Shown here piece by piece: positions 1-64,000 of a stretch of 64,000 nucleotides of DNA (within the stretch, counting starts at the first letter, position 1; the number at the start of each line of letters is the position of its first letter). The notes under the pieces are model-generated. The model made no database searches. It was not told where the DNA came from and worked only from the letters and a program-made list of their open reading frames with translations. The position numbers were made by a program, and so were the translations under genes. Origin of the DNA: Phallusia mammillata (Eukaryota); contig OZ281497.1 in NCBI GenBank assembly GCA_965637545.1, forward strand, positions 20,088,001 through 20,152,000, read 5' to 3'.

Positions 1-105
1 AAATGATCAATGAAAGTAAAATACTATTTTTATCATGGCAAACTTGCTGCCAAAAAACAGTTGCAATAGACATAGTTTATTAATAGACACTTCAAAGATT
101 CTAAC

Positions 106-289
106 CTGCTACGGGAAGTGAACGTGGCCTATCCGGAAGTGGGGAATAAACACTTTCGTAAAAGTCTTCATTAATTTTAAGGCCATGGTCGACCACATCT
201 GCTGTGCTGCTCATTCTAGCCACGTTTAATATACGTAGTTGCCTTCCAACCCCTTTGTTCACGATAGTTCGCAGAATATTCGACGCCAT
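106..289 (-). CDS. First coding exon of an unidentified, probably mitochondrial protein; the gene continues off the left edge
   Basis: ATG at 289 gives MASNILRTIVNKGVGRQLRILNVARMSSTAD..., an Arg-rich, acid-free N-terminus resembling a targeting peptide. The exon ends at a G|GTTAG donor at 105. It lies head-to-head with SARS1. Confidence 0.6.
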
Positions 290-1131
290 TTTGGAAGGCA
301 AGGTGCAAACCAAATTTATTGAAATTAACTTAAAAATCCACACCAAACCTTAACGACAAGTTCGCCAGACGAATGTCAAACAAGAAATCGGCGATCTGTT
401 TGCAGAGAATATTTGTCCTTGAATCTACAGCCAGTTTATGTCGTTGATTATTACAAGTTTGGTTTTATACTTCTCCAGAGAAACCAACTTTATAATTTAT
501 TTTTATGCAGATAATAAACAAAATGTTTTATCTTTTCATTTGTTGAAATTGAAAGCTTCATTTGTTCAACTCAACTTTTGAAACTATGACGTAATATTAT
601 GTTTCGGAATTGTCACGTATGCACTCATGGAAGGAATACCAACGTAATTAATTACTGATGTTGTGGAAATTTCACGTGAAAAAAACAAAACTACATTTGT
701 TTTGTTTTTCGTCCTCAAATATCAAAATTGGTGTATCTTGCAGATTACTGAACATCAACAGCAGGTAAACTCCACATGATTATTTGAATTGATCTAAATA
801 AAATTGCGCTACAGTACCAATTTCTGTTTGGTGCCAGTTTTATTGCTTAAACCTTTCTTTATTTTTGCTTAGTTGATTACTACGTAACTACGTATATTTT
901 ACAAAATAACTCGTCCGTAGAAATAGCACACGTTGCATCATGCTGCTTGAGGAAACTTGGGTAATGGAAATTGCGATTACGTTTTAAATGCTGTTCAACT
1001 AACTGTCATTACACGTCGTTCAACTTTTACGCACTGTTTGTGTTAAGGCATTGTGTAATCCGTTATTACAATTTTTGTTTTCATTAAGTTGAGGTATAGG
1101 TACAAAAAAACGTTTGCACACGCTGTTAAAA

Positions 1132-4679
<3,548 letters not shown>

Positions 4680-5382
4680 TAGGCTTTAATCGGGGCTCAA
4701 AAAAGGCCTAGAGGAATTTAATGCCTATCGCTGTGGCCGCGTCCCATGTTTGCCCGTTGTTCCACATTTTGCTGCACGTTTAACTGAAATAACAGTGACT
4801 TGTTTTAGGGGTGCAATTCTTTTGATTACTGAAGCACTTTAGACTTTTGCTTTGCTGGAAATAGTCAAATAAAGTTCTGAAGTCCCTAGGTTTTGATGAA
4901 GTGTTGTGGCAAGTACAAAATTGCGAAAAATCTTCGTTCATAGAAAGAGATCTTCTCCTAGGCGCCAACTGCCGTTCCAATGCAAACTACAACTTCGTCG
5001 TGCGGGGCGCCACTTCTCTTTGCCTTAAATAATAGTTGCAATAACGAAATAGTTCTGGGCCCATGTGTCTGCTGTTGTTTAAAGTAGGATCGGTGTCGTA
5101 AATAAAAATCTATTTACTATTGCATTTGTTCTTTTTGACTTGGACTTCGGTTTTAATAGGCCGAACATATAAAAAAGGAATACGATACTTCGTTGACTTC
5201 CTGGTCGAAATGAAACTTTTTTCGAAGATTGGAAATCGAATTCTTGAAGAGCAAAAAAATTAGAGCAGCATTTGCGTGCAAAGCTTGACTACGTGTGACA
5301 ATTTCTGGCGACCTGGTGATGACAAAAGAAACTGACGAAACGCAGTCATGATGTACCCAGATTCTTAATGCTTTCGCTAAAG

Positions 5383-5540
5383 CAGTGGTTCTTAACCTGG
5401 GTTCGATCGAACCCCAGGGGTTCGATAAAGGTCTTTCGGACTACAAAGTTAAAAACCAAGAATGTAACTTGTTGAGGTTCGACCAAAGGTTGACGAATAT
5501 CATAGGGGTTCGGCCGTGACAAAAAAGTTACAAACCACTG
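5383..5540. mobile_element. 158-bp non-autonomous hAT (Charlie/SPIN-like) MITE
   Basis: TIRs CAGTGGTTCTTAAC / GTTACAAACCACTG. Perfect 8-bp TSD CGCTAAAG at 5375-5382 and 5541-5548. Internal GGTTCG repeats. Confidence 0.9.
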
Positions 5541-6537
5541 CGCTAAAGAAACTAATGAAGCATTCATATTCAAAACCGATTGAGTTTTAAATTGTATTCT
5601 CGTTTATAAAGCCATATTACGGACAACATGGAGGTGTTTGATACTGTTTGGCTTAAAACTGAGTTAGCCTACTTTATGGGCAATGGTCAAGTATTTGTTT
5701 TTACATTGATGATGCCACAGGATAGCCAATTGCCGGTAAAAGAAGGGATAAACGATGGGAAAGCACAGTATAAATTAAAATGTGCTTGTAGGGTCGTCTT
5801 CAATTTTACAACTTTATAGAAGAGATTTTAAAACTTCTGTGCAATGAAGCTCAATCAAGTTTCCAGCCAAACAGCATCTCACAAGCGACAGACAAATGAC
5901 AGCAGCTTTACGCAATTTCACAAGCGAATTTGATCCCACGCTTTTCGTCGACCAATCATACTTCGTTTGCGACGCCTTGAACGTTGACATTTCACGAAAA
6001 AGGGGCATTTTAGTTTGCTATCAATTGTGGTGTAGAATAAAATGGTACCGAATCTTTGGCATTGCCGTGTCGAGCTTATCTATATGTTGGTTGTTGTTTA
6101 AATTGATAAAAACTGGTTGAAAAAATGATTTGGTCAGTTAGGTTCCTTCGAAGCTTGTTGCGTTGTGCTGTGAATGTCCACCTAGTGTTAATAGTCTGTT
6201 GTGGTTGGTCTAAAAGGGTTTGTGCAAATCCAGGATGGTAAGAGATGTATATAGGAATATCTGTTTGCAGAAATCGCCTATTAAACCGCAAGAAATTTTA
6301 CTTGTTACCATTTTTGTGGTTGTGTTATATTTTTTTTGATTTTTTGGAAGTGGAATGGTCTAAATTTTTTAACAATCCTTTCGGTTTATTGAAAGTAAAA
6401 CGTTGTGCTGTCTAAAATCTTATGATCAACAGTATCATGTATTATCTTAAAACAAAATGACCCAAAAATGATCATTATTGTTGGAACAAAACAATATTTT
6501 AAAATCAAATAATTTGCAATGTATGTTTCGATTGTAG

Positions 6538-9500
6538 GGAAGTCGGAATATTGGCCGTGTCTCATCGTCAACCGTTGCCATCCGAGTTTTCCGTCAATGC
6601 AGGAATAACATCGCAACCGGTCAAACAACAGCCAGTACCGCTTCCTGATTGGTGCAGAGAATCACGAGGTTTGGCAAAACAGGACATACATTTCCCGTGG
6701 CAAAATTATGACACTATAGTATTTGTTGCGTTTTTAGGTTTTTCAGCACTCCAAATGGGAATCTGCTCCATGGAACCAGTAGTGGCTTCGGCTGCTATGA
6801 AAGGCTATAAGATGGCGTTAAAGTACTGTACCGCTGAATTTGCGCATGAAAAGTAAGTTTTACATATTAAAAGGCTTGATCAGAGGTGATTACCCCTATA
6901 CATACAGGAGGGTCTTGGATTCGAACCCCAAATAGATGAATGTTAAAAGTTTAAAGAAATGAACTTGTAAGAAATGTTGGGATGTATCTTAAACATGCTT
7001 CGTTTCCAGATGGAACTGCAGTTTGGCAAGAAATATTTGGGAGGAAAAATCAAACACCAAAAACGTTTCCAAGTTTGACGACAACGTTTTGCCATCAGGT
7101 TTGCGAGGTGAGACAAGTTTGGAATATGCCTATATGATTTGCAAAGAGTCATTATCTTTTTGTGTAGTTTTTGCGTTACACAGCTGTAGTGAAAACTTAG
7201 TTTTACGTTTTTAGATACCAAGGAAGCTGCTTTCTACTACGCAATAACGCGTGCTGGAATCGCTCATTCGATAAGCGAGGCTTGCACGAAGCAACAGACG
7301 GAAGGTTGTAAGATCGGCACTGAAGGTTTTTCGCAAGACAATATTCTCCGAGCTATCCGAAAGTCTCAGAATCTCATCATTCCTTTGTTGAATCAAGTCG
7401 TCTCTAGATCGTGGATCGTCAAAAAAGCGATCGCAGAGGTTGGAAATTGTTTGATTAAAAACATCAAATCAATCTTAATGTTTGAAATAAATATGCACAA
7501 GCTTACACATAACAGACAAAATGCTAATAAACATTTTTTAATACCAAACGTTTAAATAAAATCAGACAATTTTTAAGTATTGTGGGGTAATAAAATACGA
7601 TTAAACTATTCTCTGTTGAATAACTTTCCCAAGCTTTTCTTTTTACAAACATGTTTAAACTTATTTTTAATCGACTGGAGCATTTCTTTGCCAACAACAT
7701 ATGTTTTCACAGTTTTTAAAAAGTCCTAAATTGCCACTAATCAAATCACTGAAAACATATTTCATGTCAGATCTATAGGATTTTGTATGAAGCTTAACTT
7801 TTCACAGGAATGGCAATGGGGAAATGCGAGTCATAACATCGAGCATGGAATTAAATACAGTAGAAAACAACTGGAGGACGGATTTAATGGGAAACACGCG
7901 AATCGTCTTCCAACATCTGACAGACTCAACCTTCACAATACGAACGTGGGGCGAAGGGTATGTTATTTAACTCAATAAGAGGATCCTGTGATTTTATACA
8001 TGTCTTGTTTTGGCGCTTTGCCAAACGTAAATGGTTTGTGTTTATCCATTGAAGATCAATGTATTGAGAGTAGTGGAAATCTGGTTATGGCTTTGACTCT
8101 GTGCTTTACCTCAAACTACAGATGTCTGGACCAGTGCTTCGCGTATTTTCCAGGTCTTGAACGTTTTGCCCTAGAATGACCGCCAGCAGATCGCGGGCTC
8201 CATAAAAAATGTGTGTCAATGAAAACATTGAATAGAGTTAAGTACATTGTTGTTGATCCCGGGATTGAGAAATCTTATTCTGGACTATAGATCGTGTTAA
8301 GGTTCCTAAAATCCGCTTTGAATATCATGCCTAAGTCAAAAGAATGTGCGTGCAGTATGTAATTACTGGGAAAATAGTTGCATTACTGGGGGAACTGTTA
8401 TTTCGTAGATCTGTGCTGACACCTATCTCCGATGATAATGTTTTCTGCGTTGCGATTGTGTTGATAAAATACTTGTTGCAGGTTGACTAACCTCGCAACA
8501 ATGCGTTGTCTGTTCGCCGTAAACGTCCCATTTATATTGCGTTAAAGTTGCGAGCGCTGGAAAGTGTATTTAAATTGGCTCGTTTGCGACAATTGCTAAA
8601 AATTGTGGCATACCTTCGCAGCTGCCACGTGTCTTGTGGATTGTAAAATGACACACAGGTCGAACTTGTCACAACACGCGCAGTGTCTGAATGCTGACGA
8701 TATTCGCGGGTTGATCCAGCTTAACGACGATTCAGTCTCGCCAAATTGACGTGGTCAACGCGAAATTGCTAGGTGCAAGTCATCGGTAACTGTTAAATCA
8801 CACCGGTTTATTTTGACGAGGCACGAGCGGCCTACATTCCTTGTTCACGCAACTAGCAAACTACCCTATGAGAATGGATCGAACAGAACTGAAATGTGGC
8901 AAGGACAACACTATCGCTCAATGTCGTAAGCAATTTCGTGCGTAAAACTGTTAAGTGGTCTTTTAAATGGGAATAAAAATGTTTTATAGTGACAATATTC
9001 AAAAACGTGATTCACATTTTCAGGGTAATTTAACCCAGCAAAATCCCGATACAGTATTAAGTAACCAGGGGTTTTGTTAAAACATTGTGATGCGACTTTT
9101 CTCACTTGAAATAATTTGTAACGATCATCACGGAAGGGTAATGTTGCTTGTGATTAAAAATGAAAAAATGATCACTCATCTTGCATTAATGTACCCCTTG
9201 AACATAAACGAAACAGACAACATTTTTTGAATGAATGGAATAACGTCGATTGCACCAAGAAATTTTGTTTAAAAAACGCGCCTTGTATCTCAAAGTCGAC
9301 TTTTGGGGGGTTTTGTGATTCAATTGGCGTTAAGTCTTTTCGTCGAACATTTTCCGAATGTAAGTTTGGTTAAACCGCGTTTCTTGAAAAAATGAATTAA
9401 ACTAATTACAATACTTATGTGCCTTAACATGTAAAAAAGGAATAGAATGTGTGCAAATTCGAATACATGTCGAAAAAGACGGAAAAACATTCAGGTTAAA

Positions 9501-11054
9501 GCATAAAATGGAGCGTTCGTTTTTGAACACTGAAAATTAAGAAAAATTGTGATGTTTTTTGTTATATACCAAACACCATAAAATAAGTTTTCCACCAAAC
9601 CTGCGCATTGAAATTTCTGTCATATACTTTGTAATTTGTTCGCAAACTTAAAATCCCAATGTGACACGCCCTTGAGCTCTTCTCGCGTAATTGGAAGCAA
9701 TTTCTCGACGATTCTTAAGCTCTCGACTGACACATCAAAGTGATCCCTTCATCCTACGTAGTTAATAAAAAACGTCGGCAAGTTGTCCAAGCGGACTTTC
9801 CATAGGCCTTTTCGTGGTTATACCTTTTACATACAGCATGCTGGTGCACCAACACCATAATTTTTGCACTAGTCGGCAAGGTTACTGTGTAGTGTGTTGT
9901 TCTGTTTTGTATATTGTCAGTAATAGTGTACAAAATATTAATTCTATTTGTACTTGCTTAGAGCATTTAGGTCCCTTTCCAGAAATATTGGCAAAGTTGT
10001 CAATTCCAATTTAAACGACGACTGGATTTTGTGTCTCCTTATGTTTAACGCAATTGGTTACATAATTAAGTACTAGATTTGCAAGGTAATTTGGTGTCTT
10101 ACACATCTCGTACAAATTGGGTTAGGAGGCGTTCATATTTGACATGTTAATATCACTCAATATTTTCAGGTGTACGAGAAAGCTGTCTTGCTTGTGTGCA
10201 AATGTCACGGGATGTCAGGTTCATGTGCAACTCGAACTTGCTGGCGACGCCAAGCGGATTTCCGAAAGGTGGCAAGGGAACTGAAGAATATTTATTTTGC
10301 GGCAAAACGGGTTTCCAAACCACAGTCCGGAAATAGGAATACTAATCGATATCTTTACTACGGTAAAAACAATTAATAACAATACGATTCAGTCACAAAC
10401 TGTCATCAACCAGTGGTTGCCAAAACAATGGGTCAACTCCAATTGGGAATTTGGATAAATGACTTCGGTTTTCGTCTGTTTCATAAGTCAAAAAATACAC
10501 AAACAATTCTTACTTCAGCGCGTTCGTGCTCTATGGTTGTCATTTTACACCTTCACCATCATAGAGTATAAAATTTTGACAAATAATTTCCATGAGGAAG
10601 CATTCTACTTTTTTTAAACATTGTGGTCACTTCCAAAATGCTTATATTTGAGTGTATTTATTCCAATAATATTACGTCACATTAGTGCCTAGCTAGAAAG
10701 TAAACCCAGTTTGTCGATAATCTGTCGAGTGTTTCTTACCTGCTAAAGCACATTTCGTATATGTTTTCTCCAGGTTCGAAACGTAGACGCAAACTCAACA
10801 AAGGTCAATTGGCATTCACTCGCAAAACACCCAACCTCTGTCAGCGAAGTAACCGTCTCGGAATTACAGGCACACGAGGGCGCTCATGCTCCAACATATC
10901 AGAGGCAGCCTGTCAGCGCTTGTGCTGTGGTAGAGGCTACACTACACACTTGGTCAGGGTTCAAACCAAGTGTGACTGCGAGTTTAGCTGGTGTTGTGAC
11001 GTTACATGTTCGACCTGTGAAAAGCTGCAAGTACTTCGTATTTGTCAGAGGTGA
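6538..11054 (+). CDS. Divergent Wnt-family ligand; the signal-peptide exon was not resolved
   Basis: Exons 6538-6668, 6738-~6852, ~7009-7098, 7215-7438, 7808-7957, 10170-10362 and 10774-11054. Motifs: YCTAEFAHEKWNCS; TKEAAFYYAITRAGIAHSISEAC; LNLHNTNVGRR; CKCHGMSGSCATRTCW (acylation serine present); CQRLCCGRGY; CDCEFSWCCDVTCSTC. Subfamily not assignable by eye. Confidence 0.93.
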
Positions 11055-11772
11055 CTTTCCACCTGAATTTTTAGTTGACGTGAAGTTTTCCTACGATAGC
11101 GCTGCTAAGACGGTAACTATCTGACGTTGGGGAAATTGTGGAAAGTTGTGTGTTTAATTTGTATTTATGCATCTTTTTTCAATATACTGAACCCTTGACG
11201 AACGTTGCATCTTTTTAACCTTTCCTTCGAGCTTGTTTTTGTCACTAAATCTCTTTTGCAAAATGTTGCACTGATGCATGTATACTGATGCAGTTTAAAA
11301 CCAAGTCTGAATGACCCTATTTTTTGCTCAATATTGCTCGGTTTTACAGCTTAGATTTTACTCACTAGAAACGAAGGAGAATTTGTTTTCGACTTTCAAT
11401 CATGTTGCAGAAACCGCGATAAAGCTTTACAGAAGAAAAACGCAAATACACATCCACGATATATTTATGTAAACCATCTTTGAATTTTTTTTCTGTACAT
11501 TTCTGGGTTTTTACCATTTTTACAATTTAGTGCAGATAGTTCTATTGCAATTCTCTTCAAAGTGAAGTAGTTGGGATAGAAAGTTTTTTGTTTGGGAGTT
11601 TATTACACGCCACGCCTAGTACTTCGGGAACATTTGTTTTATGTACAAAGCATAATAAAACCGTTATTTTTCGGTTTAAAACTAACCAAGTAAACAAAAC
11701 ATCAGCGCTAACCACACTGCTGGTAGCCATGATTCTTTACCAAAGGTTGTAGTTGTGAACGAAAACTGAAAA

Positions 11773-14700
11773 CTAATCAGATGTCAGTTCAACCAAGAGT
11801 GACATAGCGCTTTTCCCGTTTGGCTGCGGCGACGGAGATTTTCGTTTGGACTGCAAATCGGCAAATGTCACTGTTGGCCCATTTTGTCCGTTTCTGTTGC
11901 TCGATTCAACAGAACCTTCTGGAGCGGAAGATATATCTTCAATTACCAACACAGGCTTGATGCTAGCCACGCTTGCTACAGAATCAGGAGTGTTTGATGC
12001 TGGACGCTCTTCCTTCTTTACTGGCTCCGGTTCCGGCTCTGGCGTTGGTTCTCTAATAGGCTCTTCTGGTGGTTTTGTTTCTTCTGGCAAAGGTGAAGGG
12101 GTTTTTGACTTTTGCTCTGCCGGAGAAGGTGGCTTTTCCACCGTTTTCTCTTCTGGCGTACTTGTCTCAGATACTTTATCTTCAACTAGTAGGACTTCTT
12201 CAGGAATTGGAGTTGGAGGTTTCGGCTCCTCTTTCACTGGTTCCGGTTCTGGGTCCTGATGGACCTGTTTTTCTGGTGCGTCAACGGTTGTTTCATTCTC
12301 CTCTTGGATACTTTCTGGTTTTACTTGATCTTCTTCCGTCGCTTCTGTCGGTTCGATTACTTCACTAACAGGAGCAGGGTCCTGGACTACTTCTAAGGGA
12401 GGAGTAACTGGTTTTTCCTCCACAACTTCTGGCTCTATGACAACTTCCTCTACAACGGGGACCAATGGTTCTTCCACTTTTGTTGGCTCTTCCGGAAGTT
12501 TGGAAACATCCTCTGCCACTTTCTCTTCCACAACTTCAGATGTTGTCTCATCGACGACCGGTTCTTCAATTTTCTCCAGAACAACAGGCACTGGGGAATC
12601 TGCCTTAACCTCGGGAGGAGGAATGTGTTCCTCTCTAACTGGAGTTGTTGACAACGTCGCCTGAGTCAGGACCACGTCATCACCTGTTCCACTCTCCCCG
12701 GAAGCACATAACCGGATACCATACACTGTCCCTTCCTCCAAGTTTTTGAACTTGTATTCGTTCAAACCGTTTTTGCACTCTTCAATTCGATCTTGCTTAA
12801 CGATGGTCGCCATTGCTGAAACATCTTCATCTTCATGTTGGTTCCGTAGACGCGTAAGGGTGACGTCAACAGATTTACAGTTGCCCTCCACTCCCCACCA
12901 CGTGACCAGAATACTCTCCTTCGTGATGTCATCAACTGGGATATGCACATTGAGGACATTACCAGGTTCTAAACAATGACAAAAGTGATAATGTCGTTTA
13001 GGACAGTATATCAATAGGGTTAGACTCCGTGGAGTTATCACGTTAGAGGTGTTTTTGCTACGGACTTGGTACCTCTAAAAGTTTAATATGTTTTAGTTTA
13101 GCAGCGGCCACAAAGCAGAAATTTCGTACGACATCCCTGTCATCACCAAAATATGGCAGCAGACTTCGAAACGTCAAGGGTAGAATTACAAACAATTTAA
13201 CCTAACTTTAAAGCATTCCCGTGTAAACGACACTTTTCAAGTCTATTAGTAATCAAACAATTATCCACTCATACAGCGGTCTTCGCCATACAGCGCGACG
13301 GAATATGCTTACTTGTGTGTGCCTCCGCCGTAACAGTTGGCCCTGAGATATGGCGAGAACGGGATGTGACTGACACACGATATCTTGATCCTGGTTGGAG
13401 ATCACTGAACAAATGCTCGGTTTGAGTTTCCTCGACTGTTATAGGCGCTGAACGATCTCCGGTCTCCATTGAATCTACATTCAACACGTAATCTTCAGCG
13501 CCACCTTCTGGTGATGTCCATTTTGCCACGAGTTCGCGTTTGTCACCTGGGTCTAGTTTAAGTCCAGAGATAGCCCCAGGGCCTGTAAATTTAAATGACA
13601 ATATAGTTAACAGGTGAATTTAATGTGAGAGACGAATATGCATGAATAAAGAAACCCAACAAATATAAATTTAGATTGTTTCATTTTCACTACACAAGTT
13701 TTTAATTTGGAAATGCAATACGTTATGAGATGAAATAGGTGTAATGGTGCGTGATATGTCGGTTTTTGACAACTTATGTAAATTGTAACATGTTACCTGT
13801 TTTGTGTTTGCCCCAAACTGGTACACTTTCTATATCGTTGCTTTCTACTGCCACAGCGATCTCATAAACGGTTGAAGGCATCAGATTGCAAAACGTGTAT
13901 TCTGTTGCATCACCTGGGACACTTTTTTCCATGACAGTTCTTCCTGACATGGAAAAATATAAGCAAGTGGTAATTATATCGGGACCGGTCCCAACTAAAG
14001 TTTTTAACAACTTATTGCCGCAAAAGATATGTGCCAGTTGGTGATCAATAACCAGCATGGAGAATTTCGGCTTCTGCTTTCGTGGGGCCGCTTATATTAG
14101 TTTGTCCAGCTAATGTTTATAGCGTCTCCGACTAAACACTGGAAACAAGTGCGGCGTGATTTTACCTTCGGTGACCAAAGTCAGATGAAATGTTTCTACA
14201 CCGCCGCTGGGCCTCGCCCATTTGCAGCTAATTTTGTCCCACGAGCATTTGTCGGACTGAAACAAGACCGATTCTACCGGTAGCGGATCTGCCAATACAA
14301 CAAAAAGGTTAAACCGACACCAGCACATAATTGTATTACCCAAAATAAAGTTGGACATATCATATAAGTAGACAGTTTTATGTACCAGTTAAAAAGGTGT
14401 CGGCAAGTGATGACGATTCCCGTCCGTCTCTCATGGACATAACTTCCACACGATACTTCGTTCCGGGCGTCAGTTTTTCAAGCAAACACTCTGCATCGTA
14501 TAGATCAGCGAGTCTCCAACCTTCCTCCTTTTTGTCATCTCTCCTGCAGCAAGGTAAAAAAGCAAGCGATAACGTATTGAAATCACAAACCCGGTACATC
14601 CGCGCAGAAGTACATGCCTAAGTCGTTGTTTTTACCTTGCGTACACAATATAGGAATCAGTTCTACCGAGAGATGGTTGCCATTTGACTTTCTGGCAATT

Positions 14701-16695
14701 AGAGCCTTGCTCAGGTTTCGGAAATTGCAGCTTTCCAGACATACCGGGCTCTGTAAACATATCTTTTACATTAGTTTTTTGCCATTACACAGCAGCATTT
14801 ATTCAAATACTAGATTACCTGTGATAAACGTGGACACGGCGCGTTTGCTACTTTTGTCTTGCGAGTTTGTGACGATGCCAACCTTGTACGTCGTTCCAGG
14901 GACCAACCCTAAATAATGACAAAAATACCATGTCGAATGTTCGGCTTGGTTTAATTTTACTGAAGAGATAATTCCACCTGTGAACTTGTAGCGTGGTTCT
15001 TTGATCGCAGTGGGGCTGGTGTCACAGCTTGTGCCCTCCTTCGGTGTCAGAAACAAATCATAATCGTCGACGTCGCCGTGTGCCGGTGACCACGTGACTG
15101 TTACTTGCTCAGGGCCAACATCCTTTGCCAAAATATCATGTACCTCGGACGGTACTGTAAATATATTTTGTCATTGCTTTTTATAACGTTTCTTGTTTGC
15201 GTTCGTGCGCAAATGTCTTAATTGTCTTTTTTCAAACGTTTATGGGAGGTGTTATCGATTTGACTTACTTGTGCACTGGCTAAACTTCATTGGTTTGCTC
15301 TTCCTGTTGTTAGATATGCACGTGATTTCAAGGTTATATAGCCTGCCAGGTGTGAGGCCATTGAAGGAATAGTTGGTAGTGGTAAGTTTGCTGAGTACAA
15401 AAGGCGGCCCTAAAAACAAAGATCAAATTAGCATTAAAAGAACCTTCTTTATGGTAAAAATTGTAAACTTTTTACTTGCTGTGTTGTTTGCCTCAGATAA
15501 CTCCAGCCTGTAACTCTCTACATTCCCTTCTGGAACTTTCCACTTAACCGTCATTTCGTACTGCGTGACGTCAATAAATGACACGTCACAAACATGACGT
15601 GGTGCTGTATATTCCAAAATAAGATTATGAAGTCGAAATTAGAGTGTGCCTTTAACTATCAAAACGTTTACCGGTTATTATGCTTCCCGTCAAAGATTCG
15701 CTTGCTACTCCGTTGGCAACGGTTTGCACACTAACAGTGTACTCGGTTCCGGGTACAAGGCCTCCAAACACGTGACTGTTGCCTGTAATGCCAGTCACGT
15801 GAGTTGGTGACGTCACGCCTTCTTCGGGTTTGATGGAAGCCGAGTACGAATCTCGTTTGCCTTTGGAGTGTCGCCACTTTACTTCCAAAGCACTGCTTGT
15901 GGCTTTGGAAGGGAATTGCAAATCTCGAGGTGGTCGAGGAACTAAACATAATTGGCAACTTATAGTAATATATTTATTACTTGAATTTTTAAATTGGTTT
16001 AAATCTGTACGGCTGCTTACGTGTGGATATTTGTGCAGTTGAACATGCTGCCTTCTTCCCATTAGTTTGAATAGCGATCACACCCACAGTATACGAGGTA
16101 CCGGAATGAAGACGATGGAATTTGTATTCCGGGTTAGGAATAGCTCTTATCTGAAATAAATTTTGTGTCAACTTCAACTTTGAAAACAAATTCATTTGAA
16201 AACTATTTTAGAACGTGTCATGGGTTGTCATTTATATTAAGTTGTGTAGAACTTAATTTCTTTGCTAACTTATCTTACCAAAGTTCGAGAACGGATTTTG
16301 TCTGGAGGAAAAATTCGAACTTGGTAAGACTCAACGTTGAGTAATGGTGGAGGAGACCACTTAACTGTGAAGGTTTTGCATTCTATCTCATCAAATTTAA
16401 AGTTTGTTGCACTTTCGTAATCTGTAACATAAGTAAACATATACCACACGGTTTATCTTTCCGTTTTTGTAAGATTAGCGCTTGTGACTATATGAAGCGC
16501 AAGATCTTGTTTAATTGGACCAATTATGTAGCCTAATACAAAGTTGTGCAGTACCTACAACTAATAGAAACGCCGCTCACCAGTTTCGTCGTCAACTTCA
16601 GTCGTTAAAGATGTAAGCGACTCGACCGAAGAAGATGAAACAAACGATAAACCGCTGCGACTTCTTGGTGGCACTTTGCTGGGTGCGCTTCCCAT
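11773..16695 (-). CDS. Predicted intracellular protein: N-terminal MGSAPSK, 8 fibronectin type III repeats, Pro/Glu/Val/Lys-rich tail (roughly 1100 aa)
   Basis: Exon 1 is 16581-16695 (MGSAPSKVPPRSRSGL...). Successive exons encode FN3 modules with W..P and L.PGT.Y motifs, e.g. VKWSPPP/LHSGTSY, VKWRHS/LVPGTEY, VTWSPA/LVPGTTY, AKWTSP/LQPGSRY. The last exon 11773-~12969 has FN3 #8 plus the low-complexity tail, TAG/stop at 11773-11775. Confidence 0.85.
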
Positions 16696-18349
16696 CTTAA
16701 ACTGCTTTTTGTTACATCAACACCCGTAAAATTTCTCTCCTTCAGACCTTTTATCCGAGCAATACTTTTTCTACAAACCCCTACAAAAAAGCAGCAAGAA
16801 AGTAAACAGATGAACGAAAAACAGGTAAAGGGAAATCGACAACCGAAAGTTAAGAAAAACTTCTTACTGACCCTGTAGCCTACATTTCAACGTTTGTGAC
16901 CTAAGTTCTTATTTACAGTGCACATTTATTTCCAAATTTTCACGCCTTTGTATACTCAAACTTCGCATGTCCAAGAAACTTAGTCTTACTACTGCTTTGC
17001 TTTGCTTGTGGTACTGACTACCTACGGTTCGTACATCTGGGTCGTCGCTTAGTATAATTGAGGCGGAGTTGATGCGAGCCGTAAGGCAGCGAATAACAAT
17101 TGAAAGCTTGATTACACGGGCGGCAACCCCTGGACGACAACAATATACAGCGTTAGATACGACCAGGTCGGATTTCGGTCAGTTTTGTCATTGACATACC
17201 ACTGCCGCAATGTGACACTACGAACACGGGCTATTAAAATACGCCATTGTGTCGGGTTTGTTCTCTTTTGCCTTCCACCCAACGATTCAAGGAAGCAAAA
17301 GACAAGCGTCGGATCGGTGACATAAACAAAATTTCACGTTCTTTAATTAATATTGCAAAATCAACATCAATTCCAAATAAACTCAACTCAACACAGTTCT
17401 GTCACGAATAAGCATTTTTTCATATTTTCAGCCTTAACGGTTATTCAGTAGCCTAATTTTGTGCGGTCTGCGTCTAAGTTGGAAAAGAGACATTTTTACA
17501 CACAAGACACAATGTTTTATTTTATAAATTAGGACTTTTTTGTTCTTTTTGTGGTAAACAGAAGTATAGTTATTTTGAAAAAGCCCCTACTAAACACGGA
17601 TTCATTACAAAACTTTAACAAGTAAAAATTGTGGTGTTAAATACAAGTTAAGAATCATGTGTGTTTGTTTCTTTATTTTTGACTTTTTTGCGAAAAAATC
17701 TTAAAAATATCTACCACACTGGTACGGATTACTGACGCAGCGTTTTTGATAAATTTTGATTCACGAAATCATTTCACATGCTGTTTGTATGTAATTTTGT
17801 TTTGTTTACTAAATTCATTTTGTTTTACTGATGGTAATCAAATGTTTCCGTTTAATTTGTGCAACTAGTAGTTTTGTTTGGCAGTTAACTCTCCAACCTC
17901 TATACTTGCGTTAAGTGACAACGATTTGGACTGTTGTGTTGTTAATACTACATAATATATTAATATGTATATTATTAATATATTCCATGATCAAATAGTA
18001 CTTGAACGTAGCCCGTCTGTAGGTTTATGCAGTTTGTAAGATGCAAAGATTTTTGTATTGTGTGCACAGGAATTTATCACGGTAACGTTTAAACAAGTGA
18101 TGCAATGAAGTTTCAGTTGGCCACTGAAGTTTCGGTCCCAACTCATTGTACGACATTGCTGCCCAAACTTAGTATAGTCCCATTTTTAAACATCATAAAT
18201 CAACTAATAGTTGCAACCAGTATCATCCAGGTTATGTATTGTAGAAGTATTTTTGGAGACTTTAATTGAGTTCACCTGCATCAACAACGCAAGGTTCACT
18301 TAGAAACATCCATGAATTTTTTTTTATTTTTTTATGGTTTTGGCTTTGG

Positions 18350-18510
18350 TCTTGGATACATTTAATTTCTACACTATGACAGTTGTGAGTTGTATCCCAC
18401 CGCAGGCTAGATTTTTCTAGCTTACATCTTGCCTTATGGTGGTGAATGCTTGATGACAAGCTGATTCGGGATGGTGCCTTCATTGGGCCAGGTGTACTGT
18501 GATTTATATA
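18350..18510 (+). mobile_element. SINE copy (degenerate head plus body); uninterrupted paralog of the copy at 19384
   Basis: Shares CAGGCTAGATTTTTCTAGC...TATGGTGGT(G/A)AATGCTT...GCTGATTCG...CCTTCA...TACTGTG with 19440-19772. Confidence 0.65.
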
Positions 18511-18549
18511 TGAGTGTGCTGTGATCGCTGGTCTGCACTCTGCATAGAC

Positions 18550-19229
18550 CAGGGGTCTCCAACACGCGGCCCGCGGGCCAGATGAGGCAATTTTCCGTGG
18601 CCTGCGGCGCGTTATTAGCAAATGAAAAAATATTATTATTTCGTTAAATAGGACCAACTTTTTTGTTTTACTCATCCGTCGAGTGTTTAAGAAAGAAAAA
18701 GTAATGAAACTTTAACTGGACACACCCATATATCACTATACGTTAAAAAAATGAACCTTTGTGATAGGCTACATAAATATGATGAAATAATGCGAACTTA
18801 GTCTGCTGGTCATCAAGTGTAAATTTAGAAAACCGTTTAGTTCTTGTTTACTGTGTATTTTTATTTTATGGATGAGGAACGTTTATGCCTTTGAAGACCA
18901 ATCAACATTTTATTAACATTTGAGTAGGCCGCCTAGACTGTTTTAGGTGCTTAGGACGATTTTTATAAGAAACAAATTGAACTCGCGGTCAAAGAAAAAT
19001 CCAATGCTAAAGCCAATTAAACGCTTTAGCAAAACTAAATCTTAACCTGCTAAAAGTAATTTTCAGTTTTACCACTACAGCTTTTAGGATTCATTTCACC
19101 TAAATATTATTTGCTTGGTAACGCATATCAATGATCTAAGAGCGGTTTGTGACATCACAGACAAAACTATAAAATATGAATAACAGCTCAAACATTGGCC
19201 CAGGACAAACTTTGAGTTGGAGACCCCTG
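18550..19229. mobile_element. 680-bp non-autonomous hAT (Charlie-type) element
   Basis: Perfect 14-bp TIRs CAGGGGTCTCCAAC / GTTGGAGACCCCTG. Perfect 8-bp TSD GCATAGAC at 18542-18549 and 19230-19237. Subterminal CGGCCCGCGGGCC. Confidence 0.93.
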
Positions 19230-19383
19230 GCATAGACGCTTCAGGGCTGTCATGAATATATCTTCATCTTAGCTTATACTGGTCAATCTCAATCTGGCAA
19301 TCCCCTACTACTAGGCTGACATGTGCAGCATACGAGGCAGGCAACAGTACTTGTGATTCAACTTTCAGCAGATTCTCCACTGA

Positions 19384-19772
19384 GCCTGCGTAGTTCAGTT
19401 GGAACAACGCAAGTCCCTGAAAGACTGTTGTGGGTTAGAATTCCACCACAGGCTAGATTTTTCTAGCCTACTCCTTGCCCAGTCTGCAGAGTGTGGCAGC
19501 TGCACGCGCGATTTTGTTTTGAAAAAAAATTTTTGCACGCCAAATTTTGGGGTTTGCACGCGAAAATATTGCACCAAAGGCATTTAGTTGACCTGTCTTG
19601 ACCTCTTTTACTTGCTTTGTGCCTGCTAAACATGCGCGACATGTAGGTCCTGCACGCACGAGATCTCGTTGGGAACTGCCATGTTCTGCAGACTGGCTCC
19701 TTGCCATATGGTGGTAAATGCTTGGTGACCGGCTGATTCGCTATGGCGCCTTCAATGGCCTGGTATACTGTG
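19384..19772 (+). mobile_element. tRNA-derived SINE interrupted by a MITE
   Basis: 71-nt tRNA-like head at 19384-19454: acceptor stem GCCTGCG/CACAGGC, A box TAGTTCAGTTGG, B box GGGTTAGAATTCC. The body is shared with the copy at 18350. Confidence 0.7.
19479..19696. mobile_element. 218-bp MITE with CCAGTCTGCAGA termini (copy 1), nested in the SINE
   Basis: TIRs CCAGTCTGCAGA / TCTGCAGACTGG, extending imperfectly to about 21 bp. Perfect 8-bp TSD CTCCTTGC at 19471-19478 and 19697-19704. Confidence 0.9.
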
Positions 19773-19866
19773 GTTATAAGTTAATATAGGATCAAAACTT
19801 ATAGAATATATTTGTTATAGAATCGAAAACACATTTCTTTTGCAAACAGTAGACTAAAAAAGCAGC

Positions 19867-21610
19867 ATGTTTATGACAAGATCTGAATATGATCGAGGTG
19901 TGAACACTTTTTCACCTGAAGGAAGAATCTTCCAAGTTGAATATGCTATTGAAGCAATTAAGTTGGGATCCACAGCTATTGGAATCCAAACTTCTGAAGG
20001 AGTTGTGTTAGCAGTTGAAAAAAGAATTACTTCACCTTTAATTGTGGCATCAAGCATTCAAAAAATATTTGAAATTGACACTCATGTCGGTAAGATGTTG
20101 TGTGTATATGGAGGTTTTCTCCAGGACCAGTCTGCAGAGTGTGGCAGCTGCACACACTATTTGTTTTAAACAAAATAAATTTGCACGCTAAGTTTGGAGG
20201 GATGCATGTAAAACTTTGCACCACAGGCATTTAATTGGCCTCTCTTGACCTCTTTTACTTATTTTGAACCTGCTGAAATTGATCTTGCACATGGGACATG
20301 TTGGTCCTGCACGTCTGAGATCTGGTTGGGAACTGCCATGTTCTGCAGACTGGCTCCAAGAATTTTATAACTGGGGAAATGGTGGAACCCTAGTATAGAT
20401 GTATTTTAAATGGGGTACTTTAATCTCTCATTCACTTTATAGGTTGTGCAATGAGTGGTCTGATTGCGGATTCAAAAACCATGATTGACAGAGCAAGAGT
20501 TGAAGCCCAAGTTAGTTTGTTGATTGCATGCTACTTTTCTATTGTGTTGTATATCTTTTATTCTTTTGCTGTGTTTTTTTGCAGAATCATTGGTTTACAT
20601 ATGATGAAAAAATGAGTGTGGAAAGCATAACAAAAGCAGTTTCAAATTTAGCTTTGCAGTTTGGTGAAGAAGACTCAGAACCTGGAGCAATGGTATTTTC
20701 AATGTCTTCTCGATAATTTTGTATGACACACAGAGATTACAATACAATTAAACAAACTTTTAGAGCAGACCATTTGGTGTAGCTTTGTTATTTGCTGGAT
20801 ATGATGAGTGGGGACCACAACTTTATCACCTTGACCCCTCTGGGACATTTGTTAAATGTTTAGCTAAAGCAATTGGTTCAGCATCTGAAGGTGCTCAAAC
20901 CTCACTGGAGGAACAATATCATAAAGTAAGAATACCATCAAACTAGTATTTTAAACTGTAACTAAAATCTTTAGCTATGTGATAGTTTTTACATAATATT
21001 TATTAAACACTGTTCATAAGTTTACATGGATCTGTTCACAGGTTTATTGATGAAAATTACAGCTCAAATAGATGTGAAAAGTGGCATGCTTTATTATTCA
21101 TTTGCCGAAATGTTTGAATAGAAGCATGTCGCTTTTTACATCTAATATGACCCTTATTTTTCACCATTAAGTTTATTATCCATGTTTATGCAACTGAATC
21201 TGGTTGATTGAAAATGCAGTGTGCCAATTTTTTGGTGCACTTAAGCACACAATACGGTTAACCAGTGTGTTTCTGTAAATGATACATATATAAGCTTAGA
21301 AATTATCTACTTCACACAATGAACTAAAATGTGTGATTAACTTAGTTGCAGCAAAAATCCCAAGCATATATTTTTTTCTGTTACTTGATATGATATGTGT
21401 GATTGTGACAGTAAAAAAGTATTCGTAAATTAAATTGTTTTCTAGTCAATTACCCTGAAAGAAGCATGTAAATCTGTGCTTGGAATTTTGAAACAAGTAA
21501 TGGAGGAAAAACTGACATCGACCAACGTTGAAGTTTCGACCATAACAAAAGAGCAGAAATTCCACATGTTTAGTAAAGATGAAGTTGAAGAAGTTATCAA
21601 GGACTTGTAG
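19867..21610 (+). CDS. PSMA5: Proteasome subunit alpha type-5, 5 exons
   Basis: [58 protein letters not shown]; [12 protein letters not shown]; [15 protein letters not shown]...EEVIKDL*, TAG at 21608-21610. Confidence 0.97.
20127..20353. mobile_element. 227-bp MITE with CCAGTCTGCAGA termini (copy 2) in PSMA5 intron 1
   Basis: Same TIRs and homologous interior as 19479-19696. TSD CTCCAGGA / CTCCAAGA (7 of 8 match). Confidence 0.85.
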
Positions 21611-21798
21611 TTGCACTTTGAATTCATACAAACCGATTTTCTTTTCCAGTTCGATTTTGTTACAAATCGCTCTTTTTGCCCACATTTTGCGTTGTACTGA
21701 AAAAAACACCTTTAGTAGTTCCAATTTTTTACAATGCTGCTTAAACTGAAACATTTTTTTGTTTTCACTAAGATTACTGTTAAACCCTAGAAATTCAA

Positions 21799-22584
21799 AT
21801 GTGTACTGTTGATGAGGAAATCGAAGCCCTTGCAGCTGTTTATTGTGGCGACCGAGAATTTGTTCTGGTTGAATCCCATTCTGGCATTCGACGATTTACA
21901 ATGAATCTACATCTGTCAGATATTGATCAAATTGTGTCGTTTGGTTGCAGTGTCATGGCAACCTATCCCAGTTCTGTTCCACTTGTGGAAGTGTACACGC
22001 CGAAGCTAACGCGAAATCAAGGTTCAAACTTACAATCCGAACTACTGGCACATGTTACAAATGATGGTTTAATGAACCAGCCAATGTTGGATGTTGTAAT
22101 CCTCTGGGTTAAAGAATATTTATCAGATATTTTGTCCAAAACAATAACGCAACACACAGTTTCCGAATTACCGACTCTAAAGCAGCTAACTGTTTTATAC
22201 ACGCTAGATCACATGCGCAGCAAATCTAAGTACACAAAAATATTAACAAGTTGGGCTAACCAGCTTAACGTATGCGGTAGAGTAATATTTTGTAATCGAA
22301 AAATCTTTATTGTCCTACACGGCAAAGAAGAAAGTGTGCGAAAGTTTTTGGTTGATCACAAAACCCAAAACGTAGATGTCAATTCCAGCGGACAACCTTG
22401 TAAGGAAAGGTTGCTGCAGATTCTTGCACAGGAATTCGATAAACAATGTACTTTATCGGACTTTACTTACGTCGAATTTTCGAACACAACAGATTTACAG
22501 ATTGCATTCGCGAATTGGAATTTGACTGACCTTTTCGAGAATTATGTAAAACTTGGTACATATGGACATACTTCTTTAAAATAA
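21799..22584 (+). CDS. RWDD3: RWD domain-containing protein 3 (RSUME), single-exon CDS
   Basis: 261-aa ORF. N-terminal RWD domain (EEIEALAAVY...YPSSVP). C-terminal block LDHMRSKSKYTKILTSWANQL..GRVIF..KIFIVLHG...NVDVNSSGQPCKERLL matches my recollection of vertebrate RWDD3. Confidence 0.88.
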   Translation: MCTVDEEIEALAAVYCGDREFVLVESHSGIRRFTMNLHLSDIDQIVSFGCSVMATYPSSVPLVEVYTPKLTRNQGSNLQSELLAHVTNDGLMNQPMLDVVILWVKEYLSDILSKTITQHTVSELPTLKQLTVLYTLDHMRSKSKYTKILTSWANQLNVCGRVIFCNRKIFIVLHGKEESVRKFLVDHKTQNVDVNSSGQPCKERLLQILAQEFDKQCTLSDFTYVEFSNTTDLQIAFANWNLTDLFENYVKLGTYGHTSLK

Positions 22585-23148
22585 CATTGCACCCCAAGAA
22601 TTCTTGCCATGAATTGCGTAGCTTTTTAGGACAGATGTTGCAATATTGGGAAATGAATATAGATCAAAAAAGAGGTTAGATGTCGTAATTGTTTTGGAAG
22701 GCATGCGTGGCCTTAGCGCTTCATTAATCAACCGTGACGGCAATTATCCAATAAGAAGAGGCCGAATCCGCACAAGTGTAGGCGCGATGTAATATATTTG
22801 GACTTTGGAGAGATTTCCGTAGAGACGAAATAAAAAAAACAGCTGTCTTGTGCATGTAAAACGCCGTAAAGCTTGTTTTCTAGTGATAGCAAATATAGTC
22901 TTGGGTTAGAAGGGAATGATTGCCTGAAGTTTGAAATCACATTTTAGTGATTATTGGGTTTAATTTGGTTTACCTTTGTTTTAGTACAATTGTGTTGCTC
23001 TGTTCATTCAGTCTATTGTCTTTCACCAAGCGAAATAAACTCAACTCAATCTTCTCCTTTAGGCCTGTATCAAAAGGTTTTTCCTAAAGGACCTTGGTAT
23101 TATAGCACCTATCTGGTGTAAACCTAACTGTACTAGGGAAACATCAAT

Positions 23149-24175
23149 ATGGATAAAACAAGAGTTTTAGTTTTTTTCATCTTTGCATTCTCCGTCTATT
23201 TGGTGGATATTGTAAGTGCAGATGATGAATGTGAAGGTAATTATAATGTTATTGACTTCAAAAGAAATGTTTTAGTGTCCTTGTTGTTATAAAAAACTGT
23301 TTAACTATGAAATTTGGTGTTGTAACAATACAAACAAAATTTTACTTGACTTATTAGAGATCATAGTATTCTTATAGTAACTACATGACTTATGGTATTA
23401 TTTTGTGCAAGTGGTAACAGAAATAGTTGAGTTACATTGGTATCAGTTTTCAAAGAAGATTTAATTAACTTTGTTGCAACATCACTTTACATGTGTTGGG
23501 TTCCAGTATTATGACTTAAAGATATCAAACCTTTTTAAAATTATTTTCTGATACTTATGTTTGTCCTTACATAACTTGTTTTTTTACTTAAGTTTGTGTG
23601 AAATTCCTTACTCGTTTCCAAAAAATAATGGATGAGGAAAATATTGAGGATGAAAAGGCAGTAAAAAAACGACTACAACAAGAATGCAGAGAAGCAAAAG
23701 GAAAAGAAAACAGATTTGTGAGTCTAAATATTCACACATTAATGCATATATCTTGTGCTTAACATTGGAAGTTGTAATTTTATGTTATTTTAGTGCTATT
23801 ATGTTGGAGGAACAGATGATGCTGCAACCAATATGCTGGGAGATGTTTCAAAACCTTGCAGCTTTCATAAACCACCAGAGAAAATTTGTGCTGCACTAAA
23901 AAAGAAAGATTCACAAATATGCGAACTTAAATATGGTTAGTTGTTAAAACTGAAAACTATTTAAACATCGTTGTTTATGTCTGCTAATATATACATCTCA
24001 CGCTTTAGAGAAACAAGTTGACTGGAAGAATGTGAATCTAAAGAAGATGCGAGTAAAACAACTCAAAAAAATCCTGGAGGAATGGGGAGAGGACTGCAGG
24101 GGTTGTGTGGAAAAACAAGAATTTATTGACAAAATTAACAAATTGAAACCAAAATATGTCCGTGAAGAATTATGA
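23149..24175 (+). CDS. MANF: MANF/CDNF (ARMET) family ER-stress protein, 4 exons
   Basis: Signal peptide [24 protein letters not shown]; CEVCVKFL; [23 protein letters not shown]; [18 protein letters not shown]; SAP-like [26 protein letters not shown] with CxxC; ER-retention-like C-terminus REEL*. Confidence 0.96.
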
Positions 24176-24744
24176 TCTGAGATTTGTTTTATCGTTTATT
24201 GCAATATGTCTGTACAACTGAACCCCAAAAGGGTTATGCTAGGCAAATGGTCCTTGTTTTGTTACTTAGTAGTTTGTGTTTTGCAGTATCGCATGGCTGT
24301 ACTGTTCTAAAAAATCTGCACCTAAATGCACACATTCCAGAACTGCTAACCAAAATAAGAAAATCAAATTTTTTTTTTTATCAAATTTTATTTGGTCAAG
24401 TAATATTGTGTCAGTACAGAAAATGTCCCAATAATTGTGTTTTGTATCAGAATTGATAAATTTGTTTTAAACGAACATGTTGCTTTATTTCTGGAAGGAA
24501 GTCAGCTTTGTATTTCTATAGCAACAAAATGAGGTCATGTCAGGACGTCGTTTTGTGCAATATGCTAATTAGATCCCTTGAAAAAAGGTTCCACTACCAA
24601 AAGCTTCGTCCCATCATATTTTTGACCCAAACAAAAATTCATGTCTAAGTTCTCAAAGTCTACCCTGACCTGGCTGTCATTCGCTTTACTTAATTTGAAA
24701 GTCACAATCAAAATACAGCAGTAAGTTTGTTGAAATAAGGTTTA

Positions 24745-25846
24745 TTATTTACAACTGCTAAACGATGCGAAACCGCTCTCAGGACTGCTTGGTGTTGACG
24801 TGTCTGGCGATGACAAAATTTCCTCCAAATGAGTTAACATTTCGTCATCGAACGATTTGAAATCTGTCCGTTTTTCTGATATGGCTTCACTGTTTAGTAG
24901 ATCCGACAGGGGAATGTCGTTTAAATCTGCCTCCGATGGTGGGTTGGTCTTTAGCTTGTCGGTCGCAGTCAGCTCTATACACCGACCCTGCATGTAGCTT
25001 TGGTACGATGTAAAGCTTTCGTTGACGACAGTGTACCCAGGAGGAGTGGCCACGCTGTGGTAACGGGTGAATCCGATTGAGCCACTTGTATTGTCGGGGC
25101 AGGTACTCGTTTCGGGATAATCCATTTGTCCAATGATCGGTAGGTACTCGTCACCATGTTGTCTCGAATCCACATCAGTTTCGGGCAATGTGCCAAACGC
25201 AAGGTTGGGTTCCAAAGAGTGGGTTGTATTTCCATGGCTGATTAAAGGTACTGAAGAACAATCGGTAGCTTCTAGGGGCGTTAAACTTTCACATTGATCG
25301 ACGTATTCGTTATGCCCAGTGTAGTGTGTATTGGGAACAACGGTGTGTGTTTGGTGCTGCTTTGCTGGTATGTCCGTAACAGCAGAATGGGAAACAGCAT
25401 CCATAGCACCAATCGCCACTTTGTCTTCTCTACCACACCAAAATCGCGATCGTTCGCTCCAATCCCGTTCCCCAGCAGCACACGAGCGCAAAAATTGGAT
25501 GTATCGGATTGCCAACTGCAAAAATACGCAAAGAATTTTATACTCTTGACTCCAGGCCAAAATATGCGTTAAGTACAAAACCGTTTTTAACCAAGTAACG
25601 AAATGTATCAAAATTTAACCACATCTCTACTTATCATGTTATAATTACCTGTAGAGTTTGTTTCTTGTACATTTTTCTATTTTCGGTGAATCGAATTGGT
25701 AGCACGCTTTGCAACGATTCCAAAGCGTCGTTGAATGCCCGAAGTCTTTCTCGTTCCTTTCCGGCAGCGTTCACTCTGCGTCGTTTCTTTTGGGGGTTCC
25801 CCATTGATGAGACTTTTCGTTTACGCGAAGTTTCCACAAATGAATT
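24745..25846 (-). CDS. Divergent tissue-specific (class II) bHLH transcription factor; 5' end uncertain
   Basis: Exon ~25649-25846 gives KKRRRVNAAGKERERLRAFNDALESLQSVLP...KMYKKQTLQ. It splices (intron 25516-25648) to LAIRYIQFL and a long Ser/Thr/Pro-rich tail ending at 24745. In-frame ATG at 25804. Confidence 0.8.
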
Positions 25847-27595
25847 CTAAATGTAAGTCACAAAACACACATTACAAGTGGCTGCACCTCGTCTGTTGTA
25901 AAGAATCCAAGTACTAAAACGTTTGTTCAAATGGCACACTTTTTACCTCGTCGAGCCTTTGGGGCCAGAGTCCCGCATCGAATGGATGCTCGTTATTATA
26001 ATTTCCTTCGAAGTATTGTACTGTTGTTGCCATGATGTACTCTCAGTGAAACAGGAAAGTGATATGCCTTTGCTCTAAACCCGAAACCTTTTATTTCGAA
26101 ACGATTTTTTTCTCCAAGCTTGTTACTATTAACCTTGTCTGTGTCTTGATCGTTTGGGTAAATAACAGCGTGTCACTATGCCCGCACCCCTGGTTCCGAC
26201 CAGCAGTCGTCAGGGCACTATAGGACACTGTCCAAATCGGAAGGTGTCCCGTCCGTATCCGTACAGACAGAGGTATTAAGACGTTCAGGTCATTGAACAG
26301 ATACTGCAAATTTCCGTGCAACTGCCATCGGAACTATAAAGCAGCTCAAACAAAAATGTCATTTCCAGTAACAAAGCCATTTGCTGAAGTTGGTCTATAT
26401 CAAATGTGAAACCGTGGGTTTGCGCTGTACTTAAAAGTTGAGTAGCTTATTTGCTGTCGATCTACGAAATTGCAGATGCTGTAATAATGTTGTCTGTTGT
26501 TTTATTTATTGTAGTGTTAATGTCTTGGTAAGAAATGCTTGGCAGAATTTGTTTAACCGCCAGGTGTCCCTACAGAGCCATACGACGTCAGGTTAATTTT
26601 CCGTTGTCGAGAAGACGGCCACCTATGCCAACACGCATCACGAAAATAAACATTTAAATCCAACGGTCGCCAGTATGTCTTTAATCTACCCGACGTCAGT
26701 GACCACACGATGCGTTGATCTTGAATGACAAGCCGTCTCCCGTGCAGTTTGTGTTTACTTTTTACCGGAGATAATTCAGAACTCAGACCGGGTCGTTTGG
26801 CTTTGCAGCGGGAAACCTCGGGTGCTAGATTTTCATTAGCGCTTGAAACTAAAGCCATGCACAAATTTATGGATGAAATTTGAATTGATTTCCTCTAACA
26901 GCTTTATTTGTTACATCTTGACTCCAACATCAAATTGGAAAATATCCACCATCTGAAACAGGACTCAGTAGTTTTGTGGGTTTCAGTGGTAGGCCACATT
27001 GTAAACTCTATTATTCGAACAGCAAACCGCGAATTAAAATCGAACTTATCGGAGCACTTTGGCAGACGGTTTAAGGACGAAGAAGCCATACGATGTTGTA
27101 GGGCGTGTATTCTTATGACAGTTTTTTGATATGAAATAGTTTTTCAGAATTGTTTTAATAGTGTTTAAGTGGTTGCAACAACATTTTAAAACATGTCGCT
27201 AGATGTCGTACAAGATTTACATGAGGAAAAATAGATTCCATAAATCTTTTTTACATGGCATAAGCGTTATGGAACCATTTTAACCGAATTGACAACTGAA
27301 CTATTGCATACTTGCTAATTCTTGTAAACCACGCTTATTTGTGCTGTCATGTGACAAACAAAACGGCCATTGTCTACTTTTATACCCAGCTTTTTTATTA
27401 AAATAATCTGGTTTGGCGCTTAAAGCCTATTGAAGGCAATAACCACTGGTTTTAGCGATATGTTACTGGTTTGATTTAGTTTGGGCTCATCAGGAAATTT
27501 GTCAGCCAGCTATTACAGACAGCTTGCGGGTATTGCGCAATTTCTGTGTTTGACCTGTTACCCAGTTTTCGGATAGTTAATGGTGGGGCCTTAAC

Positions 27596-27772
27596 CAGTG
27601 GTGGGATTCAGACTGTTTTCAGCCGATTCTATCACAAAAGTCATATTTCCACCCGGTTCTGTTACAAAAGTCCATTGACATTAACCAGAAATGCTAACCG
27701 GTTCGCTGATCTCATAAAATTTCGTGAGACGGTTTTATAGAAACGGTGCGAACCGGCTGAATCCCACCACTG
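27596..27772. mobile_element. 177-bp hAT-like MITE
   Basis: Perfect 15-bp TIRs CAGTGGTGGGATTCA / TGAATCCCACCACTG with internal ACCGGTTC motifs. The TSD is not intact (GCCTTAAC vs GCCACGTA). Confidence 0.75.
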
Positions 27773-30700
27773 GCCACGTATTTTCTGTTACAGTTTATGG
27801 GTTTTGAAACTTAACTGTCGAAAAACAAAAACAATTGTCCAGAAAAGTGAACCCAAAAACCACTGGGCTTTTTGTTTAGATTCGATTTTTTTGTAGTCAC
27901 GAACGTAATGTTTGTCAACGGTAGATTTTCATTCAGCCAAAAACAAAATGCCCGACGGAAAAACGAAGTTTATTACATCGCTAACAAAAACTAAACTTTT
28001 AAATTACTGAAATTTAAAGTGCTTCAAACACTTCGTGTATGTTGGTATTCGTGACTGGGTGCTATGGCTCAGTGCAAATCCAAACCGCTACAAAGTCTTG
28101 TTTTTTTGCCGTGACAAACCATGACAAAACGTTGGCGAACAAGTTAGATTGATCTCCTGAAAATCTGGAACATCGACTAAGGTTACCGAGTTGTGACGTA
28201 ACAAGGGGCATTGAGAAGTGGTTTGACGTCACAGCATCAGCAGTGTTTGATTCAGAACTTTCTGGGTCGGTCAAAACACAAGAGTTGAGTGTCTGGAAAA
28301 AAGTGGACACAATTTGAAAGAGAGATAATATGTTGTCGTCGATGAGTAATCCCACATTTCTGGCGGTTTCACCAAAATTTCTTGTTTGCATACAAACTGG
28401 CTGGAGTTTTACATACAAACAGGTTGGTGTTAAGTTTAAGACAAGCACCCAGGTCGAACCTAAGTTAGGGTCAAGTTTTTGTGTTAAGGTTGCGGTGCAC
28501 CTGAATGTAAACCCATGAACCAATATAACTTAACATTTAACAGCTTCCCAACCGATTCCGATTAAATTTAGCACAAAATGTATTAATGTTTAATGTTACT
28601 TTCAACACTGATGCTATTTGTGTATGTCGTCCAATGAATAAATAATTTAAAAAGATGAAATTAAACTTTTGCGGCTGGAAAAACGTTAACCTGTTCAAAG
28701 AACCAGTTAGTTGCACAAAAAATATACCTGAATTAGTTAGTTGGGGCAATCTGGCCAAATAAACCTATGTTTGTTCTATCAGAAAGGTGTCATTTTTAAA
28801 ATCCACCTGAATTTATTTTCAGGATAAGCTTAAGATTTATTTTGGGCTGATTTCAATGGCGTAGTTGTCACACATGTATTTAGTATAGTCGGGAAATATA
28901 AAAGAGAACGTTTGGGCATTTATTATTTTCGATAGAGGACAACTTGTTTTTTGTGAGAAAGGAGAACATGTCGTCCTCCAAAAAGAGGACGCATGTTAGA
29001 TCTAGCCAATCATACATGTGGTACAATTCATGTCCAATGTTTTGCTTTGTTTCTGACACATGTAGCGCCATTAAGCTACTTTAGGTCAAGCTCATTGCGC
29101 CGTTTGGGTCCAAACCATAGTGGTGGAATACCTTTCAACATTCTTCCATACGTAACTATGTCTTCAGCTCATAAATTGTCACGTTCCCATGTGTATCAAG
29201 CTGGCAGGACACATACAGGCAATCCAACACAACAGGGCAATGATGTTTACCAACGGATAGAGCACGTTTGCCGGCCCGTCTGACGTCACAGTGCATTCCA
29301 TTTCGCGTCATAGACGATTGTGATTTTCGGGCGTCAACAAAAACAGCGTAAATCTGTGGCTTTTGGCTCCGTTTGACGATCACAACACCGTTAAAATCAG
29401 GTTTTCTATCTTTTAGGCTTACGTAACAGTAAACAACCTCAGGAAAGGCGTGCTATGACCAAAGGTAACTAATTTATTTTAAAATTTGTCGAAGATGAAA
29501 ATCACCAAACAGTTTTATTGTGTTTAACGCAGAAAACGTATAATAACATATGGAAGATACCAATGGGCCCATAGGGGTTTGTCTTTCCAACTTGATTCGT
29601 TCACCGATGCAAATATACATATTTTTTTTATTTGGTAACACTGTAGTAAACGTTCTTCTAAGTTAGGCGTTTCTTGCTGTGGCCCTTAACAGGAATGCGA
29701 CAATTGGAAGAGACTTATGTGTCGCGGGAAGCCGCCAGGCCTTTGTTTTCGATTCGAACCGGACGAAAAGGATCAGCTCAGGAATTTTGCCATCAGGGGA
29801 CATCGCGCGTCCGGCATTTCCGTTCGGTAGCGTGTGATGGCGGCCAGCCGCGCCCGCAACGCCTCTGCAATTGAGGTATTGGTCGTGGTTAGATTGGCCA
29901 GGTGATCCACAAGGTAAGACCGCGATTGTCGTGCCCTGTCGTGGAACACGCCGATTGTGACCACAGGTGTTCGGCAGGAAAGAGGGCAGGTCTGTCCGCC
30001 TTTGCCTGACAGGTGATAAGATAAACTGAAGATGACGGGCACAGGATAACAACAACCGTCGTCGATCTATTAATAGCAGCTATTAACCCTTGTGAACGAT
30101 TGTAATCAATTAAAAGCGACATTTCGGGCAAGATTTACTTGCTAATTATCGTTTGGCATATCGCACGAACAAGTTCAACTGCCCGTGAGTCATCATCCCT
30201 TAGCTGGAAAGTATATTTAATCGCACCGCAAATAACATTTAAATACCGTCAGTTGTTCGAATTCAGATCGGTGCTGGCAGGTCTGTGTTGGAGATTGGCG
30301 CTTCTCCACATCCGACGTCATGGTTGGTCACGTGACCTTGTATACGGAAGCGCGCGCAGGCCTCTCGAGATCGCATTGACGCCAAGAGGCCTTTGCGCGA
30401 CCCTGGGCCCTATGGGAAATCTTGAAGTGTGCGAACAGCCGAGTTGTGGAGGACTGCTGACAAGGCCAGGAATGTTGGGTGCTCGAAGGAGGAACGCTGC
30501 GCTGATAGGACGGGCGCCCCTTCGGCAGACGTACTTATGTGATGTTGCTCCTATACCAGTATGATGTCACCCCTCGGCTTAGCCCAACACACCGGGGCAC
30601 TGTAATGCATAATGAACACATGGCAACGACGATGATCGAAAGGTCGCTCGGGCTGAATGCAAAACCGTAAAGCCTCGAAGGCGAAAAACTTTGGTTTTTT

Positions 30701-33700
30701 GACGTACATTCTTCAAGTAGGCTATTTAATTGCAGTTTGTTTTTCGAATGTAAAATATGTGATGACAAAGGTGCTAAAAATGCATTATTATTCAGATCAT
30801 CCACAATTTAAATACAGTGGTTAATAATTATTAATATATTATAATATATCAGCTGCACAAACCTTACTTTCGCTTTAACATATATTTGCAAATCGCGCCG
30901 GTATAGCCTCAGGTTAGTCTTTCGGCCAAATACATGTGCCGTTAGGTCATTTTTTGACGATTGTTACGGTAAAATTCGCGACAGACATACAAACAATAGC
31001 GGATTTCGTGAACAGTGCTTGTCACCACAAACAAACGGAACAATCGAGAAACAAATAGCCGCACTTGGTCGAACCTCGAGTGTTATTTGCATCAACTCAT
31101 TACGGTACAGACTGAGGTGTGGCCTCTTAAACGCACAAGGCAATTAGTGGCGACACGAAAACAAAAGCCTCTTCATCAAAGAGTCAATCACAAGCGACAC
31201 CACTGAATTACAGACCAACGACTTTACGACAGTGACGTATAGCCACAAGGCTTATTCTTCAGAATGGGGCAAAATACTGTAATTGGCCGCACATCACTAT
31301 GAGGGCCCAAAGTGGATTCCATTGACATAACGGGTGGTGACGTCAGAGCTTTGAGTGCCCGTGACGTCACATCCCCTGGTGCAGCCCCCTCTTTGAATCG
31401 CCAGTATATACACGCACCCATCCGTTATGGCGCAATTACACGAATTAGTCCAAGTGGTTCGATCCTACGGTTGTAGTCTAATGGGGGAAGGCGGGAGGCG
31501 CAAGAAAGCCTGATTGTTTTATCCACCCTTCAAGTACGCCTTTTATTTCGCAGTAGAACGACGGATGCTACTTGAAAAAAGTACTCCGGGTTCATGGAAA
31601 CATTTTACCGATACCAATTATTTCAATTGTTTGAATATGAAATGCTGCTCTTTGTTTTCGTTTCCAAGGGCGTCTTCTGCCAAGACAACCATATTGCGGC
31701 TTATATGAATGCAATATATACATATGTACTTCTATTAACAAACACAGCTGGTGTTTCGATTAAGTATTACAGTGTGCGGATTTTTCTCGACTTAATTGCA
31801 ATGACGAAATGCGAAATTGTCCGGCAATGGGCAGCTCATAGCAATCCCTGCCTCTAATCCTCTCAAAGGCGTTGTAAACAGCACAATCAATCGCGGCAGT
31901 CCATATGACAAGCGAAAAACAATTCTGGCATCTCGAGAAAAGCGTCGTCTAATCTCGAGAATCTTAGACCGTCCACATATGGTGCGGGGCCTAACCTTAG
32001 AGTATTGATGTATAATCGCAGGCGTTATGATGTGTGTCATGGTATGTGTTCATCGGCAGGTGCTGAACCAGACACTCGGATAAACACGTAAATAAACCAG
32101 CGGTGAACATCCCCGCCATATACACAGATCAGATCCGCTGTAATCCGTTTAACCGATATTGCTTCTGGTGAACTTTGGAACTTTTTTCTCGGTGTAATGT
32201 GGTGACAAGTTTAATATTCATGTGTTTGTTTTTGTGTTTATTGCCAGCACGCCTCGATTCATTGTGGCCGTCTAGAATAGCGCGCCATTATTGGAAATGA
32301 GTCAATTGTGTCTAACTGTGACAAATAAACTACAACGTATCTTGCTTTTTATAACAAATTAAGCCTCAACAAACAAACATGTTGCATGAGTTTTATAACT
32401 GCTAAACAAGCTTTTTGCGTTCGAGAATGCCAAATTGATAGAAAATACCATTTAAAAATTGATTCAAAGTTTAATGAGTCGCGAAAGCGCGCTTTGACGC
32501 GTGCAATTAAAGTTAATAAACATTGCTTCAAAAAATCTATAACATTCCTAAATGACCCCTTGGAATGACATGGCCCATTTTATGTACACAACAGAGTTCT
32601 CAACAGGTCGTAATTAAATAACATCTTTGAAGTGTGTTTTCCCATGTTCTCAGAATGCGGCGAGTACAGACAACTTCCTAACGAGCTCCAGTTATGCCAG
32701 ATTATGTAATCGCAGTTAAGATAAGCGAATCTGGTCATCGCACGCACTTCCAGGTAAAATGACAACTTGTCCAACGTTAATTTGCCACTGCCTAGTCGCC
32801 TAACGAGCGAAGAATTAGCAAAGGAATGCCTTTGAGCTTTAGTGTTGGTTCTTGACAACTCAGGGGAAAATCGACCAGGACGCTATAGGCGTAATTAAAA
32901 TTAATTTTAGCCTTTTTCTCGCCAGTTTGTGCGTGTGTCCCAACATCAATGACAGCCAGCGATCATTCAATTCTCCTTAAATGCTTCAGCCGCCAAGGGT
33001 CGTATGGTTCATTACTCCCCGGAAGAAAATAACAACATAGGCGTCAAATGCGAAGCTGAGTCATCTGCACAATTGCCAATTACCAGCATGCAATATAGCA
33101 ACGAGTTAATTACTCTACAGGCCCAGTCAATGGCTTGTTTGCCACGGCCGGATGCTCGCTTTGGTCCGCCGCCATGTTGTTTTGACTTCTTGAGCTTTGA
33201 CCACAAACTCTCGCGTGCTGCTGGATCATTACGAGTGGCGTCTGGCAATAATTGTTTCAGGATCGTGACTGCTTCGTCGATAATTTGTGTATAATACGAG
33301 CAGCGTTCATCGACAGGATTAGAGTGATTTTGGAGCGGGGAATCGTAGGCAATTTGCCGCCCTTAAATATGTTTATTACGTAAGGGTTTCACTTGGCGAC
33401 CGCTCTTGCTTAGCCTCAGCTCGACTGACGCACAGTCGCAAATGGACCGCTGCGGTTGCGCCACTTTTTCGACAACATCCGTTCCAAACTAACCGCAAGA
33501 ACTGTTTGGTCGATACCACAATTGTGTTGCCATGGTGTCAGAGTGCCCAACTGAAAGGCCAACATTTAGTAGAGCAAACATCACTCCACTATGCCTTGTC
33601 TTATCTTTTTCTATAAATAAAGAGGCGACACGAATGAGCGACAAAAACATCAAAGACTTATTTTTATTTGCGAACAAGCCCACAGTGCAGTGCACGATAA

Positions 33701-36700
33701 ACTTAGACGACCTGTATCGACCTCGTGGTAACACAGCGAAGGTCAGTGCAAACGGAACCAAGGAATTTGTTTATACACGATTGGCTCATCATCATTATTT
33801 ACGAAACCGGACTTCCTCATGTCAATAAGAGCAAGAACCCCACTTCCATGCGAGCCAAGATCGATGGTCGTTTAGACTAAAGTTTATGCTTTCTAAACTC
33901 CTATGATGTAATCTTACAGGATTCTCTTAACTTTAGTCATGACAGAATGTCAAATGTGTTGTTGGGGCTGATGGAGGGCGCAGGTTAAAGTCCTTTGGCT
34001 TGTGCATTACCGTATCTAGCCACTCTATCAAGCAATACGCGCGTCAGTCGGGTCGTTTCAGTGAAAAGCCGAACGACCGCAAAGGGAACATTTTGCGCAG
34101 ATATGAGTCTCTAATGGCTGAAGTGATTTGAGCGCAACGCCCATCATACACAAGATCTTCCAATGTCCCTAATGTCGGGCGCCCTTTTTCGGTATTACTT
34201 TAACCACAGCGCTGCGCAATCTTACGGAGATTAATGACTGAAGTCCGTTTAAGTAATAGCAGTTTTGTCATCATTACCATTCTCTGCTGTTTATACCAGT
34301 TATCCAAATGTGTTGATGTTTTCGTGTTACATATCATACACAGGGATTACGTAATTCCAGCAGTCAGTTATAGCCACGTGCTATATAAATGAAATTAAAC
34401 ACAAGGTGCATATTTATTCAATACGGGTAATTTTCATGGATTCCAAAATTATCCACCGGCCAAATTGTAGGTCATATATAACGTACGTCGAGGGTGTTCC
34501 AAAATGTTGCATGTCGGTCAACTTCGCCAAGTCATTGTTTACCTTTTCGTTTGCACGACAGGTCAGGATGCGAGTGGGGATGAGCCATTTGAATGAGGAT
34601 CAACTTTCCCGGGAACGTCAATTACGCACGCACGCCCTGCTGAGCGGCAGGCAAAGACACCACATTGCGGTGTAGGACCTCATGGCGGGATCGCATGACA
34701 ACCAGCATTTGACACCCGTATCGCTTGTTTATCTATCCACGATAAACTGTCCCCGTTCCAAGGTCTCTCACGCGATTCTGGGCCGGTGTAACATCAACAA
34801 CTACGGGTTCGCCCACTCTTCGTTTTGTCACAAAGCCGCCGGTCTCAGTGATTTGTCACGCTACTCAGATTTTGCCTTGTTTTCTTCCGCGGTTTGTCCA
34901 TACTGACGTCACTAGGGGGGCTTAGATGTATCGCCTCATTATAGCAATGCACCTACAGGCAAGCGACCGCACGCGAGGGGCCGATTTGCATTTGGAGAAA
35001 CGCTTAAATTGGAGAAAATGTCCGGTAAGCCATTCATCACAATTTACATGTGAAGTAATTAGCCTCGCAGATGCAAATTTTAAGACAAACATCTGCCGCA
35101 TACCAGGTGGCATTTGTTTTCAACAAAAAAATTCCAGTAAACTCAAATGACTTCCAAATTAGTCAGTCCCGGGACGGATTGGCAACACAGTCTTCCGTGT
35201 TTGCATTGAAACGGATCTGTCTTAAGCCCTGGCGAAAACAGCAACTGTTAAAACCAAGCTTGTTTACCCCATCTGTGCAACTCGCTGGTATATAGGAATG
35301 ACGCATCACAGTACGAAATGGGCCGTGGAAAAAGGATGTGTTGACGGGAGGCTGTGGGTTCGGTGAGAATCAATGCGGAGCGACACGAAAACACGCGAGG
35401 TCGCCACCGACACTGAAAAAAGGTGAAAACCAAACAGAAGACAAACGCAAGAAACCGCGAGAACTTTCTCAATGAGCGATGGATGTTAGTAGGGCTTCGC
35501 GAGGATGGTTTGTTTACGCTACGGAACAAAAATCTGCGCTTATCCGATATCAAATCAGCCTCGGTCTATGCTCGTCGCACGCAACCTGGCGAGGCAAAAT
35601 AATAAGCAGACCTTTAGCAATGAAGGCACATGATCGGTCTTCAGTCAAAACCAATTCTGCGGGTGCTTTGTGTTCAAAGAAAAAGGCTCCCTAATGGCCC
35701 CGACGAAAATGTCTTGATAGGGATCACCTCACGTCACTCCGCTCAGGGGAAGAATACACGAATAGACTGAACTGTTGACTTGTTTACTGTAATTTTTAAG
35801 GCAATTTACTGATTAGGTTTTGTTTTTCTCTGAGCGTCTTCGCAGTTTGGCAAACTTCCATTTTAGGACAAGGGAATACATACATGAGCGATGTGAGCAC
35901 TTTTCGCGCATTGGCAAGAAATCCAATGATCTCTGTGCGTAAGCCCTATCGTTTATCATACTTCTTACCCTTGGCGATTACGTATGCTGCGCACGGAAGC
36001 CCTGGGCATTACACAAGTAGCGGTTAGCGCAGACTTTCAACCTTTAGTGGTTCTTCTCTCGTCAAACCAAACTTTCAATGTCGAGAGATAAAGTTCCAAC
36101 CAAGTTGTAAACGTGATATGATACAATCGAGAGCTCTATGAGTAAACTAGCCGCATGACAACCCAAAAAGAAGCCTTGGAGAGGGCCCTCGGGTTCACAA
36201 TGATTAAGCACCACATTTGACTGCAAACGATCTCTTGCGGTCTTTGCTTGTCATTTCCATTCTAATTCTTGGCGCAGATCTAGCTATTCTGGTGCCCTTC
36301 GGAATTGTATTGTTTGTGTGGATTGCACATTTGAATCGTGGTTTCATGACATCGGCATGAAAATATTGTATTTAATGCACACAATGGATCACTTGTTAAC
36401 ATCGCCAAGAAATCCAGGGATATATTGGGTATTTCCAGTTTACGGTAGCTTAAACTCGGTTTATTGCATTTAAACACTACGCTTTTAGTGATAAAAAAGA
36501 ACATTTCCCTTTTCCACAACTGCAGAACAATATACAAAAGATAGTCGCAATGTTTTGGGTCTGATGCTTTTTGTTCACTGGAAAAATTGGTCCATGTTTG
36601 ATGTGCATAACATTTTCTTGACAATGGTCTATTATCGTTTTTCATAAATTGCAAACCCGTCAGGTTGTGACACATCAAAGAAAGAAAAATAGAAAACAAA

Positions 36701-38870
36701 TAACCATAGGTCAAAACAGTGCGCACTGTTTGTAGCTTATCGTGCTTTGACTCGATGCTTTTAGATAAAATGAAAAAAACATGAAACAAAGGAAAACCTC
36801 AAACAAAGTTCTTCCTTATAGAAATTTATTCTTTTTCTGATGAAGGTGTGATGACTTTTATGGCTTCATTAACAGAGCTGGGAGATTACGAAAGGGGAAA
36901 CCGTGATTGGTCGATCCTACGAAGACGAACAATCACTTCGTTTGTGCCGTGGCGGCCACAGAGACCAGCCTCAGGGTGCAGTTTATTATTGTCTGTCAGG
37001 CTTCGTCCTAAGCCGACCTTGCGCTCTTGTCACGCAAGACTCAACCTCCGAAGATGGTAATTCGGGTCAGGTTATGTGCCCCGCCCGCCTCGCTGTTATT
37101 GGTCGACCCACTTTTCTCTTCCACGCAAATCAATGACATAACAGTTCGCTGTAGCGAGTTTCCGCGAGGTCTGTTCACCGATTTTACAGTCGAGCTGGGA
37201 TGACCCGGGTTTAGGCCGTATTTTGTTTAACTTAATTTAGTTTATCGGTCAAACATTTTTCAGCTACAATAAAAGAAGCCACATACATCGCTCAACAATT
37301 GACATAAAAATCTTTTTTCAGATTCTTTATCGAGGAAACACTCAAACAAGGAAGTAGATTGAAACTGAATGTTGCTTCTAACAGCAACAAACCGCCGTTT
37401 CGTGCCAAGTGCATAAAACAGCAACAAATTTACAACACAACGACATGTCTTTTGAAAGGTCGCCTATGGCAGGTCGTGGGGAGTGGCGCCCCAAAGGTCA
37501 AGTAAAAAATTCGGACAATTTTTATGCGTCTTCTCTCGGTGAGAGTAACAACACGGCGCTTGTCATAAGGTAACGTAGCGCATAGTTCGAGTCAGGCCTA
37601 AGAGAAGAAGCAGTCCTGGTTTCTTGGCAAAGCTGTTGATAAACACTTCGTCTCAAATTAGTAATCCTGCCGACAGACCGCTTCCGGCGGTGACGAAAAT
37701 GCCTAAATTCCTTCTTAAACCGCCTACGGCACCTCATTCCGTCCATTTTCTTGTTGTTTGTTTTGTGTAACTTTATTCCTGTTTACCGCAACATTATTAG
37801 GCATACAATTTATATAAATCTGAAGGTTGGTGTCGACGTTTAGGAAAAATGTGCGTCGAAAGGCATGCCTTGTTGCTCATCATAGGGCACTGTGCATCAT
37901 TTCATTTGTACAGTTCTCAAAAATCTTGCCAAGAAAAACTGAAAAACGCTAGTCTCACACGAGTTTACTTTCTAATATAGACCAATACGGAAAGTTCCAT
38001 TTATCATACGCATAAATATTCCGAAGGAGGCCCAACATTTAATCAAATCTGTTTTGGCTGCGGTAACGAACCTCAGGTCCAATTTACTTTCACGGCTTGT
38101 TATTCGATTTGCACGGCCGAATATTGTGACGTGTTTGTATTTAGATTGACGGGGTGTTTTGCACGAAAACGAGGTCCAAGGTAGGGCAGATCGCCTTTTA
38201 AGCATCCAAAGTTAAAACGTTGTTTCCGTCAAATTCAAAAACATGTGACACGGGTTAATCGAAGCGTGACCACTTTCTCCTTGCCTACGTACATCCGGCA
38301 ACATTTAGTCGTTAAAACTCATCTCGAAGTTAAACTACATCGTTTCAGTTGTCAATATCACGTGACATTGTACTCGGTTAACCTTCACAGCTGCTGTTGT
38401 GGTCACGTTTGCAGCAAAATTACGATTAGGCTAAGGTCAGGTGTTTCATTTCCTAAATCGCTTTAGTCGGCGAAGCTCAGCTGAAAACAGGATATATAAG
38501 TGCACGTTATGACAACAAACAGACTTGCTTCACTTTGCCGAAAAAACATATTGATCGTGTTGTTATTCAGATGCTATGTCATTTTTCAGTTATTCTGAAT
38601 GTACTGAAATTAAGCTTTCAAAAATTGTGTATTATGAAAGGAATATTATAAAAGGAAGTAAATTTTAGCCCTATTATTTACCAACAGTTTTCATTGTAAC
38701 CTGAATAGAATACATCATGAGTATATAAAGTACCTCTATGGTGCTGTCTTTTTGTATTTTTAACATTATCTGAATCTTTCCTGAAGCATTTTCTACTTGT
38801 AGCTCACTGTCCGCATATCAGCTGTCAACTTGTACGATACTCAGCAGAACAACAGATTTCGTTGTAATAA

Positions 38871-38876
38871 TTTATT
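38871..38876 (-). terminator. Candidate polyadenylation signal for DUSP6
   Basis: AATAAA on the minus strand about 565 nt downstream of the stop codon. Confidence 0.4.
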
Positions 38877-39439
38877 CGTTCAAATTGCAAGTGGCGGCGG
38901 ACAGATAAATGCATTGCGAGTAGTAGAATCGTCGTTCAGCGTTAGAGCTTCGGTGACTATACAAGAGCGCATTGACATTTAGCATGGCACAGTATACAAA
39001 GCACAAGAACATGTGGGCCAACGGGACCCAGGGGTTTACTTCGTCCGGAATGCGACCGCAAACCGGGTTGTGTATTAAATCAACGTCCACTACTTGCGGC
39101 TCGTCTAGACGTGTCACAAATCTACGAAATCGAACTGGGGAATATACTTCTTGCACGTTTCAAATGCTTTTAAAACGGGTCGCGGCACGTAAAGGTACAG
39201 GTTCGACGTGGAATAAAACCAATCGGTCGTGCGGGGCTACAGACAGACAGGCGTGGCGAGGAACTACATTTTCACTCGGCTAAGCTCAGTTCAAGGCACA
39301 TAGTCGCTGGCACCTTCCAGGACTTTTTCGACGGACACAGAGATCGCTACCTGCGCGACCTCTGGCCAATTTCCCATCCAGGGAGTTCTCGAGCGTTGTC
39401 ACAATGCAGAGTAGAAGCCTGCTTTTGCGATTGTGGACT

Positions 39440-42400
39440 TTACGCAAGCGGGGTCGGCAAGATGAAGGCGGTGCGTTGCTCCATCCCCTTGTTGCCTTTG
39501 GTGCGCACAGGTAGCGTAAGCGTGGGGGTTGGTGGAGGCGGAGACGTAAAAAAGAGGGTCGGTTGGGAGTTTGGACTTGACGGGGAATCAGGTCCGTCTT
39601 GCGGGGAAGCAGACTCTCCAAGACCGAGGGTCTTCTCGAAGTCAAGAAGTTGACCCATGAAGTTAAAGTTGGGGGAGACATTGCTCTTTCTTTGCTTGAC
39701 AAAGTCGTAAGCGTCGTTCAAGGTCCAGCTTCTCTTTTGCATGAGATAAGCGACGGTGACGGTCACAGAGCGACTGATGCCAGCAAGACAGTGAACAAGC
39801 ACACCGCAATTTTTGGATCGAGCCTCGTCTGTAAAAGAAAACAAAACTGTCAATTGCTATTGAAGTACAGGGCTGAAGTATTAGACATAGCGTGTATGCA
39901 AGTCTGATTCATCGGCTTAACTATCTTATGAAAACAAATCAGCCAACGCCGTTTCCTCTGCATCAAGAGGGAAATGGAGTTATGATGACCCTTATCGTTC
40001 GTTTCTCGTTTTATTCCACAAACAGCCAGCGGCGGAAAACAGCATTCACGCGTCTGTGCCTTTGCACGCCATCCTGGTTTGCTCAAATAAACACACAACC
40101 AGCCACCAACACAGGGGCTCGCGCTTGCCGACCGTTTATCTGCGGATTACTGTCGAAGGTGCGCCCCCAATTACCAGCTGCCCTATATCGCTACTTCGCC
40201 TGAACACACTTAGCTCATGTTTTAGGGGAGTTAATAGCCCGCCCATCTTCATTTTCACGAAGGTCAATCAGCAATATCTTGGTGGGATATTATGTGCGGT
40301 GTTTCCCGTCCGGAGCCGATTACTCTCACCAGGGGTCGGAAATTGACATTTCGTTCTCACGCAAGCGCCCACAATTTTACGCCTTCGCCTGGTCGGTTTC
40401 TCTTCACTCGCCGTTGCCATGACAGATGCAAAAATACTTCAGCGACGTCGAGCGCGTCTAATCATAAGCCAAGCTGTCCTGACTTCGGGTCATTGGCAGT
40501 CGATTGCTTCCCGGCGGAGTTCGGAACTGCAAGCGACTTATCGCTTTCGCGAGGCCTCCTGGTGCCTTTGTGGCGCTTTTGTGGGGAACAATAGCCGAAA
40601 TGAAATTGCAGCGGGTCGACACAGTTTTTCAGAACGGGCGACCGGAGGCTGCAAGCAGCGATAACCGTGGGAAAGAGAATGAACGCGGTCCGAATTGGAA
40701 ATTGAACCTGACGTCGGTTTGATTTCTATTGGGAAAGCGAAAGCCTGCCGACGGCGCGTTACGCATCATCGCACCCCGGTCGCCGGGCACCTCAAAATAC
40801 AAGACTTTATTTACAAAACGCGGCGTCACTAAATACAGAGGTCGCTACTAGTTTGTCCTTACACGGGGATAAAGAGAATTGCGGGTTTCGCAGTCTGACA
40901 CAATGGCCAACTGCCGAGCGTTCTGTTGTCAGTACAAACTCGCTAAGTTTGCGATAGCTGCACGCGAGTCCTTTCATGGCACTATTTTTAAACGCCTTGC
41001 ATTATTTTCGTATCGGCGCGACTCCCACGGCTCTAACACGCGATTCAGGATCGAGGAATTTAAAATGGAAACTTGGCGCCCAGAGACTTCTATTTTGACG
41101 CATTACTTTTCACCTCACAGTCCCAATTGACTTGTCAAGTCCCGCGAGACACACTTCGCAATGTATTCACGAGGCAAAGGCGTGATGCTTGTAGTGATAA
41201 TGACGTCAAAGCATCGCGCCAAGGAACAACAACATTCCTTTTGCGTCGCTCAAATCCAGTTACATCCGGGACAACAGTGTGACCTTAGTTCGTTTTCAGG
41301 AATCCCGCAGCTTCTCTGGTTGGATTTAGACGATTTAACGCGTTCAATCGAGGCCATGAATTTTGTGCGAGTGCGGATTTGAGCTTTGATTACGTCAATG
41401 CTGCTAATCGGCTCATAGCAATTGGGCCGTCGGCACAAAAGGGCGTATGTGGAGTAAGAAACCGGAAAAAGAACGGGTTATGATAATCACATGCAATTTC
41501 CATCGCAGTGGGCGTGCTCCTCCCGACCACAACCTCAGTCTATATTTATCAAAATATTTCGCTCGGCTCACCGAAGTAATATGCGCTTAGATACTGAGCC
41601 GGACGCTTAATTGCTAGTGCTGAGCAGCGGTTTTCAAGTGGTGTAAGGTACGGAGTGGTACCGAGCGATTCACTGTGGTTTTGGCGGCGTCTTAAGTCGC
41701 TTGTTGTTGTGGGCTTTTCCTAAACACAACACGCTATGTGGCCGGTCACCATAAAGATCCGTGTGGAAAACACCTGATCTCACTACGCTTGGTGAGCCCG
41801 ATTTTAAAACCAAACCGTCAAATTTTGTTTTGTACACTCATCACTAGGGCGAAAGTTATCCGTTTTGTTAATTCAATTACCTAATCCGGTCCCTTTCTCA
41901 CGGGCGCTGAGGTGGACAAAACCTGTTTTTCTGGCCCATTATGTCATTGAGCGTCACGGCCGGAAAAAAACGGAAGACTGCCATTCAGCGAGTCGGCCAG
42001 TTCGCTTTGCGTCTTTTGTGTTGTTGTGGTGCCTATTGTGTTGGCGCAGGAACGATCACTGAAATGAATTAGGGAGCGTTTCGTCGCGCTAGCCAGGTGC
42101 TAGTTGGGTTTACTTCGGCGAAAAACCGTCTAGAGACTCGCAACCCACGCAAACTGTACACAAATACGGCGAGGCTGTTTACTTGAATCAATTCCCTCTA
42201 ATCTTCGTCACACAAGAGACTTGCGCGCCTCGGGCATTTCTGCAGCAGATCGTTTGTCTCGCACTCTTGTGTGATTGTCAAAGGCCAAACGACCGCACAT
42301 GTCGCACTAAAGTATGAGAAACCGCCAGCAATTTGCCGTGGGCGCTCTAACGTACAGGAAACGACAGTGGCTGATGTTTTCATTCTCCTAATAGCGCTTG

Positions 42401-45285
42401 CGAAACGGATTTCCGCCACATCGCTCATATATATAGTTTTATATGCACATATATACAGGGTATTGATGCTTACCGATAAATTGTATGGCTTCGGGAAAGA
42501 ACTGCGAGAGGTTCTGGCTCCAGTGGTCGGTAATGGGAATTTGCTTGTACTTGTATCGCTTGTCGCCCTCGAACACGTTTGGAAGGTTGGGAGTGACGTT
42601 AAGGATGTAGGTGATGTTGTACCGCGCCAGGATTTCGGCGTTCGAGGCGTCCTTAGCGCAACCGAGGAACAACCCGGGAAGGATTTCGGCCGGGATCGTG
42701 GCTCCGCCGTAGAGGGCGTGTCCAGGGGATGGGGAGGGGCAGACGGGTGAAGGAGATTTCACTGAAGGTTCCTTGTCGCAAGTGCAGCACGTGCACGCTG
42801 GAGGGATGGAAAGTGGTGCTGGTTTCAAAGTGAGGGTGGTGTTTCCTTCGGTGGAGGAAAGGCTCGTGGCGCTGTTGGGATCATCTGACTCCCCTTCGCT
42901 GTTGAATCGGTCGCTGTGTCGGGCGCATCGATGTTGTCGGTGGTTGTCACATTGACGGTTGACACGTTTAGCGCCGCGCGGCAACCTGAAGTTGTCGAGT
43001 TCCTCATCTTCTTCGTTGTTATTGTCACACGAGATTCTAAGCGCCCCGAGTCCAAGGATGGATGGGGTCAAACCAAGTGGGGTAACTGGGGAGCAGCGCC
43101 CTCCACGGGGTGACGATGACGCCGATTCATCGCTTCCACATCCTTCGTCGTCAGCATCGCTCGACAGAACGTTACCGGCTTTGGTGCACAAATCGGGATG
43201 GCCAGTTTCAAACTTCGTGTAGCCTCCTACAAATGAGATCGAGGGGTTAGAAACACGAAAACATCTCGATATCTAGGACATGTGATAAGCCTTATCTTGA
43301 GAAGTATGCGTTACATGATGTTTCTCGGTAGGGCGCCTTCCGGTCCAAGCAGCCGGGGTCGTTTGAAAGTTGGCCGCGATGCGTGTTGTTCGTGTCTGAA
43401 GCGCGCGCGTGTGTTCTTGACATGGTTGTAAACGGGCTGTGTGACGCTGTCACGGCGAAAGTTTAACGATCTTGTTCTTGGAAGTGCGCCTTGGCTGACA
43501 CGGCCACTTGCGGTACATGGACTGCCGTGTTTTAAAAATGAGATTTGAAGAGGAACAATTTATTTCGGGATCTTGCGCAACGCACAGGTTGACGAATTGC
43601 TCATCGAGATTACGACGCGTCTTAATGCGGTTTAGCCCACTCATCGCGCAATGTCGATTGACCATAGCCGTAAATCCGTAGTTTTTGCCCCGCGTCTGTC
43701 AACGCATGATTCACCAAGTCTATTGAAAGCCTGAGGCGATACGCACCGGTCGTTGTATGTTTTGCGCTGCACGGACCGGCCTAAAAACTTTCCACTCCTT
43801 TTATTGCCTCGACGACGGGCAGTGAAGTATAACGGCTTACTTCGCTGCACGCAAGCCGTAGGTTAATGGTTAACAACTTAGTTATCAAATTGGATCAGTT
43901 TACAGCACACACAAGCGCGTGAGGTGCGTTGCTCAAAGAACACCGGATAACCAATGTTTGGCGAACGATCTCTAAAACGACGACACAAGGTTATCAGTCG
44001 CGCAATGCAAACAGTGCAGCGATTCGACACACCGCCGAGTTGCTTATCAGGCTATTGATTGCGCTCAAGGCTCCGATATTGGCTCGTTGCAGCGCTTTTG
44101 AAAAGAGGCGCAAAGCACATCCTGCTATCCACACCACACAAACACATGATAAGTATTACCCAGTACAAAACAGTACTTCGAATTTTAGCGTAAATGTTTT
44201 CAGGGTTTTAGACCACACCGTTTCGCCAAACTAATGCCAGAGGCGACCAAAAGTTGCGAAAACAGCAGACAAATCTCGCGGTTCACGTCAAACCCCGGTG
44301 TTGGGTTACCCGGTAATTCGCGCTCGCAGTGGTTGACGGTTGAGTCAGGGAAGACGAACGGGCAAGACGGGTCTCGATTATCGCGCGCATTGGACCATGA
44401 ATTGTTCGCGTGAGAAGCGGAGGGCCCGGCGGTGACCGCGACAAACACGCCGGATAAGCGGTGAAGAGAATTCGGTCGGGTTTGTTGACGCGGTGAGTCA
44501 CTCTGTTTGCCGTACAAAGACTGCGCCGTGTAGTTTTATGTGATTTGCGTGCGACCGCGTGCTTAAGTTTAATGTGCAACCGTTGAATGGAAAGACAAAA
44601 GTACTAACTTTCAACACGTCTTAGCTTATTCCGATGGTAACACAGGCCAGTTCACACCCCTAAGCGTGCTAAACGTGACGCGTCTTGTCATCACGTCTGT
44701 TAGTTCCGATGATTACTCGGGGCTGCATCCGGCGTGCCACGACTACTGTGCCATTGCGCTATTTGCAGGCTACACACTCATTCCATGATTATTCGTCTTA
44801 TTCACGCCTCACTTTCCATTTAACGCAGGCGCTTTATCATAGTCTACGTCATAATCGGTTAGCTTTGAACAACGCATGAATGTCATGACACACTATATGT
44901 TTGTCTTACCTTGAAGCACGAAAACTTTGCATCCTTCGTTGGACATGCGGTTGTAGAGAAGACTCAGCATTGACGAGTCGTTGTTGTTTAATTCGGCGGT
45001 GAAATGGTCGTACAAAACCACTTGATACGTTGTGCACTTATTCAGAAAGGCCTCCTTCTCTTGACGAAAATTTGGTGGTACAAGGCTCTTCAATGACAGC
45101 TTGTTAGCTTTAAGTCGACGCATCATCAACTGTGGAAGCACAATGTTGTGTGAACCACTGATATGGCCATGCCGATATTCTTCGTTGGATCTGCAGTCCA
45201 GCAGCAATACGTCGTCTTGGCGGAAAAGGCTTTCGCGGAGTTCTTCACAGTTAACATAAGCTTTTGATTCCATGGTGATCTTCAT
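39440..45285 (-). CDS. DUSP6: Dual-specificity MAP kinase phosphatase of the DUSP6/7/9 (MKP3) group, 3 exons
   Basis: Exons 44910-45285 (rhodanese domain LLLDCRS, kinase-interaction motif LMMRRLK), 42474-43226 ([46 protein letters not shown]) and 39440-39828 (catalytic [25 protein letters not shown]). Confidence 0.96.
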
Positions 45286-45766
45286 TCTCTAATGGCTGTT
45301 GCCGATTTGAATTCAAACTTTTCTTTCAACACAATACAGTTGCTTGATACTGGAAAGATGCGATACTAGAGGTTCGCCCTTTCGTGAAATAAAGCACGAC
45401 TGACAACAACAAGGCTTATTATGTAGATATATATATATGTGTGTCTGCAAAAGAAAAATCAACAACGTTATACAACTGAGTTCGCGTTCGTGGTCTGCTT
45501 CCCTTGCGCTCACTTCACAGTCTCACTCTGAACCATGTCTGCCCGTTGGCTCGCAGTTTTGTCGACCAACGCGAGGAAAAAAGGGAGCAAGGCAAGAAAC
45601 ACTATCTCCTCTCTTTTTGTGACCGGCGCCGCGTCGACGCCGCATTGAGTGGGAGAAAAAAGGGAACGCGTTGAGTAATCGCATACACGCCAGCGGCGAA
45701 GGAAATAATGAATAACTGAATGCGAGTGCTAGGAGGATGGGAGGACTTGTGGAACTCGGCAGGGGG

Positions 45767-45773
45767 CCGGAAG
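45767..45773. promoter_or_regulatory. Candidate ETS site in the DUSP6 5' region
   Basis: CCGGAAG here, with further copies at 43337-43343 (intron 1), 37681-37687 and 49323-49329. ETS-dependent ERK feedback on DUSP6 is established in other animals; function here is inference. Confidence 0.35.
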
Positions 45774-48700
45774 CTTTGCCTGACAAAGCTGGGCACTTGT
45801 AAACGCTCGAGCGCGCACTTTTCCTCAGTGCGCTGTGTTCATAATAGCGAACAATGTACCGCAATACTACACCTGAGTGTGAGCTATAAATATATATTTC
45901 CAACAACATTCTTTTTCGCTTTACGTTTACGCTGTGTAACTATGTAGGGCGCGGAACGCAGAGTCGGAAACGGGTAAAATTTCCCACCACAAACTGTACA
46001 GTGTCATGCCCCTCGGTTTAATATTCTATCTATGGTCTACGCGCGTTGCGTATTTTCTTCCTTTCCACCCTCGTTCATGTCACAGGTTTAATGGTCATAC
46101 ACGCCTTCCTGACACATTGCCAGGAAGGTGACTGTCGCAATGCAACGTCGGCCAATTAAAAGCGCTACCGACTGCAAGGAAGAGATGCATGGAGTCTGCA
46201 CAATTGAGGAAGGTAGTTGATCGAAAATTTGCATCACAATGAATTTGTTATTGCAGGCAATAAGCCCGGCCGCCACTACGAGGAAGCCTGATTGCCGTGC
46301 AAATTCACCATCCTATTGATATCTGCCAAAGCGTAACACCCAAAATGCCTGTAGCGCTTTTGGATGACAATTTCCTGAATGAACATTACGTCACATCTAT
46401 TAATTGGTAACATTCCTCGGTGTTTGGACTTGGCTGTTGTCGCCAGGCGAATCACTTCGTTAACAAGGCTACGATTTCAAGCAAATCTCGCTCTTGACTG
46501 CCACCTCGCGAGGCAAATTTCAGGTGGTCAAAAACAATCTTGTATCATATAGTACAAGATGGTAAAGAGGGTTTGTGTCTTTGATTTTGGGTTGTTGAAG
46601 AGGTAATCAAACTTTAGAATTGTATTCTAATGACCGCGTATCTAATCGCAAGCAACTGCTTCAAAACGGATGACTGACTTCAACCCCACGGAGGTGATAA
46701 GTCGCATCGCAGCAGGAAACGATGTTGCTAGTAGCATCAGTGGTAATTAATGCAAATTAGAAGCACAGCGGCATTCGTCAGGGGTGGTATGTTTGCCGAC
46801 TCAACAACTTTTAGCAGTTCATGCTGGGGCGAAAATGAAATGCCAAATCGAAAAGTGTGAACAATATCACTTTAAAGCTTTAATAAAAGCTCATATGACA
46901 GTGCTGTTCGGCATGGAAACGCTGGAAAATGTGAAAGTTGTTTTAAATGCTTTTAGTCGATGCTTGTTTTAGCGTATTCGTGGAAAAATCGTGAAAGGTC
47001 TGGCTGTTTTAGATATGCCCATGACAGTTTTCAGACAGGGTCAAGTTCATGGTTTTTGCTTTCACTCAGCTGTCTGTTTAAACCCTTAAAATCGAAAACG
47101 ACAGGCGCACTTATACATTAAAAAAAAAATCATAAGCTCCGAAGTATGCTTGTTAGAAGGATTGTAAAATAAGCGTGCTAAGTTTGCCCTATCCATAGCA
47201 CAAACCCAAACCAGCAATACAGAGGGCTATTTTAACGGAAAAACAAAACTGAAGTTCATTTTGTTGACTGACAAGCGCAATTTCACTACTGCCTTCAGAT
47301 TGACGTTTATGCATTACCAGACGCGATCTAAATCCAGCGTCAATCAAGGCGAAGTCCTTTGTCATGATCTAAAACCGCGCTGTTTTGCTTAACAGTTGCA
47401 GTTCGGGTTTCCGTACAAGCGGAACACGGCCAATTCCACCACACCCATGTCCGGGCCTTGTTGACACAGCCTGTAGAACTGAAGGCTGGTAAGTGGGTAT
47501 GGAGTCTGTTACAGTGGCTTCGTGAGTGGATTTGAGCCTAAGCCGACTTCGAGTACTATCTAGTGTTGTAAAACAAGGGGGTGTGGCCAAGTTGAACAGA
47601 GTGTGCCAATAAATGGCGATCCCTTTGCGTGCGTCATCGCCGAAAAAGCCGTTTGGTCTCCTTTGCACGTCTTTGACACAACGATGCGTTGGGCAATCGG
47701 TTATTGGGAGAATTTGTTTTCGAGTGGGCACGTCAAATCTCCACGAGTTATTGGCAATTTTAACAAGGCCGATTTTGTTTTTCCCTTGGCGCGATTCGAT
47801 CAATAGCCTTGAAGCGGATACATTGCCAGCTTGAATAACAATTTCTGAAACATTATGAGAAGATTCGCCAACGTCATTGGTCGAATGAGATTATACGCAT
47901 CGGTTTTCTCCTTATCATTTTGCTTGTTGACGTCTAGGTGTTATTCGTGAGCAAATAGAACAGTCTCACTCTCACATCGTAGAAAGTCATAAAACCGACG
48001 TGTTGAATGTAGCGCGTAACTTCCAAGCTAACGACAAACGCCAATCACTGCACCTGACTCAAATAAATAAACACTTACTGTTACACCTAACAGTAGCTTT
48101 TTTACACCAAGTAATCTGCATCTACAAAAAATAATCCAAAAAACTGAATGTGTGGACGAAAATTAGCACCACAATGCACATGTTTTTCCAGGCAATTTCG
48201 TGTTAATATCACTGATGCTAACGAACAGCGAACACTATCAGGATCAACTACACGCTTTTTATGCAGTAGCTCGAATTTTGTTTATCATGTCTACTTTTCG
48301 GCATGCATATATGTACTGCGGTATATAGACATGATGATATCACTGCATAGTCAGGAAAGAGATGATTATTCACTGCACGATGCTTTTGCTGTTCAACCGA
48401 ACTTCGTGTTTTAACTGCACGATCGTATTTAAATTAGGTGGCTTATGTTTCTTCGTTATAATGCCCAATAAACATCCTTCCCGGAAAGTTGCTACGTATG
48501 TTAACTTGTCGACGGCTGCTTTTCCTTATTTGCATGTGTAGTGTCAAATCTGGGGCTTTTTGGTCAATGTTTTTAAACGAAAATGAGCCCAAATAATAAT
48601 ATACTTGTAATTTACATAAAAGTCGCGCTATTCTGCACCATAGTTGCGTTGAGTTAAAATTACGCAGCTCTATAGTTTCTGTTCAATGATATTTTTAAAC

Positions 48701-49063
48701 ATACGGGTGTATTTGATTTTTTATGTGTTTTTTTACACATTGCGTAACCGACACTTTGGACCTCAGTGTCACAAGGTCACGTAGATTTTGTTGCTATCAC
48801 GAGGTTGGTCACGAATAGCACGAATTCATGTTTCACGAGACAAATTCAACTAAAAACGTGAGCCATGTTTTCGTTCCAAGTTCGCTACCCGTCTATTCTC
48901 CATTGCCACAAAACAGACGCCTTCGCGATTAACTGCTTCAAGTGAAAGGGCGATTGTTTTGATGGCAGGACACGCCCTGACGAGATTGGCAACGGCACGC
49001 TTGTGGAAACACGATTACATGCAGGTGGTTTGTATTAGGAAAATGACGAAACTTCGCCACATG

Positions 49064-49420
49064 CAAGAATTCCCATTTCTTGGAAGACAAAGGCGTTACT
49101 GTGAATACTACAAAACGTGCAACAGAGTGACAAAATATACCACAGGTGACCCAAATCACTGCCCATGTACGTTTATTGTCGCCAAAATGCAAGAATTACA
49201 ATTTCCTGAAAGACAAAGACATTGCTATGAAAATTAGAAAACCTTGCAACTGAATGATAAAATACCACAGGTGACCCAAATCAGTGCTCACGAACATATA
49301 TTGTTGCCAGAACTTCAACTTCCCGGAAGACAATGACTTTATTATAAATACCAGAAAAACGGGCAACAGAGTCGTAAAAATACCACACAGGTGACCCAAA
49401 TCAGATCTCACGTACATTTA
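49064..49420. repeat. Three diverged tandem repeats of about 120-125 bp with a perfect 18-bp core
   Basis: CACAGGTGACCCAAATCA at 49141, 49266 and 49386. The units also share GA(A)AGACAA and GCAAC blocks. Confidence 0.85.
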
Positions 49421-50281
49421 TCCTTATACCTTATAAGTTATATGTCATTAAATTGTAGAGTTTTGTTAATTTTTCTCAACACTTTGAACACAGGTTAAGA
49501 AATGCAGCCTGATGCAAAAACAAGGCCTTTTGATTATGACCATTAGGCTACGCTTGATAAGAGATCTGCAAAGAGTGTATTTGTAGTATACAGGAAGTTT
49601 TGCTTATAATAATGTCAATAGCTTCTAACCAACAATCTGAAGTGGTCACATAACGACGTCTGGTCAAAATGGTATTTTTTCGCATTTTTCATTTCGAGTG
49701 TAACCGACAATCGCTTGTGAATTTGGGATAAAGAATTCGTGCCGGTCGTACTTTGGACGCCCCCAAAGCGGGGAAGTTGTAATGCTGTTTGGTTGAACGT
49801 GCATGTTTGTTCCGAAGTCAATTGAGTCACTTGCCAATTCGTAGGATGCGAAACCGGATTTACGCATGTTGTTTTTTCCCAGTTCAAAATACACATGATT
49901 TTGCGACCGTGACAGATAATATAAGCGCATGCTAGGAAATGTATTCAAATTCCTGAAATTGGTGCCATTTTTAGTCTTCTTTGCATTTAAAAAAGAGCTT
50001 AAGTTTCCTACTGTCTCGTAATATGTTGAAGTATATGACAGGATTTTTGTGGAAACCCGTGGCTTTATACGAATATAAATCTATAGGACGTCAGTTGCTT
50101 TAGATAACAATACAATTTTCGAACAATGGAGTCAGTAAAATCGCTAAAATGTTGGATAACAACAGTTTTATTTGTGATTTACCTTCGGTCCAGAAATATA
50201 GTTTCTTATTTCAAAATATTTTTTAAAGGGCTTATTTGAAGAATGGCTTAATTATTTTACAAACGGCTTATTTATAATATA

Positions 50282-50631
50282 CAGGGTTCCCGCACAATTT
50301 TTGTTTATAAATTCCATGACTTTTCCAAAACTTTTCAAGAAAAAAACAACAAATTTCCATAACCTTAATCGAAACAAATCGAGCAATTCCCATAGTAAAA
50401 CTAGAAAAGAGGCTTTGGTATATGTAGCCAATTTTCCATACTTGCAACGAATATACAAACGTTACGTAATTTGAAATTCCCTAGCTCTATCTGGCATTTA
50501 TAGGTGCCAAATTCCATACTTTTTCAAGGACTTTTGCAAAAGTTGGCTTTTTTCAAAACTTTTCCAGGCCTTAAAAATACAAATTTAAATTCCATAACTT
50601 TACCAGGTTTTCCATACCCGCGGGAACCCAG
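50282..50631. mobile_element. 350-bp non-autonomous DNA transposon with an apparent 6-bp TSD
   Basis: TIRs CAGGGTTCCCG / CGGGAACCCAG. AATATA on both flanks (50276-50281, 50632-50637). Internal AAATTCCAT(G/A)ACTTT repeats. Confidence 0.75.
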
Positions 50632-52036
50632 AATATACATTGACTAGTTTGAAACTGTTGAATTGATCACCCATCCGAACAACAATGAAAAGTCCTTGTG
50701 GCTCCTGTCTCTGACAGACGTAAAGCGCAACACGAAAGAAGATTTGCAAAAAATACTATATTTCACGACTTACACGCGTCGAGGCACTACGTGTGACGCC
50801 ATCGAGTGACGTCACGAAAAAGTCACGCAAGTAAAATAAGACAGAGCGAAACGAAACGGCAAATACCGTACAGAAACATAGAAATAAAAATAGGAAATAC
50901 GTCGAATGAGATTTATGTTACTTATTTTCCAGTGGGTCTATGAAACTCGTTTATCATAGTATCTGACCTTATTTTGGATATTTTAAAAATTATATGTAGG
51001 CGTAATGAGGAATATAACGGACCAAATAGACGTAAAACGCGACATGCTTTATTATTCAAACGTTTCGGCTGTGTGAGCGTGGTATCAGTTAGCGTAAAAT
51101 GGGAACTATTATCGATGGAAAGTTAAAACCCTAAACCTATTTTAAGCCTATCAGGCACGGTTACGTAAAGCCATGTTTTGTGCTGGACTTGATTCAACCT
51201 GACAAAGAAAATGAAAGTACAGGGTTAGTGCTATTCTGAGTAACGGATTTTATTCGAAATCGATGGACATTTTCGACATGGCGATGTTGTCTTGCTTATG
51301 TAGAGACAATAATAGTTCATGCAGCTGTTTTTTGAAAACAGAATCTTATTTTGTGGGGGTCAAAGACATGGGCAGGTGATCTATTGATTGTTTAGTCGCT
51401 ATGTTAAGAAGACACAGCCCCCAACAGATATTGGACTACACAGAATTGAAAACTTTAAAAATACATGGACAGTAAAATACCAAAAACGAATTCTGCCGCA
51501 AACAGTTAAATGAGTCAAAAAACAAACTGGCAACGAAGCAAAAAGGGAGTTGAATAGGCCAAGTCGTCACAAGACACAAGCTAAATGGGGCATATCGCGT
51601 TGCGTCAGTTCCATCTTTTCAAAACGCGCCACAAAGAAACAACAAAACTTACTCCAAAATTTAAACTTAAACAGCCTAATGACGCACTTCTACGCAAAGA
51701 GTCCGGATGCGTAACATTACGTGACCTCTCACGCAAAACGAATATTACGCAAATACGTCAGACGCAAAGGTCGTTAATTGAAAACATGTAATCATACGCA
51801 AAGGTCGAAAAGCCGTTTAAAGCGCTATGATGTAACACCGCGCCGCCCGATTCACAAAATGTAATATTTCACCACATAGAGGACTTCGGACCAAATTGAA
51901 GCTTCAAGTGTCGCCTAGTATGGATGTTCAGTTTTCAATGGTCCTTCCTGTCATTGAATGGCGAGGTCTTGGGTGTGTTTGTATGTGTGAAAGTGGTAAG
52001 CTGGTTTGCGTAACACAGTCGGCTATGTAAAAAGAG

Positions 52037-55000
52037 TTAATCTGTGGGTCGGACTTGTAGAGTGATTTTCTGCTGGTTGTCGAGGCACTCCTTCAGTTTG
52101 TCTTCGGTCATACTCATTCGCTGCTCCAAAATTGTCATTGTCTAAACACAAATTTTAACATATCATTACCTCGTTGTGGTTATTGTTTTTGACAAACTTG
52201 TGTAATGTAATTATCACGTTATCTGGTGCTCTAGTTGGTATTCATTATCTTTTTAAGCATTCACACAACTGATGAAATACTGCTTGCAGTTTTTGCATAA
52301 GTTTCTCACAAACAAAACGAATTTATTATGCCAATATGCTTAAGACAACTTTAAATCTAAATTTTTCAAATTGTAATAAATTGAGAATCCTTCAACCGTC
52401 AGGCCGATGTCTTTATCCGGAGGACCTTTGATATTATTAAATTTAAACCGCTAAAGAATTGCAATGCGTCTAATTTTAACATAAACTTATCTTAATTTAA
52501 GTCCTATAAAAAAAAAATTAATATGTTGGGCTGTCAGCTTCTGTGATACACAATACATAACTATATAGTTTGTGATTTAATTTTAATAGTGACATAAATA
52601 TATTACGGACAAGATTTTTGTCGATATTTCCTAACACAAAAGTCGGAAATCCTCTTACACCGTAAAACCAAAGCATAATGCCAATACCCAACCAAGATAC
52701 TGTTCAGTTTAATAACAAGACAAAAAAACGTTTTTGTCGAGGTACAAATTATACAAGGTGCGGTAAAAATCGTTACAGACAGCCCAGAACGAGTTCCAAT
52801 CACGTCTGAACTCGGGGCCAGGAGATGTCTAAATTTAGCGATGCTTACCGCCATGGTGGAATCAATAGAGATACATTTGTATGGGGAAGGGTGGTTAGAG
52901 TTCAACCAGCAATGCTGTATATCTTGGTAATTGAAATGTCAGATTTGGGCGGATTGAGCCAAAACGGGAGACACCTCACCGACAGTGACGTGGAATAGAC
53001 CGACCAACCCCTTCTGGTGAACATTGACTTTAACGCGGTCGTGTGGGGGCGTGTTCAGTGTTAAACCCGTTTTAACTTAACCGAAGAAATGGAAATGCGG
53101 GATTAAGGTTATTTTTGGTGACGCATTTTAGGATCAATCGATGCACGCTATTGACTGTTGTTGAAAGTTTGCTGCGAAAAATAAATTGTCATTTATCGAT
53201 ACAAGGCCTTTCCGGATGTGCAAATGCCCTTTTCTTAATGTCTTTGTATTGAATTTCTACGCAAAGAGGACTTAAAGAATCTAGGAACTAAAAGAATAAT
53301 GCTATTAAACAGTGAAGTAAAAAAGGCTATTATTATTATTGAATTGAAAAGACATATAAAAAACAATTCAGGAACACCTCTCCCCTACAAGCACGTTTTA
53401 ACTAATGGCGGATCTTTAAAGAGATCTTTGCGTATTTTACAATTATCGGAAAAACATGTTTGACTTGAACATACCTGTGTCAACATATCAAGTTGGCCGA
53501 CGATCTGTTCCAAGGTGGCCGCCACCTTCGGCGGAATCTGGCGTTCCTCTAGTGGCGCGGTAATACTAGTGGCAAACTTCGATAGATCCGGATCGCTAGG
53601 GGCACGGTCGGTTAATCGCAGCTTGGTAGGAGATTCCTGGTGATGTGATTGATCCGCCAAATGACGTCTTGCTCGCGTCGCCTGGTCTGCTGACGTCAGA
53701 TGTAAGTCTTCTAATCCTCGCTGGTAAAATAAAGGATTTAAGGAGTGTTGTTTTAAGGGTTTTGCGCTAAATCGGTGAATATTGATCGAGGTAGACAACA
53801 TTGAACATGGCAGGTTGCAAGGAGTAGATTAAGTGCTCGGAAGCGTTTTTGAGATCGATATATTGGTGTAAATGCTGATCCTGCAAAGGTGATTTAAGAC
53901 CCTTTGCAATGTAAGTCTTCTGAAAACATAACGTTATAGCGAGAGGACATAAAAAACTTGCCATTTGCGTTGCTAAGCACGGGTTTTTAGTAACTACTCG
54001 AAACACACTTTACACATGACAAATATTTTGCTTTTGAAACGTTTCGTATTAACGAGCGACATGTGATAACCGTACTTCAAATTTTAAAATGGAATACCCT
54101 AGCGGGTTTTTAGAATATCAAAATTCGGAAAGAAAACAAAGTGGGTCACATATTTTATTATGCGTCAATGTCAATGCTAAGATGCTTGTTGCTGCATCTT
54201 TTCTGCAAGTCTTGTAATCCTAGGTAGTTTTCAGTTTAATACACGCAGCAGTCATATCTGAGCTGAGACGATTCCTGGCACTCGATTTTATGAAATTCAT
54301 GTGTGAAAAGATTCGCATGAGTATGTTGAACCGAACAGCGTCAACAAAGTTACAACAAATCGTTTCAAGTTGTACGTTTAAATAAACATATCTGTTGCCT
54401 TGACTCAACAATCTCTATTTGAAACAATAGGCAATCTGGCAAAGGGCTTAAAGTTAACTGTTGTGTTGCTTTTTAATCTTGGAAATCTGGTAACCCTACC
54501 TAAAGTAATCAGGATAAATTTTAAAAACTACAAGTGGGTCACTGGAATTCACGTGATGGTGGGTCACTTTGTCACCCGGAGGGTCAGTGGTTCGCCATCC
54601 CTGCCCTAGCTCATAGATTTGTGGACGAAGACTATAATCAGCCTTTTGGCAGTACATTTAAGTTTATGCAAACATCCAGTCATTAATGCCTAAGATTACG
54701 CGATAGGTATACTTTGCCCTAGCAGTATCGTCAGTATGTTGATAATGTGTTCATCAACTTACAAACAATCCACATGAAAACAAAAACAATTCCGCACAAC
54801 TTACAGCGGGTTCAGAAAACATTGCAGGACCGACGTCCATCAGGGTTGGAGCTATGGACGCAGAAACATTGCGTGGTTCGGTCATAGCGTTGAGGGTTGA
54901 ACTTTTTCTGGCTGGTGATCTTTCTGTTCCATTAACGTTGGATTTCATTGCCGATCGTGGCTGATATTCTTCAACCACCTCTTCAGAGCGAAGTTGCGAA

Positions 55001-58000
55001 CGCGACGCAAGGGAACGACTCGGGTCCAGATTGTCAAAGTTGGTTTTCCACACAATCACCTTAAATTAAAGATTAGAGTTGCCTTGTGCTATTTTAACAG
55101 AGTAAACACTGATTAAAACTGAACGAGCTGCAAACGGCGTGTAGTTTGTAAATCAAAACACAAAACAAACTGCAGTTATTACTTATGTTTAAAAGCAGTT
55201 TGCTAGTCTTGAGGTTGCTTACAAGTCATTATTACTGCATGGGCACTCAACTAAATGCCGCAGTCCTTTGACAAAAAACTATCTGACAAATACGCCTTTA
55301 CCTGCTCGTCGGCGCCACCTGACGAAAAATATTCACCGTTTCTTGAGAAGGCCGTGGAAGTCACTGGCTCCTAAAACGTAATAAGTTTATCAAAAGTGCA
55401 AACTTTATGTGTTTATCACGTTGAATTTTAAACTTATAGTAATAATTTCAAGTGTGTTCTGACTCTTAACATTTAGTTGACTTCAGTACCTGGTGGCCAT
55501 GTAACGTGAAAAACAAGCGGCCCTCAAGAAGATCAAGAACTTTCAATGTGCAATCGTTTGATGCTGTGATGAGGTAATTTCCGCTGGGGTGGAAGGAAAG
55601 TTGATTGACCGGACCACTGTGAACTAAAACAATGAATAAATTGCAGGTTTAACAGTTGTCATTTGGTTTGGTCATGTTCTTTTATATATAACCTTAAACC
55701 CCAAAACCATGCAGGTAAGGAAATATTTTTTTAGGTTTTTCCAAACGTTTACTGAGCAAATGCAATTAAATTAAGAATGTAGCAATCAAGCAGAAAAGAA
55801 GTAATAACTAATAGCCACAAACAATAGACTATAAAATGTACACATTGCACAATGTGCTAAGTTTAACTTCAACTGCTTGTACCTTGATAATGCTGAAGCA
55901 GTTTGTTAGTTCTAATATCCCAGATTTTCACTGTAGCATCTGTTCCTGCTGCAGCAATGCAAGTTCCACTTGGATGAAATTCAACATGGTTTACAAAACC
56001 TCCGTGTTGGAAAAATGTATGAACACATTCTTTGCTGTTTCTAAATTATTACAACAGAACAGGAAAAAGTTAGTCTGGATAGACAACATAGCAAAATATA
56101 ATTCACATTTGCACTCACCTGTCCCACAGTTTTACAGTTTTATCATCACTTCCTGAGACAATCATTCGGTTGTCTGGGGAAAACCTGAATTTTAAGGTGT
56201 TGGTTAAAAAATGCTTTCTTACCAAATGGATTTTTATCTCAGCAAGATCATACAATTGATAACAAAGTAGTGCCTGGCTGTTTTAAACAAAACACTGCTG
56301 TTGTGATGTTATTACAAAAAATTCAAAAGCTTTTTTTGTGCATATTTTAAGCATATATTAGGGCTCATACAATATCAGAACATATGCTGTTCATAAAATA
56401 TCTTACTTGGCACTCCGAACCCAGTTCATGTGTTGTGTAAGAGAGAACTGGAACTTCTGTCTGTGCACCGACCACATTTTGATTGTCTTGTCATCAGAGC
56501 AGGTAAGAAGGTTCAGACCATCGGTAGAAAAGTTGACACTCCGCACTGTAGCAGTGTGGGCCTTAAACACCGTGGATTCCCCTTTTCTGAAAACAATTAT
56601 GCAAGTGTGTTTACAAATGACAATACTTTCAATGCATGCCTTTTACTCAAGCCAACACCTAAAATGTAAAAACAATTTTGTAACACAAGACAAAAAAATT
56701 ATGTTAAAAAAATGACGAGACTCACACGCTAGGAATCCACAATCGGACAGTTTTGTCCCGAGAAGCAGAAGCAACAAGATGACCAGATGGAGAGAATTGT
56801 ACAGACAACACAGCATCCTAAAATGATTTTTTTAGGTAAACATGTTGTTCAAAGACAAGTGACCTGTTGTCATGGAAAAGTAGTTACCTTGTGTCCAACA
56901 AATCGATATGACCTCATGTTGGGCTTGAAATTCCAAACCATTAGGCAAGAATCCATTGAACCAGTAGCTTGAAAATACAACAACATTTGGTCAGCATTTA
57001 ACCTGCTTTAGTTGGTTATATTTAGTCGCCAAGATGGCTGAGTGGCTAACACAACCACTTTGTGTGAACAAGATTGTGGGTTTTAATCCTGCCTCGGCAA
57101 CTTGTGTTTCCTTGAGCAAGAAAGCAGCATTGCTTTATTCCAGTGGAACCAGATGCACATTACTCCAAAAATTGGAATAGAAAATTACTCAACCAACTTG
57201 CATCATAAACAGGCAGCTTGACTGTGGTTGCATTGTGGCTATTTAGGCATTGCCTGCCCACCGGGGGATAAAAATGCAACAAACAGCATCATGATATATC
57301 AATCGCCAAATAAGCATTGGTATAATTCAAATCTTCTTTTATGTGTATACAATACTTTGATTCAATTTGAACACTAAAGTTTTATGTATATATATAGTAT
57401 ACTGCAACTACAATAACATACCAAGTTGTTTCATGTTTGGGTTGAAATCACAGCTTGTTACAGTATCCCTGTGCCCTTTGAATTGCCTTTCCAAAGTTGG
57501 ATCTTCCTGCAGAGGAACAACAATTATTTGTTGACTATGTGCCATCTTGTAAACACTAAATTTACAAAATGAAAACCTATTTACCAAACAAGTTTGTAGA
57601 GCTCTTCTGGCAAATGTAATTTTTATTCCGACGTTTTGACGTCCTATACAGGTCGTCTTCATCAGGGTAAATAACACAGTGTGTTATTTTACCACAGTGT
57701 TATTTACCCTGATGAAGACGACCTGTATAGGACGTCGAAACGTCGGAATAAAAATTACATTTGCCAGAAGAGCTCTACAAACTTGATATTATGCCTGGCA
57801 GCAATAGCTTATCTATTTACCAAACTTAACCCAAAAAATGTTTCAGATTTGATTAATAGACAATTTTAGCCAGGATCTATATTGCACATTTTGGGGTCAC
57901 ACTAAAAGCAGAGAAACAGAAAAGAGGGAAAAGCAGGAAATCAGCACTAAAAGCAGAAAAGAAAGGAAAAGAAGAAAAAAGGGAAATTGGTGTTTTCTAA

Positions 58001-58884
58001 AACAGGGAAAAAATAATTCCAGAAAAACAGGAAATGAGTAAGATTTCTTGTTTCATTACGAAAAGCAGAAAAACGGGAAATGTTTCTTTATTTGTTTTTT
58101 ATACCTTTCTAATGGGCTACTCTAAAATACGCAATCTACGGCTATAAGGGTCAAGGTGAGGGATTGTAATACAAATAACTTTATAATTTAATTTAGATAC
58201 CTTTTGGACCTAATTTTCTTAGTGTTAACATGTGGTACCATACAGTGCTTAGTACCACTTTCAACACATATGAGAATATTAAGTCCAAACTGGAAATCTA
58301 AAACTAAATTATAGTGTTATTTTTATTATAAACCTTTACCCAGACCCTAAAAGCCCTAACCATCAACATTTTATAGATTGCGTATTTTGGAGGAGCCCCT
58401 TTCTAACTCGTAAAAATCATTTGAATGTGATCTATTAGTGTTCTACATCGATTGTGTGTTGTGTCCAATACTGAAAAACAAGAAATGTTTTTTATTTGTT
58501 TATTTCCCGTCTTTTCTGTATTTTGACACAATCAGTGTCGGCTATTAGAACACTTTCGAATGGTTTTTAAGAGCTAAAACGGCAAAAAAACAAATAAAGA
58601 AACATTTTCTGCTTTTCGTATTTTAAAATCTTATGAAACAAGAAATTTTACTCTTTTCCTGTTTTTCTGGAATTATTTTTTCCCTCTTTTAGAAAACACA
58701 AATTTCCCTTGTTTCTGCTTTTCCTTTCTTTTCTGCTTTTAGTGTTGATTTCCTGCTTTTCCCGCTTTTCTGTTTTTCTGCTTTTAGTGTTACCCCACAT
58801 TTTGTGCTCACAAAACTAGCAAACTATGGCAAAAGTGAATCAAACCTAGTCAATATTTGGCATGCTTACCAACATCGTCGTCAT
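52037..58884 (-). CDS. POC1: POC1 centriolar WD40 protein (POC1A/B homolog)
   Basis: 15-nt exon 1 (58870-58884, MTTML|GTAAGC) splices to [28 protein letters not shown] (57422-57506). Next is [27 protein letters not shown], then further WD40 exons. C-terminal Poc1 coiled coil [13 protein letters not shown] / [28 protein letters not shown] at 52037-52039. Confidence 0.95.
57025..57290 (+). mobile_element. tRNA-derived SINE, antisense in POC1 intron 2
   Basis: A box TGGCTGAGTGG (57035-57045), B box GGGTTTTAATCC (57078-57089), then TGTGTTTCCTTGAGCAAG, a typical SINE core block, and an A-rich tail. Confidence 0.7.
57590..57812. mobile_element. Penelope-like-element-derived inverted repeat carrying hammerhead ribozyme motifs
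   Basis: 89-bp arms at 57589-57677 and 57697-57785, 88/89 complementary, with a 19-nt spacer. A 13-bp direct repeat CTATTTACCAAAC lies at 57577-57589 and 57813-57825. Confidence 0.8.
57700..57755 (+). ncRNA. Minimal type I hammerhead ribozyme motif (intact core)
   Basis: CTGATGA at 57709-57715, extra A, stem II GACGACCT-GTAT-AGGACGTC, GAAA at 57737-57740, then CG-TC with predicted cleavage after 57744. Stem I is short and bulged. Confidence 0.65.
57894..58795. mobile_element. 902-bp foldback (Mutator-like) element with TIRs of about 200 bp
   Basis: GGGTCACACTAAAAGCAG... / ...CTGCTTTTAGTGTTACCC. Perfect 9-bp TSD CACATTTTG at 57885-57893 and 58796-58804. Confidence 0.88.
58114..58398. mobile_element. 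285-bp MITE nested inside the foldback element
   Basis: TIRs GGGCTACTCTAAAATACGCAATCTA / TAGATTGCGTATTTTGGAGGAGCCC. 9-bp TSD CTTTCTAAT / CTTTCTAAC (8 of 9 match). Confidence 0.82.
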
Positions 58885-59679
58885 TTTGATTGGTGTCTGT
58901 CGATCTGAGACGATATTTTCCAAATTTTGTTGTTACAAATCTTATAATTAGGCTTACAGCGATCTACTGAAATAAATTTTGCACCAAGCTATTTCAAAAC
59001 AACGTACGTTACGCGCGGGGGCAACGTATTCTCTTTGCTGGCGTCTAGCGGCGCTATAACAATGGTGGATAAAAATATTTTTTTTGTCCCAAAAATATAA
59101 AGGTTTTTTTCTCTAAAAACGAAGTTGTGCTATTAGAAATGTTTTCACAATATGTCTCTGAATATCTGCATTTTAGCTAATGTGCAAGTAAAGCCAACCA
59201 AACTTCGAAAAGTCGAAAGGTAACAACCAAAAGCAAGTTTACACTGCTAGTTGTTGATTTGTCGGCAAATGCAGGCTTCAGCTACTCGCCTAATACCTAG
59301 TTATAAATGGTTAATTTGTCCGAAAATAATTAATTTCGGCTGACTTCTGTGATCAACCACTGAAGAAAAATCCGACATGGATGAACGATTTTGTCAGAAA
59401 CACAAAGTGGAAATATTTACTTACCAAGTAAGCTGCTTTGAGTTGCGGAAAGAATGGATGGATTGTTGTTGTAGGACAAGGTCACAGCAGGTAAAGGTAC
59501 TTAAGTTAAATTACCAAATAGGTTTTGTGGAATGTACTCCAATAGTGCGACACCATAACGTGAATTTTTTGGAAGAATCTACCTTAAAACTCAGATTAAT
59601 GTAAAATATTTTGTTGTGAGAAAAACAAACACAAAAAGTACTACAGAGTTCGTATTTACAGCTTTTGCAATGATAAAAA

Positions 59680-60759
59680 ATGGCTGAGGAATCTGAAACT
59701 GATGCCATTCCAAAATCAGAAAGTAGTGCTATAAAAGATGGAGAGAATTCAAGCTCAAATAGCACTCCGCGAAGTAAACGGAACAACATGTCAACCAGCG
59801 AGATAATGTTTGAAGGCCAATGGGAGGAAGATGACATGGTGGCTCTCTCTGGAGTGGCCGGACAAAGTTTTCAGAAAATACACACAGCAGCGGATACAGA
59901 TGAAGATCTAAACACTCGAAGAAGATTGGAGGTAGAATTGGCCAATGACGATATGCTGGACATGGACATCTCAGAATCTGACTTGGATGGTGTGATGACA
60001 CCAGAAGAGTTGCTGACTCCCGATGACATTGCATCGTCTGTTGATTCCCCACAACACAACTCTGGAATTGATTTGGAGTGGGATAATGATACACCTGTGT
60101 TGCAGCCTACAGAAGAGAGTGTTTCCCCACAGCCTGTACATGGATCTACATGGAGAACAGTTGTAATTGGTGATAAAAACTACAAGCTGGACTTGTCAGC
60201 AATCACCCCATACAGACAAGTGTTATCCCATGGTGGATATTATGGAGAAGGTCTGAATGCAATCGTTGTGTTCTCTGCATGTTTTTTACCCGATTGTAAT
60301 GAAAAGGATTATCGCTACATAATGGACAACCTGTTTTTATATGTAGTGAGCACACTTGAACTGTTGGTGGCTGAAGACTACATGATCATATTTTTTAACA
60401 GTGGTTGCAGAAGGAGAAATCTTCCACCTGTTAATTGGTTGAAAAAGTGTTATCAAATGATCCATAGGCGCCTTCGTAAAAATCTCAAACAGCTGATTGT
60501 TGTCCACCCATCTTGGTACATACGTTTGCTGATTGGCTTTTTCCGCCCATTTATCAGCTCAAAGTTTAGCAAAAAACTGCAGCTTGTATCAAACCTACAC
60601 AAACTTGCAGATCTTGTGCCATTGGACAGTGTTGTTGTGCCTGATGCAGTCCAGCTTAGTGACATCAAACTGCAACAAAAATTTAAAAAAGACCCCTCAG
60701 TTGTGAATATTTCGTCTGGGCCAAGTGAACAATCCTCGCCAGGTGAATTTCCAAGGTGA
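59680..60759 (+). CDS. BNIP2: BNIP2/caytaxin (ATCAY)/PRUNE2-family BCH (CRAL-TRIO-like) protein, single-exon CDS
   Basis: 359-aa ORF with an acidic N-terminus followed by the BCH domain: YRQVLSHGGYYGEGLNAIVVFSACFLPD, DNLFLYVVSTLELLVAEDYMIIFF, WLKKCYQMIHRRLRKNLKQLIVVHPSW, RPFISSKFSKK. The symbol indicates the family; the paralog is not resolved. Confidence 0.93.
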   Translation: MAEESETDAIPKSESSAIKDGENSSSNSTPRSKRNNMSTSEIMFEGQWEEDDMVALSGVAGQSFQKIHTAADTDEDLNTRRRLEVELANDDMLDMDISESDLDGVMTPEELLTPDDIASSVDSPQHNSGIDLEWDNDTPVLQPTEESVSPQPVHGSTWRTVVIGDKNYKLDLSAITPYRQVLSHGGYYGEGLNAIVVFSACFLPDCNEKDYRYIMDNLFLYVVSTLELLVAEDYMIIFFNSGCRRRNLPPVNWLKKCYQMIHRRLRKNLKQLIVVHPSWYIRLLIGFFRPFISSKFSKKLQLVSNLHKLADLVPLDSVVVPDAVQLSDIKLQQKFKKDPSVVNISSGPSEQSSPGEFPR

Positions 60760-62133
60760 TTTAGCACTGTGATAAACTTTATGTAAGGAATTCAAAATGT
60801 TTCTTAGATACAAGTTCCTTTAGCAATAGATAATGTGTCTGCCCTTCTTGCATGTCTGATTTGCTTGTTGGTCTTTTCTTCCCTCTTTGTATAGTATATC
60901 TATATACACACACATTCAAGAGATTTGCACCTTTGTGTCAACTTGATAATAATCCAAATAGAAGCGTAGAACTTTATTTTGTGTACTATATTTGCTGGTG
61001 TGCATTTCTAGTTGAATTCAAATATCCTACTATATCCAGACATTTACCTACTTTACACAAGATTCAAGATGTATCATAACCATTTATTAAGACTAAAAAC
61101 TATCTGCATTTCTGCAAATATTACAAAGAGTTGTTTTTTTGATCGTATTATTTATTACGAAAAAGTGAATGTGATGAATTTCGACCAAATGGTGTAGTGC
61201 AGCTTTTAGAAATAGTGCTCCATTCACTGTATGTTTGCCACTGTTGCTTACAAGTCAGATGTTTTTGCGTAGATCAACTAGTTGATATATATACCTTTAT
61301 AGTGGTCAAACCATTGTTTTTTCTTCATTCATAGCTTCAGCAAAAGCCAGCACAAAATAAGGTTCAGTTGTCACACAATGTGATCATTTAAAAAAGGAAG
61401 TATAATACACAAGTGAAGTTTGTTAATGTTGATTTTTATTCTGCATCATCACTGATCTCCACTTTGAATGGTAATTGTTGATGACTGGGGAGACTGAAGA
61501 GCAATCCCTCTTCAGGCATTTCTCCTTCATATTGCAAGGAAAGAATCCATTCCACGATTGTCTTTCTGCCGACTTTGCTTTTTTCCATTTCAATCTTACT
61601 AACATTTGTGACACCAGAAATCTACATAAAAACACTTGTTTTATTGAATGTTTTAAAGCAGGGTACTTGTAAAATGCAGTGGATGGTATGGTATGCACTC
61701 TTATACACTCTATACTCTTATAGCACAATATATCTATCCAGTTTTTGTATTATGTCAGAACCTTGTATATGCACAAAACTTAAACCCAATCCAAGTGTAG
61801 AGGAGCCAAACCACAAGCCAAGCTTTAAACCACCACAACAAGAAAAAACCATACAACCAATGCTTTATGCCAACTAAAACAGTTTACAACACAAAACTTT
61901 GTCAGTTATCAGGAACAGTTACTACCTGTGTTAGCTGATTTCTGAGTTCATCCTCAGTTATCCATGCAACCTTGCGGTTTGTTGCTTCTATGTCAGATTC
62001 ATGAATGTTCATGGTGTATTCCTTGACCACCGATTGGGCTGCTGCTTCTTCTGTTTGAAAAACATATTAAGCGGTGCTGTCAAAAACAATTTTTGGTCAT
62101 TGTGAATAACTGCTATAGACTAATGCACTATTG

Positions 62134-62746
62134 CAGGGGTGGCCAGACCTGCTTCACGCTCGAGCCGCAAACAACATAATTTAGTTTTAAAATAGCCGCA
62201 ACACAAAAAAAATCAAAAAAACGAATTCATTCACTCACAATGAAGTGTAAGCTATCAAATAATGATTATATTGTTGTGTGGTGATACTGTGAGTCTCCAC
62301 CTGGGCAAGGTGTTTGAAATTAAGCTGATATGGTGGGAAAGTTTGTGCTTAGCTTCGTAATGACGTTTCAAGTTACTAGTTTTGTAATGATTGAACAAAG
62401 CTCGACAGATAAGACACACAGGTTTAAACTTTGCAGTTATTGCTAGTAGAAGCTGCAATACAAATGTAAAATGCTTTTAATGTCAGCCCTGACTTAACAG
62501 CTTGAATCATTTGACTACAATGCACAATAGCACGCTTCTGTACAAAAATGTTCTTTTCGGTTGGTTTTCGGAATGTACATTGGTTATGACAAACAGTCAG
62601 TCTATTGTTAATACGTGATAAAATGCATTGTTTTATCATCTGGTCAAATAACTGCAAGATGGGAACGCATGTGCAGCATCAAAGAGCCGCAATCAAAGGC
62701 TCAATGAGCCGCATGCGGCTCGAGAGCCGCAGTTTGGCCACCCCTA
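62134..62746 (-). mobile_element. 613-bp hAT (Charlie/Buster/SPIN-like) deletion derivative retaining a BED zinc-finger fragment
   Basis: TIRs CAGGGGTGGCCA / TGGCCACCCCTA. Perfect 8-bp TSD CACTATTG at 62126-62133 and 62747-62754. The minus strand encodes KPVCLICRALFNHYKTSNLKRHYEAKH. Confidence 0.92.
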
Positions 62747-63888
62747 CACTATTGTTTGTGATGGGAAATTGTGTTTTAGTTGAGCAACAATTATCCTTAA
62801 TAGTATGCAAAGAGAGCAACTTTATAGCGTCTACTATGACTCTATGAAGTCCATTCCATTAGGTTTGTGAGCAAAAACATCTTCTTTGCCAAACATATTT
62901 TAGTAGCTTTTCTTATAAACCTGGTACAGAAGCTGATGTAAGAAAACTCAACGATTTATCTTTGCAACAAAGTACAAGTTTTACAGTACTGCTATATGGA
63001 TATTTTCATTAAATCTTGTTGATGGATTAACAAATGATACGACTGCTCTGTTCTTTAAAAGCTCATCTAGTATTTGTAGAAGATCTTGATGTGCATTGCT
63101 GGTTGGTAATTAAACTGCAAACACTTTTTCAAATAGTCGCTAACCCTAGCTTTGCATTTTCTGTGGTTTTACATTTAAACATAAACAACAAAACAATTCA
63201 AAAAGACTTTCAAACTTTCTTGATTTATAATATTTACTTTAGATCTTTTTGTTACATGCCCAATTGTTTTTTTAACTGCTTTAAGTTTTTATCAAAATCT
63301 TTTAAGAATCAACCAAGGCTGCCTTGTAAAACAACACACAAACATGTAACTTACAAAAACCCAAACTACATGTTAAACAAATATCTCCATACTTAACTAA
63401 CATCCTGGCATTAGGTTTTTTAAACAGAAATACTTATAACATTTAAAACTTTGTGCTGAAATTAATTAAAACTGCCACAATCAACATATTCTGTAAGTTT
63501 AAAAGAAATTGCAACTCATCTGAAAAATTGTGTTTGTTATACATAGCTTACAAAGCTACATCATGGCAACATGTTTGAAACATTAACACAAGTATATATA
63601 AAAGAAAACATCTAACCTCGTCAACAAACATCTAAACTCCCATGTATTTAAAACAGTTCTGAACATAATATGTATTAGTCCTTGTGGTATAAATTCTATT
63701 GCATTTGTTCCACAAAAACCACAACCAGGAAACAAAAATGTGTAATGCTCTGAAACCCTCACTCAGACACTTTACCAACCAGCAATGCACATTTCATCTC
63801 TACAGATACTCCTGACTGACAAATCACATATTTTGTAATCTCTCCTGACACTGGCCTTCTTTCTCTCCCTGTCAAGAGCACAAAGCAA

Positions 63889-63987
63889 CTACCCACCACC
63901 ACCACCTATCGCTTCCTCATTTTCAGTTTGTTCTTCCTCTTTACTTTGTTCTGCCTCTGCGGCAGCGGCTGCTTCTTCCATGAGAAC
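63889..63987 (-). CDS. Probable last coding exon of an unidentified gene entering from the right edge
   Basis: Acceptor GACAG at 63988 is followed by VLMEEAAAAAEAEQSKEEEQTENEEAIGGGG*. The composition is purine-rich and coding-like, and AT-rich UTR-like sequence follows. Confidence 0.55.
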   Translation of the reverse strand, partial: VLMEEAAAAAEAEQSKEEEQTENEEAIGGGGG

Positions 63988-64000
63988 CTGTCAGGATTGA

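Follow-up and report, generated by a model that had tools for sequence, protein, structure and literature searches.

A tunicate FN3-array protein family with a conserved, putative N-terminal myristoylation motif and an acidic disordered tail

The 64,000-nucleotide stretch of Phallusia mammillata DNA analysed here (the window) contains a minus-strand gene, running from 16695 to 11773 in 14 exons, that encodes a 1067-residue protein of a conserved sea-squirt family. No description of this family was found. The protein is composed, in order, of an N-terminus that begins with MGSAPSK, eight FN3 domains, a 231-residue tail and a 62-residue conserved C-terminal block. We propose, with a probability of roughly one half, that it represents a soluble, cytoplasm-facing tunicate family, putatively myristoylated, in which an FN3 rod and an acidic disordered tail would form a tether between the membrane and a partner. 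A sequence-only reading of the same DNA had described the MGSAPSK start, the FN3 repeats, a P/E/V/K-rich tail and the absence of a signal peptide or transmembrane segment, all of which are confirmed here. Of its interpretation, the conserved myristoylation-type motif, the missing signal peptide and transmembrane segment and the lack of a described family hold, but the analogy with titin, taken as kinship, does not.

Gene structure, FN3 array and family

Canonical GT..AG borders and matching phases are found throughout the gene, and the coding length is 3204 nt including the stop codon (11773–11775). Exon 1 (16581–16695) holds the start codon, at 16695, plus 38 codons, and ends in a phase-1 donor (G, then gtgagc); its first seven codons (16675–16695) encode MGSAPSK, and its first 27 (16615–16695) a conserved N-terminal peptide. 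FN3-1 (16021–16421) is split between two exons (16421–16279 and 16150–16021) and is supported by Pfam fn3 matches to the halves, by its splice sites and by orthologous exons in the related sequences L003, L008 and L009. FN3-2 (15672–15941) is contained in one exon that starts and ends in phase 1 (Pfam fn3 E 6e-12), and its best PDB match is fibronectin. Two exons each, defined by Pfam fn3 and splice sites, encode FN3-3 (15269–15604; exons 15604–15476 and 15409–15269) and FN3-4 (14819–15154; exons 15154–14978 and 14908–14819), the latter interrupted by a 69-nt intron that is in frame and without stops. The same holds for FN3-5 (14386–14750; exons 14750–14636 and 14543–14386) and FN3-6 (13797–14288; exons 14288–14166 and 13943–13797), both of which are also touched by an RNA contig, over 14386–14504 in FN3-5. 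FN3-7 (13313–13582) is encoded by one exon (Pfam fn3 E 8.6e-9) and is matched best in the PDB by tenascin-R. FN3-8 (12655–12968) forms the start of the last exon, carries the family signature WWGVEG and is recognized by Pfam, the family profile and AlphaFold2; it is followed by the acidic tail (11962–12654) and the C-terminal block (11773–11961).

At the RNA level, one intron is confirmed, that between FN3-5 and FN3-6 (14289–14385, GT..AG), which is spliced out in a single 203-nt contig of run X4 spanning exons 10–11; among three presumed RNA runs, no contig covers the 5' end or exon 1, and the stretch was absent from the runs recorded as RNA. Upstream in the window, a divergent proteasome alpha gene at 19867 limits the space available, and a convergent Wnt gene lies 720 nt from the stop codon. 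A pseudogene or chance open reading frame was rejected on the basis of a frame that is intact in several species, purifying selection and spliced RNA.

Pfam fn3 (PF00041) matches exon pieces of all eight domains, which bears out the number of repeats originally claimed. The gathering score is passed alone by FN3-2, the first half of FN3-3, FN3-4 and FN3-7, whereas the other, intron-split domains reach 16–21 bits per half, and for FN3-5 and FN3-6 recognition of the first half depends solely on the W..P.G..Y pattern and colinear orthologues. The AlphaFold2 model of FN3-8 adopts an FN3 fold, with block-mean pLDDT of 80–96 except for one loop at 66, and matches FN3 structures in a fold comparison. 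In a PDB sequence search, the FN3 domains matched fibronectin, tenascin and engineered derivatives of their FN3 domains; titin was not among the matches. At the sequence level, the array is of the extracellular fibronectin/tenascin type, and its eight beads form a rod starting from the N-terminus.

At least four further assemblies, most likely of ascidian origin, contain orthologues with the same exon order, and the architecture is colinear in the relatives spB, spC and spD. A 118-residue Ciona intestinalis fragment, UniRef100_H2XQ14, scores 88.8 bits against the family profile. This automatically annotated 'Fibronectin type-III domain-containing protein' is an orthologue of FN3-8 and the start of the tail, but its entry is fragmentary and gives no N-terminus, architecture or function. 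Another candidate relative, P0098/L013, was set aside as too divergent for placement. Among the best 150 matches of the profile search there is no full-length annotated relative; profile matches of 700–1400 residues belong to FN3 proteins unrelated to the family, many from bacteria, and no vertebrate-like 700-residue protein with a full-length FN3-8 match appears. Literature searches on myristoylated FN3 proteins, Phallusia FN3, H2XQ14 and FNDC3 topology returned nothing on the Phallusia gene. The family has so far been seen only in tunicates, and the profile and literature searches agree with the initial impression that no described family has this layout.

A constrained N-terminal peptide

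As first noticed, MGSAPSK fits a PROSITE-type N-myristoyltransferase (NMT) pattern, which calls for Gly2, a small uncharged residue at position 3, S/T/A/G/C/N at position 6 and no Pro at position 7. By itself this loose pattern is weak evidence; judged from the orthologous sequences, it is conservation that lifts the motif above chance. Exon 1 was found in two relatives, spB (L003:3841) and spC (L008:18731), on which this conservation rests, and lies beyond reach in spA, spD, spE and Ciona: the spA contigs L001, L010 and L011 end 1.3–3.3 kb upstream of FN3-3 and lack FN3-1, FN3-2 and exon 1, the spA contig L012 starts only at FN3-4, the spD locus stops about 1 kb upstream of FN3-1, and the 10-kb flank of spE extends only to FN3-5. 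A word search with the exon-1 reading frame gave no match; frames that short are not called as genes in assemblies.

In the three species, 23 of the 27 N-terminal residues are invariant, including M1, G2, S3, P5, S6 and K7, and no other part of the protein is as well conserved as this peptide in the two relatives that yielded exon 1. The positions proposed earlier for an orthologue check, G2 and S6, are thus unchanged in both, as is K7; NMT depends chiefly on positions 2, 3, 6 and 7 to recognize its substrates, here occupied by G2, S3, S6 and K7. Across the 27 codons, spB shows 17 synonymous-only and 4 amino-acid differences relative to Phallusia, and spC 14 and 4, respectively, with AGT/TCT serine switches among the synonymous ones. 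This excess of synonymous changes therefore points to selection on the peptide and not on the DNA. Over the whole of exon 1, identity is 66–74%, as compared with 25–79% in the FN3 exons (most 30–60%).

The upstream DNA (3.1, 3.8 and 1.4 kb) was compared by tblastx, in which exon 1 alone is conserved and no further conserved exon, such as one for a signal peptide, was found upstream of it. Conservation begins exactly at the ATG, and in-frame stops lie 7–12 codons 5' of it in all three genomic sequences. Hydropathy points in the same direction: the Kyte–Doolittle 19-residue mean reaches a maximum of 1.25 over all exons and the 8-residue maximum in exon 1 is 0.90, so that neither a transmembrane segment nor a signal-peptide core is present, as had been claimed.

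These observations bear on the possibility that the gene encodes an ordinary secreted matrix-type FN3 protein whose signal-peptide exon, either an alternative first exon or one farther upstream, was missed, in which case the MGS exon would belong to the 5' UTR or to a minor isoform, or would be a fortuitous reading frame. The fibronectin and tenascin matches would suit such a protein, and so would the splice acceptor located 6 nt 5' of the ATG in the window, the RNA contig that covers exons 10–11 and not the 5' end, and exon 1 itself, which joins in phase 1; signal-peptide exons usually join in this phase. However, read in the MGS frame, exon 1 shows strong purifying selection at the protein level, the conservation that starts at the ATG has no conserved exon upstream of it, and in L003 an in-frame stop separates the candidate acceptors from the ATG. 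In addition, N-glycosylation sequons number 2–7 per about 700 residues with none conserved in position, and the tail is acidic and E-rich, not mucin-like. The multi-FN3 profile matches, being mostly bacterial, were set aside as a yardstick for sequon density. We regard a secreted protein as quite improbable.

A second alternative accepts the start codon and dispenses with the lipid. The protein would then serve as an FN3 scaffold, soluble in the cytoplasm or nucleus, whose N-terminus is kept as a phospho-docking site (14-3-3-like RSxS), a degron or a substrate of N-acetylation, with the tail and C-terminal motifs binding partners. The invariance indeed runs past what NMT needs, over residues 11–27 (RSRSGLSFVS.SSV.SL); the NMT pattern is permissive; and the second membrane signal is weak, consisting of the three basic residues K7, R11 and R13 with no nearby Cys for palmitate. 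By comparison, the invariance of G2, S3, S6 and K7 together, despite saturated synonymous divergence, speaks for NMT recognition, and we consider a scaffold without lipid possible but on the unlikely side. Taken together, the N-terminal conservation and the failure to find another conserved exon upstream favour, as far as sequence can indicate, a myristoylated protein that faces the cytoplasm.

The acidic tail and the relation to titin

The Phallusia tail (231 residues) is 66% P+E+V+K, with a net charge of −42 and neither aromatic residues nor Cys. A P/E/V/K segment of about 300 residues had been reported; the rich stretch exists but covers only about 230 residues, after which the distinct 62-residue conserved block begins. 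Tandem Repeats Finder detects no real repeat in the tail, and AlphaFold2 models it with low confidence (block means 34–64), as it does the C-terminal helix. Across the family, the tail is acidic and disordered, spans 220–430 residues and bears two short motifs that are conserved towards the C-terminus: IKPVLVI, and a final helix with LTSSD as its last residues; in the Phallusia block, the predicted helix ends in LTSD. The P/E/V/K content of the orthologue tails is only 42–46%, so the conserved properties are acidity, disorder and the two C-terminal motifs, not richness in these residues.

The combination of an FN3 array with such a composition in Phallusia had suggested a muscle-type elastic 'mini-titin'. 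This kinship is refuted by the domain content, the sequence type and the tail. On the exon pieces, Pfam gives no match to the I-set/immunoglobulin family and no kinase domain, and two 'Ig-like' models, ILCR1 and phage protein J, appear only below threshold in the second half of FN3-1. Furthermore, the FN3 domains are closest to fibronectin and tenascin, with titin absent from the PDB sequence matches and its FN3 ranking only 49th by fold for the FN3-8 model, and the tail has no PEVK repeats and a composition that is not conserved. A titin relative is thus extremely improbable. Resemblance to titin, twitchin and obscurin is limited to a plausibly intracellular FN3 array without a signal peptide and a disordered segment rich in P/E/V/K; the Phallusia protein has no Ig or kinase domains and no PPAK or poly-E repeats, and with 1067 residues and an N-terminal lipid motif it differs from a family of megadalton size.

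A putative lipid-anchored tether and its known counterparts

In the proposed mechanism of the myristoylated tether, the initiator Met would be removed and Gly2 myristoylated co-translationally by NMT, and the lipid together with K7, R11 and R13 would hold the N-terminus weakly at the inner membrane face. Phosphorylation of the invariant serine cluster (RSRSGLSFVS.SS) could regulate this binding in the manner of a switch, as in Src or MARCKS, and the C-terminal motifs may bind a putative partner, making the protein a long membrane-to-partner tether or spacer. The resemblance of the FN3 domains to extracellular ones argues against a cytoplasmic anchor. Because the array is of extracellular type, the family probably arose from an FN3 array that lost its signal-peptide exon and gained a lipid-motif exon; the phase-1 junction of exon 1 is of the kind usual for signal-peptide exons. 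In its fullest form, which we advance more tentatively and somewhat short of even odds, the model describes a tunicate-specific family in which an FN3 array of extracellular type came to lie on the cytoplasmic side of membranes when its signal-peptide exon was swapped for a Src-like myristoylation/phospho-switch exon, yielding a lipid-anchored rod-plus-bristle tether whose C-terminal motifs couple the membrane to a partner.

If the protein is lipidated, it would be a clear natural example of how an FN3 array of matrix type can be put to new use inside the cell as a lipid-anchored tether, and of how a change in one exon can invert the topology of an entire array of domains. Ascidian embryology would also gain a tractable lineage-specific cortical protein; the embryos of Phallusia and Ciona are transparent and easily electroporated. 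Should the protein carry no lipid, the gene would still be an uncharacterized one, conserved in tunicates, whose N-terminal peptide of 27 residues is constrained to an unusual degree.

Among known systems, R3 receptor phosphatases (PTPRJ/DEP-1, PTPRB) and FNDC7-type secreted arrays share about eight fibronectin/tenascin-type FN3 domains with the Phallusia protein, which differs from them in having no signal peptide, transmembrane segment or phosphatase domain. Orthology to a receptor-phosphatase ectodomain, raised earlier as a possible objection, finds no support: the Pfam Dep-1 Fn3 models give weak matches, all below gathering cut-offs, and the last exon has no PTP match and ends in the stop codon. 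FNDC3A and FNDC3B possess nine FN3 domains and a C-terminal membrane anchor. They resemble the Phallusia protein in a long FN3 array tethered to the membrane at one end (putatively in Phallusia) and in the absence of enzymatic domains. By description, FNDC3 is set apart by its anchor, a C-terminal transmembrane segment instead of an N-terminal lipid motif, and by the lack of an acidic tail.

The closest parallels of the N-terminus are found in lipid-anchored cytoplasmic proteins. Src starts with MGSNKSK, and the Phallusia protein shares the form MGSxxSK; as in Src unique domains, MARCKS and BASP1, its motif is adjoined by basic residues and a serine site of the basophilic-kinase type, and as in MARCKS and BASP1, it has a long acidic disordered region. 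In contrast to all three, it carries eight folded FN3 domains between the anchor motif and the disordered region, and neither a kinase nor a MARCKS effector domain. Read as an analogy, the likeness to Src, MARCKS and BASP1 is one of design and not of descent.

Gene structure and neighbouring genes

The fibronectin type III (FN3) gene lies on the minus strand of animal DNA with short introns and runs from an ATG at 16695 to a stop codon at 11773–11775. Its 14 exons, which were placed from open reading frames, splice-site consensus and orthologue alignment, contain 3204 coding nt (1067 codons) and encode eight FN3 domains, FN3-1 to FN3-8 from the N- to the C-terminus. All 13 introns are bounded by GT..AG, most with good polypyrimidine acceptors, the phases all agree and the exon bodies are free of stops. 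Phase 1 is found in 10 of the 13 introns, including all between-domain boundaries and the exon 1/exon 2 junction. A 203-nt contig from the presumed RNA run X4 joins 14504–14386 to 14288–14205, omitting exactly the predicted 97-nt GT..AG minus-strand intron between FN3-5 and FN3-6, which indicates that the gene is transcribed and spliced as modelled at this intron. The three presumed RNA runs compared yielded no RNA contig over the 5′ end of the gene, and no run recorded as RNA was found to carry the stretch. The near-identical DNA run X1 spans the whole stretch with four differences, and lends no independent support since the assembly may have been built from it. Within FN3-4, a 69-nt intron (14909–14977, minus strand) is in frame and stop-free, so the whole domain reads as a single ORF; if retained, it would add 23 residues to the domain and keep the reading frame.

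A plus-strand Wnt gene (last exon 10761–11054, Pfam wnt E 7e-26; earlier exons from ~7215) converges on the FN3 gene, with the stop codons ~720 nt apart, and a convergent Wnt gene is also found downstream of the FN3 gene in spA (contigs L001 and L012). On the other side, a proteasome alpha-type subunit gene (first exon 19867–20169, plus strand) is divergent from the FN3 gene, the start codons being separated by ~3.2 kb, and positions 21799–22584 of the plus strand hold an ORF of 261 aa, uninterrupted by introns, that encodes an RWD domain (Pfam E 1e-9).

The FN3 array and its acidic tail

The eight FN3 repeats proposed in the sequence-only reading are borne out by Pfam fn3 matches on exon pieces of every domain. 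FN3-2 (E 6e-12), FN3-4 (1.8e-8), FN3-7 (8.6e-9) and the first half of FN3-3 (1.7e-6) reach the gathering score alone, and intron-split halves score 16–21 bits apiece and cover complementary regions of the profile. No Pfam match was obtained for the first halves of FN3-5 and FN3-6, which were assigned by the W..P.G..Y pattern and colinear orthologous exons. The last exon comprises FN3-8, a 231-aa tail and a 62-aa C-terminal block. Thus, of the ~300-aa end described earlier as dominated by P, E, V and K, the rich tail stands, whereas the last 62 aa form a separate block. The tail (E 23%, P 20%, V 15%, K 8%; net charge −42) contains neither aromatic residues nor Cys, and Tandem Repeats Finder detected no real repeat in it. 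AlphaFold2 (10-sequence alignment) models FN3-8 confidently (block means 80–96, one loop 66), the tail with low confidence (34–64) and a short C-terminal helix at last-exon residues 387–395. Across orthologues the length class, acidity (net −34 to −42) and disorder of the tail are conserved.

The same reading had also taken the protein for a ‘mini-titin’. Kinship with titin is highly improbable, and membership of the titin family was rejected. Ig domains, kinase and PEVK repeats are absent, and P/E/V/K composition is not kept, at 66% in Phallusia versus 42–46% in orthologues. The Pfam search of exon pieces returned no I-set/immunoglobulin family, kinase or phosphatase; the ‘Ig-like’ models ILCR1 and phage protein J gave only sub-threshold matches, in the second half of FN3-1, and every match to the Dep-1 (PTPRJ) Fn3 models fell below cut-off. 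Furthermore, the FN3 domains find their best matches in fibronectin and tenascin in a PDB sequence search, and Foldseek with the FN3-8 model returned generic FN3 domains, with tenascin, Tie2 and fibronectin at the top and a titin FN3 ranked 49th.

In the C-terminal block, an IKPVLVI-type motif forms a hydrophobic beta-type core (11776–11961, minus strand; related proteins P0002, P0005, P0007, P0009 and P0011), and in Phallusia acidic residues and serines come after it, so that it resembles a SUMO-interaction-type motif. At the extreme C-terminus, the sequence L(A/T)LTS(S/T)D is near-invariant. Neither element matched a known motif.

Orthologous loci and database relatives

Related contigs were grouped as spA (L001, L010, L011, L012), spB (L002, L003), spC (L004, L008), spD (L006, L009), spE (L007) and spF (L005). 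The FN3-1 to FN3-8 exons are orthologous and colinear in spB, spC and spD; orthologous exons reach from FN3-3 to FN3-8 in spA and from FN3-5 to FN3-8 in spE. Three independent spA metagenome contigs (L001, L010, L011) all end upstream of FN3-3, and their first 1.3–3.3 kb lacks FN3-1, FN3-2 and exon 1, which may reflect an assembly-breaking repeat or a different 5′ end in spA. The first stretch of L010 contains a 278-aa minus-strand ORF (866–1702) with no Pfam match.

Relatives were sought with exon-level queries, the exons being kept separate for search and fold. Queried with the last exon, a length-limited word search retrieved two proteins, P0001 and P0002. Against 1.84 billion representatives, an FN3-8 profile gave single-stretch full-length matches only in 9–10 short proteins (118–553 aa), which are last-exon ORFs of unannotated assemblies. 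All complete last-exon relatives carry WWGVEG, a 220–430-aa acidic tail, the IKPVLVI-type motif and the L(A/T)LTS(S/T)D end. P0013 (UniRef100_H2XQ14), a fragment of 118 aa from Ciona intestinalis, bears the automatic name "Fibronectin type-III domain-containing protein". Among the best 150 matches, those ranked lower are generic multi-FN3 proteins, many of them bacterial, and no 700–1400-aa match has the family N-terminus, tail or C-terminal end. The candidate relative P0098, on a 9.8-kb Logan contig (L013), is a divergent FN3-8-like last exon with WGVEG for WWGVEG, without the C-terminal motif or recognisable upstream FN3 exons. Consistent with the earlier remark that the layout was not recognised as that of a described family, a literature search found nothing on the gene, and its database relatives are unannotated ORFs and the auto-named fragment. 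The family, seen so far only in tunicates, is uncharacterised, with an unusual but simple architecture.

A conserved N-terminus and a proposed membrane tether

Exon 1 was located in spB (L003:3841) and spC (L008:18731, minus strand), where it opens MGS.PSKV.P.RSRSGLSFVS.SSV.SL and has a potential phase-1 GT donor. Across the three species, 23 of the first 27 residues are invariant, including G2, S3, P5, S6 and K7, so that the two positions singled out beforehand, G2 and S6, are both conserved. Over these 27 codons, Phallusia and spB share 6 identical codons, 17 differ only synonymously and 4 change the amino acid (9, 14 and 4 for spC); the Ser13 codon alternates between AGT and TCT/TCG. This dominance of synonymous-only changes indicates strong purifying selection on the N-terminal peptide in this frame. 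Exon-wide, exon 1 is 66–74% identical, by comparison with 25–79%, mostly 30–60%, for the FN3 exons.

A secreted protein, whose signal exon was missed or is alternative, is improbable. Comparison of upstream DNA by tblastx (3.1 kb of the window, 3.8 kb of L003 and 1.4 kb of L008) revealed nothing conserved except exon 1, with conservation starting at its ATG; the reading frame is interrupted by stops 7, 12 and 10 codons before this ATG in the window, L003 and L008, respectively, and the divergent proteasome gene limits the room for an upstream exon in the window. As previously proposed, no signal peptide or transmembrane segment is apparent: the 19-residue hydropathy mean peaks at 1.25 over all exons, and exon 1 lacks a hydrophobic core (8-residue maximum 0.90). 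In the five species compared, sequons (N-x-S/T) number 2–7 per ~700 aa of FN3 sequence, none positionally conserved, and cysteines show no consistent pairing, a pattern that speaks softly against a glycosylated ectodomain. The type of FN3 domain and the phase-1 layout of the exons suggest that the array descends from an extracellular one. Spliced-leader trans-splicing is common in ascidians, and would fit the splice acceptor found a few to ~70 nt 5′ of the ATG in every species with exon 1.

Our preferred reading, with a probability of about one half, is a cytoplasm-facing protein, probably myristoylated at Gly2, that would tether a membrane to a partner; the membrane tether of the sequence-only reading is plausible, its mini-titin part unsupported. 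What the analysis itself shows is how the gene is built, which domains it encodes, the disorder predicted for the tail, how conservation is distributed and the absence of hydrophobic segments. A cytosolic or nuclear scaffold that dispenses with the lipid is possible but doubtful. In the tether reading, the Gly2 myristate would mediate membrane binding, the serine cluster could act as a phospho-switch, and the FN3 rod, acidic bristle and C-terminal motifs may together reach and bind the partner. The N-terminus resembles Src or MARCKS in design, in that it would combine a lipid with a small number of basic residues and with clustered serines that have Arg at −3.
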